Position numbers and translations under genes: made by a program
Shown here: positions 1-64,000 of the stretch, in pieces
Layout of the letters: each line of letters opens with the position of its first letter
How positions within the stretch are numbered: the stretch's first letter is position 1
Assembly (NCBI GenBank): GCA_029856365.1
Contig: JAHQWW010000004.1
Location: forward strand, 1 to 64,000
From: Candidatus Hodarchaeota archaeon
Lineage (GTDB): Archaea > Asgardarchaeota > Heimdallarchaeia > Hodarchaeales > Hodarchaeaceae
Direction of reading: 5' to 3'
DNA length: 64,000 bases
Notes under the pieces: model-generated
The model's input: only the letters and a program-made list of their open reading frames with translations
What the model was told of the DNA's origin: nothing
Database searches by the model: none

Positions 1-701
1 TTTTCTCACTTTTCCCCCAGATTTAAGGATTATTCACATGGTTTGAGAAAAATTCAAAAGAATTTTGCGATGGGCTAAACTAAATTAAAAAGATTTAAAG
101 GGAAATTTTTCCGTTTAAAATCTTTCCACATCTCCAATAAGTAAATAGTTTTATGCAACCAACCTACCAAAAACCTCTTTTTTTTCATTCACACATTACC
201 AATACCTCTCATTTTACATGGAAACATGTTAATAGACTAAGAACTAAGACTAAATCTATGGTAATGACTAAGGGGGGTGTGGGGGGAAGATTACTGCCAA
301 ATGTCAAAAACCCTGTTAAAAATAGTATGGAAAAATAGAAAAAAGGAAAATTCCATCTTCTTTAGTTTTCTCTTTTTTACCATAAATTGTAGGAGGTTGA
401 AATATTTTATCTACAGCAACAAATGAATTAAATAGGATGAGAGTAATAGAGAAATATATTGATTAAAACGCTGTGGGAAAGATAAAGATAAATATCACAT
501 TAATAAATATAAGTAAAAAAACCACAGACAAAACTTTAAATAACACATAATTTAGTTTATCAGACATAATTTTTCTCCAGCTATATCCGTTGTAATTGAG
601 TAGTATTCTATACTTCCAACCTATTCATTTATTTATGTGTATTGATAGACCAGTGTGTCAATTTTTACAATCAATGTGTTTATAAACTAGTGGGCTAGAG
701 A

Positions 702-956
702 GTGGGAATGGGTAATATAATGGGTATAATTGAAATTGATGATCGTGGAAGAATAACCATTCCTAAAGAAGAACGAGAACGATTAGGTTTAACTCCAGGA
801 CAAAAGGCAATTATTCGGGAAAAAGATGGTGCTCTTATTATTAAACGATTTATCAATTCAGAAAAATTCATATCCGAATTAAAAGCTTGCATCACTGTTG
901 AAGCTCACGAAATCGATCCATTAGAGCTCAAATCAATATGGGGGCCTCGTCTCTAA
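702..956 (+). CDS. vapB: AbrB/MazE/SpoVT-family antitoxin (VapB-like)
   Basis: IDDRGRITIPKEERERLGLTPGQ is the AbrB swapped-hairpin signature. Its stop abuts the PIN gene start (TAAATG). The true start may be a slightly downstream ATG. Confidence 0.9.
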   Translation: MGMGNIMGIIEIDDRGRITIPKEERERLGLTPGQKAIIREKDGALIIKRFINSEKFISELKACITVEAHEIDPLELKSIWGPRL

Positions 957-1379
957 ATGTATATGGTTGACAGTAATATTTGGGCTTATTATTTTGATGC
1001 AAATCTTCCTGAACATCGTTCTGTTGTCTCTTTTCTTGATCCACAAATTATTTCGGGAAATATCGCAGTAAGTACAATTATAATAGTGGAGGTTGTTCAC
1101 CATCTTTTTAAAAGACTGGGTTCTATAGAGGGATTTGAAAAAAGTAATATTTTTCAATTAGGTCAATTTGAAACGTTGGAGTTTACTTCACGTGACTTGG
1201 ATGAGTTATTAGCCATTATCAAACGAGTTTCACACTTTGGATTAGGTGGACGTGATGTGACAATTTTAATTTGTATGAAAAAAGCTGGGATTACGCGTTT
1301 AGTGACTCATGACCAAGCTTTTAGGCGAATAAAGGATATTGAAGTAATCGATCCAGTTGTTCTAGATAGTCCAGATTAA
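957..1379 (+). CDS. vapC: VapC-family PIN-domain toxin
   Basis: PIN acidic motifs VDSN, EV, GRD, THD; 140 aa; translationally coupled to the antitoxin. Confidence 0.9.
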   Translation: MYMVDSNIWAYYFDANLPEHRSVVSFLDPQIISGNIAVSTIIIVEVVHHLFKRLGSIEGFEKSNIFQLGQFETLEFTSRDLDELLAIIKRVSHFGLGGRDVTILICMKKAGITRLVTHDQAFRRIKDIEVIDPVVLDSPD

Positions 1380-1539
1380 ATTATATAGATGGTTCCACTA
1401 TCGCTATTTCAAAACATATGTATGAATGTTACCATATCGTTGGGCATCACACATTTTGCGCAGTGGATAAAAAATAAAAAGTTATGGATTTGTAGAGATC
1501 CTAGAATGAGTTTACGCCTAATAAAAGGAAGATGAAATA

Positions 1540-2790
1540 TTATTTATTTTGTTTCTTCCTCAAAATGATAATTACACCGATTGAGAAAACTAGAACAAAC
1601 ATTTGTGGATAATCTACGGGGGTTTCTGGAGGAGTAATTTCTGAAAGAAATAAGTACGCTTTTCCTCTGTGACCAACATCTTCAAATAAATCTCCTGGTA
1701 CACCTATCAAAAAATCATCCAGACCACTATTGTCAACGTCCCCAGCCCCAGATAAATCAAATCCAAACCAATCACTCTGAGTCTCTCCTATAAAAGATGC
1801 ATTACTCTGATCTAAAGGCATATTCTGTGCCCATTGATCTGAAGATCGGCCTAATATTAGATATACCTTTCCTAAATGACCTCCTTCCTTTGGTCCAAAG
1901 GCACCAATTAAGAAGTCATCATTGCTATCATTATTTGTATCACCAACCCCTGTTACGCAGAAACCAGACCCAAGAAATTCTTCTTCCCCTAAAAAGGAAC
2001 CATTACTCTCTGAGAAGTAATAAATTGTCTGCCATTCTTCAGTTGGCCGTCCTAGAATCAAATACGTTTTTTCATCTTGCGTATCCCCAAAGATAAAATC
2101 AGAAAAACCATCGTTATTGACATCACTAGCCCCAGAATTCCATCTCCATGATAAGCCCATACCACCACTTGCTTCTTCGCTTATAAAAGTAACATTCGCT
2201 TGGGACAATGGCATATCTTTCTGCCATTGTTTGGTTGGTCTCCCAAAGATCAGGTGGATTTTTCTATTGTAGTCGATTGATTGACCCTCAAATGCTCCTA
2301 TGACAAAATCATCAAAGCCATCTTTGTTCACATCGCCAGCTTTACTAACCCAGTTTCCTGAACAATCTCCACTTGCTTCACCTATGAAAGATGCATTAGC
2401 TAATGATAAGGAATACTGACCGTTCCACTCGAAAGTTGAACTTCCTAAAATGAGATATGTCTGTCCTGCATTGCCACCGCCTTCATCATTGTCAAGTACT
2501 CCAATTATTAAATCATCAAAGCCATCATTATTGACATCACCAACGCCAGTTGCTCCATGACCTGCTCTGTCACCATTGTTTTCCCCAATGAAAGTTGTAT
2601 TCAGATTTAAACTGGAGCTATTTTCCTTCCATTGTTCTGAAGAACGTCCAAGAAAGACCATGACTGCTTCTTTATCGCTATTATCTGTAATACCCCAGCC
2701 TGAATTCATAATAATGAAATCATCATAAGAATCACCGTTAAAATTGCCTTCTATTGCTGGAGCTGTAAAACACCAATCAGCGGAATAAAC
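1540..2790 (-). pseudogene. FG-GAP repeat (integrin-alpha-like beta-propeller) surface protein with C-terminal membrane anchor, 5'-truncated
   Basis: Repeated GDVNNDGFDDLIIG-type Ca-binding motifs and a C-terminal TM followed by RKKQNK. The frame stays open upstream of the ATG at 2709 (…GNFNGDSYDDFII) to a stop at ~2791 where the IS remnant begins. No signal peptide. Confidence 0.8.
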
Positions 2791-3541
2791 TCATGATGAT
2801 ATTTCACAAAAAGATGAGTTAATCACAGTCATTTGGTTAAATGCACCCGAACCAATCACGTTAGCAGTCCAACTTCTCCCAGCAGAACATTCGACTTTCA
2901 AGACGGTTCAGAGCCTTTTGACACCTCTACTCACTCAAGAACGAATTGTTGGAGTACTTGCGGATGGTGGATTTTATAATTGGGATTTAATCCAGTGGCT
3001 TATTCATAAGCAAGTTTTTTTCATCATTCGAGGACGTGTTAATAGAGGTGTTAAACCTTTGGTGCAAAAACACCAAGAAGAGTTACGTCAAAAAGGAACA
3101 CATTTGGTTGTAGACTATCGACTGAATAAAGGTCATACTCGAAAACGACTTCCCGTTAAGCTCGCTCTTTGCCGAGCAGGTTATCGTATCATGGCTTTAA
3201 TTGCACCTCCCACCTGTGTTCTCCCAGGAAGACGGATATATGAGCTTTATCGGCAGCGTTTCACGATTGAGACCTATTATAGGCAGATGCATCGTTTTTA
3301 GATTTTTAGTTGCTCCCAACACCCAACTATCCGATTTATTATCGTTCTTCTCGCATTTTGGTTATGTAATTTCTGGGCCTACTTTAAAGCGCCGCTTAAT
3401 CTCTTAAAGTCAACTAGTCGTAGGTGTCGGGTGGATTTTGTCTATACAGCAAACGATTTTTGTGAATTCCTTCGTACATCATGGGATCGGACGCTATTTA
3501 ACGGACAAGGGGTATTTCCGAGGAGGTGATGCGAAGTACTG
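2790..3541 (+). mobile_element. Decayed ISH3/IS4-superfamily insertion sequence (right part only)
   Basis: DDE transposase fragment followed by gcgaagtactg at 3531-3541 (reverse complement CAGTACTTCGC, resembling ISH3-family termini). No left end found. Confidence 0.75.
2819..3529 (+). pseudogene. DDE transposase pseudogene (N-terminally truncated, internal TAG at 3299-3301)
   Basis: LADGGFY and YRQRFTIETYYR motifs. The same frame continues past the TAG (IFSCSQHPTIRFIIVLLAFWLCNFW…) to TGA at 3527-3529. Confidence 0.85.
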
Positions 3542-3730
3542 GTTGGTTAAGCAACATTACATTATAAAATATCTATGAACTTCGTCAAACGAAACTTTGA
3601 CGACGCTCATGAATTTTCCACTCAATTGGAAAAAGGAACTCTCTTCCCTATTTTTTGTTGTCTATAGAACATTTAGTGAAATATCAATCAATGGGAGGGA
3701 TTTGTTATGTAGCCAAAAGATGATAAAATG

Positions 3731-3898
3731 CTAATGCCATCGCCAACGATCTTCTTCTTTTATTTTTAACGGGGGTTCTTTTCCATATTTTAATTCCAGA
3801 GGGTGCATTATTTCCTTGTTGGTATGAAATATTATGTTTTTTTTGGATTTTTTGTTAACATCAGCTAGGTCAGCGGCTTTAGCGTTGCGTTTTGACAC
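3731..3898 (-). CDS. Putative small basic protein (55 aa), below the ORF-track cutoff
   Basis: Manual translation from GTG: MSKRNAKAADLADVNKKSKKNIIFHTNKEIMHPLELKYGKEPPLKIKEEDRWRWH*. Purine-rich upstream; lies in an otherwise empty gap. Confidence 0.35.
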   Translation of the reverse strand: MSKRNAKAADLADVNKKSKKNIIFHTNKEIMHPLELKYGKEPPLKIKEEDRWRWH

Positions 3899-4199
3899 CT
3901 TTTCTCTTTCCTATCAAACCAGTAAACTCTGTTGTTCCTAGTTTATATGTCCCTACAGATATAATCACCCTAAAAAGTCACGTTGATACGCTGGTATTGC
4001 ATTCAGTCAAAACTCGATTTAAATCCGACTTAATTCAATAATTAACCTATAAGTGCAAAAGAAACATAAAAATAGGAGGGAATAATATATACGGATTCCA
4101 AAATTTATCTCAAACATTCCTCTTACCTCTATTTGAGGTTTCTTTTTTTCGAACGATTTTTTATGCGATTCTAAGGTTATCAGACCAGAAGGAACTGAA

Positions 4200-5615
4200 G
4201 TGACTCCACGAACTAAGAAAACGAAAGATCCTCTTAAGCTGGTAAGATCTGCTATCTTTGCATTAAACAGAAAGAAGTGGGTAAAAGCATGTAGAAAATT
4301 TGAAGTCGCATTAATAGATGAAGAAGTGCAACAAAATGCGAGAGTGTGGGCAAATTATGGCATTGCATTAACTAACCTCAAGCTATACTCGGAAGCACAA
4401 AAAGCTTTTACTAAAGCAGTCAGTTTGGAAAAAACGAATCCTGAGTTATGGGTTAAAAAAGGTCTGACTGAATTTCGATTAGAAAATTACTCTGAGGCAA
4501 AGAATAGTTTTGAACAAGCAATGAGACGAGACAATAAAGATCTTGAAATTCCAATCTTACTTAGTCGAACCCTCCGTAAACAAGATAACCATAAGAAAGC
4601 CATCAAGGTTCTTGAGGCAGCTCTGAAGAAATTCCCTCAATCACACCAAATCCCTATAGAACTGGCTATCGTATTGAGTAAACAGAATGAGGATAAAAAA
4701 GCGGAACAAGTACTTAAAAAAGCCATTCAAAATGCTAATCATCCTGATGCAGGACTTCTCCTCGCCCAAACATTATTAGATGATAAAGAATTCAAACAAG
4801 CCATCCTAATTTACGAAGAATTATTATCTCGTTTTCCTCGGTCTCCACATGTCCAGTATGGGCTAGGTGTTTCATATCATGCGGATAATGAATGGCAAAA
4901 AGCCTTGGACGCATATCAACGAGCTTTACCTTTGTTTAGACCAGAGAAACCACCTCAAAACCTCTTCGTGAATATGGCACGGGTATTAAAGAATTTGAAC
5001 CGAAAGAAGGAGGCTATAGAGTCACTTTACCAAGCAAAAAAATATGGTAAAACTACCATAGAGATACTATTGCTACTAACCGAATTATTTCTGGAAGAAA
5101 ACCGTCCTGACCGAGCAAAACGTGCATTAGAAGATGCTATGCGACTTGATAAATACAATCCTGTCATTCCTTTCTATTTAGGTCGCACTTTATTACAAAT
5201 GAAAGATAGTAAGCAAGCTAAAGAGAATTTTAAACGAACTTTGGAATTGGATCCTGAATTTCATGAAAGTAAATTACAATTAGCCCTTCTAGCAATACAA
5301 GAAAAGGATTTTAGAACAGCTTTCAAATTAGCAGATGAGGTGGCTACTGCTGATCCTAATCACATACCTGGGAATCAGCTGGCTGCTAAACTAGCCTATG
5401 ATTTGCAGCATTATAGGAGAACTATTGAACTGTTAAAACCAATTGTCATGAAAGATCCTGAAAACCGATTAGGAGACTTAGAACTGTTACTCAATTCATG
5501 GTTACTGCTTAGTCAACCCGAGAAGGCCACCTCATTCCTAAATAAACTCCTAGGAGAGTATAAAGATTTAAAAGATAAACTGCATTCGAGATCTTTTTTC
5601 AATCAATTTCTCTAA
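4200..5615 (+). CDS. Tetratricopeptide repeat protein
   Basis: Multiple canonical TPRs (WANYGIAL…A…F..A..L; FYLGRTL…AKENFKRTLELDP). Confidence 0.9.
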   Translation: MTPRTKKTKDPLKLVRSAIFALNRKKWVKACRKFEVALIDEEVQQNARVWANYGIALTNLKLYSEAQKAFTKAVSLEKTNPELWVKKGLTEFRLENYSEAKNSFEQAMRRDNKDLEIPILLSRTLRKQDNHKKAIKVLEAALKKFPQSHQIPIELAIVLSKQNEDKKAEQVLKKAIQNANHPDAGLLLAQTLLDDKEFKQAILIYEELLSRFPRSPHVQYGLGVSYHADNEWQKALDAYQRALPLFRPEKPPQNLFVNMARVLKNLNRKKEAIESLYQAKKYGKTTIEILLLLTELFLEENRPDRAKRALEDAMRLDKYNPVIPFYLGRTLLQMKDSKQAKENFKRTLELDPEFHESKLQLALLAIQEKDFRTAFKLADEVATADPNHIPGNQLAAKLAYDLQHYRRTIELLKPIVMKDPENRLGDLELLLNSWLLLSQPEKATSFLNKLLGEYKDLKDKLHSRSFFNQFL

Positions 5616-5694
5616 ATTAAATCCTTCAATAGAGAGGTATTAAATTGAGAAAAATGATTATAGGTCAGTCTCTAAATGGAGGATTTGAAAGAAA

Positions 5695-6489
5695 TTGGAG
5701 ATAAAACTAAGAAATAAGCGATATGTACTTATGGATTGCGATGGTGTAGTTTGGAAGGGAGATCAGCTGATTAAAGGAGTAAAATCAATCCTAGATAAGT
5801 TGGAACAGAAGGGATTTCGGTTAGGATTTGTAACGAACAACTCTAGTTTGTCTCGACAAGGCTTTAAACAGAAATTTGAATCGTTTGGAATTAATCCAGC
5901 GAATTATTCAATCATAAATTCAGCATATGGAACAGCAATATATTTGAGAGAGCAAGATTATAATCGAACCTTAATGATTGGCGAAAAGGGGTTACGAGAG
6001 GAACTAGAACTTCAGAATATTTATGTCACAGAAGAGTATGAATCTCAACTTCAAGGTGTATGCATTGGATGGGATCGACAGCTGACTTGGCGAAAACTAG
6101 CGGACGCTATGAGGGTTATTCTAAATGATAGTGGTTTTTTTGTTGGTACAAACCCTGATAATAGCTATCCCATGGAAGATTCCTTAGTTCCAGGAGCAGG
6201 GGCTGGAATTGCTGCACTTGCGACTGCTTGTGGAAGAGATCCCGATATAATAATCGGTAAACCTAACCGATTCTTAATCGACTTAATTCTTGATGAGATG
6301 GGGTGTGATAATCCATCAGAGGCATTTTATATCGGTGATCGTTTAGCTACTGATATTTTAGCGGGAATTAATGCCGAAATTGATACAGTATTGGTAAAAA
6401 CAGGGATTTCCGATAATCACCTGAAAAAAACCATTTTACCTACAACAGAACTTGATTCAATTGCCGATATATTTACACTATTAAGTTAA
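5695..6489 (+). CDS. HAD-superfamily IIA hydrolase (NagD/phosphoglycolate-pyridoxal phosphatase-like)
   Basis: DCDGV, TNNS, TNPD, GKP, IGDRLATDI motifs. Confidence 0.92.
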   Translation: MEIKLRNKRYVLMDCDGVVWKGDQLIKGVKSILDKLEQKGFRLGFVTNNSSLSRQGFKQKFESFGINPANYSIINSAYGTAIYLREQDYNRTLMIGEKGLREELELQNIYVTEEYESQLQGVCIGWDRQLTWRKLADAMRVILNDSGFFVGTNPDNSYPMEDSLVPGAGAGIAALATACGRDPDIIIGKPNRFLIDLILDEMGCDNPSEAFYIGDRLATDILAGINAEIDTVLVKTGISDNHLKKTILPTTELDSIADIFTLLS

Positions 6490-6522
6490 TTTCTTTATAG
6501 CTGAAAAACGGATGATACCTTA

Positions 6523-9231
6523 ATGCGGTTTTTGCAGATATTCAGACAAAATGGATTTATTTTTTTGTTTGTTCTGCATTTAATTCTTCTAAGCAGCATG
6601 AACTTCAATTCAACATTATTTTTTCGCCCACAGCCAATTTTTAAAACTTTTCTCCCCTCTGTAAGTTTTTCTTCCGCTTTTCCTGAATCAACTAATTTTG
6701 AACAGTTTTTAGGTTTAAATAATGAAATTTTTCCAAAAATTCAAAGAATCGGAGATGAAAATGAAACTTTCAAAGCTATTCTTGAGCTCATTAATCCTCA
6801 AACTATAATTGAAGATGGATTCACTGGTGAAAACGTCACTATTGCCATTTTAGATTCAGGAATTAATGATGTCGGCTGGATCACGAATTTAGTTGCTAAA
6901 TTCACAACTATTTCTAATTCTACACAAGTCGACGACGATAATGGCCATGGAACATTAGTAGGATCTATTATTTCCAAAATTGCTCCTAATGCTAATCTAA
7001 TCAGCATTAAAGTCAGTGATTCATCAGGATTCGCGAAAACTAAATGGATTGAAGAAGGGGTGAAACTCGCTCTTTCTAACAATGTGTCGATCATTCATGC
7101 CTCACTCGGAACAACCAACTTAGAAGCTTTAAATTATTCACTGATCGCTAGTTTAAGTAATAATAATATAACTACTGTATTTTCTGCTGGAAATTATGGG
7201 CCTTATTCTACCAGCTTGTCATCTCCTGCGATTTTTGCTGAAACAATCGCGGTGGGAATGGCTTATAATCAAACTGATATATATTTCAGTTCTTCCAAAG
7301 GCCCACGACCCTCAGGAATGATGGGACCAGATTTAGTGGCGCCAGGCGTCGAAATTATTGGTTATAATCATGAAGGAAACATTATTAATGAGAGTGGGAC
7401 CTCTTTTGCTGCTTCATTCGTCACTGGAGCTCTCGCTCTTTTGAAAGAAGCCTTCCCAGAGGCCTCTCCAACAACCTTAAAGGCAGCTATTCTTGAAACA
7501 GCACTTTTTATGAATAATACTTCTCCAATCAGACAAGGAAATGGCCTATTAGATATTTCTAAAGCTTACGAGTTATTATTAAAACGCATCAATGTTAGCA
7601 CTCCACTATTTACTTTTGCTCCTCGAGAAATATCGTCATATTTTTCTTATTTTGGCCATGCGATCAACGGACTGAACCGAACTTATCGTATCAGCCTCTA
7701 TTCCACGATAGATACTAATTTAACGGAAATTAATACCTATCAAACATTTCCAAGTAGAAATACTAGTTACAAATTCCCATTCAATATAAGTGTTGGAACT
7801 CTACCACAGGAAATTACCGCTGGTCAAAATTACATCGATTTATCATTGAACATACCTGAAGATCTAAGCATGGCAAAACGAGAGGGAATTGTTATTTTTC
7901 AGTTTTCAAATGGAATATACTCCTCCAATCTCTCAGTTACCATCGAGAACAGATATCCAGGAGGTAATATTCTATTCTATCAAGGTTTTGATAATGATAC
8001 TTTCATTCCTGATGGGCCATCAGGTAGTTTCAGTCAGTTGCAGCAATTCTTAGAGAACTACTATGGACTCCAGACAACAGGTGCCATTCGGCCTTCAGGA
8101 CTGATCAGCATAAATGGTCCGCTAGTCGCAACTGAACAAGTTTCTGGGAAAATAACACAGCAAGATTTGAAGGATCAACATATTCTTGTCTTAGCTGACA
8201 TTGAGTTTGGAATAACTGACCAAGAAATTACTCTCATCCAGAATTGGATTTCAGAGGGACATTCACTATTAGTTCTCTCGTATCCATCTCAAATATTTCA
8301 AGGTAATGAGATTCTGTCAAATCAAACAGCTATCAATAAGTTATTGGAAAACTATGGCCTCAGTATCGAAGATGATCCTACAAATCTCTCACGATTTTTA
8401 TGGGCTACAACGAGTATTTCAGATCCAATATTTGAGAAAAAGGGTTGGGAATTCAACTACATTGGCACATCTATCAAGATTTCACCTGAAAAAGGAGGAA
8501 AAGTTCTTGCCATAGCTACTAATGAACTAGATGATAGTCAAGAATTTCCAATAGCTGGATATTGGGAAGATTCAGAATCTAAAGGAAAACTTATTGTTTT
8601 TGGAGGAATGTATCCTTTTAATGACCTTGGGCTAAATCCAGAAAAAGAAAATCTTGAGGTAATCACGCGTATATTCCGTTGGATGATTCAAGATCAGCAA
8701 TTATCATTAGATATTCTTCTGACTTCTTCTCCCTCAACAGGAGGATCAACTCAAATACAATTAACTATTAATGATCCAGCTTTTAGGAAATCTCATTTTA
8801 ATGGTACAATTATAGAAGCTAACGGATCCTTCAGTCAAATTATGTTTAAAAAATCAACGAATATATTTATTGGTTCTTGGAAACCAGTGGCTGTTGGTCA
8901 GGCTAGCATTTGGCTGAATCTGAGAGTTCCAAGTAAGGCTCCAACCAATGGTGTATATGTTTTAGATGTTCTCGATACTTCATCCCAGAACTTTTTCTTT
9001 ATATTTATCCTTGGTGGTTTTATTCTATTAGGCATAGTATATTACCTATTAGCCTCACGACAACCTCAAAGACGATCACCCATTGAACAAAGGGTGGCCC
9101 TTGAATTGCAAAAACGAAAGCTCGACACTCAACTTACAGGACCAGAAACACTTGAAAAATGTTCTCAGTGTGGAACCAGACGCTACGATAAGAAATCCAA
9201 ATATTGCTTCAAATGTGGGAAAGAATTGTGA
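6523..9231 (+). CDS. Membrane-anchored S8 subtilase, site-1-protease-like architecture, C-terminal zinc ribbon
   Basis: N-terminal hydrophobic segment; triad ILDSG/NGHGT/GTSFA; oxyanion AGN; downstream GATase-like/DUF4350-type domain; TM; CSQCG…CFKCG. Confidence 0.88.
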   Translation: MRFLQIFRQNGFIFLFVLHLILLSSMNFNSTLFFRPQPIFKTFLPSVSFSSAFPESTNFEQFLGLNNEIFPKIQRIGDENETFKAILELINPQTIIEDGFTGENVTIAILDSGINDVGWITNLVAKFTTISNSTQVDDDNGHGTLVGSIISKIAPNANLISIKVSDSSGFAKTKWIEEGVKLALSNNVSIIHASLGTTNLEALNYSLIASLSNNNITTVFSAGNYGPYSTSLSSPAIFAETIAVGMAYNQTDIYFSSSKGPRPSGMMGPDLVAPGVEIIGYNHEGNIINESGTSFAASFVTGALALLKEAFPEASPTTLKAAILETALFMNNTSPIRQGNGLLDISKAYELLLKRINVSTPLFTFAPREISSYFSYFGHAINGLNRTYRISLYSTIDTNLTEINTYQTFPSRNTSYKFPFNISVGTLPQEITAGQNYIDLSLNIPEDLSMAKREGIVIFQFSNGIYSSNLSVTIENRYPGGNILFYQGFDNDTFIPDGPSGSFSQLQQFLENYYGLQTTGAIRPSGLISINGPLVATEQVSGKITQQDLKDQHILVLADIEFGITDQEITLIQNWISEGHSLLVLSYPSQIFQGNEILSNQTAINKLLENYGLSIEDDPTNLSRFLWATTSISDPIFEKKGWEFNYIGTSIKISPEKGGKVLAIATNELDDSQEFPIAGYWEDSESKGKLIVFGGMYPFNDLGLNPEKENLEVITRIFRWMIQDQQLSLDILLTSSPSTGGSTQIQLTINDPAFRKSHFNGTIIEANGSFSQIMFKKSTNIFIGSWKPVAVGQASIWLNLRVPSKAPTNGVYVLDVLDTSSQNFFFIFILGGFILLGIVYYLLASRQPQRRSPIEQRVALELQKRKLDTQLTGPETLEKCSQCGTRRYDKKSKYCFKCGKEL

Positions 9232-10124
9232 GGATTGCAACTCACACAGATTTTGATGGCATTTGTTGCGCTGCTCTATTTCTACGAAAATTTGGATTTG
9301 ATATTAAAGTAATATATTCCACCGTTAAGGAGGCTAAAGACTTATCTAATGGTGGTTTTTCCGTTGATTATACCTGTGATTTACCAAAGATTGGAACATC
9401 AGTCAATATAGATCATCATAAATCAAATTATGAAGAATTAAAGAGAACGAATCGGTTAACACAAGAGGACAAAGTTAATCCCAACGCTGCTTCTGCGACT
9501 GATCTTGTTTTTACGTTTTTAGAATATGAGAATGACTCTATCGCCGAGGAAATAAGAGAACTCGGGCACCTTGCAGACATTGCACAATTGCCTTCTGAAT
9601 ATCATCCACTAGACATTGTTTTAAATATGAATAGCGACGATCCCGTTAGTCTCCGTAAAATCAGCGAGTTATTAGCCAAAAAAGGACGACAAATCCTTAC
9701 AACTCAATGGCTTCAAGAGAATTATAGCAAAGTCCGTTCTATATATGAGGATACCCACAACAAAATTAAGGAATTCCTTGCAAACAATTCAACATTCCCT
9801 CGGATTTTAATCTTGGATACTCGTCAAGCACTTCCCAGTAAATTAGCAAAAGAAGTGTTTCAGCCAATTTTTGAACGAAATGTTGCTGTAATAGCATTAG
9901 TCTATTCAAAATCAACTCAAGAGCCTATTCGAGTAAGTTTTCGAGTAGCAAAAGCTGAACAGATGAGATATGATGTTTCCACCGTTGCAAAAAGATTCGG
10001 AGGTGGTGGTCATAGGATGGCGGCTGCCTGTTCTCCTAAATACGAGGAAATTCCTGAAAAATTAGTAAGAGAGCTTGAAAACATAGCTTTAGTAGGTGAT
10101 TCAATCAAATACCTTCATTTATAG
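9204..10124 (+). CDS. DHH/DHHA1 family phosphoesterase (NrnA-like)
   Basis: HTDFDG, CD, DHH and GGGGHRMAA motifs. The true start is probably the GTG at 9228, overlapping the upstream stop. Confidence 0.9.
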   Translation: MLQMWERIVRIATHTDFDGICCAALFLRKFGFDIKVIYSTVKEAKDLSNGGFSVDYTCDLPKIGTSVNIDHHKSNYEELKRTNRLTQEDKVNPNAASATDLVFTFLEYENDSIAEEIRELGHLADIAQLPSEYHPLDIVLNMNSDDPVSLRKISELLAKKGRQILTTQWLQENYSKVRSIYEDTHNKIKEFLANNSTFPRILILDTRQALPSKLAKEVFQPIFERNVAVIALVYSKSTQEPIRVSFRVAKAEQMRYDVSTVAKRFGGGGHRMAAACSPKYEEIPEKLVRELENIALVGDSIKYLHL

Positions 10125-10276
10125 AGAATATAATTTGATTTGTTAAACTAAGGTATTGATGAATAATTATCTTAAAGAATCATTTTAGTTTATCAATTAC
10201 TTCACCATAAAACTTTTGTTTTTCCCATTTATTATAAAATAAGGCAACTAGCTACTATTTAACCTTAAGAATATTT

Positions 10277-11494
10277 TTGTTTGGGTTTGATATATTGAGA
10301 ATTGGTATCTTTTCTGACAGCTGGGTTCCTAATTTAAACGGGGTCGTCATTAGTATCATAAATGAAATTCAAAGCTTGCGAACTAAACATGATTTTGTGG
10401 TCTTTGTTCCTAAATTAAAACAGATCAAATCCTTCAAAATGGATGGTATTCCGATCTATGAATTGAAAAGTTTTCCTTTTCCAGCATACCCAGGATATAA
10501 TATCGCCTTACCAACTCCATTATTAACAAAAGCTCTTCGAAAAGAAAAATTTGACCTAATTCATTGTCATAGCCCCTTTTCCTTAGGATATGGAGCTATA
10601 TTAACCGCTCGTGTTTTTTACAATCTTCCTTTATTAAATACTTATCATACAGACTTAGTTGAATATTCAGGTCATTTACTTGGTGGATTTCAGGCAGAAA
10701 GATTTACCCCTTGGTTTCGGCGTTTTGCTTGGATTTATATACGGTGGTTTTACAAATATTCAAATGTAGTAATTACCCCATCAAAGACGCTTCAACAAGC
10801 CTTGAAGTCTAATGGAGTTAAACCCCCTGTTTATGCTTTACCAAATATGATTTCAAATGTTTTTTTCATGAACAAAAGAAATATACATGAAGAAGAGAAG
10901 TTCCAAAATCAAATTCGCAAAAATTCGGGGATTAAAGCACATCATCGAATTATTCTCTACTGTGGAAGGATTTCTTATGAAAAAAAATTGGAAGTAATGT
11001 TAAGAGCCTTTAAAAGAATTGAAAAGTTATTTCCAAACGCATATCTATTAATTGTGGGAGATGGTCCAGACCTTAAAATGTATTCTAAACAAGCTATAAC
11101 TCTCAAGCTAAAGAATTGCGCTTTTACAGGATTCATTAGCCATACAAAATTACCTTACATCTATAGAATGGGAGAATTCATGGTTACGCCAAGTGATACT
11201 GAAACCCAAGGCCTTACAGTGATTGAAGCTATGAGTCAACGACTCCCAGTGATAGGAGTCGCCAGAGGAGGAGTTTTGGATTATATTAAAAACGGTGAAA
11301 ATGGCCTTCTCGTCCCTCCTGGGGATTCAGAAGCCTTTGCTCAAGCTATCAAAAAATTATTGGAAAATCCCGAAATTGTTTCTGAATATTCTGGAAAAGC
11401 ATTTGAAACTGCACAAAAATGTTCAGCTACAGGATTTATATCCCTTTTGGAGAAAGCATTTCATCTTACAATGAAACTTCATGAATCTCCATAA
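10277..11494 (+). CDS. GT4 glycosyltransferase, monoglucosyl-diacylglycerol synthase (LafA/MGS)-like
   Basis: RIGIFSDSWVPNLNGV, HSPFSLG, TYHT, GRISYEK, ETQGLTVIEAM. Confidence 0.88.
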   Translation: MFGFDILRIGIFSDSWVPNLNGVVISIINEIQSLRTKHDFVVFVPKLKQIKSFKMDGIPIYELKSFPFPAYPGYNIALPTPLLTKALRKEKFDLIHCHSPFSLGYGAILTARVFYNLPLLNTYHTDLVEYSGHLLGGFQAERFTPWFRRFAWIYIRWFYKYSNVVITPSKTLQQALKSNGVKPPVYALPNMISNVFFMNKRNIHEEEKFQNQIRKNSGIKAHHRIILYCGRISYEKKLEVMLRAFKRIEKLFPNAYLLIVGDGPDLKMYSKQAITLKLKNCAFTGFISHTKLPYIYRMGEFMVTPSDTETQGLTVIEAMSQRLPVIGVARGGVLDYIKNGENGLLVPPGDSEAFAQAIKKLLENPEIVSEYSGKAFETAQKCSATGFISLLEKAFHLTMKLHESP

Positions 11495-11586
11495 AAAGCA
11501 ATTATTCTTACTTTGAACAATGAGGTTTTTATCTTTCTTATAGATAACACAATATTCACAATCTATTATCTTACTTAAAATAAATT

Positions 11587-12048
11587 ATGGTGATACTCAT
11601 GGCTTTACAACAGATAAATGTAGATGACATAACAACTTTAATTCTAATAATCATTGCAATTATCTTGGTAGCTATTATCCTATATATTGGTACCAGATTG
11701 ATTGTAGGTAAGAAAGAAACTGAAACTGGATATATTCTTCGGTTATTACTGGTTTCTTTAGTGATTGTATTACTTGTAGCGGTAATTATTGGAGCAGTTA
11801 TCGGTGGAATTGGCCAATTGGATCCTTTCGATCCGCCCATTTTTGCAGGAGCAGCAGCACAACTTATACCAATCCTAGTCTATCTTGCCATTGTTTTTCT
11901 GATTAAGTACATTTTAATTCCTGAACGTGGCGAGATAGAAAAATGGAATGCCAGTATTTGGATTGGGGTTATCACTCTCTTCCTCATTTACCTCTTTAAC
12001 ATTATAACAACACAATTTTTCCAGACTCCAATAATTCATGGGGTTTAG
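11587..12048 (+). CDS. Hypothetical 4-TM membrane protein
   Basis: Four long hydrophobic segments. Confidence 0.8.
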   Translation: MVILMALQQINVDDITTLILIIIAIILVAIILYIGTRLIVGKKETETGYILRLLLVSLVIVLLVAVIIGAVIGGIGQLDPFDPPIFAGAAAQLIPILVYLAIVFLIKYILIPERGEIEKWNASIWIGVITLFLIYLFNIITTQFFQTPIIHGV

Positions 12049-12306
12049 AAGAGGATATTATTTCCCTAATCTTTTTTTCTTTTTATATTAGTTTTTTCAA
12101 GTGAGCTAAACTCAATAATTAGTTATTTAATATCCCTAAAGAGTATTATCTAATACGGCATATTATATAAAAATCAAACAACTTTACAATAATTCACTTA
12201 TACATGAACTTGGAAAAAGCTAAAGACTTATTGTTATAAATTAAGAATACTAAGCTATTTAACCAGAGAAAGATGAACAGTTTTGTTGTGCCAGAGGCTT
12301 GGTTAA

Positions 12307-13107
12307 ATGAGAAAAAGACCCATAAAATCGTCACGACACCCTTTAGGTCGGTTAAAATCATTAATTGTGATTTCTGATTGGATTTCCTTTATTGATGAGA
12401 CTAAAAAAAGTTGGCTTTATAAAAATCAAACTGTTCAATCTTTGAATAACGCCAGTGTGATCTTCATTCCCGTTGATTTTTCACGTTTAATTTATAATGC
12501 TAGTTCATACATTTTGCTTTATGGAGCGGGAATCTATTGGACCAAATTTGCTGTGAGTAAACAAACAATCACCACAGATACCCGCTATATTACTGGTATT
12601 GTTATTCCAGAGGAAAAATGGCTTGATAACCATTTTAATACTGAACCTTTTGTTTTTCCTCCACCATACGATTTCATGATTGTGAGCGATTTCTTACAAG
12701 AATTTTCTTTTAGTGCGTTAAGAACACAAGAAGAATCGACAGGTTATACCCGTAGAGCCTTTGGCCGAGGAGTCATTCTAACACAGCTGGTTTTCCCTTT
12801 TAAGGAACCATTAGTTAGGCTAAGGAAAACCACAGAAAGGTACGAGGAATTTGATTCACCGACTGCTCCCATGCGAATTCTTATTTCTGAATTTGCTGGT
12901 GGTAAAATAATTAATGAGATTACTCTTGAATCCTCCAATAAGCATTATGAAGAGACCATCCCTGGAATTAGGAAAATTTCTCCTAATCTTCTTCAGATAT
13001 TTCCAGAGAAATGGTCCAATGAAGTTTATCTTAATGGATTACGACGTGAGATTGCAATTATTTCTAAAGATTTTGCATTTATTGGTGCTCCAATGATCCT
13101 AAAATAA
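12307..13107 (+). CDS. Hypothetical protein
   Basis: 266-aa ORF with no recognised motif. Confidence 0.7.
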   Translation: MRKRPIKSSRHPLGRLKSLIVISDWISFIDETKKSWLYKNQTVQSLNNASVIFIPVDFSRLIYNASSYILLYGAGIYWTKFAVSKQTITTDTRYITGIVIPEEKWLDNHFNTEPFVFPPPYDFMIVSDFLQEFSFSALRTQEESTGYTRRAFGRGVILTQLVFPFKEPLVRLRKTTERYEEFDSPTAPMRILISEFAGGKIINEITLESSNKHYEETIPGIRKISPNLLQIFPEKWSNEVYLNGLRREIAIISKDFAFIGAPMILK

Positions 13108-13258
13108 AATTTCTTTTTTGATCTCCATCTGTTCCAAGATCTTTCTTTTTTCTATTTATATGTCTTTGAGAAAATCAGATCTACTTTAGCAAAGTTTTAT
13201 ATTAATAGCTGTGAATGATTCCATTGATTTGAAAAAATCATATTTACAGTGAGTAAAA

Positions 13259-13594
13259 ATGTCTGATGTCTGGACTGAAGACCAAGCTGACTTGTTAAAA
13301 TATAGCTTACGTAACGTTTTTGCAACTACCAAGAACATTCCAAGATATAAGTCTAATAAATTCTTCATTGCTACACCTTTCAATCAGGGTTATAGACAAT
13401 TTAACATTGAGGGGAATAGCTTAGAAGATATGGTTTTTAAGGCGACTGAAATTTTAAAAACCAAGAATATCAGTCGAGTCAACCTAGAAACAGCTGATGG
13501 TTTTCCTATACTGACGATTTACTTAGAAGCAGGGCCTACAGTAATTATCGATGATATTGTAAGTAATAAGCCAATTTGTAATATTCTTCTTTAA
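13259..13594 (+). CDS. Hypothetical protein
   Basis: 111-aa ATG ORF with globular composition. Confidence 0.65.
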   Translation: MSDVWTEDQADLLKYSLRNVFATTKNIPRYKSNKFFIATPFNQGYRQFNIEGNSLEDMVFKATEILKTKNISRVNLETADGFPILTIYLEAGPTVIIDDIVSNKPICNILL

Positions 13595-13632
13595 AACCCT
13601 TTCAGTTCCTAACTATTTAATGTTTGTAATAA

Positions 13633-14124
13633 CTAAGTTAGTTTTAACCTAATTAGGTCAGTATTAACTGACTTTACATGGTCAAATTGCTCGAAACCTA
13701 ACTTGTAATAGAATTGAAGTGCATTTTTATTATTATGTTGAACTCCTAATTCAATGAATTCTTTTCCCTCCTTGCGGCTTTCATTAATTAAATAATTCAT
13801 GACCCTCTGTCCAATATTACGCCGTTGATACTCTGATTGAAGAACAATGGCCGTAATCCATATAGAATTTACCTCTTCATTAAACCAAATATAACCCACG
13901 GAATCCCCCTGGACTTCAATAACAAAAATTTTATGAGAATGAACAGGAGTTTCTCTGATAAACATTTTAATATCTTCAAACCAACTTTCCCAATTCCCTG
14001 GATAAATACTGTCCATTTCTATGTGTGAAACCTTCCTGATAAAATCAAGATCAGAAAATTTGGCTCGACGTAGAATTATAAGAGGATCAAATGAAAGGTT
14101 AATAATGGGTAGGCCGATCATCAT
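13633..14124 (-). CDS. GNAT family N-acetyltransferase
   Basis: YQRRNIGQ acetyl-CoA loop; NKNALQFYYKLGF. Confidence 0.92.
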   Translation of the reverse strand: MMIGLPIINLSFDPLIILRRAKFSDLDFIRKVSHIEMDSIYPGNWESWFEDIKMFIRETPVHSHKIFVIEVQGDSVGYIWFNEEVNSIWITAIVLQSEYQRRNIGQRVMNYLINESRKEGKEFIELGVQHNNKNALQFYYKLGFEQFDHVKSVNTDLIRLKLT

Positions 14125-14258
14125 TTCATTCTCTTTTATTTTTTGTAAGATTCAATAAATGTAACTGGACTTAAAAGCCTTCTATTGTTTCTTATTAACA
14201 AAAGCCAAAAAAAGAAAAAAGTTTTTCCAATTGCCCCGATTCTGCCTTCTGGAAGTAT

Positions 14259-15296
14259 GTGCTGTTTCATATGAAAGTTAACTTCATTCTTGACTTAGAG
14301 AGAAGCCTGATTGGTAGTGGTGTGTATAGTTCAGCTACCAGACTAGCTGATAAATTAATAGAATATGGGATTAACACTGATGTGAATGGAAAAAACCACC
14401 CATATGATATCTATCACTTTCAAACTTCTCTTCCACAATCCTTATGGAAAGCAAAAATCCTCAAACGAAGGAAACGAAAATATCAAATTGTAATGACTGG
14501 CCACACCACTATTGAAGATTTTCGCGATAGTTTTATTTTTTCAAATCGAATTGACTTTGCTTTGATTCCATATTTGACAAAATTTTATTCCTATGCTGAT
14601 TACCTTATTGCAGTAAGCGATTACAATCGTGATATTCTTCTTCGGTATGGATACAACCCCTCTCGAATTCAAGTAATCTCTAATGGTATTGATCTCTCAA
14701 TAAATCGTAAGGATCCTGGCTTAAGAATTAAGACACGAGACCATCTTGGAATTTCTGATGAACAGCTTCTTGTTATCACAGTCGGGTTGTGTATTTATCG
14801 TAAAGCACCAGATATATTTGCAGAGGTTGCGATTTCGTCTCCAGAACATCAGTTCTTTTGGATAGGAAAATACCTAGCCCTTGGTACAATAGCGCATTCA
14901 TCTTTCCTTCGCGAGAAATTTCGTGCGGCCAGAAAGACGAATAATCTTAGATTTACTGGATATGTGACACGATTAACACTGGAAGCCCTTTGGAATGCAG
15001 CTGATGTTTTTCTATATGTTAGTCGTGAAGAAAACCAAGGAATTGCGCTTCTTGAAAGTATTGCTTATGGAAAAGTGCCTGTAGTTCGTGATCACCCAGT
15101 ATTTAACTGGTTAACATCTGATGTGAATTGTCTCAAAGGAAAAACAGTAGAGGACTTCTCAAAACAAATACATCGTCTTGCCTCAGATCAAGGCCTTATG
15201 AAAAACTTACAATTACATGGTGAAGTTATTTTAAAAAGTCATGACATTAATGCATCTGTGAAAAAACTCGCCAATCTCTATACAGAAATTGTTTAA
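14259..15296 (+). CDS. GT4 glycosyltransferase, diglycosyl-diacylglycerol synthase (CpoA/LafB/DGS)-like
   Basis: SGV, GHTTIEDFRDSFIFSN, FYSYAD, RK, EENQGIALLES. Confidence 0.85.
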   Translation: MLFHMKVNFILDLERSLIGSGVYSSATRLADKLIEYGINTDVNGKNHPYDIYHFQTSLPQSLWKAKILKRRKRKYQIVMTGHTTIEDFRDSFIFSNRIDFALIPYLTKFYSYADYLIAVSDYNRDILLRYGYNPSRIQVISNGIDLSINRKDPGLRIKTRDHLGISDEQLLVITVGLCIYRKAPDIFAEVAISSPEHQFFWIGKYLALGTIAHSSFLREKFRAARKTNNLRFTGYVTRLTLEALWNAADVFLYVSREENQGIALLESIAYGKVPVVRDHPVFNWLTSDVNCLKGKTVEDFSKQIHRLASDQGLMKNLQLHGEVILKSHDINASVKKLANLYTEIV

Positions 15297-15355
15297 TTTA
15301 ATATAACACCTTGTGCCCATTTCAAGAGAATTTGGTAGTAACGACAAAATTGAAG

Positions 15356-18226
15356 CTATTTCATTGATTTATTTGCCCAATACAACACAGCAATGACCCC
15401 AACGCTTGCAAGAATGAAAAATAGTAATCCACCAAAGCTGATAGTTGTATCTAAAGATGTTTGCTCATCTCTTGGAGTCTCTGGGCGCTCTGTGACCCGA
15501 TAAGTTATTGTTCCTAAAGCTTCAGCTCGGCTAACAATGAAAATTTCAATTGTGTAGTTTTTTGCTGTAATCTCAAGTTTTACATCCAGATCAATCTTGT
15601 ATACGCCTTCTTCTTCATAAATGATTAAGTTTCCATAGGATTGATTTCCAGTCTCAATACCCATTAGATCCAGTCCTCCAATTCTTTTTCCTGTTTCATT
15701 GCTAAGGCAAACTGAGAAATTAATTGTTTTTTGTCCTCCTTGTTGAATTTCGGGAAATAGTTTTGGGGGAATAACTACAAGAGACCCTTTAACCTCAATT
15801 AAATGCGTTATGTTAAGCTCTTCTTGATCTTGAATCCCGAGTTTATATGGAGTATTCCAACGAATTCTAAAAGCATATGTTCCAGCAAGAAGGCTTGGAT
15901 TCACAGGATCTAGCCAAAGTACCGTTTTCCCAATAAAATGGTAATGAAATTGCTGTGAAATTTCTATTTCATCTGGAGTTTGATCCCGATTATCCAAAAA
16001 GATAGTCAATTCCAAATCTTTCATTGGAATAGAAAGGTTTGATGAGATTGTGCGATTAGAAAAAACTGTTTCCAAGGTATCAAAGTAATTCAAGAATTCT
16101 AGAGTAATATTTCCAGCTAGATAATCCGTTAGGTAGTAACTTGTTGCTGGTAAATTTTTATCGACAATATCAATTTTAAACTTGACAGGAGGAAGATCTA
16201 ATGGGATAGTTAAGGTCAATGGTTCTCCACCCACGCCATCAGGTGTTATATTAGTACCAGTAAGAGTGATGGTAAGATTAGCTGACAAATTTCCATATAT
16301 ACCTCGGTCTGGTATTTTAAAATTAAGAGCCATGGTGCTTTCATTGTCATTGGGAGAAGAGAAATTACCATCTAAAATGGTCTCTCCGTTCTTATCAAAG
16401 GGTATAAATCCAAATATTTCCCAAGTGATGTTTTCTCGGGATTTCCAATTACTATTCCAACGGTATTCTACATAAGAAGAACCAATTTGAAGATATTTCA
16501 AACTATACCATTCACTTTTGGTTGAATTGGCCTCAAGAAACCCTAACAGTGTCACATTGTCACCAGGTGAAATTGCTTGAATATCAGTTTCCTGTTCGAA
16601 ATATTCAGTGAAAACAGAATCATTACCTATAGTTTTGTTAGTGGACCCTCGAAGAAGATAGATATCTCGTACAACATAATTCATTTGTTCTTCGATAATA
16701 AAGGAGATATTAATCGTTTTAGTATCGAGGTATTCTGCTTCGGAATCTATTTGGTGAATTTTAAAAACAAATATCCACGACCCGAAATATACCTGGTGAG
16801 TTGGTAAGAGAACTTTGATCGTAGCTTGACATTCGGATGGTGTGGTTGCATTTTCAGGATCTTCAACTTCAACATTATAAGAGCTAGATAACTCTTCACG
16901 AAAACCACGGTGGAACCAGGTAGAATTTATTTTTCCATCAAATTTTGCCTCAGAATTTGTAATTGGGTCATGTTTCGGATCTGCAACCAGATTAACTGCG
17001 AAATTATCTATTAACCAATATGAGGTAGCGTTATTTTTAAAAGAATTATCATCTGGTAGTATAAACCTAAAGGTTTTAGAAATATTTTTCCCGATCTCTA
17101 CCTCGCGGAAACTGGCATTTTCCCATTCATGCGTTCCTACAGTAAGTGGTTCCTCCTTCCATTTATTATCTTTACCATAATAAGAAAATATGAGTGCTGG
17201 TGGTACTTCATAAAGATAACAATCATCAACCCAACCAGTATATCGGTCGTCATCACCGTCATCTCGGCCTCGGAACATAAAATGTAGCTTTGTGGTGTTT
17301 TTAGGTATTTCCCAACTCAGAGTTGTGGTGACATATCCTTTTTCATCGTGTATAGCGTCCCTCGAGTCCGCTGAAGTTTTTTCCCCAAGAAAATGATCTG
17401 TTGAATTATAAGCTTCAATCTTTAGATTCCAATAGTTATCGTTTGTAACTCCGGTGGCTTTTGCAGAGAATATAAACTTACGATTTATATTTCCACCTGC
17501 AATGCTCACATTTTGTTCTAATAAATAACCTTCAGTACTATTGATATCTAAATAATAACTTCCTTCTGAGGCATTCTTGGGATCATCAACGGATTGAACG
17601 TATGAACTGTTGAAAAACCAATCAGAAGTAATTCCTCCTTCAAACCCAGGATTTAGAAGTATATTTTGGCCTTGAGAAAAATAATCGAATGAAATCATGT
17701 ATTTATCAGGATTCAATATTGAAGTATTGTAGAAGACTTCAACATCATCTTTGTCATCATCAGCGACCTCAGTTAAATTCAAATAACCTGAAGTTGCCTC
17801 AATAGAATGGAAACTTTCATTTGTCCAATCTGGAATAGCTGGGTCATTGAAAAAGCGATCATCAAAGATATCTTGGAAAATACTGTAGAAATCAAAAGCA
17901 ACCTCGCCAATAGGCGATTCAAGCTGCCATTCAAGCGACCCATTCATTTCATCAGTGGAGCTTTCAATGGATATTGCAGCCCATTCACCAGGAGCATAAC
18001 TTTCTTTATCTGTTGTTAGAGTAGTCTTCCCTGAGGTGATCTCAGAGCCTATTTTCGATTGAGGAGCTTGATTCGAGGATATACTGCTCATATCGGCTCC
18101 ATTTTGAACCACTTGATCTGATAATTCATAGAAAGTTGAGAGGTCAGCTAATAAGAAAACAGCACAAACATTCATAACAAGCAACATTATGAAACTTAAA
18201 GGCATTATATAATGAAATAATTTCAT
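15356..18226 (-). CDS. Large cell-surface (glyco)protein with CBM-like domain and C-terminal TM anchor
   Basis: Signal/TM after the Met at 18226 (ORF track extends to 18370); NILLNPGFE CBM4/9-like motif; many N-x-S/T sequons; C-terminal TM plus basic tail. Confidence 0.8.
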   Translation of the reverse strand: MKLFHYIMPLSFIMLLVMNVCAVFLLADLSTFYELSDQVVQNGADMSSISSNQAPQSKIGSEITSGKTTLTTDKESYAPGEWAAISIESSTDEMNGSLEWQLESPIGEVAFDFYSIFQDIFDDRFFNDPAIPDWTNESFHSIEATSGYLNLTEVADDDKDDVEVFYNTSILNPDKYMISFDYFSQGQNILLNPGFEGGITSDWFFNSSYVQSVDDPKNASEGSYYLDINSTEGYLLEQNVSIAGGNINRKFIFSAKATGVTNDNYWNLKIEAYNSTDHFLGEKTSADSRDAIHDEKGYVTTTLSWEIPKNTTKLHFMFRGRDDGDDDRYTGWVDDCYLYEVPPALIFSYYGKDNKWKEEPLTVGTHEWENASFREVEIGKNISKTFRFILPDDNSFKNNATSYWLIDNFAVNLVADPKHDPITNSEAKFDGKINSTWFHRGFREELSSSYNVEVEDPENATTPSECQATIKVLLPTHQVYFGSWIFVFKIHQIDSEAEYLDTKTINISFIIEEQMNYVVRDIYLLRGSTNKTIGNDSVFTEYFEQETDIQAISPGDNVTLLGFLEANSTKSEWYSLKYLQIGSSYVEYRWNSNWKSRENITWEIFGFIPFDKNGETILDGNFSSPNDNESTMALNFKIPDRGIYGNLSANLTITLTGTNITPDGVGGEPLTLTIPLDLPPVKFKIDIVDKNLPATSYYLTDYLAGNITLEFLNYFDTLETVFSNRTISSNLSIPMKDLELTIFLDNRDQTPDEIEISQQFHYHFIGKTVLWLDPVNPSLLAGTYAFRIRWNTPYKLGIQDQEELNITHLIEVKGSLVVIPPKLFPEIQQGGQKTINFSVCLSNETGKRIGGLDLMGIETGNQSYGNLIIYEEEGVYKIDLDVKLEITAKNYTIEIFIVSRAEALGTITYRVTERPETPRDEQTSLDTTISFGGLLFFILASVGVIAVLYWANKSMK

Positions 18227-18427
18227 TGGTTTCACCGTACTCTGATGTTTCAGATTGTTTCTCGAATCACTGGAAAAAATTCTCCTCACAGGAGGATTCA
18301 GCCAGAAAACTCCTAAGATTAGTCTAAATGGAGTAGTTTGTCTTTGTTTTTTTAAGTTTGCTTTTATCAATCAAAGATGAGTTAAACTTAAGTTTAGTAA
18401 CACTATTAATAATTTGGAAAGAATAAT

Positions 18428-20344
18428 ATGACAGAGCTTAGAGAGGAACTCAATCGAATAATAAAACGAGGTAAGCAAGCCCTATCGGACAGTGACCTCG
18501 ATCTTGCGATACACTCTTTCGAAAGGGCTGCTCAAATTGCTAGTGAGGTTTCATTAAATAGCATAATTGGAATTTCTTACTCTTATATGGCTTTAGCTTT
18601 CGCTAAGAAAGGACATTCAGAAGTAGCACTTGAACATATCAATACTGCAACTGAATTTTTTCCTATAACTCCAGTAAACCCATTAGCATACACTTCCGTA
18701 TTATTAGGACTAGGTATTGAATTTCAAAAAATCGAGTTATATGAGTGTTCTATCATTATCTTGAAGAACGCTCTTACAATGGCTAAAAGTAAGACAATAA
18801 AGGTTGACTTAGAAGCTATTTCAATAGTAGCTCGCAATCTGGCTTTCTCTTATAGTAAGATTGGAAATTATCTATCTTCTGCAAAATTATTTAGAATTGC
18901 TGCAGATCTAGAAGACGAACCTCAAATTGCTATTAATCTTTACAGAAATTCTGCTTATCTTTATTATCAGGAAGAAATGAAAGAATATACTCTGGATATT
19001 TTACAAACAGCTTTTGACAAAGCAGGTATTCTTAAGGACATCAATAATCAAATAGAAATCGCTCATTTTCAAGGATTGGTATCATATGAGATTGCTGTAA
19101 GCTTTCTCCAAAGAGGTTATCTGGAGAAGGTAATCGCATACCTAGATCTCTGTATTGATAAATTTACCTTTACTGAAAATTCTTTTTGGATAATTAAAAC
19201 ACTCTATGAAAAATCGATGATATTTGAGAGTATGGGGAAGATTTGGCAACGAAATAAAGTGCTAAAAAAGATTATTCAATTCAAAATTAACAATAAAAAC
19301 GAAGAATATATTATCAAAGCCATCCTCCTCTTGACAATCCATGCATTGGAAGGGGGATATTATTCTGAAGCTGAATATTACATTCACCAAGTTTCGAAAC
19401 GGAAAATAGAAAGTTTAAAACCTAAACTTAGTCGAAAAATTCAAGAAATTCAAGAAATACTCGAATTATCTCGTAAAAGGGGACTATTACAAGCTGATCT
19501 ACGTTTTTCTCGCAAAGCCCTTGATCTTCCAATCGAAGAGTTATTGCCTGAAACAAAAATACCATCTCAGGATACCACTCTAAAACAAAAAGAACTAAGC
19601 AGCGTAGAAATACCCAAACTAGAGATTTCAGCTCTAAAACCATCATTATCAACTAAATTGAAACCACCTTCCATTGAAGCTCTTCAAGAGTTATTTGACT
19701 CTTCGGAAGAAGCGCCTATATCCCCAACTGACCAAGAACAACTTGTTATTGAGACAAAAGAACCTATAATGGATGAAGAACCACAACAATCAGAGAGTGT
19801 AATGACTTCCGCCCAAACATATCGACATGACCTAGAAAAAGCAATAGCATTAGAAAGACTATTTAAAGCACACCAGTTACCTCAAGAGTCTTCAATTCCT
19901 CCTTCTCCTGTCACATCAGCGTCTACACATGAATCTATTGAGATTGAATACACAGCTCCTAGCCTTCAAATGACTGAATCAGTTGAGAATGTCACTCAAG
20001 ATACTGATTTCGCTATTTCAGCAGTTTTACATGATAAAAATGTTCGTACAGAAGTAGTTGGACGTTTACAGAAAGCAGGTTGGGCAGTTGAACTAAATTT
20101 TACAAATCTTATAGGAAGAGGGTCAGAACCAGATATAATTGCAACAAAAGGATTGATTCGGAAAAGTCGGAAGTTAATTTTTATTGCAGAAAATCCTGCG
20201 GATGCCGAAATTTGTTCATTTTTACTTCAATCAAACCCAGAAAGGGGTGAAAAAATAGTTTTTTTAATTAATGGTGACCCTAGAGAAGCTAATATTTCAG
20301 TGATGGTTAAATTAGCTACCCAGATTGATCAGCTCTTTCAATAA
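18428..20344 (+). CDS. TPR/SNAP-like helical protein with disordered linker and C-terminal restriction-endonuclease-like (PD-(D/E)XK-fold) domain
   Basis: N-terminal TPR-like helices; P/S/E-rich linker; RLQKAGWAVELN…EPDIIATKG. Confidence 0.65.
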   Translation: MTELREELNRIIKRGKQALSDSDLDLAIHSFERAAQIASEVSLNSIIGISYSYMALAFAKKGHSEVALEHINTATEFFPITPVNPLAYTSVLLGLGIEFQKIELYECSIIILKNALTMAKSKTIKVDLEAISIVARNLAFSYSKIGNYLSSAKLFRIAADLEDEPQIAINLYRNSAYLYYQEEMKEYTLDILQTAFDKAGILKDINNQIEIAHFQGLVSYEIAVSFLQRGYLEKVIAYLDLCIDKFTFTENSFWIIKTLYEKSMIFESMGKIWQRNKVLKKIIQFKINNKNEEYIIKAILLLTIHALEGGYYSEAEYYIHQVSKRKIESLKPKLSRKIQEIQEILELSRKRGLLQADLRFSRKALDLPIEELLPETKIPSQDTTLKQKELSSVEIPKLEISALKPSLSTKLKPPSIEALQELFDSSEEAPISPTDQEQLVIETKEPIMDEEPQQSESVMTSAQTYRHDLEKAIALERLFKAHQLPQESSIPPSPVTSASTHESIEIEYTAPSLQMTESVENVTQDTDFAISAVLHDKNVRTEVVGRLQKAGWAVELNFTNLIGRGSEPDIIATKGLIRKSRKLIFIAENPADAEICSFLLQSNPERGEKIVFLINGDPREANISVMVKLATQIDQLFQ

Positions 20345-20448
20345 AGGAATAATTGCTGTTGAATCAAATCTCAGAATATTAAAAAGCAACAAGAAAAGTA
20401 TAAATTCACATTTCACAATTAAATATTCATTGCAAAGAAAATTAGCTC

Positions 20449-21099
20449 TTAAAGATGAAATTTTTCAGCTAAAAGTGTTGAAACCTTTTGTTTCATCTCA
20501 GAAATTGATCCATCACTTATTAAGGTTTCTAAAATCTTTTGTTGTTTATAAAACTCAATGAGAGGTTTTGTTTCGATTTCATATGTATTTATTCTCTGTT
20601 TCACAGTCTCCTCTGTGTCATCTGTTCTTTGATATAAATGACCAGAACACTTGTCACACATTCCATATTCCTTTGGAGGACTGTATTTTATATGAAAAAT
20701 TGCTCCACATTTTTTACAGGTTCGACGGCCAGTAATCCGTTCGATTAGTAGTATATAGTCAACTTCAATATTAATGACCAAATCTATGTTAGTGATTTTC
20801 TTTAGGTCTTGAGCTTGAGTTAAATTTCGAGGATACCCATCTATTATAAATCCGTTTTTGCAATCTTTTTGATTCAGTCTTTCCTTAAGAAGTTGCAATA
20901 CTATATCGTCAGGTACTAGTTTTCCTGTATTCATGAATTCTTTTGCTTTCAAACCTATTTCCGTACCATTTTTAACAGCACTTCGTAAAAGATCTCCAGT
21001 GCTAATCTGTGGAATATTATGTTCTTCCATTATAAATCTTGCTTGTGTCCCTTTTCCTGAACCAGGAGCACCTAGCATTATTAATTTCATGGAAACCAT
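20449..21099 (-). CDS. adk: Adenylate kinase (long, Zn-binding LID form)
   Basis: GAPGSGKGTQ, STGDLLR, DGYPR, CKKC…CDKC, QRTDD. Confidence 0.97.
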   Translation of the reverse strand: MVSMKLIMLGAPGSGKGTQARFIMEEHNIPQISTGDLLRSAVKNGTEIGLKAKEFMNTGKLVPDDIVLQLLKERLNQKDCKNGFIIDGYPRNLTQAQDLKKITNIDLVINIEVDYILLIERITGRRTCKKCGAIFHIKYSPPKEYGMCDKCSGHLYQRTDDTEETVKQRINTYEIETKPLIEFYKQQKILETLISDGSISEMKQKVSTLLAEKFHL

Positions 21100-21114
21100 T
21101 CTCCAGTTCCCTCC

Positions 21115-21840
21115 TTATGATCTTGTATTTTCATTATTTAGTTTAAGAAGGATATCTCTCGCTTTTGAAGCATGTTGCTCGTTTATCACGAAAACGATAC
21201 TTAGGTGATCAGTGTGATGTACCATGGTATCGTACAGTGAAATGGCTTGATCAGCGAGTAAGGAGGAAACATGTGCTAAAATACCAGGAATCTCTTGAGC
21301 TTGCTTGGGTAAAATTAGTTTGAGTAAACTAAGAGAATCTTGAAGCTTAAGAATGTCTACTACTTTAATATCTGCTATTTCACTAATAAAAGACTGTTCA
21401 GTCATTTTCTTAACATATAATTCAATACTTTGACGGTTGAGGTATACAGAACAAATATCTTCACGTTCTATTTGTGTAACAATTATTTTCAATATCTTAT
21501 CAATATCTGTGTCTTCATGAAAATGTATTTTGTAATGTTTCAAACCATCAAAAACTTCTGTAGTTCCTTTTTTAAGAACGTTTTGAACTAGTTTCACACC
21601 TAACATTTCTTCTTGTTGTGTACGTAGTTTTTTAAGATAGCGAGTAATTGCAACTGCGACATTCCCTTCTAATTTCGTGGGATCCTTAGAAGTGAAATTT
21701 CCCTCCTCAATCAATTGAGATTTTATTCTCTTAGCAATTTCTCGTTGGGCGGTTTTTCGTTGTTGAAGCTCGTGAACAAGTGATGGATCTTGTTCAAGTA
21801 TTTCTCGCACTAATTTTGATACTGACTTTTCAGCACGCAT
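21115..21840 (-). CDS. ACT-domain-containing protein
   Basis: C-terminal IPGILAHVSSLLADQAISL ACT motif; SVSKLVREIL N-terminus typical of an archaeal ACT regulator family. Confidence 0.75.
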   Translation of the reverse strand: MRAEKSVSKLVREILEQDPSLVHELQQRKTAQREIAKRIKSQLIEEGNFTSKDPTKLEGNVAVAITRYLKKLRTQQEEMLGVKLVQNVLKKGTTEVFDGLKHYKIHFHEDTDIDKILKIIVTQIEREDICSVYLNRQSIELYVKKMTEQSFISEIADIKVVDILKLQDSLSLLKLILPKQAQEIPGILAHVSSLLADQAISLYDTMVHHTDHLSIVFVINEQHASKARDILLKLNNENTRS

Positions 21841-22301
21841 ATAATTTCTTCCTTTAATTGAATGTTCTTATATTTTGTTTATATACTCCACTATTTCAAC
21901 TTGGAAGATTATTAGATTCCAACAGGATAATATGGTAACCAATCTCAAGTATAGGATAGGAAAATCATCAAGAAATTTCGTAACGAAGACCATTTACTTG
22001 ATTTTTTCTCAACTTTTTATTTATTCTGAAAATTATTACGATTGATGAAACTAATTCATTCATTTCATATTAGTATTGATTGATAGATTAGTGAAATCTA
22101 ACTTAATTTTATTAGAATCTCCTTGTAACGAATGTTTCATGTTTTTAAAGGGGGAAAGTCATGTTATGATTTCTTTCAAATGATTAATTGGGTAATATGA
22201 ACAAAATAACATAAAATGGCAGCTGTAGGTGCTTTAAACTTAAACAAAATCTCTAATAACGAGAATTACAACTATTTCTCATACAAGAAAAAAAAAAGAT
22301 T

Positions 22302-23087
22302 ATGTATTCTAGTGCTAAATTTCAAAATATTGAGAGTTTAACTTTGAAAAAAGAAGACTTCTTAGTTCTTTTGCCAGCGTATAATGAAGAGGATTCCTTA
22401 CCTATGGTAATTCATCAGCTTGATGAAATATTTTCTCGTGATCAATTAATTCTTGCTGATGACGGGTCAACAGACAAAACCTCCAAGGTAGCGCAACAAT
22501 TGGGCATCAAAATCATTAAGAATAAAAATAATAGGGGAAAAGGACACATATTACGAAGTGCATTCACATTTATCGTCCAAAAATTCCCTACTATTAAATG
22601 GGTAATAACTTTTGATACTGATGGACAACATGACACCCGAGATATGCCTCGCTTTTTCCAAACCGTTGAAAAATACCCAGAAGCCGAAATCATTCTAGGA
22701 AAGCGTGATTATAATCAAATGCCTCCTATAAATTGGATTTCAAACAAATTAACTTCAACTTGGTCCAATTATTGGTTAAATTGGAACCTAGCTGACTTGC
22801 AGTGCGGTTTTAGATGTTATCAAACTAAAGCTTTACGTCATATACTTGAATATGGCCTTACAAGTAATAAATTTGATTTAGAAACAGAAGTGTTACTAGT
22901 CGCTTGGTTATTAGATGTAAAAATAATTGATATCCCAATAACAACTCTATATCCTGAAACCCGACGTAAATCAAGAATTAAACCACTAATTGATACGATT
23001 CGATGGATGTTCCTTGTTGTACGATTTGCTTTTTCTCCATCATTCGTTATTAAAGTATGGCAAACACGGTATTTACGACGGTTATAA
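22302..23087 (+). CDS. GT2 glycosyltransferase, Dpm1-like (polyprenol-phosphate sugar synthase)
   Basis: PAYNEE, DDGSTD, NRGKG, DTDGQH, DLQCGFR. Confidence 0.92.
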   Translation: MYSSAKFQNIESLTLKKEDFLVLLPAYNEEDSLPMVIHQLDEIFSRDQLILADDGSTDKTSKVAQQLGIKIIKNKNNRGKGHILRSAFTFIVQKFPTIKWVITFDTDGQHDTRDMPRFFQTVEKYPEAEIILGKRDYNQMPPINWISNKLTSTWSNYWLNWNLADLQCGFRCYQTKALRHILEYGLTSNKFDLETEVLLVAWLLDVKIIDIPITTLYPETRRKSRIKPLIDTIRWMFLVVRFAFSPSFVIKVWQTRYLRRL

Positions 23088-23357
23088 ACAAGTTTATATA
23101 TAATATCTTGGTTATTAGCTAATTTTTTTCAAATCTAACCAATGCAAAAGTAGCACCAGTATTATCGAAACAAAAGAATCGCATACAAGGTGTTAATCGA
23201 AGTGGGGAACATCTTATGCTATAGTCACAGAAATAGGTTAGAATTTCGAAAGTAAAAAAAATACTATGCATTATTTATTTATTATAAACAAATAAGAATT
23301 AAAAAGGATGAGACAGATTTAACCATTTATAAAGCAGGTTTCGGGATTGAAATTCAT

Positions 23358-23900
23358 ATGAAACAAAAACTAGTGCTTAAATTAGTGCTTCTTGGTGATC
23401 CAGGAGTAGGTAAGACTTCATTAATATCACAGTTCGTTCACGCGCGCTTTCGACACTCTTATCAACTAACAGTTGGGTTAGATATCTCTTCAAAACAAGT
23501 TCAATTAGATGATGGGCGAACAGTAACGCTATCAATTAATGATATTGGCGGTCAAGCTCGGTTTGCAGCCATTCGGCATATGTTCTTCAAGGGTGCCCAT
23601 CTGGCGATGTTTGTTTATGATGTCACCCGGGCTGAAACATTGGATAATATAAAAGATCCTTGGTTCAAAGAATTAATGGAATTTTGTGGCCGATCTAGTA
23701 AAACCAAAGCTGCAATTCAGACAATTTTGGTTGGTAATAAAACGGATCTCGAAGATTATCGAATGATCGAGGAAGAGGAAGGAATCCAACTTGCTAAGGA
23801 AATTAATGCAAAGGGACATATATCTGCCTCCGCTAAAGAAAATATTCAAGTCGATGAGGCTTTTAAGACTTTAGCTCAAAGCTTTTTCGATGAAATTTAG
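23358..23900 (+). CDS. Ras-superfamily (Rab-like) small GTPase
   Basis: G1 GDPGVGKTS, G2 TVG, G3 DIGGQ, G4 NKTD, G5 SAK; no C-terminal Cys prenylation motif. Confidence 0.95.
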   Translation: MKQKLVLKLVLLGDPGVGKTSLISQFVHARFRHSYQLTVGLDISSKQVQLDDGRTVTLSINDIGGQARFAAIRHMFFKGAHLAMFVYDVTRAETLDNIKDPWFKELMEFCGRSSKTKAAIQTILVGNKTDLEDYRMIEEEEGIQLAKEINAKGHISASAKENIQVDEAFKTLAQSFFDEI

Positions 23901-23933
23901 TAGGGTTTAGTTTGATTAAATTAAACAATAGGA

Positions 23934-24818
23934 GTGGATTTTATGACCACTGTTGAGGCAGAATACGAATATCTGACATATCTCCCTACATATTTCTTTA
24001 AACAATTAATAGATAAGTGGAAACATACTCCAGTCGAGTTAACGCCCAATGGACTCCTTTCCAGTGAGAACCGAGAGACTACAATTGAACTTGTCAAGAA
24101 TATGAAAGAAGCTAGGCTTAAACAACTAAAAAAACTTGCAGACATACTCAATATCTCCGAAGTGTGGTGGGAAGTACATCAAATTTCAAAAACTAAACCC
24201 TTATCTCATCTTTATAAACGTAAAAAAACTTTCACTGTTGATAAATATCTACCAGAAGACCATATTAAGGTTAAGGGGATTTTTTCCTCTAATGAGATCA
24301 GTGAACAGGCCATTTTAATTCTGATTGAGTTTTCTTCCCGATCTAAACCACTCAGAAAAGTGTTCCGATTCATTTACTTACCTCTTATAAAAACAATTCT
24401 TCTAGAACCAAATGAGCTGGCAATAGATCTTTTGAAGAACGAAATACTTCCATTTATCACGAAAGATCCAAACGAGATTACCCAAAAGCCTATCCGTGCC
24501 AGATTGATTCGATCACTTACCAAAAGCCGTGATAAAATGGAACCATCCTTTGTTCTTACTCATCTCAAAATAAAGATATCTTTAGAAACATCGGGAATTG
24601 AAGGTTTACACCAAATTACAATTCATGGTGATGATATCATTAGGGGAGCTGAAACTTTAGAACAACGTCATGAAATATCCCTTAAATTTATGAACTCTGG
24701 TCCATGGGTAGGGGCAGGAACTAAGGATTTCATCATTGAAGTTGGTAAAGGTCTTCAAATCCTTCAACTAGAAGAAGCTTCTCTCAAGAATATAACAACA
24801 TTACTCAGTCGACTTTAA
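23934..24818 (+). CDS. Hypothetical protein
   Basis: 294-aa ORF 33 bp downstream of the GTPase; no confident motif. Confidence 0.75.
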   Translation: MDFMTTVEAEYEYLTYLPTYFFKQLIDKWKHTPVELTPNGLLSSENRETTIELVKNMKEARLKQLKKLADILNISEVWWEVHQISKTKPLSHLYKRKKTFTVDKYLPEDHIKVKGIFSSNEISEQAILILIEFSSRSKPLRKVFRFIYLPLIKTILLEPNELAIDLLKNEILPFITKDPNEITQKPIRARLIRSLTKSRDKMEPSFVLTHLKIKISLETSGIEGLHQITIHGDDIIRGAETLEQRHEISLKFMNSGPWVGAGTKDFIIEVGKGLQILQLEEASLKNITTLLSRL

Positions 24819-24838
24819 ACAACTCTCTCACTCATGGA

Positions 24839-27292
24839 ATGAATAATATGTATTATACATGGAAACTTTCGCGATTTTGCATCCTAATTTTCATGATTAA
24901 CTTTTTCATTCCCCTATTTATACAAGAACATCCTCCTAATGTATTTTTTGATAATTCTAGAACTCATGATTCAATTTATTATAGTCATAACAATAAAGAT
25001 CATTCTCTTGATATTTTGATAATGTTTTACCATAGAATCCCAGATCTGGGATCTTATGAACCTTTAATCATTAAGAAATTTAGTAGTTTTCCAATTATTC
25101 ATATAAAATTCAATAATCCTACTATGAAACAACAATTTATCAAAAGCTATCGCCAAAGAATTTATCGAATAGAACCTAACCAGGTTCTAAGGAGTTCTTT
25201 TCACACCATATCCATAAAGAACTCCATTACAGATAGCATAAGTACAGGGTTCCAAGATTCAACTGGTGCAAGCTATTTACACGACTTGGGGATCAAAGGT
25301 CAAAGTATTAAGATAGGAATTATCGATACAGGAGTGAAAAATGAATCTGAAACACTTGTGAAAGGTCATAAATCATTCGTGAGTATTGATAATGGATACT
25401 CAGAAGATATTCCAAATCCAGATGATAATTGGGGGCATGGAACACAAGTTGCCACAATTGCTGCAGGAACTACTACTGGAATAGCTCCTGAGGCTGAAAT
25501 ATATAGTGCAAAAGTCATTGAACCTAATATTGGAGGCGCAGGTGGTGATAAGAACGAAGAAACCACTGCAGGGATGCTTGAAGCGATAGAGTATCTTGTC
25601 AACAACTCTGTTGATGTGATCAACATATCTCTGGGTCAGTATCACAACTTACCAAATGGACTAAGAGATGAAGTGATTAATTATGTCTCGATTCTCCATA
25701 AAATCGTGTTTAGTGTTTCTGTGGGTAATTCTGGGTCTTCTTATGGTGATAGAGGGACATTGAATAACCCTTCAACCGCACTTCAATGTATTGCTACCAC
25801 TGCTAGCGATATTGCTGGGACACTCATTGGAAGTTTTGCTTCGCGAGGACCAAAGGTTGATTACTCTATGAAACCTGATATCGCAGCACCAGGTATCGGT
25901 ATGCCAGGGCAAGGAACCTCATTTGCCGCTCCAATTGTTACAGGTGCCTCTGCTTTACTCATTGATTTTCTAAAAAGTGAAAATCGAAATTATTCGGCAT
26001 CAACCATAAAAGCCGCTCTTCTTGCTGGAACAAGGACGCTGGGAAGACCAGTCTGGGAGGAAGGCGCAGGATTTATTAATATCACTCGATCTTTAGAGAT
26101 TCTAAATTCAACGGAGAAAATAGATAACACCCCTGATCTAGTATATCTTCATCCTCAAAAGCTACCCTTTGATCCTTATAGAGTTCTGTTTAATGGCAGT
26201 TCTATAATGTTCAACCTCACTGTTATTAGTAGTAGAAAGATTAATACAAGTATCATTATTTCCGAAACTCTATCTGATTTTGTTAGTACATCTAATTCTT
26301 TCTATATCATAAACAATACCACTCTAGTTCCCATCAACTTCACTATACCTACATCAACTAAGTCTCAATACGTTTCAGGATTTATTAATGTAAGTAATGC
26401 ATTATCAACGGTAGAGTTTGAAATTCGTGAAACTGATGTTCAAGTTCTTTTTGATGAGAGTTTTAATCGAATAGCTAAGCATGGATATGGTACTACCGCT
26501 TATGAGATAGAAGGTGATACTTCCAGTACAATCTGTATGTATTCAGCTTTCACGCAGTTCTTAGCTTATGAGTACAATTATTGTGTCATCCCTCATGTTA
26601 AAGGAGAAATACCCCTTACTGAACTTTTGAAATACGATGTATTGATTTTAGCAAATCCATTTTCCAACTCTACTGATAAATTCATGGATTGGATTGTGAA
26701 TCCAAGTCATAAATATGTTTCTCCATCAGATAATACTATAGAAGCTATTTCACAATTTGTTGCAATGGGTGGAGGAGTGTTGATACTAACCGCTGATAAT
26801 GACGCTTATTTTAATATTACAGGAATAAATAAGTTCCTTGGACTTTTTGATCTTCAAATTACAAATGAATTTTCAGGAACTATTTGTTTAAGTGATATAG
26901 TTAACCCTCGTGATTTTACCACAGATATTTCCTCTTTTCCTTTTCGTGGAAATTATATCCAAGCTGATGGAAGTCATACCCAGATAATTGCAGAATGTAA
27001 TGGGAAACCTACTCTAGCCTCCTATGATGATCCTAGCGGAGGAAGAGTCCTCCTTTTTGGATCAGATCTAATTTTTGATAACATTGGATTTTCTAGTTAC
27101 CCTTATCCTGGAGATCACACAGAAAATCAAATCTTGATTTTTAATTCAGTCACTTGGCTTGCTGAGGCAAAAAGAGAGTACATTGAATCATCGATGAATA
27201 TTCCAGAATTTCCCTATCCGCTTATTTTTCTGGTTCTAATTATATCTCTAGTAATCGTTTGTTATTTATTTATTAACAAAACGAAAGTTTAA
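24839..27292 (+). CDS. Membrane-anchored S8 subtilase, site-1-protease-like, with PEF-CTERM-like tail
   Basis: IIDTG/WGHGT/GTSFAAP triad; GN; GTLNNP; KPDIAAPG; VLFDES GATase-like domain; IPEF + TM + KTK. Confidence 0.88.
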   Translation: MNNMYYTWKLSRFCILIFMINFFIPLFIQEHPPNVFFDNSRTHDSIYYSHNNKDHSLDILIMFYHRIPDLGSYEPLIIKKFSSFPIIHIKFNNPTMKQQFIKSYRQRIYRIEPNQVLRSSFHTISIKNSITDSISTGFQDSTGASYLHDLGIKGQSIKIGIIDTGVKNESETLVKGHKSFVSIDNGYSEDIPNPDDNWGHGTQVATIAAGTTTGIAPEAEIYSAKVIEPNIGGAGGDKNEETTAGMLEAIEYLVNNSVDVINISLGQYHNLPNGLRDEVINYVSILHKIVFSVSVGNSGSSYGDRGTLNNPSTALQCIATTASDIAGTLIGSFASRGPKVDYSMKPDIAAPGIGMPGQGTSFAAPIVTGASALLIDFLKSENRNYSASTIKAALLAGTRTLGRPVWEEGAGFINITRSLEILNSTEKIDNTPDLVYLHPQKLPFDPYRVLFNGSSIMFNLTVISSRKINTSIIISETLSDFVSTSNSFYIINNTTLVPINFTIPTSTKSQYVSGFINVSNALSTVEFEIRETDVQVLFDESFNRIAKHGYGTTAYEIEGDTSSTICMYSAFTQFLAYEYNYCVIPHVKGEIPLTELLKYDVLILANPFSNSTDKFMDWIVNPSHKYVSPSDNTIEAISQFVAMGGGVLILTADNDAYFNITGINKFLGLFDLQITNEFSGTICLSDIVNPRDFTTDISSFPFRGNYIQADGSHTQIIAECNGKPTLASYDDPSGGRVLLFGSDLIFDNIGFSSYPYPGDHTENQILIFNSVTWLAEAKREYIESSMNIPEFPYPLIFLVLIISLVIVCYLFINKTKV

Positions 27293-27406
27293 TTATCAAT
27301 ATCTGAAAAGAAGAAAACTAATAATTTCATTAATATTAAGAAGATATTTTCTCGAATTTACTTCCCTGGATTATAATTTCTCGTTGAAAAATTTACTTCA
27401 TTTTCT

Positions 27407-27955
27407 TCAAACCCTAGGTTCTGCACTAAGCCCAATATACATACTTTTTTCTCTATCATCATATCCAACATCTGCTTCAGAAGTTAACTGATGAAATATG
27501 ATTTGAATTATTGGCATCCCTGGAACTAACTCAACTGGTGAATTAGCTTGGTGAGCGATTTCAAGAGTGAGGGTTGTCGGGTCTTTCAGACCTGTTCCTG
27601 GATTGACGAGTCCTGCGGCTTGAACTACGATTCCCAACCTAGCAATTGAGGATTTTCCTTGAAGAGTGGCAGCATACTTCTTTGATATTGAAATCTTCTC
27701 AAGAGTGGAGGCGAGAACAAACTGGTTAGGCGATAAAAGGAACGATTCATCCTTTTCAATTCGGAAAACCTCCGAGTTTTTCAAAATAGCCTTTCGATCG
27801 TTTGGTCGGAACAACCTGCCATGGTGGAATACTAAAAAGGTATCACCTAATTTTAAATCAATACTACATGGACCTACTGCTGATTCATCATAAGGAGTAA
27901 TTATTATCTCACGAGCTTCAATTGCTGCTAGAATATCCTGGTAAGATAGTATCAT
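27407..27955 (-). CDS. dcd: dCTP deaminase
   Basis: MILS start (Met20 of the ORF-track frame), SIDLKLG, GKSSIARLG, TLE, IIQIIF. Confidence 0.92.
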   Translation of the reverse strand: MILSYQDILAAIEAREIIITPYDESAVGPCSIDLKLGDTFLVFHHGRLFRPNDRKAILKNSEVFRIEKDESFLLSPNQFVLASTLEKISISKKYAATLQGKSSIARLGIVVQAAGLVNPGTGLKDPTTLTLEIAHQANSPVELVPGMPIIQIIFHQLTSEADVGYDDREKSMYIGLSAEPRV

Positions 27956-28061
27956 GGTAATTTTTTCACCACTTAAAATCGTTGTTATTAAGAATAATGT
28001 AGATATCGTCAAGTAATAATTTTATTTACGATTGAAATAAATTTATTAGTTCTGTGAATGT

Positions 28062-29141
28062 ATGAAAGCTAACATGAATGATTCCCATCAAGAACGCTTA
28101 CAAGTAGTTTTAATGCGAATTATCGAAGGATTTTCTGATTATTTCGTCAAATCACTTGAAAAATCTTATCATCAGACTCCCAAAACCATTGAAGTCCGAA
28201 ATATAACAGTAGAGAGGAAGTTGGGTACTACAGGAATTCATATCGTAAAAGTTCAGCTTGAGACCAATTTAGGATTAGATGAAGCCAGTATCGCTGTTAA
28301 AATCTATGATAAGCAAGAACTCGCGTTGGAAGTTGTCAAACGAATCAACATCCTTGAAAATCGTCTTTCACAAAAAAAATACTCACATTTTGGAATTTCA
28401 TCAGCCTCAGTCATTTTCTTTTCTAGAAGCGTTATAGTAATGGAGGGGATCCAGGGAGACGTTTTTCGGGAATCAAAGATCCCTAGACCTCAAAAATATC
28501 GATTTGCGGGACGTGGTCTTGCAGCATTTCATGGCTCAGAATCGGATCGCTGTTGGTTTGACAAATATAAACTCTTATTGTCAAGGAGTGTCGAGAACCT
28601 TCCATTAGCAGAAAACGAAAAATTTAGGTTGAAAAGTCTTTTTGATGATGTAGTGCCTCGAGCAGAAGAGGCTTCTCAATTATCTGGATCAATAAGCTTT
28701 GGAGATTTTCATCCTGGGAATTTAATCTTTGATGTTCGAATGGGTCAAAGTCCGATGATTCAAACTCACATTATTGATCCTGAATATTTAGACACATCTA
28801 AAGAACATGATCGATTAGAAGATATCTGCAATTTTTTTGCTGTTGAAGCTGTTGATCAATATCGTATAGATAAATCCTTAACAAAACTCCGAATGAACGT
28901 GAAGTCTTTTTTGTCTGGATATAGTGAAGTCCTAGCTCATGAGCGAACTTCTTTGTCAAAATATTATCGCGGTAACTATATTCCTGTGAATTTCCACTTA
29001 GCATTGATGATTCTAATGAGTATTATACATATACAAAATATGACTGATCTTTTCGGCGGAAAAACAGGGATTCAAAACGAAATGCTTCTTCGATGTCAGT
29101 TAATTGAAAAGCTTCTCAATTGGGATTCGTTCCCTGATTAG
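28062..29141 (+). CDS. Aminoglycoside-phosphotransferase/choline-kinase-like protein
   Basis: IAVK, VMEGI, LAAFH, GDFHPGN, IIDPE. Confidence 0.8.
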   Translation: MKANMNDSHQERLQVVLMRIIEGFSDYFVKSLEKSYHQTPKTIEVRNITVERKLGTTGIHIVKVQLETNLGLDEASIAVKIYDKQELALEVVKRINILENRLSQKKYSHFGISSASVIFFSRSVIVMEGIQGDVFRESKIPRPQKYRFAGRGLAAFHGSESDRCWFDKYKLLLSRSVENLPLAENEKFRLKSLFDDVVPRAEEASQLSGSISFGDFHPGNLIFDVRMGQSPMIQTHIIDPEYLDTSKEHDRLEDICNFFAVEAVDQYRIDKSLTKLRMNVKSFLSGYSEVLAHERTSLSKYYRGNYIPVNFHLALMILMSIIHIQNMTDLFGGKTGIQNEMLLRCQLIEKLLNWDSFPD

Positions 29142-29150
29142 GGTTCCAAA

Positions 29151-29831
29151 ATGGATCATAAAGTTCTATATTCTAGTGCTGGAATTGCTACCCAAATTTT
29201 AGTCCAAGACCGGAAGAAAATGATGATTTTACTAGATGTTGGTGACGGTATCATCCGAGATCTCCTAAAAGAAGAAATATCCTTTCCATTGTCCATCCCA
29301 TTGCATATATTTCTCACTCATGGACATTACGATCACTGTGGGGGATTATTTTCATTGCTAGGTTTTTTACGAATGGTTGGACAATCCTCACCAGTTGAGA
29401 TTTATTATCCTAAAGGTTCTAAAGAGATTGAAGGTCTAATTAATCTATTCATCTCTTCCTATCAAGACACTACTCCTTTTAAACTGAAATCTTGTGACCT
29501 TCAGCATAAAGACAAAATTAATATTTCGAATGACATAAGAGTGGTTGCATATCAAATGAAACATATGGGATCCACTCTCTCACATGGAATCTTATCTGAA
29601 ATACCAGCATTAGGATTCGCTATTTTTAAGAATGAAGAAAAATGGTTAGTTTTCACTGGAGACACAGGAATGAATGATAATCTTCCAAATTTCCTGAGAA
29701 ATGCAACCCATGCATATATTGAAGCGACTAATTTAGCTGACCACTATTCACCTTATCATCTAAGTATTAAAAAAGCACAAGAACTAGGGAAATTGGCAAA
29801 AGATTTTACTTTAGTACATACTCGAAGATAA
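29151..29831 (+). CDS. Metallo-beta-lactamase fold hydrolase, RNase Z-like
   Basis: LDVGDG, THGHYDH, TGDT, EAT, H, LVH. Confidence 0.85.
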   Translation: MDHKVLYSSAGIATQILVQDRKKMMILLDVGDGIIRDLLKEEISFPLSIPLHIFLTHGHYDHCGGLFSLLGFLRMVGQSSPVEIYYPKGSKEIEGLINLFISSYQDTTPFKLKSCDLQHKDKINISNDIRVVAYQMKHMGSTLSHGILSEIPALGFAIFKNEEKWLVFTGDTGMNDNLPNFLRNATHAYIEATNLADHYSPYHLSIKKAQELGKLAKDFTLVHTRR

Positions 29832-30049
29832 ATTTCATGACAAATTTTGATTGAGTAGGATTATTGAAAATACGAGAATCAGACTAAAATAGTTATCAGT
29901 CAAAAATATCAAAGTGCTATTGTTGGATTATAATTAGGAAAGAATTCAAATCATAATCATTGTAGAGATCTTAGGCAAGCTAGATCCCTGAAATGAATTC
30001 TTTCTCATTTTCAATTAAAATTTTTACTTAGCACAGTGCTGGGGCCAAT

Positions 30050-31042
30050 GTGTTATCCAAAACATTTCTTAAAGAGGTAGAATTTGTTCACAATGACAAA
30101 CAGAGTGGTGCAGCAAAGATTTCAGAAGCAACTCTACTCATTTTGAAACGTGAATGCCTTAAATTAGGTAAAGACCTCAATAGATCTATCCTAAAAACTG
30201 CAATTCAACTATTACTTGATACTCATCCTATGGCAACTATCGAGAATGCACTTTTACCGATTTATCTGAGGCTCACACAGCTTATCAAATCTGGTGGACT
30301 TCAAAAAGAAGATTCTAAAGCAGCAATAGAATTAATCTTTGCCACACGACGAGAACAAATGAGAATTAGTGAAAAAAACACTATCGAAACCCTCACAAAT
30401 GCTTTGCAAGACAAAAGTACTATCTTAACGTTCTCTCATTCATCAACTGTGAATACCGCATTATTACATTTAGCAGGGGAAGGATATCGTGATAAGGAGA
30501 TTTTTGTATTAGAATCCAGGCCCTTAAAGGAAGGGGAACGAACTGCTCTTTCGTTAGCGAATGCAGGTTTCAAAAAGATTCATCTAGGCATTGATTTTGC
30601 GGTCAATGAATATTCAGAACAGGCAGAAGTTGCTGTTCTAGGAGCAGATATGATCCATTCAAATGGACAAGTACTAAATAAGATTGGTTCGGCAACAATT
30701 GCTCATCTTTTCCACACGAAATCAAAAGAAGTAATAATAGCTGCTTCACCTTCTAAAGTCTGCTTAAGAGGGATTATCAACAGTAATAGAGACTGGCATC
30801 CCCTCATTCCTCATCGAGATTCTAAAGAAATTACAAAGATTTCAAGTCCTAATTTAATTGTATGGAACAGATATTTCGAAATCATCCAACCAGAGCTAAT
30901 ATCCTACCTGATCATGGATTGTTATAAGTTCCCAGCACCCATTTCAAGGCAACTTGAAAGCTTTCTAAAAGAAGAACCGATTATTTCACTACGAAAAGAG
31001 CTTCAAGAACTTTGGCATGAAGTTGATTTTACTATAGCATAA
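30050..31042 (+). CDS. eIF-2B alpha/beta/delta family protein (aIF-2B-like)
   Basis: HPMA, LTFSHSSTV, ESRPLKEG, GAD…NKIGS. Lacks the TxCN cysteine of MtnA/R15P isomerases. Confidence 0.88.
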   Translation: MLSKTFLKEVEFVHNDKQSGAAKISEATLLILKRECLKLGKDLNRSILKTAIQLLLDTHPMATIENALLPIYLRLTQLIKSGGLQKEDSKAAIELIFATRREQMRISEKNTIETLTNALQDKSTILTFSHSSTVNTALLHLAGEGYRDKEIFVLESRPLKEGERTALSLANAGFKKIHLGIDFAVNEYSEQAEVAVLGADMIHSNGQVLNKIGSATIAHLFHTKSKEVIIAASPSKVCLRGIINSNRDWHPLIPHRDSKEITKISSPNLIVWNRYFEIIQPELISYLIMDCYKFPAPISRQLESFLKEEPIISLRKELQELWHEVDFTIA

Positions 31043-31109
31043 TCTCTTATTGAGTTGAGTTTCAATTGATCATAAGGGTCAAATTCATCAAATTGTTGGA
31101 TTGATCCTT

Positions 31110-32903
31110 TTACCATGGTTTTACTAATTCTGGTTGAATTGCAGGATCTTCGAATACTATTGTGCCCCGATATTTATCTCTTTTTCCAGCATTATGGATC
31201 TTAATAATTGTTCCAGATGTTATTTTAATTTTAACGCTTTCTTCCAACGCAGGTTCATATGCCTCATCAAATATAAGCTTCCATGTCGAATTATTACTCT
31301 CATTCCAAGCAATGACATGTAATTCATTTCGTTCATGATCTAAATCGAGAATATGGTAAAACCCTTTAAACTGTTCAGCTAAGTCTTCATTTTCCGCAGC
31401 TGTAATTTCTAGAGGAACTTTTGTTTGCCAGGCTGCAGGAACACTTCTTTTCGATTGATCTTTCCCCTCTTCTCTTAACTTCTGTTTAAATATTTTTAAA
31501 ACTTTTAAATCCAGTTCTATAAGGTCTCTTCGTAATCTGGTAAGTATAAAAAGGCGTTTGATTGACCGATAAACCTCCTCTCGGTCGCTGAAATTTTTTA
31601 CAATCGTTTTTAAGACTTCAATTGCGAGCTCTCGTTGGTCATGAGAATACAAATCATTAGCGTATGTATGCATAGAAGATATCATACCATCCAAAAGGTC
31701 TGGATTTCGTTTGAGTAATAATACAGCATCATTTGGTTTTTTGGTTGCAATTAACGAGACCGTGAGACCAAGTAGCTGAGTTGGAGACATTTCATGTTCC
31801 TTTGACGGAACTGATTCAAATAATCTAAGAGCTTGTTTATATTGTCCTAATAACAAGTATAATAATCCTTGTAGGGAAATTAGGTTTTCAATAGCTTCTT
31901 TACCTACAGATATAAAATTCATATAGACGCGACAGGCTTCTGTGTGAACTAACGCCTCTATAATTTGATTTCGTGTTAAATTAAACTCTAGAAGCCAACT
32001 ATGGTGTTCAAATAGTTCTGAACGCAGTAGACGTTCAACAATTACTCGTTGCTCAAGATCATCAATTGAATAGACTAATTCAGAGCTTTTGGTCAAAATT
32101 TCAATAAGAACATCTTCTGCGTCTTGGATGTTAAAGCTTTCTCTCGTTTCTCTTGCTTTAATCACCAATTGTTGGGTAATAATCAGAGCATCTTCAGGTG
32201 TCATGACTTCAGATTCCTTGGCAGAAACAGCTGCATCTGTCCCAACCTCTAATATTGTAGCTTCAGTTCCAACTTGTGCAGCAGACCGTACAAATCGAGC
32301 TGTATCTGTTAAATCATCAATCAACATAGCAACATCAATGTACCGTCGTGTTTTCTTCTTATAACTCCAAGAAGCGCGAAATACTCGTTCCACTGTTTGA
32401 TCGAGAATTTTTCGCATTTCGGGATCAGAAACAGCTGCAGCAAGAATAGATACAAAAGAACCACAGGAAAGATGATTAATTCCTTTGAATACACGATTTT
32501 CTTTAACAATTCGGGCCACCCCTTCATCATCAGACACAAGAGCTACCTTATTGTTATCTTTAAGAGTAAATTTTTTGGCTAAAAGTACAATATCGATATC
32601 TGCTGGGTCATCTTTTACTCGAACCATTCGTTCTTGGACAGCATATCTCGCAGTCTGATTCCAAAGATTCGATCCACGATTAACAGGTTCCATCCGAACA
32701 TATCTCGGGATGGTTTTCCGTAACTCGCGAAATCTTCCTGGGATGTCTGATTTCGGGAGTTCTTCAGGAACCATCACCTCTATCCCGACAGATGAAGTAA
32801 TTTTTTGCAAATTAGGTAATAAAATATCCGAAACACCTGCATTCATCAGAGAAATGAAAAAATTAGTATCAAGTACAACAACATCAAATAGAGTAGCAGA
32901 CAC
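31110..32903 (-). CDS. PIN-domain nuclease fused to helical/TPR region and C-terminal beta domain
   Basis: VVLDTN, ADIDIVLLA, LVSDDEG; later LQGLLYLLLGQYKQALRLF TPR-like; GAGGAG upstream of the GTG. Confidence 0.8.
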   Translation of the reverse strand: MSATLFDVVVLDTNFFISLMNAGVSDILLPNLQKITSSVGIEVMVPEELPKSDIPGRFRELRKTIPRYVRMEPVNRGSNLWNQTARYAVQERMVRVKDDPADIDIVLLAKKFTLKDNNKVALVSDDEGVARIVKENRVFKGINHLSCGSFVSILAAAVSDPEMRKILDQTVERVFRASWSYKKKTRRYIDVAMLIDDLTDTARFVRSAAQVGTEATILEVGTDAAVSAKESEVMTPEDALIITQQLVIKARETRESFNIQDAEDVLIEILTKSSELVYSIDDLEQRVIVERLLRSELFEHHSWLLEFNLTRNQIIEALVHTEACRVYMNFISVGKEAIENLISLQGLLYLLLGQYKQALRLFESVPSKEHEMSPTQLLGLTVSLIATKKPNDAVLLLKRNPDLLDGMISSMHTYANDLYSHDQRELAIEVLKTIVKNFSDREEVYRSIKRLFILTRLRRDLIELDLKVLKIFKQKLREEGKDQSKRSVPAAWQTKVPLEITAAENEDLAEQFKGFYHILDLDHERNELHVIAWNESNNSTWKLIFDEAYEPALEESVKIKITSGTIIKIHNAGKRDKYRGTIVFEDPAIQPELVKPW

Positions 32904-32970
32904 TGATTGTAACTCCTCGCCAAGAAATTTTATTTATAATAGTCCTTCTTAAGATCAAACAGAATGAAAT

Positions 32971-33072
32971 AGCGGAGGGCGTGATTCGAACACGCGTAAT
33001 ACAGCTTTGCAGGCTGCTCCTTAGCTAATCGGACTACTAGTCCCGAAGTTATAGCCACTTTGGTACCTCCGC
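32971..33072 (-). tRNA. tRNA-Cys(GCA) with a 28-nt intron in the D-arm (intron ~33022-33049)
   Basis: Acceptor stem GCGGAGG/CCTCCGC, U discriminator, anticodon arm GCAGC-CTGCAAA-GCTGT, T arm GCGTG-TTCGAAT-CACGC. Removing the insert gives a 74-nt tRNA; CCA is not encoded. Confidence 0.92.
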
Positions 33073-33441
33073 AAATACTTAAAAGACGAAAAGTTTGAAT
33101 ACCAGTTAGTACCAATCAAATCGTTTCTTTTAGCTGGATAATATAAACTTTTTCATTACTCTCCTGTTATTCACCCTAAACACTGATTGTAACTTATCAT
33201 CTGCAATATTTCAACAATGATTAAAAACAAGTATCTGTAATATTTCAAGAAATATTATTAATTCATATTTTTGGGCTGAATATATGATCCTAAAGTGAAA
33301 TTTTTCAAATATAGCGGAGTACCTTTAAGATTTGATTAATTTCGAAATAGCTAAGTTATCTTTTCTTTTTTTCACAATATGAACACACAATTCAAAACAT
33401 TAAAGAGAGAAGAATTTTTTGTTTAATTAAGAGGCATCAAA

Positions 33442-34284
33442 ATGAGTGAACAGAGAATACATGCATTTGTTCCTTCAATGGACGGAGAATATGTCCCAAT
33501 TAAATTCACAAGTCCTGAAAAAGATTTGAAGGAAAATGAGGTCATTATTTTTCTAGATGAAGAACAACGACAAATTTTCATTTGGACTGGTTCAAATTCT
33601 TCAGTTCGAAAACGATTCATTAGTTCCCAAATTGCTCGTCAAATGAGACTGGAAAGAGGACTAACACATAGAATATCAACTGAAGACCAGGGTAATGAAA
33701 CTTCGAATTTTTGGGAGTTTATGGATAGCCTTGGAGGCCAAGAAATTACAGCCAGTACTCTTTTAGAGGTTTCTCCCCCTTCAATATCTACTGATCTCCC
33801 TGAGGCAAAACTAACAGAAATCATTACACATCCCACTACTTTGAAACAAGTAGATTCAATAAAAACAAAGACTCCTATCAAAGCTGAAATGAAATCCAAA
33901 GTCATCCCTCCCAAACCAATAGAGAAACCACCACCTGAAGTAATAACTGAAGAATATGAGATTGAATACCATTGTAAGGAAGAAGTCGGCGTTGTAACTG
34001 AATCTGAGGCTAAGATTCTGTTTAAGGCCACTGATCGAAACCTAATCTTATCGACTCTTCATATTTCAACAGCAGCCACAGAGGGTAGAATTGCTTTATA
34101 TTGTATTCCGAAAATAGCAAAAACCACGACTTGTAAGTCAAAAAAGCCAATCTTTGCCATTTACCTGCAAGAAGGGGCTTCAATTATGGAATTAGATGAT
34201 TTATATATACCTATTCCAGCAGGTAATTCCATTTATTTCACATGCCCTGCCAAGACTTTTATTAGCGTAAACTTAGAATCATAA
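33442..34284 (+). CDS. Gelsolin/villin-like domain protein
   Basis: IIFLD…IFIWTGSNSSVRKRFISSQIA…EDQGNETSNFW matches a gelsolin repeat; Pro-rich linker; C-terminal beta domain. Confidence 0.85.
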   Translation: MSEQRIHAFVPSMDGEYVPIKFTSPEKDLKENEVIIFLDEEQRQIFIWTGSNSSVRKRFISSQIARQMRLERGLTHRISTEDQGNETSNFWEFMDSLGGQEITASTLLEVSPPSISTDLPEAKLTEIITHPTTLKQVDSIKTKTPIKAEMKSKVIPPKPIEKPPPEVITEEYEIEYHCKEEVGVVTESEAKILFKATDRNLILSTLHISTAATEGRIALYCIPKIAKTTTCKSKKPIFAIYLQEGASIMELDDLYIPIPAGNSIYFTCPAKTFISVNLES

Positions 34285-34518
34285 AACAAACATAAGTCAA
34301 TCTCGTGAAAAGTATTCAATCTTCAATCTATTTCATCATTACCTTGATTCATTTTGAAAGTTATATGATAAACTAGATTAGAAGTCAATAGGTAAGATAT
34401 AATCAGAGAGGGAACCTAGAAATCTTTTTAAAATATGGACTAAAGAAATTTTAAGTCCTTGCTAAACTTTGTATAAAAAGGATTTTAATGAATAAAAAGG
34501 TATTTAGGATGCTTTAAA

Positions 34519-35841
34519 ATGGGTGATGCAAGTAAGATCAATTCCCGTATTACAGGTTTCTTCAAAAAAAGTGTAGAAGAACGACAAAACATTATTCAAA
34601 AACTTTGTAATCTAAATCAAGAAGATATAGAGTATTTAAAAGAATCCACCAACACTCTAGATAAAGCTGGTCAAGGTCATTATATAGAAAACACCGTTGC
34701 GGTTATGCAGGTTCCTTTAGGTATCGCTACCAATTTTTCTATCAATGGAACTGATTATTTAGTACCTATGGCCATAGAAGAAGCGTCAGTAGTAGCAGCT
34801 GCCTCAAATTCTGCAAAAGTAGCTCGGACAAATGGGGGATTTTTCACAAGTAGCACACCCCCCATTATGATTGGTCAAATTCAAATGATTAATGTACCTG
34901 ATCCCCACAATGCTCGTGAGAAAATTCTAGAACATGAACAAGAGATTGTAGAATTAGCAAATGAACAGGATCCTATACTGGTGAAATTTGGAGGAGGATG
35001 CCAAGGAATAAACGTGAAAGTATTATCAAATACAATGAAAGGAGCCATGGTTATTACAGAACTATTAGTGGATGTTCGAGATGCAATGGGAGCTAACGCT
35101 GTCAATACAATGAATGAAGCTGTTGCTCAACTGCTGGAAAAGATCGTTGGTGGCCAAGCACTTTTAAGAATCATATCAAACCTGGCAGACAGACGTTTAG
35201 TAAGAGCAAGAGCGGTGTTCAAAGCTAATGAATTGGAAACAAAAGATATGAAAGGTGAAGAAGTGGTTAATGGCATTCTTAACGCATATGCTTTTGCAGA
35301 AGCAGACCCTTACCGATGTAGTACCCATAACAAAGGTATCATGAATGGCATAGATGCAGTGGCAATTGCTACCGCCCAAGATTGGAGAGCGATCGAAGCA
35401 GGTGCTCATACATATGCAGCGGTTAAGGTTCCTGGTAAATATTCCTCGCTCACGACATGGGAAAAAGACGTAAAAGGGGATTTAGTGGGTACCATTGAAT
35501 TACCACTTGCTATTGGTTTAGTTGGAGGTGTTGCACGTATTCATCCTCTTGCTCAAATTTCTTTCAAAATTCTAGGATTGAGTGTTCCTGGAGGAGCGCT
35601 CAAACTTGCAGAAATTATGGCTGCTGTCGGGTTAGCACAGAATTTTGGGGCACTTCGAGCTTTAGCCACTGTAGGCATCCAAGCAGGACATATGAAACTG
35701 CACGCACGAAATTTAGCGGCTTCCATGGGAGCAAAAGGGGTAACTATTGAAAGAATCATTGAGAAAATCTCGGAACGAAAATTGAAAGTCACCTTTGACA
35801 CAGTTAAAGAGATTTATGATGAAGTAAAAGAGGAAATATGA
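34519..35841 (+). CDS. mvaA: HMG-CoA reductase, class II (MvaA-like)
   Basis: IENTVA…PLG, EEASVVAA, DAMGAN, HNKGIMNG, GIQAGHMKLH. Confidence 0.95.
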   Translation: MGDASKINSRITGFFKKSVEERQNIIQKLCNLNQEDIEYLKESTNTLDKAGQGHYIENTVAVMQVPLGIATNFSINGTDYLVPMAIEEASVVAAASNSAKVARTNGGFFTSSTPPIMIGQIQMINVPDPHNAREKILEHEQEIVELANEQDPILVKFGGGCQGINVKVLSNTMKGAMVITELLVDVRDAMGANAVNTMNEAVAQLLEKIVGGQALLRIISNLADRRLVRARAVFKANELETKDMKGEEVVNGILNAYAFAEADPYRCSTHNKGIMNGIDAVAIATAQDWRAIEAGAHTYAAVKVPGKYSSLTTWEKDVKGDLVGTIELPLAIGLVGGVARIHPLAQISFKILGLSVPGGALKLAEIMAAVGLAQNFGALRALATVGIQAGHMKLHARNLAASMGAKGVTIERIIEKISERKLKVTFDTVKEIYDEVKEEI

Positions 35842-35876
35842 AAAATCGTTAATGCTTTTATTCATAAGTTAAATGT

Positions 35877-36578
35877 TTAGCTTTCCCTGTTTAGAAGCTG
35901 TAAATTTTCTAAGTAGTCTAATCCATCGTTAATTTTACCATTTCCCTTCCATAAAAATCGTCCCATCAACTTTAGCCTACAATCAGCACGCAATTGATTA
36001 AGCTTTAGTAGAAGATTTACAAGAATCCGAGCTGATGCACCCCAGATAACCTCATTTTCTTTATAATTAAAAAATGGAACCTTGAAAGTAAAATTATTTT
36101 GGTATGTCATTTCCTTAATTGAAAAAATCTCAGGGTTGGTTAAATCATAAATTTGGGGTTCTAAGATATAGTCGATTTCCGGTGTGTATATTCCTCCATT
36201 ATCAACTTCCTTATTATCCTCAACAAAGCCTACAACTGGTGTAACAACAAATTTACTTATTGTTAAGAGATCATCTATTAATCCTAGGACCATTACGTTT
36301 TGAATCCCTAATTCCTCATTTACTTCTCGTAAAGCTGTATGAATTAAATCCTCATCTTGATCGACCTCATACCTTCCTCCTGGGAAAGATATTTCATTCT
36401 TATGATGAGGCACATTTGCAGTTCGGCGTGTAAAAATAAGAGACCAATCCTTCTTACGTTGGATGAAAGGTATTAATACTGCTGCTCGCTGAAAACCTTC
36501 TGGAAGATCAATGATTAACCGGGATTCGCTCTGAAGGAGTAAACGTAATTCTTCAAGACATGTTGGAAAATTTGGCAA
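35877..36578 (-). CDS. Nudix CoA pyrophosphatase (NUDT7/Pcd1-like)
   Basis: AAVL, FTRR…HKNEISFPGGR, TALREVNEELG, VTPVVG, IWGASA. Confidence 0.92.
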   Translation of the reverse strand: MPNFPTCLEELRLLLQSESRLIIDLPEGFQRAAVLIPFIQRKKDWSLIFTRRTANVPHHKNEISFPGGRYEVDQDEDLIHTALREVNEELGIQNVMVLGLIDDLLTISKFVVTPVVGFVEDNKEVDNGGIYTPEIDYILEPQIYDLTNPEIFSIKEMTYQNNFTFKVPFFNYKENEVIWGASARILVNLLLKLNQLRADCRLKLMGRFLWKGNGKINDGLDYLENLQLLNRES

Positions 36579-37289
36579 TTGAAAATCTCAAGGAACCCTT
36601 TGAAACTTTCTTTATAAAGTACATTCGTGCTATACCAAGTACAAGGATTTACTGAACTGAAGTAGGGGTTATATGAATATCTTTTCCCTCTTAGGTCTAA
36701 TTTAGAAGTAAAACCTTTTATTGTTAAGTATTAGACTTCATTGTTTCGTTAAGTATACGGAAGGTTCTTACCTACAAACTATGGCACCTCGACTAAACCG
36801 TTCACCCCAGTCCTTCTTTTTTACCCAAATGACCTGTCTTTCTTCTCCCATGCCAAATATGAGAATTAAATCTATTAGTTATTTCTCCAGAAAATCAATT
36901 TTTGCTCGTATTTTTTTGATTGAGTCTCCTATTAATCATTTCTCATCTGTCTGCTCCCAATACTAGCCTAAAGAGGAGGTACCACTCCCTTCCCTCCTAG
37001 TTAGGGTGTCTTTACGCGTGTTTGCATCTTTTACGTCTTATATTAGTGAACTTCTTGCTTAAATGTTATAGAAAGATTGATATTTCTTAGCCCCCATCAT
37101 ATCACAAAGTGTATGTATATAATAACCAAAAGACATTAGGAAAATGAATATTATAAAATCGGACAGAATGGTTAAGGAATACACAAAAAGTGTAATAAAT
37201 CCGTTCAAATCGGAAAATATTTCTCCAAAGGGTCAGTTTCTTTGCGTGTATTTTGTTGATTGATATGGTCTAATCTGAGGATTTAGAGA

Positions 37290-37673
37290 GTGCCTTTCAT
37301 TAATATCTCATTCGCTGAAGCTAGCCAATCCTTGCAAGATCCGTCTCTTATCGTTGAATTACTAAAAGAGAAGAAAATCAACCCTAAAGAGTCGAATCTT
37401 CTAGAAAAGTTAGGTCTTTTCTCTAGAAACCGGTCTCCAAGTATTCTTGATGAGATAAGGGTACTATGTGAACAATCATTTGGCATCAAAGGTGAAGACG
37501 CGTTTGAAAAATTGTCTCGTTTTGCTAAAAGCCAGAATAAACGTGTTTCTTGGGTGATTTTTTCACGGACATTCCAATCTATTCAATATGATGACCGAAA
37601 TCCTCTGGAAGATTACAATCCTCGCGTGTCAGAAGTGTTAACCATCACTTCTAAATATAAAGTTGTAAAATGA
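37290..37673 (+). CDS. Hypothetical protein
   Basis: 127 aa; ATGA overlap with the next gene. Confidence 0.7.
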   Translation: MPFINISFAEASQSLQDPSLIVELLKEKKINPKESNLLEKLGLFSRNRSPSILDEIRVLCEQSFGIKGEDAFEKLSRFAKSQNKRVSWVIFSRTFQSIQYDDRNPLEDYNPRVSEVLTITSKYKVVK

Positions 37674-39460
37674 CTCGTGTAGTGACTCTAATGCAACAAT
37701 CAGACTGTGAAGAGCTAGTACGTGAAGCAACAGAAGCTTCTAAGCATTCTCTTGATGTTTCAGCAGCGATTTTTGAAGAGGCAGCAAAATGTTATGACAA
37801 ACTGGGAGATCGGAAAAAAGCTGGGCAATATCTCACTTTAGCAGGAGACTTTTTTCTTGATTTAGATAATAAAGAAAGAGCAGCCTCATGTTATGGAAAA
37901 GCAATAATGAGGCATTTAATGATTGATGATATAAACACGGCTGAAATCTTGCTTGAAAAAGGAAAAGAATATGGATTTTCCTCATCAACTCATCAATATA
38001 GAATTGCATTAGATACGCTGGAAAGACAAAAGAAAGCAAAAACTGAGGAAGATGAAACTGAAGAACCAATAAAAGAAGCAGAAGCCCTTCCAGATGTTGA
38101 TATTCTACCACTTGAAGAGGAAGAAGAAGAGGAGTTAATTCCCCTTGATAATGATTTTTTTTCTCTTGACAAAGATACTCAACCAAAAAAGCAAGAATTC
38201 ATGATTCCTCAACTCGAGAAGGAACAACCCTCAACATTAGGTTCCTATGCTGTTCTTGCAGCCGTTTCACAGGTAACAAGAGAGAAAATAAGTCATGAAA
38301 TTCAAACTAATGCATTTGTAAAGAATTCATCTGGTGAATCACAATTTCTTGAACCACAGTTTACCTTAAGTCCAGTAGAACCTATTGATAATTCAAATGA
38401 TGTTGTCGACATATTAACAAGTAGTCATCCTCCTGATTCTGAGGTTAAAGAAGAATCAGTTCCATTTGAATACTTAAAAAGTAGTGATACTCTTGATTTA
38501 GACTATACAGCAAAAACGGAAATCACTAATGAATTTGAGGACGATTTGGTTGATATCGAAATTATTAATACTATTCCATTCAGCTTTCAAGTAGTTAATA
38601 TTGTAACGGAATTTGAATTAGATGAAAAAAAGCGTACAAGTGATGGATTGGTTTTTACTTGGAAAAAAGATAGGATAGAACCTGGAGAAAAGATTTCTGT
38701 TGAGTATATTCTGAGAAAGCGAGTAGAACGCTCTATTATTTTAAGAAAAGAAAACAAAGTTTCTGTGATAAATATTTATCAATCTATACAGCAAGATTTG
38801 CAGGCTAAATTGGATTTTGTGAATACATCGGGAAAAGTTTTTCATGAAATCTTGGTGGAGGATGTCATTCCCCCCGAATTAATAGTCAATAATTCCAATT
38901 CGAACAAAAAAATCAAACCTGTGACAATACCAACACATGATAGTACCCTTTATAGATGGATTTTCAGCACACTGTTACCAGGTGACAATTTTTCCGTATT
39001 TTATGAATTTCGTGAGAAACCTCTAACTAGACATTATATTGATGAGTATGAATGTGATACTGGTTTCGCCAAAATTGAGAAAATATCACAACCAGCTGTG
39101 GATACTAAACAATGTGAGTACTTGTGGTTTTATTCTTTAGAGAATTCGACATCTGATGACATTACTATGATAGATCGAATTCCTTCAGACTACAATCTAA
39201 TGTTAGTAGATCCACCCCATTTGACCCCTTCCATAAAGAAAGAAAAAACTCATCAAGTTCTAACTTGGCAATTAAGTTCTGACGAAGTTAGAATAATACT
39301 AGTTTTAAGGATAAATGGATCCGAGTCATTCACTTCATTGGCACCTTCGATTGAGTTCACTCGTGGAGAACAACCCCAACTAGTTGAGAAGACAACGAAA
39401 TCAGAGAAAAAAATGGTCAACTTGTGTCGTTTGAAAAAAATATTGAAGGAGTCGATTTAA
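37670..39460 (+). CDS. Alpha-SNAP-like N-terminal helical domain + acidic linker + three Ig-like beta-sandwich repeats
   Basis: AAIFEEAAKCY…AGDFF…AASCYGKA; poly-Glu linker; three repeats of (I/V)xN…(D/N)xIP…W. Confidence 0.75.
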   Translation: MTRVVTLMQQSDCEELVREATEASKHSLDVSAAIFEEAAKCYDKLGDRKKAGQYLTLAGDFFLDLDNKERAASCYGKAIMRHLMIDDINTAEILLEKGKEYGFSSSTHQYRIALDTLERQKKAKTEEDETEEPIKEAEALPDVDILPLEEEEEEELIPLDNDFFSLDKDTQPKKQEFMIPQLEKEQPSTLGSYAVLAAVSQVTREKISHEIQTNAFVKNSSGESQFLEPQFTLSPVEPIDNSNDVVDILTSSHPPDSEVKEESVPFEYLKSSDTLDLDYTAKTEITNEFEDDLVDIEIINTIPFSFQVVNIVTEFELDEKKRTSDGLVFTWKKDRIEPGEKISVEYILRKRVERSIILRKENKVSVINIYQSIQQDLQAKLDFVNTSGKVFHEILVEDVIPPELIVNNSNSNKKIKPVTIPTHDSTLYRWIFSTLLPGDNFSVFYEFREKPLTRHYIDEYECDTGFAKIEKISQPAVDTKQCEYLWFYSLENSTSDDITMIDRIPSDYNLMLVDPPHLTPSIKKEKTHQVLTWQLSSDEVRIILVLRINGSESFTSLAPSIEFTRGEQPQLVEKTTKSEKKMVNLCRLKKILKESI

Positions 39461-39481
39461 ACGTCTAATCTGCCAGATTTC

Positions 39482-41425
39482 GTGGAACCACCAAGAATGG
39501 ACCTTACTATCCTTGCAGTCCGCTGGGATGATATTTCAGGTCCATCTATAATTTCTTTGTTTCCGCATGCTGCGTTAAACGACCCTGAATCTGTCGCCTT
39601 GCAAATTTATCTTGCATCTGTGACAGTTTTTGGGCAACATGGTCATTCACAACGAACAGAATTCTCTGTTCCTTTATTAAGCTTAGGTAAAGGTATCTCG
39701 GCCCGTGTTGCTTTTGATTCATGGCCAGATACTAGTTTACGAGGAAAAGAACGTCCATTTTTTTTAGCATTTTTGACAGATCAATCCACAGACGAAATCT
39801 TAAGCTCTCATCTGAATAACTTCATTTTTGAATATCTAGATATCCTGAAAGAGGAGATCGCTGATTTCTCTGCTCAAAAGATCTGGGATAAAATAGCTGA
39901 ATCACTTCATGCTTTAGAGACAGAAGATAAATTCGACGCCATTTCCTTTGAGGTTAATTCGGATTATGCCATTCCTCGAGCTCTACAAGATCTTGAAACC
40001 GCTAAAGAAGCTTGGGAAAATCTCAAGGACAGAAATCAATTATGGACAGCTTTACGTGTTGCAAACAGGTTAGAAAACGTTGATGATAAAGCAGCAGGAT
40101 TTGCTTTCTCTCTAGTCGGCAAGATTTTTTTGACTGGAAACAGTTATCGAGAGGCAGGAGAATCTTATGAAAAAGCCATAAACTGCTACTCTCGCATTCG
40201 ATTGTTTGAGAAAGCTGGTGAAGCTTCATATTTTGCAGGTAAGTGCGCTTATCATTTACAAGAATATGAGAAAGCAATTGAACTTATTCAGGCTGCAACC
40301 CTTTGGATAAAAGATCCCTCCTTAATCGCATCACTCAATTATGATATGGGTATTGTACTCCATGAACAGTCGCGCTATGAAGAATCAAATGTATGCTTTG
40401 AGAAAGCAGTTAGGTTAACATCGGATAAACAGACTGCAGCTGAATATTCATCAACTTTTGCAAGTAAATTAATGCTTCAAGCTGAAAAAGAAAAAGAAGA
40501 AAATCCTACTTATGCGTTTGGATTAATTCGGAGATCAGCTGAACAACGAGAAGAAGCCTCTCGTTTATTACAGTTAACAGAGGAAAACTCTAAAAAAGCA
40601 GCAACATCATTGATCTTGGCAGCGAGCGCTTACTTCTCACTAGGAAATAAAAAAAAAGGAGGGAATCTTTTAGAGGATGCAACAAATCTTTTTATTGAAG
40701 CTGGAGATTATATTTCCGCAGGTAAGTCATTATATGATGGTGCTCGAATGATCAGGGATAGAGAAAGGTCTTATGAGTTACTTTCCCGTGCATTATCTTT
40801 GTTAAGAGAACGAGAGATCACGATTAAAGAAAACAGACTTTTAGGCCTGATTTCATTTGAAAAGGGTAAAATTGAGGAGAAAAAAAACAAGTGTTCTCCT
40901 GCCCTAGAGTCATTTAATTATGCTCTTCAGTGTCTTTCTAGATCAAGTACTCCCATTTCTGATCTTATTCCTGTTCAAATTCAGTATGCCAACGCTCTTT
41001 TTCGAATGGAAGATTTCGAAAAAGCTGCAGAGCTATTTCTTGCTGGAACTAAAGGATTGTCAACACTTCCTTCTACAGAAATTGTCGTGGACCAAAAGAA
41101 AAAAGCATTAATGAATGCATTAATTAGTTTACGTCGAGCAAGTACTGCGTATCATAACGCTGCTATCATTATTCTGAAGGAAAAGGACGAAAACCGTGCG
41201 ATGTCGATGTTCGCTCATTCTGTTTCACTATTGTTAGAGTGGGTCGAAAATAATCCAAAAAGTAATCAAGATGAAGTTAAAAAGGTGGTAACAACCCGTG
41301 TTTCACGTTTATCGTTAAAAAAGGATCTTCTATTGCTAGCTGAGTCCAAATTCAAGTTAGATTCTATGATTGAAAGCCTAAATATGACCCATCAATCACT
41401 TGGAACTACTGATAATAATGAATAA
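39482..41425 (+). CDS. Longin/uDENN-like domain fused to alpha-SNAP/TPR-like solenoid
   Basis: ILAVRWDDISGPSIISLFP; LRGKERPFFLAFL; EAGESYEKAINCY…AGEASYFAGKC. Confidence 0.72.
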   Translation: MEPPRMDLTILAVRWDDISGPSIISLFPHAALNDPESVALQIYLASVTVFGQHGHSQRTEFSVPLLSLGKGISARVAFDSWPDTSLRGKERPFFLAFLTDQSTDEILSSHLNNFIFEYLDILKEEIADFSAQKIWDKIAESLHALETEDKFDAISFEVNSDYAIPRALQDLETAKEAWENLKDRNQLWTALRVANRLENVDDKAAGFAFSLVGKIFLTGNSYREAGESYEKAINCYSRIRLFEKAGEASYFAGKCAYHLQEYEKAIELIQAATLWIKDPSLIASLNYDMGIVLHEQSRYEESNVCFEKAVRLTSDKQTAAEYSSTFASKLMLQAEKEKEENPTYAFGLIRRSAEQREEASRLLQLTEENSKKAATSLILAASAYFSLGNKKKGGNLLEDATNLFIEAGDYISAGKSLYDGARMIRDRERSYELLSRALSLLREREITIKENRLLGLISFEKGKIEEKKNKCSPALESFNYALQCLSRSSTPISDLIPVQIQYANALFRMEDFEKAAELFLAGTKGLSTLPSTEIVVDQKKKALMNALISLRRASTAYHNAAIIILKEKDENRAMSMFAHSVSLLLEWVENNPKSNQDEVKKVVTTRVSRLSLKKDLLLLAESKFKLDSMIESLNMTHQSLGTTDNNE

Positions 41426-41477
41426 TTCTATAATATTTTTTAGTCTGGAGGATATCCATTTTTCTTCTTTAAGCCGT

Positions 41478-43682
41478 TTAAACTAGCTTTGGCTTCAGAT
41501 GATTTTCAATTTTATCCTTCTTTTTCTGTAATTTCTCTTTTCTTGCTTTTAACCGATTAATTATCTCCGTATGCTTAGTTTCGGAAATCTCATTATTCAA
41601 AAATTTTTCATCAGTGAAATTAATGGATTCTTCAATACGAGTTAAGGCTTCTTCTATTTCTTGAAGTTGTGGATAACCTATTGGTATACCCTTGCTATTA
41701 AGATCTGATGGAAAGTGTACAGTAACTTTCTTTTCTTTTCTAATATATTTGTGTTTATGTTTACGTTTTGAATCATGACTTTCTATTCTCTTAATGCTCT
41801 TTAGGCCTTTTATAGCCTTTAGACCTTTCTCTCTCATAGGAGCATCACTCAATAATTCATCTTCCCCTACAATGAATCCCATCTTCTCTCCTTTCGAATC
41901 AGTCAATAATAATTGAGGATCTTCTTTAAAGAGAGCTTCTACTCGTTTAGTAAATAACTGATCGAAATTCTGTTTGTCCTGAATGATTTTTGCTTTCATT
42001 TCTTCTAAATTAATTGGATCCCCCTCCTGAATATCTATTCCAAAAACTCGGACTTTTTCTCCAAAAGGTGTCTCAATAACGGAAACAAAAGGAGTCTGTA
42101 CGAAAGAATAGTCGGTTGTTTCTAGGACTGTGACAAAACCTCCAAAAACTTGGAAATATTGGCCAACTCCTTTAACCTCGATAACTTTGACAAGACCTCC
42201 TAAAACATTGACCAATTCTAACATTTTAGATTCAAAAACATAGATTCCTGGTAACCTTACTAAAGAATAGTCTTCTGTTTCTGTTATCGAATACTTAGAT
42301 GGTGTAGTATCCAAAACTGATGAAAAAATCCCTTGTGGTCCGCGCCATGTTTTCAGATCATTCAATGCTTTTTTAGTTTTTTCAAAAATTTCTGTTGCAG
42401 CATCAATACCCGCGTTTTTTAACTCTGCTTCGGTCAGTTCACTCATTTCTTTGGGATTCAATTGGAGTTTTATTTTATCCCATTCTTCTGGCTTTAACCA
42501 AAGTGTGGTTGTTCCTTCAATTGCTTTTTTTGACGAAGTTTCTTGATCTTCTGTCTTTGTTTCCATTTCAGACTTACCCATAAGCACTAACGCAGTTCCT
42601 TTTTCGGTAACCGTTGGAACAGCGATAGCTCCCTTACTAGCCATCACCGATGTGTTTCCCTTACTCACAAGCTTCATCTGATCAGTTGGAATTGTATATA
42701 CTCGTTCTGTTTTCTTGAACTCAGTTTTTTGTATAGTTTGCGCAAAATTCTGAACTCGATTACCAAGCTGACTAGAAGGATCAATAACTTGAACTTGACC
42801 AGAAACAGCATTCATGAGAGATCCAAACCGACTATCCCGTTTTTTTGGTGTAAAAATCAAGATAAATCCTATTAATAAGCTCAGGAATGCAATAAATTGA
42901 AACTGTTCAACATAAAATGAATTAACCCACTGTAATAAAAGTATGATTAACAGAAAGAAACCCCCAGCTAGTAAAGCATCACGAAATCTTTCCGTTGATG
43001 ATTTTAATGCTTGGTACTGATTGAATAGGTCAGTTGTACTCAAAGTTAATTGTTTGGGAGCTACTGGAAACAGATTACCGATTAAAAACATAAAGAATGT
43101 AATCAAAAGCAAAAAATCGAAATCGATTGGGAGTATTGGAATAGGATGGTAAAGATTAATCCCCTGACAAATGTAAAAAAATAGGCTTGCTAACCAACAA
43201 CCTTGAAGAATCCTTTGAATATAAAATAAATAACCCATTTTAAGAATTTTAAAGGAAAAGCTGTTCAGTAAAATAGTAAAAGGAATGAGAATACACACGA
43301 GAGCTCGCTCGAGCTCTCCATAAGATATTATTATAGCTGAATCCCATATATCTGGGATCATACTATTTGGGGTAGAAATTAAGATGAGAAGATAGAAGAT
43401 AAAGATCTTAACAGCACGATTCATTGGAGAAGCTGCTGATTTATCCTCTCCTATGAGATATATATACAATGGGGTGAATAAAAAAAGAGCTATTAGACCA
43501 GTGAATATTGTGGCACGAAATAGTCCAGTTTGTGGGAACAAAAACGCTGATATCCACCAAAAAACCAGTAACAATAGGAATACTAAATCAAGAAATGTCC
43601 TCGGTTTGAAAAATTGTTCTGTTTGGTCTAGTGCAAAACCTTCTAATGACCTGTATTTTGGCAATTGAAAATGTTCTGTCAA
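41478..43682 (-). CDS. Polytopic membrane protein with large soluble beta-rich domain and C-terminal coiled coil
   Basis: About 8 hydrophobic segments in the first ~280 aa; beta-hairpin repeats; basic/coiled-coil tail. Confidence 0.8.
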   Translation of the reverse strand: MTEHFQLPKYRSLEGFALDQTEQFFKPRTFLDLVFLLLLVFWWISAFLFPQTGLFRATIFTGLIALFLFTPLYIYLIGEDKSAASPMNRAVKIFIFYLLILISTPNSMIPDIWDSAIIISYGELERALVCILIPFTILLNSFSFKILKMGYLFYIQRILQGCWLASLFFYICQGINLYHPIPILPIDFDFLLLITFFMFLIGNLFPVAPKQLTLSTTDLFNQYQALKSSTERFRDALLAGGFFLLIILLLQWVNSFYVEQFQFIAFLSLLIGFILIFTPKKRDSRFGSLMNAVSGQVQVIDPSSQLGNRVQNFAQTIQKTEFKKTERVYTIPTDQMKLVSKGNTSVMASKGAIAVPTVTEKGTALVLMGKSEMETKTEDQETSSKKAIEGTTTLWLKPEEWDKIKLQLNPKEMSELTEAELKNAGIDAATEIFEKTKKALNDLKTWRGPQGIFSSVLDTTPSKYSITETEDYSLVRLPGIYVFESKMLELVNVLGGLVKVIEVKGVGQYFQVFGGFVTVLETTDYSFVQTPFVSVIETPFGEKVRVFGIDIQEGDPINLEEMKAKIIQDKQNFDQLFTKRVEALFKEDPQLLLTDSKGEKMGFIVGEDELLSDAPMREKGLKAIKGLKSIKRIESHDSKRKHKHKYIRKEKKVTVHFPSDLNSKGIPIGYPQLQEIEEALTRIEESINFTDEKFLNNEISETKHTEIINRLKARKEKLQKKKDKIENHLKPKLV

Positions 43683-43878
43683 GTAAAAATCAACCTCTGT
43701 ATAAAGTTGGTCTTTAAAAGCAATGAGGGATTATTTTGTAAAAATTTTTGTTATGATGTTTTTACATTTTTATGTATGAATTTTACCTATAAAGTTTAAA
43801 AACCCTAGTTTTGCGGTAACGAAAATAAATGAAATGAATAAAAAGAAAAAGTCTAACTACATGTTTCCAAGTGAGTTA

Positions 43879-46800
43879 TTATTTAATAAGACGTCCTCCA
43901 CAAAATGTACACCCCTCGTTTGTAATTTCCAACGGATTAACTAAAGCTCCACATTCTGAACATACCATAAGCTCTTCTCTCGGTGTATCTAGTTCTAATT
44001 CATCATTTCCATTCGCAAAAATTTCATTTGTTTCCAACTCATGAATCTCTTCTGAAGAAATTAGTGGTACTTTTTCTAGTACTCCTTGAGTTGTTGACTT
44101 TGATACTGATTTAGAGGGTGTATGAGACACTTTGGTTTTAGCATCATTCTTAAAGCTAGCTTTTTTCTTATCACTTGTTTTATTAACCAAAATAACAGGT
44201 TTTGGTTCATCTGTTTGCTTTTCATTCTGAAAAAGACTAACTAAGCCCTGAGATCTTAATTTTTTTTGCTTAGAGGATTTGATACTAATAGTATGCTTTT
44301 TAGTTTTCGTTTTAAGTCTTTTAGTCCTTCGTTTTTTCTTAACACTCTTTTTTTGTTCTTCCAAGAAGTGATATTGTACTTCCTGAGGCTGCGCTGTTTC
44401 TATTTCATTTAAGTCTAGTATCCTTTGTTGTAGTGGCGTTAGTTGCTGAGCTTCCCTTGGATATCGAATCATCCGATCGTAAATTCGTCCAGGCCCAAAA
44501 ACATCTTCAATATATTGATTAACATCTATTAATTTCTGCAAATCATCTTTTGTACTGAGTTCACCTAGCATAAAACTAAGAGTAGCTATAGCGTGTTTCA
44601 CCAAGACTCTTTTTATCGTTTTAAAGTCAAAATCAAAAAGTTGTCGTGGTATAACATGGTTCCCTTTGATATTCAACATCTGAATCCGTGTGCCAGGATC
44701 TACAGAAAATCCTAGATCTTTTAGAATATATGCAGCAGAGACTTGGGGTAATTTTGATTTATATGCTCTCAATGGTTTGTTGATCGCTTTTGGTTTGACA
44801 AAGTAACTGGGATCCATCTGGCCCTCGGTCATCTCAGTTCGAATCAGATTTCCCTCTCTATCGGCATTTTCATATAGCTGATCAAGTGTAATAGGATTGT
44901 CTGGGTTGTACTGATCCAAATAAGTGTTAATAATTCTCTCTTGAAAGTATTTCTGTAGTTGTGAAAAATCCGCTCGTTTTGATTCTAAACCCGTTAGTTC
45001 CTCTTCTATCCACACACGATTTTTCTGATTAAAACTATACACAATATATTTCTTCTTTCCCATTACAAATTGAAAGTCATAAGGCCCATCCTGTTCAAAT
45101 TGAATAAGGCTTTTACTTGATCGTGTAATTGTTTCTCCGTTATTTATCCAATAATTATCATTCTTTGAAACTGTTGCCACTTTTTCATTGAGAATTTTAT
45201 CAATAAGACTGACATTGAAGACTTTAGATCCATTTTCTTCATGAGGATTCTCAATTGTGACAGAAAAGTCCAAGGGGAATAATTTGGGAACCCACAACCA
45301 TATACCGTCAGTATTATGGCAAACAATGCCACCATTTGCAGATACAAAATTATTATTATCTTCTACAGATAGATCATAAACATAGTCAGTAGTCTTTTTT
45401 ATTTTGGTTATTCCTTTCTTCTTTAATCCAATAATTTCATTTAACTTTACATTCTCATAATGTAGTTTACTTCCCTGTTTCCAATTTTCTATATCCATAA
45501 AATTGACCATATACACAATATTTCCAGATGAACTTGAGGTTGTTTCTTGAATACTTACAATATAGCCTAATTCCTTACCTAATACGTACAAATCATCTCG
45601 CAATCCATCACTTGAAGTCCAGAATACCATTCGTTTTCCTTGTTTACTACCATCACCTTTGAAATATCCCGTTAAAAAGGCTTTTTTCACATTTGAACTC
45701 GAATTTAGAATCAACTTGGGAATTCTCTTTTCAAACGCATCTTTTCCACAACCCAATGCCTCAAATAGATGATAAAAGAAGAGGTTATCCATCGCTAATC
45801 TGTATGTTTCAGTTTTAGAATCAGAAAGAGCTGGACTTATTTTAAAATATGATGATAAATTATCTGCAACCATCTCTATTAATTTCTTAATTCGGTTTAG
45901 ATTATCCATATTTTGTTGAGAGATGCCTACACTTATCTTATCGTTATAAATTCCTGATGTACCCTCAGCTACATACCAACCACAAAGTTCAGCGATATTT
46001 TCATCTAGATGAATTTGTATTGGATATTTGTAGCTTCTCAATGTACCAATAAGTGCTTCTTCTGCATATTCATCTTTGAACTCATTCAATGGAATCCTAT
46101 AATAGTTTTTTCTTCTAGTTTTGTCATTTTTATCATATCTAAGACTAGATATTGGATATTTATTCCATTTCTCATTGGTATCTTCAGGTATGAACACATA
46201 TAAATCAATTTCAGTAATCTTGTGTTGGTTGAAATTAATCATTAATTTATTCTTTTTAACAGCAGGAAATCTAGCAATATGAGCAATAAATTCTTCTTCA
46301 AGTTTTTTTACTTCCATCGGTTCAAATAAGTTTTTATTTATATGAAAAATACTATGTGAATCAGTTGTAACAATGCTTCCAAAAGGAGTTTTAATCTTAT
46401 AAACATCTTTCGATGAAATTTGTCTAATACATTTGATAATCGGTTTCCATTCAACTTTACCTATTTTTGAAACTGAAAGGACGGCCCAATCTTCAGGTAC
46501 AATGATATAATCTACTAATCGTGAATTATCTGTTGTTTCAACTCCTTTAATAGACAAACAATAATCATAAAACTCACCAATTGACAAAACTTGAATTAAA
46601 CCATCAGGATCTTGAAAAATTAACCTTTCATTATAATCAAGGCTATCCAATTCTGTGACTAAGCCTATTTGCTCTAGTTGATTCGCAGCCCAAAATATCA
46701 AATTGGCTGATAATTTTGTTGTAATCCCAGCACACGGCATACTTGCATTCCTAACACCTCCTTTCATACCAAGGAGCCCATAAATACTGTTTAAAGGAAC

Positions 46801-49566
46801 TTTCATACCAATCTGGGTACTTTCGTGAAATTTTTGCTGGCGTAGTAATTTAGGAGGAACGGGTCCGTTTTGGTATTTCTGGGAAATAATTTGCGAAAGC
46901 CGTTTGGCTTCGATTTTATGGCGAACTCGGGTGTTAAAGAAGTCATCCATAATTCTAGCAACGAAGTTATAGGCTTTTTGGCAGACACGTGAGTAAACCG
47001 ACAATAATATTGTTATTTTCTTAGTTTTAACATCTAGACTCAAAAATGAATTTGTTGGGAGTTGAATATTCTCTGGTACATCCTCAAAAATATCAAAATG
47101 ATTCTGGTCTAGCTTAGTTGTGAGCTGTGTTGCTTCAATTGAGTTACGAAGCCATTGCTGAAGGGCAACATATGGATCTTTTGAGATATCAGATCCTAGA
47201 TATGTACGACTAACTGGTACTTTTTCTAATTCTGATCCGTTTTTAAGAATATAAGCTTCCGTCTCCTTTCCATCAAATGTGAATATTTCACGAGAGCGAA
47301 TGATACCGTTTTGAGTAGGTTCGTACCTCTTACATTTCGCTTCATTTTCTGCTTTACAAACCGAAGATGCACATTTATCAGGCCCCGTATCTTTGAAACG
47401 ACATGGCCGATTTGCTGAAAGTTTGATTACCCAATCACCCTCATAGAAACAACTATCATCAGGTTCATACAATTCGCACATTCTACACTTAGTTGGAGAG
47501 ATTATTCCCGATGGTTGGAGCTTATATTGACGAATTTGGGAAGGATACATAGAAGTAACGTCAACGTGGACACCCCTGAGTTGAGTTGTTCCATCCAAAG
47601 AAGATAATTTATCTATCTGCGTTAAAACATCTGTAGTAACTCTTTTAACATTAACAGGTTTATATGCAGATATTTTCTCCAAGATAATCCGGATAGAATC
47701 TAGTTGTCGTTTAAGTTCGTGACGTGGAATTCCATTTTTTAAGAGTTCTACCTCTACCTGTTTCAAGAACTGTACTGGATCTTCAGAGAATTCCACTTTC
47801 ACTTCCCCCAATTCAACTAAAAGATGTTTTTCAAATTCTTCTTTAATTACTTTCTTCGCAATTATATTACTTTCTTTTGCAATTACTTGTCTAATAATTT
47901 TTTTGAGGTTTTTTAACGCGTTCTTATTAACTTGATAATCGTAATAGAGATCACTTCGCCATATACCTGGCCTTTTAGCCTCAACCAATCCCCCTGTGTA
48001 AGCTAACGATTCGATGACAATACTAGGTGAAAAAGAAGTAATTCCATTCTTTCCAATCCTCTTTCTCCCTATTATCTGATGTTTATGATCTTCTGCATCG
48101 ATTAAAAGGTCATCTAACGATCCTGCTCGTCGTGTTAAAAGCTCTGACGCTGGAACTGGAAATATTTGACCCATAGAAATGAAAAAGTCAAGGACTATTT
48201 CCCGAACATACTTCCATGTGATGTAACCATCACAACCAGCATAAGCAACAGCTGAAACTGGATCTTTTTTAATGTTAAACAGAGCTTCTCTTCCAATAGG
48301 TATTATTTTCAGCTTTTTCTCCACACTCGGTTTCAAGCCAAGATCTTTTTTAGGAAGATAGCTATATTTCTCATTAAATAGATAAGCATCTAAATGAATA
48401 ACCCCGGCCCCTGACACATGATCAATGTTTGCTGAAGAATAATACCTGTGTAAATCTTTTCGACTCAGGTTCCTTGTCAGACGAAAGTTAATTTCAAAGC
48501 CAGTTTCTTTTTCAAAAGAGATTTTGTACTTTTCCGAACGAATGGCAAGAAAAGGAATATCAAAACGGCCCCCAAAGAAATCTGTAATGACATCTGGGTT
48601 ATAATCATTAATATACTTATAGAATAATTGTATTAGTTCCTTCTCAGTCTTTACAATGATAACTTCTATCGAGAACTTCTCGATTACATCTGGGAATTCC
48701 TGTGGTGCATCTGAATATTTCCAATCGACCCACGGTTTAGGATGGGTATCATCATCCTTTTGACGAAGGAGCATATCAAAATTTTTGACATTTTTTGTCT
48801 CGATAACTCTTGAATTAATAATTAATTTGTTTTCACTGCCAGTAAACAGTGAAATCATTGAAATCTCGTCTTTATTAGGATTAGGATCACGTGTTTGTTC
48901 AAAATCTGTTTCAATATCAAATGCTAGAATTTTTAATTGAGGAGGTGTTTTATCAGGTAATGGAGACAGATTAAGAATTTCTCCTCGGCTTATTTCAGCC
49001 AGGTACCAAGCTCCAACTCGAACATCATGATCTATTGCGCAACGATGATGAAACAGTACATCTGCTTCCCTCCATTCCTGTACTCCACTTATTTCTTCAC
49101 TTTTTGCCCGTAGATTTGGTACAGATCCTGGACGATCTGCAGTTACTTTAATAAATGGTTTTCTAAATAAAAATGTAAGATCGGCTGCGTCATAATAATC
49201 ACCCTTCTCTACTTTAATTACCTGTTTGTCTCCAATTTCTTTAATCTGCCCCATTATTCTATTGATTTCATTCTGTGATAAACTATCCTCAAGTAATAGG
49301 AAATAATATGGTTCATGTCTTAAAAATGCTTTACGCTTCTTATGGTCTTCATCTAAGAAATAGATTTGGATTCCATTTATTAATTTCGCTTTGCTATACT
49401 CTGTATCTTCGTATTGAGATACAGAATCATATGTATCCTCCCATTGACTATGAGTTTCATAATCTAATATGAAAATAGGTATCTTTTCTCGCTCATTATA
49501 ACGAAATGGTTGAAACCAAGATCGGTAACCTGGATGAAAAGTCTTTGTCCGTCTTGGTTTTGACAT
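43879..49566 (-). CDS. polB: Family B DNA polymerase, Pol epsilon-like, intein-containing
   Basis: ExoI AFDIET, ExoII FDIPF, YTGG, DVTSMYPS, KVPLNSIYG, ELD|TDG split by the intein; Cys motif; C-terminal CSECG…CTFCG. Confidence 0.95.
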   Translation of the reverse strand: MSKPRRTKTFHPGYRSWFQPFRYNEREKIPIFILDYETHSQWEDTYDSVSQYEDTEYSKAKLINGIQIYFLDEDHKKRKAFLRHEPYYFLLLEDSLSQNEINRIMGQIKEIGDKQVIKVEKGDYYDAADLTFLFRKPFIKVTADRPGSVPNLRAKSEEISGVQEWREADVLFHHRCAIDHDVRVGAWYLAEISRGEILNLSPLPDKTPPQLKILAFDIETDFEQTRDPNPNKDEISMISLFTGSENKLIINSRVIETKNVKNFDMLLRQKDDDTHPKPWVDWKYSDAPQEFPDVIEKFSIEVIIVKTEKELIQLFYKYINDYNPDVITDFFGGRFDIPFLAIRSEKYKISFEKETGFEINFRLTRNLSRKDLHRYYSSANIDHVSGAGVIHLDAYLFNEKYSYLPKKDLGLKPSVEKKLKIIPIGREALFNIKKDPVSAVAYAGCDGYITWKYVREIVLDFFISMGQIFPVPASELLTRRAGSLDDLLIDAEDHKHQIIGRKRIGKNGITSFSPSIVIESLAYTGGLVEAKRPGIWRSDLYYDYQVNKNALKNLKKIIRQVIAKESNIIAKKVIKEEFEKHLLVELGEVKVEFSEDPVQFLKQVEVELLKNGIPRHELKRQLDSIRIILEKISAYKPVNVKRVTTDVLTQIDKLSSLDGTTQLRGVHVDVTSMYPSQIRQYKLQPSGIISPTKCRMCELYEPDDSCFYEGDWVIKLSANRPCRFKDTGPDKCASSVCKAENEAKCKRYEPTQNGIIRSREIFTFDGKETEAYILKNGSELEKVPVSRTYLGSDISKDPYVALQQWLRNSIEATQLTTKLDQNHFDIFEDVPENIQLPTNSFLSLDVKTKKITILLSVYSRVCQKAYNFVARIMDDFFNTRVRHKIEAKRLSQIISQKYQNGPVPPKLLRQQKFHESTQIGMKVPLNSIYGLLGMKGGVRNASMPCAGITTKLSANLIFWAANQLEQIGLVTELDSLDYNERLIFQDPDGLIQVLSIGEFYDYCLSIKGVETTDNSRLVDYIIVPEDWAVLSVSKIGKVEWKPIIKCIRQISSKDVYKIKTPFGSIVTTDSHSIFHINKNLFEPMEVKKLEEEFIAHIARFPAVKKNKLMINFNQHKITEIDLYVFIPEDTNEKWNKYPISSLRYDKNDKTRRKNYYRIPLNEFKDEYAEEALIGTLRSYKYPIQIHLDENIAELCGWYVAEGTSGIYNDKISVGISQQNMDNLNRIKKLIEMVADNLSSYFKISPALSDSKTETYRLAMDNLFFYHLFEALGCGKDAFEKRIPKLILNSSSNVKKAFLTGYFKGDGSKQGKRMVFWTSSDGLRDDLYVLGKELGYIVSIQETTSSSSGNIVYMVNFMDIENWKQGSKLHYENVKLNEIIGLKKKGITKIKKTTDYVYDLSVEDNNNFVSANGGIVCHNTDGIWLWVPKLFPLDFSVTIENPHEENGSKVFNVSLIDKILNEKVATVSKNDNYWINNGETITRSSKSLIQFEQDGPYDFQFVMGKKKYIVYSFNQKNRVWIEEELTGLESKRADFSQLQKYFQERIINTYLDQYNPDNPITLDQLYENADREGNLIRTEMTEGQMDPSYFVKPKAINKPLRAYKSKLPQVSAAYILKDLGFSVDPGTRIQMLNIKGNHVIPRQLFDFDFKTIKRVLVKHAIATLSFMLGELSTKDDLQKLIDVNQYIEDVFGPGRIYDRMIRYPREAQQLTPLQQRILDLNEIETAQPQEVQYHFLEEQKKSVKKKRRTKRLKTKTKKHTISIKSSKQKKLRSQGLVSLFQNEKQTDEPKPVILVNKTSDKKKASFKNDAKTKVSHTPSKSVSKSTTQGVLEKVPLISSEEIHELETNEIFANGNDELELDTPREELMVCSECGALVNPLEITNEGCTFCGGRLIK
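45313..46644 (-). mobile_element. Intein (444 aa) with LAGLIDADG homing endonuclease in polymerase motif C
   Basis: Starts SLDYNE, block B TTDSHSIF, LCGWYVAEG and FLTGYFKGDG, ends YVYDLSVEDNNNFVSANGGIVCHN with +1 Thr. Confidence 0.95.
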
Positions 49567-50307
49567 AGGATTTACCCTAACTGTTTATTAATTAGAGTGG
49601 AACATTAAATAACAACGCATTTGGATTTTTTAGAGGTGAATTATTGGAGTACATCATGTCCATTTATTCTATTCATGTTTTCTTGGCGATATTGTCCTCT
49701 TGATGTCAAGGAAATACGAGATTAATCTATTCGGAAAAAGCCCCTCTACTGAATTAGGTATTATAAAGTGACAAATCTTGATTTAAAAATATACATGATA
49801 CCTTTTGCCTTTTATAAGGAAGACATATCTTTATAAAGTGCCTATATAAACTTCGATTTTACTTTCTTTTTCATTTCCTTCAAAGGTTTGAAGAAACTAC
49901 AAAAAACAAAGATAAATGATTATTGTCGGAATTCTTATATTAATCTTAAAAAAGAATAAAGATAAAGGATTTGACATTGTGGTTCTACCTAAGGATACCA
50001 TCGAGAATGATTCATATGAATTGATTCAAATTTTTCGAAGTATTATGGATAGATTATCCTTAAAACTCCCCTCACAATTTATTAGTTATAGTTTATTTTG
50101 CAGTGAACTTGGAATCCTATATTAAATGAGAAAGAAAGAAAAAAAGAAAAAAATGAATAGATCTCCCTAAATGAATGTGAAATGTTCTTGCAAGAGATTT
50201 ATCTGATCCTTTTACTTGAAAAAAATACCTAAAAAAATGATGAATATTAAAGCTTTATTTATTACCGAAGACGAAGAAAACGCTAAAAAATAGGAGTATT
50301 TTAAGAA

Positions 50308-50574
50308 ATGTCCTTCTTTACTCGACAATTAGTAAAATTTAGGACAGAGATTATTGGAGGGGTAATTGCTCTTGTTATGATAGTTACAGGTCTCATTATC
50401 CCTTTCTTCATCCCCGATCAACTACCTTCAGCTCCGCAAGGTTTTGAAGATGCAACTTGGATTAAAACTCTTATCTCTCTCCTTTTCATTGGAATGGGTA
50501 TTTTATGCTTTGTTTGGCTTGTAATAATTCATAGATTCATTTTACGTAGGAGTAAGAAGGATTACATGTACTGA
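50308..50574 (+). CDS. Small 2-TM membrane protein
   Basis: Two hydrophobic helices; AGGAG upstream. Confidence 0.75.
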   Translation: MSFFTRQLVKFRTEIIGGVIALVMIVTGLIIPFFIPDQLPSAPQGFEDATWIKTLISLLFIGMGILCFVWLVIIHRFILRRSKKDYMY

Positions 50575-50645
50575 AACTCTGCTGCTGTTCTTTTCAGAAT
50601 TTAATATTATAATCTAGATTGAAAAACTTATAGAAATGCAATAAG

Positions 50646-51092
50646 ATGAGAAGATTTTTTGATTCTCTTTTAATAAAATTTAGAGGTAAAACTATGGCTA
50701 AAACGAATGAACCTGTTGTTGTTTCTTCTAAAGTCTGGGCAATTCTTCTTGAAATTGAAGCATTAAGAATAAAAGAACATAAGTTAATTCGTAACCTTTG
50801 GTTCGATTTGAAGGAACACCATCATCGTAAAATCCATCAGATGGTGTTTGAGCAAGCTTTGCAGTCAAATTCTGCGTTTCCTTCTGTCTCACGAAAAGAA
50901 CTCGATGATTGGGTTTCGAAAAACATTACCACAGTATTTATAACATTAATTGAGCAAGGGGACATTATTGTTCAAGAGGAAGAGCCAAGTAAACCTCGAA
51001 AGTGGTTGTTTCAGGGAGTGGAGAAAATTAAAAAGAAAATTGATGAGACTCGAGAAAAAAATGCTGCTGATCAGAAGAAGACCTCAAAATGA
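50646..51092 (+). CDS. Hypothetical protein
   Basis: 148 aa. The second Met (MAKTNE), preceded by GAGGT, may be the true start. Confidence 0.7.
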   Translation: MRRFFDSLLIKFRGKTMAKTNEPVVVSSKVWAILLEIEALRIKEHKLIRNLWFDLKEHHHRKIHQMVFEQALQSNSAFPSVSRKELDDWVSKNITTVFITLIEQGDIIVQEEEPSKPRKWLFQGVEKIKKKIDETREKNAADQKKTSK

Positions 51093-51148
51093 ATACAAAT
51101 TTTAGATAGGCTAGACATCAAGCATTTTTCTCTTATTAACTACCGAAG

Positions 51149-53857
51149 ATGGAGGAAAATAAATTTCAATATTCATTTACTCAATTATTGAAAAATCCTC
51201 CTCCCCCAAAAAAACCAACAAAAATCCTCTTAGAAATCTTCTTCCAACTAAATTCATTGAAACTCAAACACTTGACATGCAGCAATATTTTGCTTCAATT
51301 CATTAGCCTCCTTTTTTTCAGTCCAAAAAGTATTCCTTTTTCTAATGACGAACGATTCACTAATTGGAAAGAAGTATACGACTATTATGGTAACCCTGAA
51401 CGTATTTTTCTTTCAATAGAAGATAAATTAATTCCTACTTCCATAAAAAGCTTATTTCTTAACAAAAATCATAATCAAGACGATAAATTGGTGGCAGATT
51501 GGTTAAATACAATTGATTGGGGTACTACTGCGGATTATCTTAGCAAGAATTATCGTTGGTTAAATGACTATTATGATTTAGAAACTAATGAAACAGATTT
51601 AATCACCTTAGAAATCTTTGATACTATTGCAGCTAGCTTGAAGAGAGACGAGTCCTCTTCGAAAAATTTGTGGGGGGAAGTTTATACTCCTTATCGATTT
51701 GCAGCCTATATAGCAAAAGAAAGCTTGATTCATTGGCTTAATAGCTGTTTCCAAGGAAACAAACATATCAATTTATTAAATCAAAATGTGTCCGAACTAG
51801 ATGAAGAGTCCAAATCTCTTCTTCTAAATAAGCTCGAGTCTATTAAAATATTAGATCCAGCAGCAGGTACAGGTGTTTTTCTACTTGCTGCTGCAAAATT
51901 GTTATTAAAAAAATTGAAGGAATTACAACCTAATGGATCCACCCAAAACTTGAAAACTCAGATATTGGAGAGAAATCTTTTTGGTGTAGATATAGATATC
52001 TTTGCTGTAACTATTTCTTTAATGAAATTCTGGTTGTGGGCTTGGGATCATAAGGATTTACATTCTTTTGTCCAAATTTCATTTAAATATAATTTTTATG
52101 AGGGTAATGCCCTTTTGGGGTTCCAAAACATGCCCACAGACTATAGAAAAAACAATCTGGCAAAGCAGCAGTTAGAAAAGCAAAAAAGCTTGCTTGACTA
52201 CCAATATGATCAGAAAAATCTCAATCAATTTGCCATTTATAAAGTATCAAATCACCAAAGCTCTATTCAAGGACTAAATCAGCTTTTTAAGTTCGCTCAA
52301 AGTCTTATTAAACATCATTCATTTAAATATTTCATTTTAGAGGGTGATCGTGTTCTCTGGAATAGTGAAAAAGATAGCTTAAACAAGAATGTATTGAAGA
52401 AAACTCGATTTTCCGCTTCAAATTCATGTTCTTCAAATTACAATCTCTATGCTGTTTTTTCACCTTCATTAAATGCGAAAGAAGAAGAAACAATAACATC
52501 TACACTTTTAGAATGTAAAAAATATTCCATCCCCAAAAAGTTTCATTGGATTTATTTTGGACCATATACTCCTAAGTTCGATTTGATTATCGGCAATCCT
52601 CCATTTGTAGCATTAACTGATATGACGATGATTTCACGAAAAATGCTACGAAGAGAATATCCAAATATTTATACAGGTAATAATGATCTTTCTTACTTCT
52701 TTATTACTCGTGCTCTATCGGCCTTAAGAACTGATAATGGAATTTTATCATTTATTCTCCCAAAATATCTATTACACAGTGTATATGCTAGAAAAATCAG
52801 GAATTTGATAGTCCGATCAGCAAAAATTCTTGAAATTCATGATTTAGCAGAATTTGCCCTGTTTAAAAATACGAGTATAAAAAATATTATTTTACATTTA
52901 AAGAGAGGCAGAATCCGCTCTAATGATATATTTATCTATTATAAATATCGAAAAAAGAAATCTCAAGCCTATAGGGAAGTCTGTAACATTCAGCAGTCCA
53001 ATCTTAAATCAGAAAAGTGGATACTACTTGATCCTCCTAAGTTAAATCTTCTCAATCGCATTAGAAAGAATTCTAATATGAGACTGAAGGACGTAGCTTA
53101 TATTAGTAAAGGAATCGAAACTGGTTGCGATCGTATTTTTGCACCTAAAGAGCCATTCTATTTTTCTAGGATATTAAAGGTCAATCAAATCCATATTAAA
53201 CCTTGGATCAAAGGAAAAGACATTAAACGATTTTCAATATCTAGCACAGGAAGAGAGGTTCTTTTTGCTCCCTGTTATCGTAAACATGAAATTATAGCAA
53301 ATAAGAAAATCTTAAACTATCTTAAACAAAACAAAAAATTATTATTAAATAGAAGCCGCGTTTTTAAATTTTACCTTTGGCGATCTGGGGATGAAAGAAA
53401 GACAATGAAGTGGGATACCCGTAAAATTGTTTCTCCCTATAAGGCCACTCAAAATACCTTTGCAATCGATTTAAAAGGCAGTCTTTCCTCAAAAGATGTT
53501 GTTTGGATAATTCCTAATGAAAAATTCTCTAAAAAAGATTTTATTCTGTTTTTAGTTGCTATTTTGAATTCTGAAGTGTTAACCTTCTTTGCCCTGAATT
53601 CTATCAAAGATCTTGGAGGTCTCTATGAATATTATCCAAAACAAATCCAGGATTTTCCCTTGGTTATTCCAAAATTCAATACACCAGAGTATAAATCCAT
53701 TTGTGATCTTACTTCCAAGATATTGAAGAGTCAAAATGACATAAAAAAAATGAAATCAGAACGGAGATTAAATGAAATTATCTTTAAATTATATTGTCTT
53801 TCTCAAGAAGAAATAGATCTTTTAGAGGAGTGCAATCATCAGTGTTTCCAGAAATAA
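51149..53857 (+). CDS. Amino (N6-adenine) DNA methyltransferase, Eco57I/TaqI-like with C-terminal TRD
   Basis: GEVYTP, ILDPAAGTGVF, GVDID, IIGNPPF; TaqI_C-like AILNS region. Confidence 0.9.
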   Translation: MEENKFQYSFTQLLKNPPPPKKPTKILLEIFFQLNSLKLKHLTCSNILLQFISLLFFSPKSIPFSNDERFTNWKEVYDYYGNPERIFLSIEDKLIPTSIKSLFLNKNHNQDDKLVADWLNTIDWGTTADYLSKNYRWLNDYYDLETNETDLITLEIFDTIAASLKRDESSSKNLWGEVYTPYRFAAYIAKESLIHWLNSCFQGNKHINLLNQNVSELDEESKSLLLNKLESIKILDPAAGTGVFLLAAAKLLLKKLKELQPNGSTQNLKTQILERNLFGVDIDIFAVTISLMKFWLWAWDHKDLHSFVQISFKYNFYEGNALLGFQNMPTDYRKNNLAKQQLEKQKSLLDYQYDQKNLNQFAIYKVSNHQSSIQGLNQLFKFAQSLIKHHSFKYFILEGDRVLWNSEKDSLNKNVLKKTRFSASNSCSSNYNLYAVFSPSLNAKEEETITSTLLECKKYSIPKKFHWIYFGPYTPKFDLIIGNPPFVALTDMTMISRKMLRREYPNIYTGNNDLSYFFITRALSALRTDNGILSFILPKYLLHSVYARKIRNLIVRSAKILEIHDLAEFALFKNTSIKNIILHLKRGRIRSNDIFIYYKYRKKKSQAYREVCNIQQSNLKSEKWILLDPPKLNLLNRIRKNSNMRLKDVAYISKGIETGCDRIFAPKEPFYFSRILKVNQIHIKPWIKGKDIKRFSISSTGREVLFAPCYRKHEIIANKKILNYLKQNKKLLLNRSRVFKFYLWRSGDERKTMKWDTRKIVSPYKATQNTFAIDLKGSLSSKDVVWIIPNEKFSKKDFILFLVAILNSEVLTFFALNSIKDLGGLYEYYPKQIQDFPLVIPKFNTPEYKSICDLTSKILKSQNDIKKMKSERRLNEIIFKLYCLSQEEIDLLEECNHQCFQK

Positions 53858-53878
53858 ATTTACATTAAATATGTTAAA

Positions 53879-56155
53879 TCATGATTTCTTATCATTTCTA
53901 ACCGATAAGAAATCAAAATACTCCAGAGCCTTATTGAAGTAGCTTTGTTCCAACAGAGGATGAGCTTTCAAAGTTATGATGAACTCTTCTCTGGTCAATT
54001 TATAGACTAAGGCAGCAACAGCATCGATAGCAGTAATAGAATCTTGGTAATCCGCTTCTAATCGAGCTTTTGCAAGGGAGGAAGAGGCCTCCATTTTTCG
54101 TCTTGCCCATTCCCTTCCTAGGGGAATAAAACTTTTAACAATAGAAACCATTTTTTGGTGAAATTCTTTATTAGGATCGAACAAAGGAACAGGCATACTA
54201 TCCATAATATACTGATTGATGTTTATCCCATAGCAAAGCTGGCGTATTCTAAACTCGAAAGGGATAGAACACATAATCCCAGCTAAATAGAATTCCACGT
54301 TAGTAATGCTTGGAAGATTATAGAGACAAATCACACTATTCGAAATAACGGATTTTGGTGGAAGAATGGCAATTCGCATTCGCCTGCGTCTGTGATTTCC
54401 TGAAAAATTTTTCCATACGATGATTGTTTGATCCCAAAATGAAATTTTCCTCTGATATTCCTTAAATGATCGAATCCAATACCGAGGATATGTATCATCA
54501 AATCCTAACCGCACTAAATGACGTCCTTCTATAAGGGGATGTGGAGTGATATTTTTGATTAATAGATTCCTATCATTAGTCATATCAACTCCTCGTGACG
54601 TTTTGCAGCCCCATTTATTAGAGGAAAGGGGAGAAAATTTAGTCATCTTTCGATTTATTTTTAATTCAAGTTGATTTCGCACTGCTGGAACGATACATTC
54701 AGGGGAAGCAATAAGAATATCCTCCCGTGAAAAATAAATGAGATTTTCAGATGTTTTAGACAGATTCTTTACACTAATTTTGGATAAAGCGTCAGTAGAG
54801 GAAATTCCTTTAATAAATGGGAAAACCTCATCTGCAGTGCTTTTTTGAGCTAAAACAATAAGAATACTCAGGCCTGGTTCAGCATCAGGAAACATTTCCT
54901 TATTAGAGACGATTTCAATTATTAAATCAAGACGCATTTTCGTTATTAGCATTCGTCGTAAAGGTTGACTATAATACTCTCCCAAAAGTCCACCAGGAAG
55001 AATGATACCCAAAAAGCCATCAGAACTACAGAGATTATAAAATCGTTCAAGAAAGAGTTTAAATAAGTTTTTCTCGCCTGGTTGCCACTGAAAATACTTG
55101 TTAAAATATTCAGTAGTGTTTTTGTAAAATTCTTTCATTTTTAAATACTTGGAATGTGATTCAGTGTCTTTATCTCGAATTGTCTTGATTTGATGTGAAT
55201 AATTTGCTCCCTCAATAGCTGTAGATCCTAACCATTCTCGATCATAAAGCTTCCATTTGTCCCACGGAGGATTACCGATAACTGCATTGAATCCATAGTC
55301 TTCAGAAAAAAAGACTTCGGGAAATTCTAATTCCCAGAGAAATGTGACCAATTCTTTATTCTTAGCTTTAAAAATAAACGAAAAAAAAGGTATTATTGTC
55401 ATCTGATCAAATAACTTGTTTGCCAGTTCAGCTTTATATTTCTCATTTTCTTTTAATATTATATCTACACTCCCATCAAAAGTTTTGTTCCAGTACATCT
55501 TTGACATTCGATCTCTTTGTAAAAGAAGAGTGCTAATTTCTGTAGAATACAGAGAAAATAACTTATTTCTCGCTTCACTGTTCATATGAATAGGAGAAAT
55601 TAGTGAGTTTCCTGTTTTTAAATTAAATTTGACCGCAATCCGTGCTAATCTCGTTATTTCAGGTGTAGAAAATTCTTCTATGATCTTATCACGAGCCTGA
55701 TATACAATTTCTGGGTCAAGATCTACCCCATAAATCATCGATCTAATAATATGAAGTCTCCAAACATCTAATGTAAATTTATCTTTCTTCCCCACCATTA
55801 AAAAATCCATTGCTAATTTTTTTTGAAAATAAGTGCAAAAAAGATCTAAATAAGATGATGTTCGGGTTTTTTCCCATAATTCGCTCAAAAATTCCTCAAA
55901 GAAATGAATCACTTCAACCAAAAATACTCCGTCACCCATGGCTGGATCTACAAAGCGTAAGGTTAGAACTTTATTAAGTAGGTTTGCGATAGTTGAATAT
56001 TTAGTAGGATCTTCAAGAGAACGCCATGGTTTCCAAAAACACTCTGAAATAATCGACCCGCATACTTCATGGACTATTTGGCGTGCGATCATAGGATGGG
56101 TAAAAAACTGTCCGTGTTGTTTTTTTTTGACAAGAGTAGAGTGTTTATAAAACAT
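53879..56155 (-). CDS. Amino (N6-adenine) DNA methyltransferase, Eco57I-like
   Basis: GQFFT, DPAMGDGVF, GVDLD, WELEFPEVF…IGNPPW. Confidence 0.9.
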   Translation of the reverse strand: MFYKHSTLVKKKQHGQFFTHPMIARQIVHEVCGSIISECFWKPWRSLEDPTKYSTIANLLNKVLTLRFVDPAMGDGVFLVEVIHFFEEFLSELWEKTRTSSYLDLFCTYFQKKLAMDFLMVGKKDKFTLDVWRLHIIRSMIYGVDLDPEIVYQARDKIIEEFSTPEITRLARIAVKFNLKTGNSLISPIHMNSEARNKLFSLYSTEISTLLLQRDRMSKMYWNKTFDGSVDIILKENEKYKAELANKLFDQMTIIPFFSFIFKAKNKELVTFLWELEFPEVFFSEDYGFNAVIGNPPWDKWKLYDREWLGSTAIEGANYSHQIKTIRDKDTESHSKYLKMKEFYKNTTEYFNKYFQWQPGEKNLFKLFLERFYNLCSSDGFLGIILPGGLLGEYYSQPLRRMLITKMRLDLIIEIVSNKEMFPDAEPGLSILIVLAQKSTADEVFPFIKGISSTDALSKISVKNLSKTSENLIYFSREDILIASPECIVPAVRNQLELKINRKMTKFSPLSSNKWGCKTSRGVDMTNDRNLLIKNITPHPLIEGRHLVRLGFDDTYPRYWIRSFKEYQRKISFWDQTIIVWKNFSGNHRRRRMRIAILPPKSVISNSVICLYNLPSITNVEFYLAGIMCSIPFEFRIRQLCYGININQYIMDSMPVPLFDPNKEFHQKMVSIVKSFIPLGREWARRKMEASSSLAKARLEADYQDSITAIDAVAALVYKLTREEFIITLKAHPLLEQSYFNKALEYFDFLSVRNDKKS

Positions 56156-56185
56156 TTGAGATTCCTATAATTCATTATGAGAGTA

Positions 56186-58768
56186 TCATTTAGCTTTTTG
56201 GATCCGCATTTGTACTAGATTCTTTAAATCATTGTATAAGTTATTTACCAATGCCTGTGAGAGTGAAAATAATCTCGCCACATAATCGTTAGTAATTTGC
56301 TTTATTGATTTTGGGGTTCCTTGTAAGACAGAGAATGGAGAATAGTCTAAAAGCTGTGAAAAAGCGTGAAATATATCTTTTGAATAAGTCTTGACTAATA
56401 AATCGTAGTTAGGAATTTTAAGCAATTCATATTCATAAACTTTGATATCTAAACCGCCTTCACCCAAATTACTACGTCCCAAAAGTTCTAATTGTAAAGT
56501 GGTAAAAATAGAATTAAGGTACAAGAAATAACTAGTAAATAAGAGGTCACCTTGTTTAAATTTAGTATTAATAAATTGGATACCATATAAACGAGCATCA
56601 AAATAAAAATCTTGCGGATTATAGAAAAATGGAAATCGGTCATTGATTGTCATGAGGCAAAGAAGGTTGAAGGACTCATATTCATGTGATGGTAGACTAT
56701 ACCAATTTTTCCGTGAACTACACGTTGGTCTTTGGTTGAATTTATTACCCACGGACGGAATCCATTTCTCTCCCCAACGAATGTATTTTCTTATGCCTGT
56801 TTTTAATCGATTAATGGGAGAAGGGGAAGCAATCAAAATAACTACAAAATTTAGGTCTTTTTCATGAATCTCATAATTTGTGAGACTCCGAGGGGATTTG
56901 ACTAAATAATTAGGAACCCAAGTAGAACCATCGTTGTCTTTAAAAGAATACTCCCAAGAATATTTTTCTTGTCCAATATCACGATGCATCCAATAATCCT
57001 TTTCAATGATGAACATCGGTTCACTTGGATGAAATCCTTGAGCTTTAAATTGCTTAATTACTAGCTCATCCTTTAAATATAACATTAAATCTCCAGTGTC
57101 TGAATCCCAGCTAGATGTAAAGAATGCATTTGATTTACCTGGTTTACCCACATAAAAAAAGTCATTTGCTCCACTTGTAAACCCCCTTCGGACATGAGCC
57201 ACTTCTCCCAATATAATTAGCTTTTCATCAAGCTTTTTTATTAGTTTGAAGTAGTCTATTGGAGCGCGAAAATATATTCCCCATTTAGATTTCGAGAAAA
57301 GCTCTTTTTGTTTCACAGAAACAACTTGAATCCTTGATGAGTAATCTTTGAGATGGGAAATCTTTTTATCAACCAGTAGTTCAAGATCTAATATGTTGTT
57401 AATTGATACAAAGTTAACCAAGTTTTCAGAGTTGGTAACTTCTTGATATGCCTCCATTTTCTTTCGTTTAAGCTTCAGGATAGCTGTATTAACATCTGCA
57501 GTTGGAATAACCTTTTGTATTCTAGAATTAATAATAAATTCAATCAAATAATGGTCTAAAATGAATTGTTGGAGTTGTTGACCATAAACTACATCCAACC
57601 AAGAATTAGGAATAATTAATCCGACATTATCTTCTTCATCCAAGAGACTAGTTGCATGCACTAAAAAATAAACATATAAACCTGATCTTCCTGATAATGA
57701 AGTTCTGCTATAAGAGGGGGTTGTTTCAATTTTTTGGAGATCTAACAGGATTTTCTCTTTTAAAAACTCCTTATATTCTGTTGTGAGTATCTCATGACGA
57801 GTATAGGGAGGATTCATTAATAACGTGGTCATCCCTGAGTTTTTCATTAACAATTCTAATGTTGAGGAGTCACAATTGAAGAAATCATAACGATAAATCC
57901 GCCAATCAGCCATGGAGTTTGGATTTATTAAAAGAAAATAATTGATAGCACTCTCTGCAATATCTGCTAAAACAGGGTCTAGTTCAACACCAATAAGCTC
58001 AATCTGATTGTACTGAATTGTTCTAGACTCAATTAAGACTCTTAAAGCACCTAAAAGGAATATTCCTGTTCCACATGCAGGATCGATAATTCTGGTGGTT
58101 TTTTCTGTTAAATTCTGTTTACAGATGAAATCTACAACCGGTAATGGTGTGAAGATTTGCCCTTGTAGTTGTTTTTGGTACTCTGGGATTCCTATTTCGA
58201 ATATATATGGTAGTAATAGCTGATTTCCGCTTTTAATATCCCCTCTAATTTTACAAATAAGATTAATGATTTCTAGACAAGAATCCCAGTCTTTAAACAT
58301 GAAAATAAGAAGTTTATTAAGAGGAAAACCCTCATAATCCAAAATAGGGGTTTTCGGTTCAGATTTATTTGCTAATCTCCAAAGATTCTCTAAATAACCG
58401 ACAAATTGATTTCGAGCTTCTTCTAAATTAGAGGAATCTTCTAAAGGGGACTGAATCAGGAGAGAAATTTTTTCTAGAAATGAATTTAGCTCAGGAGTAT
58501 TTTCTAACTTCTTCAATGAGAGCTGAATTTTATCATAAAGGAGAGTAATCAATATTTTTGATAGTGGTTGTACGAATTTTAAGGGCTTATTTTGCCATTC
58601 ATTCCATGAAACCTCGTCTAAAACCTCATAAATTCGTTCTTGAAGTGGTAGTTGGTGAATGAATTGCTTTTGTATGTAAGTTTCCACTGAAGGGAGAAGA
58701 ATTTGAAAAAAAGATAAAAAGTATTGTGGTTGCATTTTTCCAATTGACAACATTTCTGTGGATCTCAT
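56186..58768 (-). CDS. Amino (N6-adenine) DNA methyltransferase
   Basis: GQIFTP, IIDPACGTGIF, GVELD, NPPY, GFTSGANDFF, GRSNLGEGGL. Confidence 0.9.
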   Translation of the reverse strand: MRSTEMLSIGKMQPQYFLSFFQILLPSVETYIQKQFIHQLPLQERIYEVLDEVSWNEWQNKPLKFVQPLSKILITLLYDKIQLSLKKLENTPELNSFLEKISLLIQSPLEDSSNLEEARNQFVGYLENLWRLANKSEPKTPILDYEGFPLNKLLIFMFKDWDSCLEIINLICKIRGDIKSGNQLLLPYIFEIGIPEYQKQLQGQIFTPLPVVDFICKQNLTEKTTRIIDPACGTGIFLLGALRVLIESRTIQYNQIELIGVELDPVLADIAESAINYFLLINPNSMADWRIYRYDFFNCDSSTLELLMKNSGMTTLLMNPPYTRHEILTTEYKEFLKEKILLDLQKIETTPSYSRTSLSGRSGLYVYFLVHATSLLDEEDNVGLIIPNSWLDVVYGQQLQQFILDHYLIEFIINSRIQKVIPTADVNTAILKLKRKKMEAYQEVTNSENLVNFVSINNILDLELLVDKKISHLKDYSSRIQVVSVKQKELFSKSKWGIYFRAPIDYFKLIKKLDEKLIILGEVAHVRRGFTSGANDFFYVGKPGKSNAFFTSSWDSDTGDLMLYLKDELVIKQFKAQGFHPSEPMFIIEKDYWMHRDIGQEKYSWEYSFKDNDGSTWVPNYLVKSPRSLTNYEIHEKDLNFVVILIASPSPINRLKTGIRKYIRWGEKWIPSVGNKFNQRPTCSSRKNWYSLPSHEYESFNLLCLMTINDRFPFFYNPQDFYFDARLYGIQFINTKFKQGDLLFTSYFLYLNSIFTTLQLELLGRSNLGEGGLDIKVYEYELLKIPNYDLLVKTYSKDIFHAFSQLLDYSPFSVLQGTPKSIKQITNDYVARLFSLSQALVNNLYNDLKNLVQMRIQKAK

Positions 58769-58813
58769 TATATCAACAATTTGAAAGTAAATATTTTTCT
58801 CTTTCTTGGTTTT

Positions 58814-59581
58814 TTACTGATTTTCTAAAGGAAAAAATAAATCCAGTGGGGCAATCTTGGGAACCTCTGTCTCATAATACATACATATCTCAGTCATTGG
58901 GCATAATGGACATTTCGGCTTCTGTGCTGTGCAAACTATTGCTCCCAGATCTAAGATACCCTGATTGATAAACCAAACGTTTCCTTTAGAAATGATTGTT
59001 TCAGAAAGCTTCCAAATCTCTTTCTCAAATATTACGTTTTTTTCCCACTTCCACAAACCGAAAATACGTCCTAGAACGCGTTCTACATTTACATCAACAA
59101 TTGCAGCAGTTCTATCCTCCTTCTCAAAAGCAAAACTAAGAATCGCGCCTGCAGTATAGCGGCCAATACCTTTGAGGGATAAAAGGTCATCCAAGTTACT
59201 AGGAAACTGTCCATTTCTCTCAAATGTAATTTGTTTAGCAATTTCATGTAAATATTCACCTCTTCGTTTGTACCCCAATTGATCAGTGATTTCTTTAATC
59301 TCTTTAAGAGGCGAATGAGCCAACCTTTGAATAGTTGGGAACTGTTGCAAGAATTTATTGTATATGGGAACGACAATTTCTACATTAGTCTGTTGAAGCA
59401 TAATTTCGCTGACAAGAATTTTGTAAGGATCTCGAGTACGACGCCAAGGTAAATCACGACCGTTTTGTACAAACCATTCAACGAGGGCCTTGACAAAAAA
59501 TGCCAATCGTTGGCTTTGTATATCGTTAAGAAAAGACACCCTTTTCTTAAGTGATTTTTGTGCTTTCTTCTGACTTGTCAT
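58814..59581 (-). CDS. mutY: A/G-specific adenine glycosylase, short form (HhH-GPD, 4Fe-4S)
   Basis: RDLPWR, SEIMLQQT, LGY, GIGRYTAGAI, VDVNV, CTAQKPKCPLCPMTEIC; no C-terminal MutT-like domain. Confidence 0.88.
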   Translation of the reverse strand: MTSQKKAQKSLKKRVSFLNDIQSQRLAFFVKALVEWFVQNGRDLPWRRTRDPYKILVSEIMLQQTNVEIVVPIYNKFLQQFPTIQRLAHSPLKEIKEITDQLGYKRRGEYLHEIAKQITFERNGQFPSNLDDLLSLKGIGRYTAGAILSFAFEKEDRTAAIVDVNVERVLGRIFGLWKWEKNVIFEKEIWKLSETIISKGNVWFINQGILDLGAIVCTAQKPKCPLCPMTEICMYYETEVPKIAPLDLFFPLENQ

Positions 59582-59766
59582 CTTATATTGCTCTAATTCA
59601 TGAAAGTTTTTTAGAGATCTTTCTTGATTTAATACATTGAAAGATAATACTACCCCAGTTATTTATTTTTTTTATTTTCAGTTTTTTAATACGAGTGTGG
59701 AGTTAAGTCATCACGAAAAGAATGCTTAAAAACACGAAAAATCGTTACTTTTTTTAATCTTGGAGG

Positions 59767-60606
59767 ATGAATACCACAATGAACGAGAAAAAAGAAAGTA
59801 CCACGAAGAAGTTAGGGAGATTTTTAGGTAAAAAAGCGGTTGATGCTGGACATATTATTGATAGAGAAATTAGAAAAGCGGGTAAAATAGCTAGGGATGA
59901 ATTTAAGGAATTTGATGTTGGAAATATAGTAGTAAAGCCAACAGAACGACCTAAAGATGAGTCAGTAGTTCATTTTACTCGTCGTGCCCGCCCAACAAAG
60001 ACCTATACACAAGCAAACCGTACAGTCCAGTTTTTCTCGCGTAATCCTGACAAAAAGGAAATGAATCCTGGGATTGATGGACTTGTGAGTTTTTCGATTC
60101 TTATAGCTCCCTTTGCACTGCTTATTGGTGCTTTAATCATTTTTACGAATTTTGATGAATTATTAGCAATATTATTGTTATTCCTCTATGCAATTCTTAT
60201 TGCAATCCCTGGAGCATACCTTGGAATTGATGCTATATTTGCAGGGGCACGATCCGTGATTAAGGGGGGAACAACAACAGTAATAACAATCTTTCGTGGT
60301 TTTTTTGAATTCTTATCTCTTATGGTACAAGGAATAACTGAATTATTAATCCTTGTATTAAATGGACTATTTGGGTTTGCTAAGGGAGCCTTTGATACTT
60401 TAGCTGATTATATTGTGTTTATTGGTGTGTATACTCTATTTGCAATTGCAATTTATTTCGTTCTTCAACTTCTAAATATCACTCAAATTTCTGGCTCTTT
60501 TATTGTATTAGGATTCTTAGTTTTATTACCAGCTCTCCTCCCTGCGAGTATTGCCCATCGTTATTGGTTACTTTGGAGATTGAATCGAGAATCAGCTTCT
60601 AGATGA
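59767..60606 (+). CDS. Hypothetical membrane protein
   Basis: Charged N-terminus followed by several hydrophobic/amphipathic helices; GGAGG upstream. Confidence 0.8.
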   Translation: MNTTMNEKKESTTKKLGRFLGKKAVDAGHIIDREIRKAGKIARDEFKEFDVGNIVVKPTERPKDESVVHFTRRARPTKTYTQANRTVQFFSRNPDKKEMNPGIDGLVSFSILIAPFALLIGALIIFTNFDELLAILLLFLYAILIAIPGAYLGIDAIFAGARSVIKGGTTTVITIFRGFFEFLSLMVQGITELLILVLNGLFGFAKGAFDTLADYIVFIGVYTLFAIAIYFVLQLLNITQISGSFIVLGFLVLLPALLPASIAHRYWLLWRLNRESASR

Positions 60607-60645
60607 AATTAACTTACCCTAATTCCATTCAAGGAGTTCGATAAA

Positions 60646-61110
60646 ATGGTTATTACAACATTAGATAATATTGACGAAATGATTATTCGTTCTTTAAGTC
60701 AAGACGGTAAAGAATCATATACAAAGATAGCCAACAAGTTAGGGGTCTCAGCCCAGACAATATCTGACCGTGTGGAAAAATTAAGGAAGAAAAAGATAAT
60801 AAAAGGTTTTACTATTGAAGTGGATCCCGAAAAAGTAGATTATCCGATCGAGTTCATTTGTGAATTGGATATTGATGCCAGTGTAATGGACGATGTGCTC
60901 GCTGTGTTGGAACAAATTGAAGAAATACATGTCATCAAGATTACCACAGGAATCCATGATATCTTATGCATTGGAAATGCTCAGAATATTGAAAATCTAC
61001 ACAATATTATCGAAAGAAAGATATCTACCATTCTGGGAGTAAATAAAACCTATACTTCGATTACTTTAAAGAAAATAAAGCAAAATCAAATCCTGAATTT
61101 TAATGTCTAA
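60646..61110 (+). CDS. Lrp/AsnC family transcriptional regulator
   Basis: LDNIDEMII…DGKESYTKIANKLGVS…RVEKL HTH plus a RAM domain (TTGIHD). Confidence 0.95.
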   Translation: MVITTLDNIDEMIIRSLSQDGKESYTKIANKLGVSAQTISDRVEKLRKKKIIKGFTIEVDPEKVDYPIEFICELDIDASVMDDVLAVLEQIEEIHVIKITTGIHDILCIGNAQNIENLHNIIERKISTILGVNKTYTSITLKKIKQNQILNFNV

Positions 61111-61273
61111 TCATGAATTATTATGAAATATTTAGCCTTTTAAAACGAATTAAATATCCAATTTTTATCATAGATCAATTATAACTCCAATTGTTGAGCA
61201 AAATATGCCAAATTAGTCAAGTTTAAAAATTAAAAAGTGAATCACAGCGAAAAATAATAGGAAAGAAAAGAAA

Positions 61274-62467
61274 ATGTCTGCTAAAGTCTATTATGGGTCT
61301 TTACAACATGGTACAAATCAAAGATTCGCCACTTTCGCAGCGAAAGTGGACAAAATCGTTGAATTGCTTGATTTTTCTACTATTGAAAAACACGACAAAG
61401 TTGCTGTCAAAATGCACCTTGGGTTCCAAGATGTCTATCAAACGGTTCCAGTTTTTTTTGTTCGACGTATTGTGAAAGCGATCAAACAGGCTGGGGGGTG
61501 GCCATTTATTACCGATAATCCAACAGCAGTCTATAATGCTGTCGATCGTGGTTATACACAAGAAACCTGTGGATGTCCAATCATTCCTATTAGTGGGGTG
61601 AAAGATGGTTATACAGTTGAGAAACGCGTTGATTACAAAAATGTAGATACATTGGACATGGCTGGTGTTTTACATGATGCTGATGTACTAGTTGATGTGA
61701 GTCACATCAAAGGTCATAACTCGTGTGGATTTGGAGGAGCCATCAAAAACATAGCCGTCGGGGGATATGCAGCGCAAACCCGTTGGAATAAAATTCATGG
61801 TGTAGAACAATACATCCCTTATTGGGATCCTGAAAAATGCTCTCCTAAACATGCAAAGGAATTGGTTCTCTCATGCCCTTACAAACAAATAAAGTACAAC
61901 GAAGAAAAACACAAACTTACAATTCCCTTTGGTATGTGTAATCAATGTGATGAGTGTTTAGAAGCGGATAAAGAGGTTGGATGTTTAGAATATCGACAGG
62001 AGCATTTCTCAGCTTTTCAAGAATTATTGGCAATAGCTGCAAAACAAGTTTTGGATACATTTAACGATGATAAGAAATTCTTCATAAGCTTCCTACTCGA
62101 GATAACTGCTCTATGCGATTGCTGGGGTTTTGCACAACCTTGTATAGTAAATGACTTAGGGGTGTTAGGTAGTAGAGACATTGTAGCAATTGAAACCGCT
62201 GCTCTAGATCTTATTGCAAAAGAAGGGCTTATTGTAAAAAATATCCCCCCTCACTATATACATGCAAATCTAGATCCTAATGTTGATCTTCATCCATTCC
62301 AACGTCTTCATGGGCGAATGAAGAGCCCATATTTGGCAGTTGAATTCGCTAGAGACCTCGGTTTAGGTACACAAGAATATCAACTGATAGAAGTCTTATC
62401 TCCAGAAGAAACATTGAAAAGTGAACCCCCAAAGGGAGTAAGTGAACGTGATCCCTCATTCTATTAG
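61274..62467 (+). CDS. DUF362 family iron-sulfur protein
   Basis: KVAVKMHLG, SHIKGH…GFGGAIKN, CDC, DIVAIE; degenerate ferredoxin insert (CNQCDEC). Confidence 0.88.
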   Translation: MSAKVYYGSLQHGTNQRFATFAAKVDKIVELLDFSTIEKHDKVAVKMHLGFQDVYQTVPVFFVRRIVKAIKQAGGWPFITDNPTAVYNAVDRGYTQETCGCPIIPISGVKDGYTVEKRVDYKNVDTLDMAGVLHDADVLVDVSHIKGHNSCGFGGAIKNIAVGGYAAQTRWNKIHGVEQYIPYWDPEKCSPKHAKELVLSCPYKQIKYNEEKHKLTIPFGMCNQCDECLEADKEVGCLEYRQEHFSAFQELLAIAAKQVLDTFNDDKKFFISFLLEITALCDCWGFAQPCIVNDLGVLGSRDIVAIETAALDLIAKEGLIVKNIPPHYIHANLDPNVDLHPFQRLHGRMKSPYLAVEFARDLGLGTQEYQLIEVLSPEETLKSEPPKGVSERDPSFY

Positions 62468-62597
62468 TTATTAACTCATATAGACTTGTTAGCTGGTCTG
62501 AATCCAAGAGAACTCCTTGTAGAAAACATTTCCTTAGCCTGAAAAATAAAAATCTTAAAACTACAAAAGATTTGATGCTTAACAAATGAATTGAGGC

Positions 62598-63083
62598 ATG
62601 AAGATGAGTGATATAAGTAGTGGATTAATAAAACTTGCTTATCGTGGAGTAGCTGGATTTTTTATTCTTTTATTATTGTTTATTTTTGGAGTAGTTGGCA
62701 TTGCTCTTGGATTTGCGGGTGGTCTTATTATTGCTTTGTGTTGGATTCCTCTAGCCTATCCAGAGATATTAACTGAATTTAATATCGTTGTCATTGGTGG
62801 TCAGGGCACTACAGATCCAGTAGTAGCTTCCCTAGCATTATTAGTCGCGGGGCTTGTTCTCCTAGCTGTAGGATTTTTGTTTTTGATAATAACCTACTTA
62901 ATTGGAAAAGGAGCAATTATTGTTGACAAAGAACTCGCAAATGTTATAGATAGCGCCTTTTCAGGCTCAGGAAAAGATCGAATAGCCCGTTTAGAACGAT
63001 TAGCGGCTTTACATAACAGTGGTGCTCTTAGTGATAAAGAATTCGAGCACGAAAAAGCACTAATTCTAGAATCAGAGGAATGA
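62598..63083 (+). CDS. Membrane protein with C-terminal SHOCT domain
   Basis: Hydrophobic helices; LERLAALHNSGALSDKEFEHEKALIL. Confidence 0.88.
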   Translation: MKMSDISSGLIKLAYRGVAGFFILLLLFIFGVVGIALGFAGGLIIALCWIPLAYPEILTEFNIVVIGGQGTTDPVVASLALLVAGLVLLAVGFLFLIITYLIGKGAIIVDKELANVIDSAFSGSGKDRIARLERLAALHNSGALSDKEFEHEKALILESEE

Positions 63084-63116
63084 AAAGAAGAATCACCCTT
63101 TCATCCCTTTTTTTCT

Positions 63117-63812
63117 TTATAGAGTAATTTTCATCGGTTCTTTCATTCTAGGAATGACCACATTTATATCAGGCATTTTTTCAAGTGCCATAGCCTTAAA
63201 CTTCTGCATTTCGTCTTGGTTACCATGCATCGTCACTACAACTTTTGGTTTGATGTCTAAAGTCATCTTAAGAGCATTCTTTGGAGAACAGCTCGGAGAG
63301 GGGGCACCAGTGGGAAGAAAAGCTAGATCTGCAGAATAATCCTCCAACGGAATATATCCAGAGTCGCCCCCATGAAAAACACTAAAATCGGGCCACTTCA
63401 TCCTGAAGAGGGTTATTGATCCTGGATGGACACCACCAACAGCTGCAATCTCAAGACTATCAATTGATAATGATTCAGTTGATGTTAAAGCTTTTACTTT
63501 ATCAGCAGGAACCTTTGTTTTTAATTCTCTGGCCACCTGAGAATCCGCAATAACTATAGCCCCAGATACCTCGAAAATCTTTGAAGTCGTCTTAACATCA
63601 AAATGGTCTCTATGGGTATGAGTATTTAACTGCAAGTCAAGATTCTTTAAAGCTTTTATCTGATCATCGCTATCTAGAGCCATTTGACACATATCAACGG
63701 CAATGGCTTTGTCTGCCGCTCTAAACACAATACTTGAATAACCAAAATAGATGAAAGCTATTTCATTCTTTTCTATTGGTAATGAAAATAACTCTTTAAT
63801 AGGAGTAGACAT
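63117..63812 (-). CDS. Metallo-beta-lactamase fold hydrolase (UPF0173-like)
   Basis: THTHRDH, H, HGGDS, PKVVVTMHG; GAGGTG precedes the ATG at 63812. Confidence 0.9.
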   Translation of the reverse strand: MSTPIKELFSLPIEKNEIAFIYFGYSSIVFRAADKAIAVDMCQMALDSDDQIKALKNLDLQLNTHTHRDHFDVKTTSKIFEVSGAIVIADSQVARELKTKVPADKVKALTSTESLSIDSLEIAAVGGVHPGSITLFRMKWPDFSVFHGGDSGYIPLEDYSADLAFLPTGAPSPSCSPKNALKMTLDIKPKVVVTMHGNQDEMQKFKAMALEKMPDINVVIPRMKEPMKITL

Positions 63813-64000
63813 GATTGTGAACACCTCATGATTCAGAACATTAAGTAAAATTATTCTTTATATATACATTAGGCTAATTTCCGACTAAATTTATTCGAAT
63901 AAATTCAATGTCAAGTTGGGAGACAATTTTCAAGGGGAAAATTCGTGATGAACTCCTCCAAAAACTAGTGAATGAGTTATTTAAGTTTATAAATACAGAA

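Follow-up and report, generated by a model that had tools for sequence, protein, structure and literature searches.

A conserved Hodarchaeales operon with a predicted GAP-type longin domain on a TPR solenoid, a candidate small-GTPase regulator

Introduction

Do three adjoining genes of a Candidatus Hodarchaeota archaeon encode a membrane-trafficking module, or do they point to another cytosolic function? The genes occupy positions 37,290–41,425 of the forward strand of contig JAHQWW010000004.1 (assembly GCA_029856365.1), whose first 64,000 nucleotides are the window analyzed here. The original prediction recognized alpha-SNAP-like solenoids, a longin/uDENN-like domain, and adaptin-like beta-sandwich repeats in the three products, and proposed a complex reminiscent of adaptors and coats. 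The source organism is among the closest archaeal relatives of eukaryotes. Eukaryotic longin GAP complexes, which act as longin heterodimers, control nutrient signaling and lysosome traffic. Many domains of the longin and roadblock type are GEFs or passive platforms.

Results

The three genes form a compact and conserved operon. Gene 1 (37290-37673, forward strand) encodes 127 aa from a GTG start, gene 2 (37670-39460, forward strand) encodes 596 aa, and gene 3 (39482-41425, forward strand) encodes 647 aa, again from a GTG start, as defined by the open reading frames and their translations; an in-frame ATG of gene 3 at 39497 gives the 642-aa form found in databases. An ATGA overlap joins the stop of gene 1 to the start of gene 2, and 21 bp separate genes 2 and 3, so the co-oriented arrangement first described agrees with coordinates and strands. 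The predicted lack of signal peptides and transmembrane segments was also borne out in all three products, with a top 19-residue Kyte-Doolittle mean of 1.28. Rfam and ARAGORN detected no RNA gene across the window.

All three families are found in dozens of Hodarchaeales assemblies at 46–100% identity. The synteny that the original prediction had proposed to look for across Asgard genomes was found within the genus, where the order 1-2-3 and its spacing are kept in 7/7 genomes inspected, down to ~50% identity. Since three families are conserved and their order is kept in same-genus genomes, the arrangement is not due to chance. Beyond the genus, two genomes from a second family of this order were compared, and genes 2 and 3 adjoin in one of them; they are adjacent in three Loki-type genomes too. 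In other Asgard families, genes 1 and 2 are present without an adjoining gene 3. In the Loki-type clusters, a degenerate longin-TPR gene accompanies an intact one.

Gene 1 encodes a 127-aa protein that is predicted to be soluble. Its homologues (n = 67, ~127 aa) all come from Hodarchaeales-type assemblies, and their locus tags adjoin gene 2. In another Asgard family (L034), a gene 1-like ORF precedes a gene 2-like gene (hhalign probability 81%). Other Heimdall-group families have ORFs of 200 aa upstream of their gene 2-like genes, and these showed no relation to gene 1. Searches of Pfam, NCBIfam, and PDB sequences returned no match for gene 1. Against the PDB, the gene 1 profile reached one phosphohydrolase chain, in its N-terminal region, only marginally (E 0.03, domain E 0.85), and this match was set aside.

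Gene 3 starts with a domain that is predicted to adopt a longin fold. This domain (aa 6-150; 39497..39931, forward strand) was assigned to the GAP type from an AF2 model, VIA-align, and Foldseek. The model (pLDDT 85.8, pTM 0.80) has the element order b1 b2 a1 b3 b4 b5 a2 a3, which is that of a longin and not of a roadblock domain. Against a stated VIA-align background of Z 7-8, the top match was the Lokiarchaeal longin 8yqg_B (Z 13.7, rmsd 2.8 Å, 131 aa), followed by Lst4 (Z 10.5), an FLCN chain (10.2), FNIP2 (9.8), and the SEA complex (Npr2/3; 9.5). The best Foldseek matches were GATOR1, the Loki longin, and FLCN-FNIP2. At the sequence level, the head had no Pfam or NCBIfam match and no match to any eukaryotic longin GAP, and the longin-domain profile had no meaningful match to PDB sequences even at E 10. 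The longin part of the proposed longin/uDENN domain is thus upheld by the model and its structural matches; the uDENN part is not, as gene 3 contains no DENN module.

The residues expected of a GAP-type longin are the best conserved in the domain. The WD and GP motifs (W15-D16-D17-I-S-G20-P21, gene 3 aa 15-21; 39524..39544, forward strand) lie at the beta1-beta2 turn, where W15-D16 close b1 and G20-P21 open b2 in the AF2 model. R87 (39740..39742, forward strand) is a candidate arginine finger of the beta4-beta5 loop, judged from its conservation and the AF2 model; it falls between model strands 67-78 and 84-95, a placement taken from predicted secondary structure. W15, D16, G20, P21, and R87 are invariant within the gene 3 family. 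In a set of 104 representative remote relatives, WD, GP, and the arginine are also the most conserved positions (W 98%, D 87%, G 99%, P 84%), and arginine is found at the R87 position in 96 of 101 remote relatives. According to a published study, it is the GAP-type longins (FLCN, NPRL2, SMCR8, and C9orf72) that are marked by the GP motif, which closes the b1-b2 loop or opens b2, with WD as in C9orf72; WD and GP together with an arginine finger are marks of longin GAPs and were noted in Asgard longins too (PMC12290439). The position of the GP motif in gene 3 fits this description. In longin/DENN GAPs, the catalytic arginine lies between beta4 and beta5 (bioRxiv 10.64898/2026.01.05.697756). The hairpin signature that had been read as a general uDENN/longin feature is therefore real, conserved, and tied to small-GTPase regulation, but its GP element marks GAP-type longins and not DENN or adaptin longins generally (PMC12290439).

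Remote relatives of the longin domain are repeatedly associated with small GTPases. Among the 61 scanned, an Arf-family GTPase domain is in the same chain in 16, a receiver domain in 14, and a PAS domain in 10. In two Loki-type genomes, the gene directly downstream of a receiver-longin gene encodes a Gtr1/RagA/Arf-like GTPase. The GTPase fusions of the longin domain are also compatible with a dimerization or platform role. In the source genome, no GTPase gene lies within or beside the operon, and none of the at least 53 small-GTPase matches is linked to it; the two best Arf matches lie on contig C91 at 37980-39068. The Ras/Rab-like GTPase at 23358-23900, which the original prediction had singled out as a possible partner, is 14 kb from the operon, and no conserved link was seen, which leaves that role without support. 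The longin domain is single-copy in the genome; neither a second longin gene nor any of the ten roadblock genes of this genome is near the operon.

Binding of a small GTPase by the gene 3 longin could also serve a purpose other than GTP hydrolysis. The domain might be a GEF, an effector, or a passive docking and dimerization platform comparable to Mon1-Ccz1, TRAPP, Ragulator, or Rag C-terminal domains, with the TPR part recruiting other proteins. Roadblock, Ragulator, TRAPP, Mon1-Ccz1, and DENN chains match the head at Z 7-9 in VIA-align, the fusions to GTPase domains suit an in-cis platform or dimerization, and the operon lacks the second longin of a GAP-type heterodimer. However, the conserved residues (GP and the beta4-beta5 arginine) are those that PMC12290439 ties to GAP and not to GEF longins, and the best structural matches are GAP-type longins. 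We consider this explanation unlikely, and a GAP-type regulator remains our preferred reading of the longin domain.

The remainder of gene 3 is a TPR solenoid. It spans ~490 aa (aa 160-647; 39959..41425, forward strand), as delimited by Pfam and profile searches. Within aa 214-340, Pfam reported ANAPC3 (41.4 bits), TPR_2 (39.1), and SNAP (30.7, cut-off 25), with TPR_12 matching too. The solenoid profile gave 24 matches to PDB sequences, nearly all of them consensus or designed TPR proteins, and no alpha-SNAP chain was among the PDB profile matches at E 0.01 or better. The original prediction of SNAP/TPR-like repeats thus holds for TPR-type repeats but not for SNAP specificity. An alpha-SNAP identity of the helices was rejected, as generic TPR families outscore SNAP in gene 3 and the match of gene 2 is below the cut-off. 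Compared with alpha-SNAP/Sec17 (PF14938), the proteins share stacked TPR-like hairpins and, in gene 3, an above-threshold SNAP score, but they differ in their stronger generic TPR matches and in having no SNARE/NSF context. Judged by these profile scores, the helical parts appear to be generic TPRs and not specifically alpha-SNAP. Because consensus TPRs fit the helices better than SNAP does, nothing points to SNARE/NSF recycling.

A solenoid that matches generic TPRs only, an operon without a GTPase gene, and the occurrence of genes 1 and 2 without a neighboring gene 3 in other Asgard families would all suit a general TPR scaffold for protein-protein contacts, or a set of co-chaperones, unconnected with GTPases, in which the longin-like head would merely be a binding or oligomerization domain. 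Such a set would hardly explain why WD, GP, and the arginine are near-invariant across very diverse architectures, or why Arf/Rag-like GTPases are repeatedly fused or adjacent, and we regard it as quite improbable.

Gene 2 consists of a helical head, an acidic linker, and three predicted beta-sandwiches, the layout originally described, on which composition and the AF2 model agree. The head (aa 1-120; 37670..38029, forward strand) contains TPR/SNAP-like helical hairpins that are strongly conserved, with many invariant residues in the family alignment. Its Pfam matches are weak, with SNAP at E 1.2e-3 and only 18.9 bits for a cut-off of 25, and TPR_8 also weak; Pfam and NCBIfam gave nothing for gene 2 beyond such TPR/SNAP matches. 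In hhalign, the profiles of the head and of the TPRs in gene 3 match weakly (E 2e-4, 51 columns). The hinge (aa 121-272; 38030..38485, forward strand), delimited by composition and the family alignment, starts with an acidic stretch (aa 121-176, D/E = 22/56 residues), continues with two short motifs conserved in the family alignment (P-Q-L at ~aa 180 and A-V-L-A-A-V-S...R at ~aa 193-204), and ends in a variable linker. The C-terminal part (aa 275-579; 38492..39406, forward strand) was modeled by AF2 (pLDDT 74) as three consecutive all-beta sandwiches (roughly aa 275-368, 377-475, and 482-579) with a helix at the C-terminus.

In structural matching, the likeness of the gene 2 sandwiches to mu-homology and adaptin domains stays at background. 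Foldseek found nothing below E 1e-3 for the sandwich model. The best VIA-align match, with mainly the third sandwich tested, was the mu-homology domain of SGIP1 (Z 7.7, rmsd 2.8, 102 aa), which was tied with CBM2, macroglobulin, pilin, and toxin domains within background. The window's own gene 2 gave no DUF11 (PF01345) match in Pfam up to E 1; a distant gene 2 homologue (L034) narrowly passes, with 25.0 bits for a cut-off of 24.6. The proposed adaptin/mu-homology likeness was accordingly not substantiated.

These results bear directly on a coat- or adaptor-like trafficking complex made of a solenoid trunk, a hinge, a beta-sandwich appendage, and a longin subunit, with SNAP-like handling of SNAREs. 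The head-hinge-sandwich order of gene 2 does recall the trunk, hinge, and ear of adaptins, mu-homology chains account for 9 of the 50 listed VIA-align matches to the third sandwich, and AP sigma/mu longins match the gene 3 head at Z 7.3-8.4. However, the sandwich scores stay at background, the SNAP match is weaker than those of generic TPRs, and the gene 3 head is closer to GAP longins than to adaptin longins. The products also lack a membrane-binding element, and genes for SNAREs, NSF, or coats are absent from the neighborhood of the operon. A trafficking complex of this kind is very improbable, and neither a vesicle-coat nor a SNAP role of the operon is supported. The likeness to adaptor and coat subunits is an analogy of layout only (a helical part, an acidic hinge, beta-sandwiches, and a longin-bearing partner), and it is offset by structural scores at background and by a longin that belongs with the GAP type and not with sigma/mu.

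Discussion

The operon is best explained, with guarded confidence, as a cytosolic small-GTPase regulator in which the gene 3 longin docks an Arf/Rag-family GTPase and speeds GTP hydrolysis, with the products of genes 1 and 2 as partners. A longin head like those of FLCN, NPRL2, and SMCR8, joined to a long TPR scaffold, makes gene 3 a testable candidate for such a regulator. Gene 3 would be the active part, its longin belonging to the Asgard 'NPRL2-like / FLCN-SMCR8-type' family. Most likely, an Arf- or Rag-family GTPase would dock on the longin sheet, and R87, reaching from the beta4-beta5 loop beside the WD/GP beta1-beta2 turn, would stimulate GTP hydrolysis. The TPR solenoid may stand in for the DENN module of the eukaryotic proteins as a binding scaffold, and the flexible acidic hinge and three Ig-like sandwiches of gene 2 could hold further ligands. 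Translational coupling and conserved adjacency make the products of genes 1 and 2 probable co-made partners of gene 3. Complex prediction for full-length gene 3 with gene 2 aa 1-232 (score 0.00, mark 0.32) was neutral as to binding.

The longin class itself is already known, and its combination with a TPR solenoid sets the operon apart. Asgard longins with the GP motif were published as an 'NPRL2-like' or 'FLCN-SMCR8-type' class (Liu et al., bioRxiv 10.1101/2020.10.19.343400; Traffic 2025, PMC12290439), the Traffic study covering 15 Asgard longins (PMC12290439). Gene 3 shares with them the longin fold, the GP motif, the conserved arginine, and membership of the wider family, in which fusions with two-component domains and Arf/Rag-like GTPases occur. 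In contrast to them, it carries a ~490-aa TPR fusion and lies in a conserved three-gene operon with the beta-sandwich and 127-aa proteins. No description of the longin-TPR fusion or of the operon was found in the literature searched, supplementary lists being outside that search. The Lokiarchaeota Roadblock-Longin protein (PDB 8yqg) has the longin domain in common with gene 3, but it is a roadblock-plus-longin protein of ~270 aa, and it is not a close sequence relative, as the gene 3 family profile missed it even at E 10.

The comparison with FLCN-FNIP, GATOR1 (NPRL2-NPRL3), and C9orf72-SMCR8-WDR41 shows both likeness and difference. Shared are the longin fold (Z 8.7-10.5), WD and GP in the beta1-beta2 turn, and an arginine that the model places in the beta4-beta5 loop. 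Unlike these proteins, gene 3 has no DENN (or NPRL2-specific) module, its longin being followed by TPRs only; it has no detectable sequence homology to them and no paired second longin, and its features here are predicted from sequence and models. A bolder proposal is that the operon is the archaeal counterpart of the longin GAP complexes, in which a WD/GP/Arg longin on a TPR solenoid instead of DENN would form a stable complex with genes 1 and 2 and switch off an Arf/Rag-like GTPase, and in which the intact and degenerate genes of the Loki-type clusters would be an archaeal catalytic/non-catalytic heterodimer. We put this forward as speculative and doubtful.

Our analysis corrects the more exciting coat/SNAP reading of this locus. 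In its place stands a defined, conserved three-protein set of Hodarchaeales, predicted to be soluble, with W15, D16, G20, P21, and R87 as named residues. These residues, and the finite number of GTPases that come into question in the genome, make the GAP status of Asgard GP-motif longins directly testable.

Results

Genes 1, 2 and 3 are co-oriented ORFs on the forward strand of the window (GC ~35%): gene 1 at 37290-37673 (127 aa, GTG start), gene 2 at 37670-39460 (596 aa) and gene 3 at 39482-41425 (647 aa from its GTG; the 642-aa database version starts at an alternative ATG at 39497). An ATGA overlap joins genes 1 and 2, 21 bp separates genes 2 and 3, and no product contains a hydrophobic stretch of signal-peptide or TM-helix length (maximum 19-residue hydropathy mean, 1.28). 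The original prediction, which proposed a proto-membrane-trafficking operon, had described this arrangement and the lack of signal peptide and TM segments correctly. Upstream of gene 1 lies a ~710-bp gap (36579-37289) with no long ORF and no Rfam match, and a GAGG-type ribosome-binding motif is found ~10 bases 5' of its GTG.

Every homologue of the three proteins (62 clusters for gene 3, 70 for gene 2 and 67 for gene 1, sharing 46-100% identity) belongs to an assembly labelled Hodarchaeales, Hodarchaeota or Heimdallarchaeota, and NCBI locus tags place the three genes next to each other in many of them. One gene order is kept in seven same-genus genomes, some at just ~50% identity: gelsolin, HMG-CoA reductase, NUDIX (opposite strand), genes 1, 2 and 3, and then a 734-aa gene and PolB, both on the opposite strand. 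Within the second family of the order, gene 2-like and gene 3-like genes are adjacent in one genome and apart in another. The 734-aa gene (41478-43682, minus strand) is convergent with gene 3, keeps its position in all same-genus genomes checked and has no match in Pfam or NCBIfam.

Elsewhere in the window, a 1895-aa family B DNA polymerase (43879-49566, minus strand) carries an intein bearing a LAGLIDADG endonuclease (Pfam); most relatives inspected lack the intein, tblastn giving two pieces joined across its gap, and one relative (locus L017) appears to keep it. A candidate intron-bearing tRNA-Cys at 32971-33072 was not confirmed, because neither Rfam (gathering scores) nor ARAGORN at default reports an RNA gene anywhere in positions 1-64000; an odd intron could hide it from default tools.

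Residues 1-150 are the best-conserved stretch of gene 3, and an AF2 model of this head built from 19 sequences (pLDDT 85.8, pTM 0.80) has the longin element order b1 b2 a1 b3 b4 b5 a2 a3. The top Foldseek matches in the PDB are GATOR1 chains, the longin domain of a Lokiarchaeal Roadblock-Longin protein, FLCN-FNIP2, Lst4, Ykt6 and DENND1. VIA-align, a structural comparison independent of Foldseek, gives 8yqg_B first (Z 13.7, rmsd 2.8 A over 131 aa), followed by Lst4 (10.5), a folliculin-complex chain (10.2), FNIP2 (9.8) and a SEA-complex chain (9.5), with roadblock, DENN, C9orf72-SMCR8, TRAPP and adaptin small/medium chains at Z 7-9. On the strength of this modelled fold and both sets of matches, the head is a longin domain nearest to GAP-type longins, in line with the longin/uDENN-like domain originally proposed here.

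The model also places W15-D16 at the end of strand 1, G20-P21 at the start of strand 2 and R87 in the strand 4-strand 5 loop. A GP motif has been defined at the site of G20-P21 which, together with an arginine finger, marks the longin GAPs FLCN, NPRL2, SMCR8 and C9orf72 (WD in C9orf72), is absent from FNIP2, NPRL3, adaptin, TRAPP and DENND longins, and was noted in one class of Asgard longins (PMC12290439, 2025). The catalytic Arg of longin/DENN GAPs sits between beta4 and beta5 (2026 preprint, bioRxiv 10.64898/2026.01.05.697756). Searching 1.84 billion representatives with a profile of the head yielded 119 proteins, and in 104 of these, re-aligned and ranked below the 15 closest matches, which were left out, the most conserved positions were G20 (99%), W15 (98%), R87 (96/101), D16 and D79 (87% each), P28 and G88 (85% each) and P21 (84%).

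A Pfam scan of 61 family members gave an Arf-family GTPase domain in 16, a receiver in 14, PAS in 10, TPR in nine and a histidine-kinase ATPase in six; the architectures comprise longin-Arf, X-Arf-longin-PAS with or without kinase or GAF, receiver-longin, longin-PAS and longin-TPR. These agree with the Asgard NPRL2-like longins fused to two-component domains and the longin-GTPase fusions of Liu et al. (bioRxiv 10.1101/2020.10.19.343400). In two Loki-type genomes (L027:6161-7651, plus strand; L026:6279-7753, minus strand), a receiver-longin gene (~300 aa) is directly followed by a Gtr1/RagA/Arf-like GTPase gene (184-188 aa). Across 399 Asgard genomes, the profile matched 21/21 of the genus and 2/2 of the second family of the order, none in the remaining families of the class and, more weakly, many genomes from other families that are probably Lokiarchaeial.

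Beyond the head, gene 3 is a TPR solenoid. The alpha-SNAP likeness once proposed for its helical repeats is not borne out: generic TPR families outscore SNAP in Pfam, and nearly all matches of the gene 3 family profile to PDB sequences are consensus or designed TPRs.

Gene 2 begins with a conserved helical head (~120 aa) that has weak SNAP/TPR matches, continues through an acidic stretch, two short conserved motifs and a variable linker, and ends in an all-beta C-terminal part, modelled by AF2 as three sandwiches and one helix (pLDDT 74). The adaptor- or coat-like organisation that had been suggested is unsupported: Foldseek gave no match below E 1e-3 for the sandwich part, and in VIA-align, which really tested the third sandwich alone, mu-homology domains reached at most Z 7.7, inside the tool's stated background and tied with carbohydrate-binding, macroglobulin, pilin and toxin domains. 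One distant homologue just reaches Pfam DUF11. The sandwich module is more widespread than the longin head, occurring in 128/399 Asgard genomes, including other Heimdall-group families. The two short motifs (38198-38290, aa 177-207), one P-Q-L and the other a hydrophobic A-V-L-A-A-V-S run that closes with an invariant Arg, lie in an otherwise poorly conserved hinge and may serve as a docking peptide or form a short amphipathic helix.

Gene 1 matches no family or solved structure in Pfam, NCBIfam or PDB sequences. In another Asgard family (genome G116, L034:5162-7226, plus strand), a gene 1-like ORF (130 aa) extends into the start of a gene 2-like gene (567 aa) with a TPR_12 match, a marginal one to DUF11 and weak ones to MIT and SNAP. 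No longin-TPR gene adjoins this pair, so genes 1 and 2 seem to be an older association, with which the longin-TPR gene is linked in some lineages.

Three Loki-type genomes have gene 2-like genes directly preceding a longin-TPR gene, with an extra TPR gene intervening in two. These two co-oriented clusters (L023:476-8918, plus strand, genome G174; L036:2783-8983, minus strand, genome G172) comprise one or two genes resembling gene 2 (hhalign E 1e-11 to 1e-12 for the sandwich part), a ~680-aa TPR gene and, last, an intact longin-TPR gene. In the head of the extra TPR protein W-D is retained, and the P of GP is lost together with the R-G of the beta4-beta5 loop. By analogy with eukaryotic longin GAP heterodimers, the two genes look like a catalytic and degenerate pair, but the similarity of the heads is weak (hhalign E 0.0034, probability 10%). 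In genome G133 (L037:3972-10099, minus strand), a 1362-aa ORF with no Pfam family and a C-terminal gene 2-like sandwich region, located by genome search, shares four bases with the start of a 680-aa longin-TPR gene.

Discussion

The domain class is already published (PMC12290439; Liu et al. bioRxiv 10.1101/2020.10.19.343400), and we found no description of the longin-TPR fusion or the three-gene operon in the literature searched. In our best reading, the operon would encode a cytosolic protein that regulates a GTPase of the Arf or Rag family, most likely as a GAP acting through R87; the TPR solenoid would be its scaffold and the products of genes 1 and 2 its partners. The analysis establishes the fold, the motifs, their conservation, the GTPase fusions and neighbourhoods of relatives, and synteny, and we infer binding, catalysis, partner identity and complex formation. 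Counting against this reading, none of the at least 53 GTPase genes in the genome is linked to the operon, the head profile shows no sequence-level homology to eukaryotic GAP longins among PDB sequences, gene 3 has no DENN module, unlike eukaryotic longin GAPs, and no second longin was found, the head being single-copy in the source genome with none near the operon. The L027 and L026 clusters provide a defined longin-GTPase pair for testing.

Follow-up and report, generated by a model that had tools for sequence, protein, structure and literature searches.

An intein-bearing Pol epsilon-like DNA polymerase gene of archaeal group B10 in a Hodarchaeales genome

The precursor gene and its intein

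The window, a stretch of 64,000 nucleotides from a Candidatus Hodarchaeota archaeon (GCA_029856365.1, JAHQWW010000004.1:1-64000), carries on its minus strand a single ORF (43879-49566) that begins with ATG and translates into 1895 aa. The translation contains WREADVLFHHRCAID, KYSYLPKKDLGLK, ELLTRRAGSL, GIWRSD, KLQPS and VCQK, which are all the motifs that a sequence-only reading of this DNA had quoted as Pol2/POLE-like. In the precursor, Pfam recognizes a PolB exonuclease domain, the splicing domain of an intein together with its LAGLIDADG module and, past the intein, a weak PolB polymerase match. The features of the locus are listed below, with positions counted from the first letter of the window.

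43879-49566, minus strand: whole precursor ORF, 1895 aa, a Pol epsilon-like family-B DNA polymerase (group B10) with an intein
46645-49566, minus strand: N-extein (aa 1-974), with the N-terminal domain, 3'-5' exonuclease, palm motif A, CysX, the insert at the P-domain position, fingers/motif B and the first half of motif C (ELD)
48340-49071, minus strand: 3'-5' exonuclease domain (aa 166-409; Pfam PF03104, E = 3.6e-26)
46981-47568, minus strand: motif A (H667, D669, Y674) and the CysX cysteines C694, C697, C706 and C862 around a 155-aa insert at the Pol2 P-domain position
47332-47403, minus strand: B10-specific extra Cys cluster within the insert (C722, C732, C737, C745), a candidate second metal site
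46777-46803, minus strand: motif B, K922-x3-N926-S-x-Y929-G930, with invariant columns
45313-46644, minus strand: intein (aa 975-1418, 444 aa) inside motif C
43879-45312, minus strand: C-extein (aa 1419-1895 plus stop), with the TDG of motif C, the KKKY motif, the remaining palm, thumb, linker and zinc ribbon
43981-44469, minus strand: Lys-rich low-complexity linker (about aa 1700-1862), ending in a conserved ELETNEIFxNG motif
43900-43962, minus strand: C-terminal zinc ribbon, C1869-x2-C1872-x13-C1886-x2-C1889

Alignment with intein-less orthologues places the intein at aa 975-1418, between IGLVTELD and TDGIW, and its removal leaves a spliced product of 1451 aa in which motif C is contiguous as TELDTDG; the boundaries and the product length given by the sequence-only reading were exact. 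The insertion site lies inside motif C, which we take to be the classical PolB 'pol-c' position. All features of a class 1 intein with a LAGLIDADG homing endonuclease are present: Ser1 (S975), block B with TDSH (1068-1071), two LAGLIDADG motifs that both keep their acidic residues (GWYVAEG at 1196 and GYFKGDG at 1300), the terminal HN (1417-1418) and the +1 Thr (T1419). Its domain matches are Pfam PF14890 and PF14528 and TIGR01443. The top family-level match is the RNA polymerase subunit A'' intein (NCBIfam PRK14898, E = 9e-29), and a phmmer search against the PDB returned PI-PkoII (2cw7, E = 8e-12). Since the boundaries and motifs of the intein are intact, both splicing and homing activity are plausible. 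The LAGLIDADG intein would excise itself and ligate ELD to TDG, which would restore motif C and release the 1451-aa enzyme. Among the 23 B10-bearing genomes, three carry an intein in motif C at the pol-c site (the window, L006 and L016), and two further ones carry an intein in motif B at the pol-b site (L014 and L020).

The catalytic residues on both sides of the intein are preserved. D217/E219 of Exo I, D336 of Exo II and Y442/D446 of Exo III are invariant in B10 and POLE, as are D669 and Y674 of motif A, K922, N926, Y929 and G930 of motif B, the two motif C aspartates (D974 and D1420) and the KKKY motif. Because these residues are invariant across both groups, the enzyme should retain polymerase as well as exonuclease activity after excision of the intein, as far as can be judged from the sequence.

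Relationship of the catalytic core to Pol epsilon

The resemblance of the protein to Pol epsilon is far beyond chance. In a phmmer search against all PDB chains, yeast and human Pol2/POLE are matched at E = 7e-42 and archaeal PolBs at 1e-10. The stretch from motif A to motif C (aa 563-974) has Pol epsilon as its only PDB matches, and in this alignment DVTSMYPS...LQPS...C-x2-C-x8-C and ...VCQK line up with the cysteines of the human CysX. A profile made from B10 proteins only and searched against the PDB finds POLE with 361 bits (E = 1e-106); the E-values are 8e-35 for Thermococcales PolB and 9e-14 for Pol delta. Furthermore, when HMMER was run over 1.84 billion representative sequences, archaeal B10 proteins came first and were followed only by proteins of ~2000 aa; the named ones that we sampled among the latter are eukaryotic POLE.

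The same relationship is apparent in the fold. We modeled residues 40-1239 of an intein-less orthologue that is 85% identical to the window protein, using AF2 with an alignment of 54 sequences (pLDDT 86.7, pTM 0.83). In a Foldseek search of the PDB with this model, catalytic cores of Pol epsilon take all of ranks 1-36 (E as low as 6e-60, TM 0.66-0.76), and Thermococcales PolBs follow with TMq values of 0.45-0.49 and less than half of the model covered. These rankings bear on the reading that we are dealing with a standard archaeal PolB3 or PolB1 that resembles Pol2 in its motifs through convergence or by accident. One observation in its favor is the thumb, as the post-intein part taken alone matches Thermococcales PolB (6e-6) slightly ahead of POLE (5e-4), both of these matches being weak. 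However, the profile and fold rankings both side with POLE, and the same genome encodes separate PolB1-type (1s5j, E = 2e-167) and PolB3-type polymerases, neither of which has POLE among its top 60 PDB matches.

For the phylogeny, we computed an ML tree from 51 rows and 829 columns under LG+C20+F+G4 (PMSF). The rows comprise 17 B10 proteins (the window protein in its spliced form among them), the N-terminal halves of 14 POLE proteins from a wide range of eukaryotes, the PolB1-type and PolB3-type proteins of the same genome, 16 distant PolBs of archaea and bacteria taken from species genomes, Pol II of E. coli and a halovirus PolB. L003, a contig-edge PolB fragment that is mostly intein and had a branch length of 5.9, was left out. 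Longer proteins searched with the genome's own PolB3 yielded no more than 5 archaeal PolBs, all with inteins. Pol alpha, delta and zeta are not among the rows; that the protein is none of these is based on PDB profile scores and published trees.

In this tree, thus among PolBs other than Pol alpha, delta and zeta, B10 and POLE form one clan (UFBoot 100, SH-aLRT 99, branch length 1.13), in which each of the two is monophyletic (100/100) on a long stem (1.86 substitutions per site for B10 and 1.07 for POLE). The next branch holds two Deinococcus PolBs with IESDTDG as motif C (93/82). The window protein falls in a single clade with the proteins of LC_3 and B3_Heim (100/100). Forcing B10 together with PolB3 costs 131 units of log-likelihood and is rejected by the AU test (p-AU = 0.0007). 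Hence the protein branches neither with PolB3 nor with the viral PolB but as sister to the N-terminal half of POLE, which is the position that the sequence-only reading had anticipated. The profile scores, the Foldseek ranking, the ML tree and the AU test together refute an ordinary PolB3 or PolB1, to which we give next to no credence. Taken together, sequence, profile, fold and tree show that the core of the protein is homologous to the active module in the N-terminal half of Pol epsilon of eukaryotes.

CysX, the enlarged insert and the C-terminus

The CysX of Pol epsilon holds a [4Fe-4S] cluster that is required for DNA binding and polymerase activity (PMC9581978), and the P-domain and CysX have been stated to be present in Pol epsilon orthologues "but not in other PolBs" (PMC7544198). 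In our alignment, the four CysX cysteines (C694, C697, C706 and C862) are invariant in 54 of 54 B10 and POLE sequences and are common to these two groups only; the motif C Glu, which B10 and POLE also have in common, is found in the Deinococcus G3-like PolBs as well. This shared set is a further point against an ordinary PolB3 or PolB1. A CysX in B10 is mentioned neither in PMC7544198 nor in PMC12680538, nor did a full-text literature search on CysX with archaea return such a mention. By homology with Pol epsilon, the hodarchaeal CysX would likewise hold a [4Fe-4S] cluster.

The region between the third and the fourth CysX cysteine differs between the two groups. It spans 149-186 residues in B10, versus typically ~83 in POLE. 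Four or more additional cysteines lie in it in 33 of 33 B10 sequences, and 0-1 in the 21 POLE sequences. Three of the cysteines of the extra cluster are invariant within B10. At the position of the Pol2 P-domain, the model has a beta-rich insert that is about twice as long, a possible counterpart of the P-domain, and the region of the extra cysteines has low pLDDT. The extra cluster might provide a second metal site within this enlarged insert that resembles the P-domain in position, and the insert itself, by homology, would help to hold the DNA for processive synthesis. A more far-reaching proposal, which we advance tentatively and lean slightly against, is that the polymerase combines the CysX [4Fe-4S] cluster with a second, archaeal-specific Cys4 center in a double-size P-domain. 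It would then be an Fe-S-dependent, intrinsically processive polymerase that pre-dates eukaryotes and stood beside PolD in the ancestor of the Hodarchaeales, its CysX having arisen from the C-x-H-x2-C...C knuckle that PolB1-type and DPANN PolBs have at this position, into which the P-domain was inserted.

The C-terminal part of the protein is short, ending about 200 aa past the thumb. As the sequence-only reading had described it, this part consists of a low-complexity linker, here rich in Lys, and a single CxxC...CxxC motif formed by C1869, C1872, C1886 and C1889; one CxxC-x13-CxxC motif at this position is found in nearly all complete B10 proteins. The zinc ribbon is generic: in a Pfam search with the C-terminal tail, all zinc-ribbon matches stay below the threshold, TFIIB among them at E = 3e-4. 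A regex search found no canonical PIP box in the linkers of the window's subclade, while the linker of the LC_3 subclade carries a PIP-like box. The protein has no Pfam match to a second PolB module or DUF1744 (PolEpsilonC, PF08490), and the CysA/CysB tail that binds the B-subunit is absent, with the single zinc ribbon in its place. The claim that only the catalytic half of Pol2 is present therefore holds for this protein. DUF1744 was likewise not found in any of the 24 genomes of the order in a search that ran without a positive control.

The neighboring genes were inspected as well. The conserved 734-aa gene downstream, considered as a separate PolEpsilonC-like module, encodes a multi-pass membrane protein without similarity to PolB and was rejected. 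No histone fold or polymerase-accessory signature was found in the 88-aa and 148-aa genes upstream.

Distribution, origin and comparison with known systems

The gene belongs to the archaeal PolB group B10, the Pol epsilon-like PolBs of Hodarchaeales. About 58 homologues of 1430-1600 aa were collected from Hodarchaeales/Heimdallarchaeota MAGs, among them the orthologues in LC_3 (P0055; 38% identity, E = 3e-184) and B3_Heim (L017; 58% identity over aa 13-974). When 399 genomes across the phylum were scanned, a B10 gene was present in 22 of the 23 other genomes of the order (20/21 in its own family and 2/2 in the second family) and in none of the remaining 375. This distribution bears out the proposed use of the gene as a taxonomic marker. 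Two closed chromosomes carry the gene, the synteny around it is kept in 17-18 of 22 loci and its G+C is like that of the host.

The genome of the window encodes other DNA polymerases besides B10. It has a complete DP2 (1107 aa, with all three Pfam domains), a DP1 with its phosphoesterase domain and a further intein-bearing PolB fragment, and DP2 is present in 22 of the 24 genomes of the order. Because PolD and the PolB1-type and PolB3-type polymerases occur in the same genome, the epsilon-like enzyme is one polymerase among several rather than the sole replicase; in the cell it would work beside these three. From the conserved catalytic residues, the intact intein and the position of the core in the tree, we conclude with high confidence that the gene is the precursor of a predicted competent, proofreading family-B polymerase, a Hodarchaeales-specific B10 and a stand-alone counterpart of the catalytic half of Pol epsilon.

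Kazlauskas et al. (2020, PMC7544198) described B10 as present in Heimdallarchaea LC3/B3 and as sister to PolEpsilonN, sharing the motif C Glu with PolEpsilonN and G3, and proposed that PolEpsilonN stems from a B10-type archaeon. In the same work, the CTD of B10 has one metal-binding motif, clusters with neither the eukaryotic nor the DP2 CTDs and resembles RpoP-type zinc ribbons. More recently, a Hodarchaeales 'PolB1' with a Pol-epsilon-1 NTD was presented as a pre-LECA precursor of Pol epsilon that was later fused with a PolB-DP2CTD gene, and the Hodarchaeales PolB CTD did not interact with DP1 in a yeast two-hybrid assay (Nat Ecol Evol 2025, PMC12680538).

The sequence-only reading had likewise placed the protein in a pre-fusion state. 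This agrees with the sister position and with the published hypothesis (PMC7544198, PMC12680538), in which a B10-like gene would later have been joined to another PolB module in the lineage leading to eukaryotes. The direction of descent, however, cannot be read from unrooted, reciprocally monophyletic sister clades, and we infer the pre-fusion state rather than derive it from the tree. The tree is compatible with vertical descent, with transfer from an archaeon to a eukaryote or from a eukaryote to an archaeon, and with parallel acquisition from mobile elements.

Transfer from a eukaryote would make B10 a secondary derivative: the ancestor of the Hodarchaeales would have received by horizontal transfer an N-terminal POLE half of early eukaryotic origin, as a post-fusion truncation, and added its own zinc-ribbon tail. 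The confinement of B10 to one Asgard order and the sister relationship, whose direction the tree alone does not set, would suit such an event. On the other hand, B10 lies outside the diversity of eukaryotic POLE, and the long stems of the two fully supported clades indicate that they diverged before the sampled eukaryotes radiated. The conserved archaeal synteny and the host-like G+C also argue against it, as does the lack of any PolEpsilonC trace in the order, subject to the missing positive control of the DUF1744 search. We consider this course of events improbable.

Parallel acquisition would mean that B10 and PolEpsilonN were each taken independently from an unsampled mobile element or virus and that neither is ancestral to the other. 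Extinct lineages or mobile elements have been deemed the probable source of the archaeal groups B4-B10, which all have narrow distributions (PMC7544198), and the homing inteins show that the gene has been exposed to mobile DNA. However, no close relative was found in 50,697 phage records, the best match being 24% identical over the exonuclease domain (haloviruses), or in IMG/VR, where the best match is 29% identical over 175 aa. The chromosomal neighborhood is, moreover, stable within the order, where the gene is nearly universal. Independent acquisition thus appears to us an unlikely origin as well. A long-resident archaeal gene is favored instead, because the synteny is stable, the G+C is host-like and close viral relatives are absent from both collections.

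Pol epsilon is the leading-strand replicase of eukaryotes, and its origin is part of the question of eukaryogenesis; a stand-alone counterpart restricted to the order of archaea that is often regarded as nearest to eukaryotes is important. The window provides another well-preserved, intein-bearing member of B10, and the comparative details could guide biochemistry.

Comparison with known systems places the protein as follows. First, its intein shares with the pol-c inteins of Thermococcales PolBs (PI-PkoII, 2cw7) the site in motif C between the first Asp and Thr-Asp, Ser1, the terminal HN, the +1 Thr and the LAGLIDADG homing endonuclease; the host gene is an epsilon-like PolB here and PolB3 in Thermococcales. 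Second, Pol2/POLE is the best match in sequence, profile and fold across the N-terminal domain, exonuclease, palm, fingers and thumb at an identity of 21-26%, and has in common with the hodarchaeal protein motif A with DV(x)(S/A)MYP...LQP, motif C with ELDTDG, the four CysX cysteines and the insert at the P-domain position. In contrast to Pol2/POLE, the hodarchaeal protein has between the third and fourth CysX cysteine ~155 aa with four extra cysteines (~83 aa and 0-1 Cys in POLE), has an extra helical segment of ~70 aa ahead of motif A (roughly aa 563-630) and ends in a basic linker and a generic zinc ribbon. Since it has neither the inactive second PolB module (DUF1744) nor the CysA/CysB tail, it is not POLE proper but a member of a sister family.

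Third, with the published B10, also named the 'epsilon DNA polymerase' of Heimdallarchaeota LC_3/B3, the protein shares the active exonuclease and polymerase core, the motif C Glu, the linker, one C-terminal Cys4 motif, the sister position to PolEpsilonN and the restriction to Hodarchaeales. It differs in that the copy in the window has the 444-aa intein in motif C and belongs to a subclade whose linker is without the canonical PIP-like box of the LC_3 subclade. Two MAGs underlay the discussion of B10 in 2020, in the context of an inactive DP1 or a lost DP2 (PMC7544198); against this picture, the genome of the window and its order (22/24) encode DP2. The family, its single zinc motif and the idea of a Pol epsilon precursor are already known from publications of 2017, 2020, 2023 and 2025. 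To these, the present analysis makes small additions and no new kind of system, namely that CysX is invariant in B10, that B10 has a Cys4 cluster of its own, that it occurs together with DP2 almost universally and that its inteins sit at the pol-b and pol-c sites.

Inteins in the Pol epsilon-like family and in a second PolB

The B10 group of Hodarchaeales polymerases, to which the window's polymerase belongs, carries inteins at more than one position. In the B10 genes of two Hodarchaeota MAGs (L014, ORF of 2021 aa; L020, ORF of 2020 aa), motif B (NSIY|G) is interrupted by a ~535-aa insertion at the position of residue ~929 of the window's protein. This is where classical pol-b inteins sit, so that of the three canonical insertion sites in PolB, two are occupied by inteins in the epsilon-like family. 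The window's own intein was compared with inteins at the pol-c site in other members of B10:

45313-46644, (-) strand, window intein

The identity was 56-60%, and stayed in this range whether the host exteins were 86% or 59% identical. On these sequence identities, either the intein evolves at a much higher rate than the gene that hosts it, or it has been exchanged among lineages.

The window's own genome also holds a contig-edge fragment of another PolB (L003, contig C200:1-3679), with a LAGLIDADG intein at motif B (end ...SHN|C) and a degenerate motif C, IVDS in place of DTD. This fragment may represent an inactivated PolB2-like gene.

Conserved neighbours and a divergent DP2

The surroundings of the polymerase are kept across the order (22 loci compared), with four conserved neighbour genes:

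41478-43682, (-) strand, 734-aa multi-pass membrane protein, downstream of the polymerase (17/22 loci)
50308-50574, (+) strand, 88-aa membrane protein, divergently oriented gene (18/22)
50646-51092, (+) strand, 148-aa protein (14/22)
51149-53857, (+) strand, Eco57I/TaqI-type methyltransferase (13/22)

No functional tie of these four genes to the polymerase was evident.

Matches to the N-terminal domain of DP2, the large subunit of PolD, were very weak in two genomes of the second family of the order, G078 and G079 (E = 2e-7 and 3e-9), despite DP2 ORFs of 1029-1194 aa; genomes of the window's family gave E = 1e-35 to 1e-46. By these domain matches, DP2 is strongly diverged in that lineage, which fits the remark made in 2020 that LC3-like genomes lack an active DP2 (PMC7544198).

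Subclade- and group-specific segments of the polymerase

Two segments of the polymerase stand out:

47677-47880, (-) strand, aa ~563-630, B10-specific segment of ~70 aa with long predicted helices, after the exonuclease/N-terminal part and ahead of motif A
43981-44100, (-) strand, aa ~1843-1853, conserved acidic-hydrophobic motif ELETNEIFxNG in the linker, ahead of the zinc ribbon

The helical segment has no counterpart in yeast Pol2, since residues 562 and 631 align with Pol2 592 and 600. The linker of the window protein was compared with those of P0042, P0046 and P0054-P0056. ELETNEIFxNG is conserved upstream of the zinc ribbon in the window's B10 subclade, whereas linkers of the divergent LC_3-type subclades contain canonical PIP-like boxes (SKNISEFF, KGDLTKFF); two proteins end in ...ITDLRAFF. 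Because the linker motifs differ in this way, the subclades may differ in their PCNA contact.

A possible origin of CysX

Several non-B10 PolBs carry C-x-H-x2-C-x12-14-C directly past motif A, where B10 and POLE have CysX (a four-cysteine Fe-S site, putative in B10): the genome's own PolB1-type L001, and DPANN, Helarchaeota and Thermofilaceae PolBs (in L029, L035, L036, L038, L042, L043 and L046). This knuckle may be the older form from which CysX arose, the P-domain having entered between its third and fourth ligands. The knuckle often ends in W(V/F)C(Q/T/A)K, resembling the VCQK of B10 and POLE.
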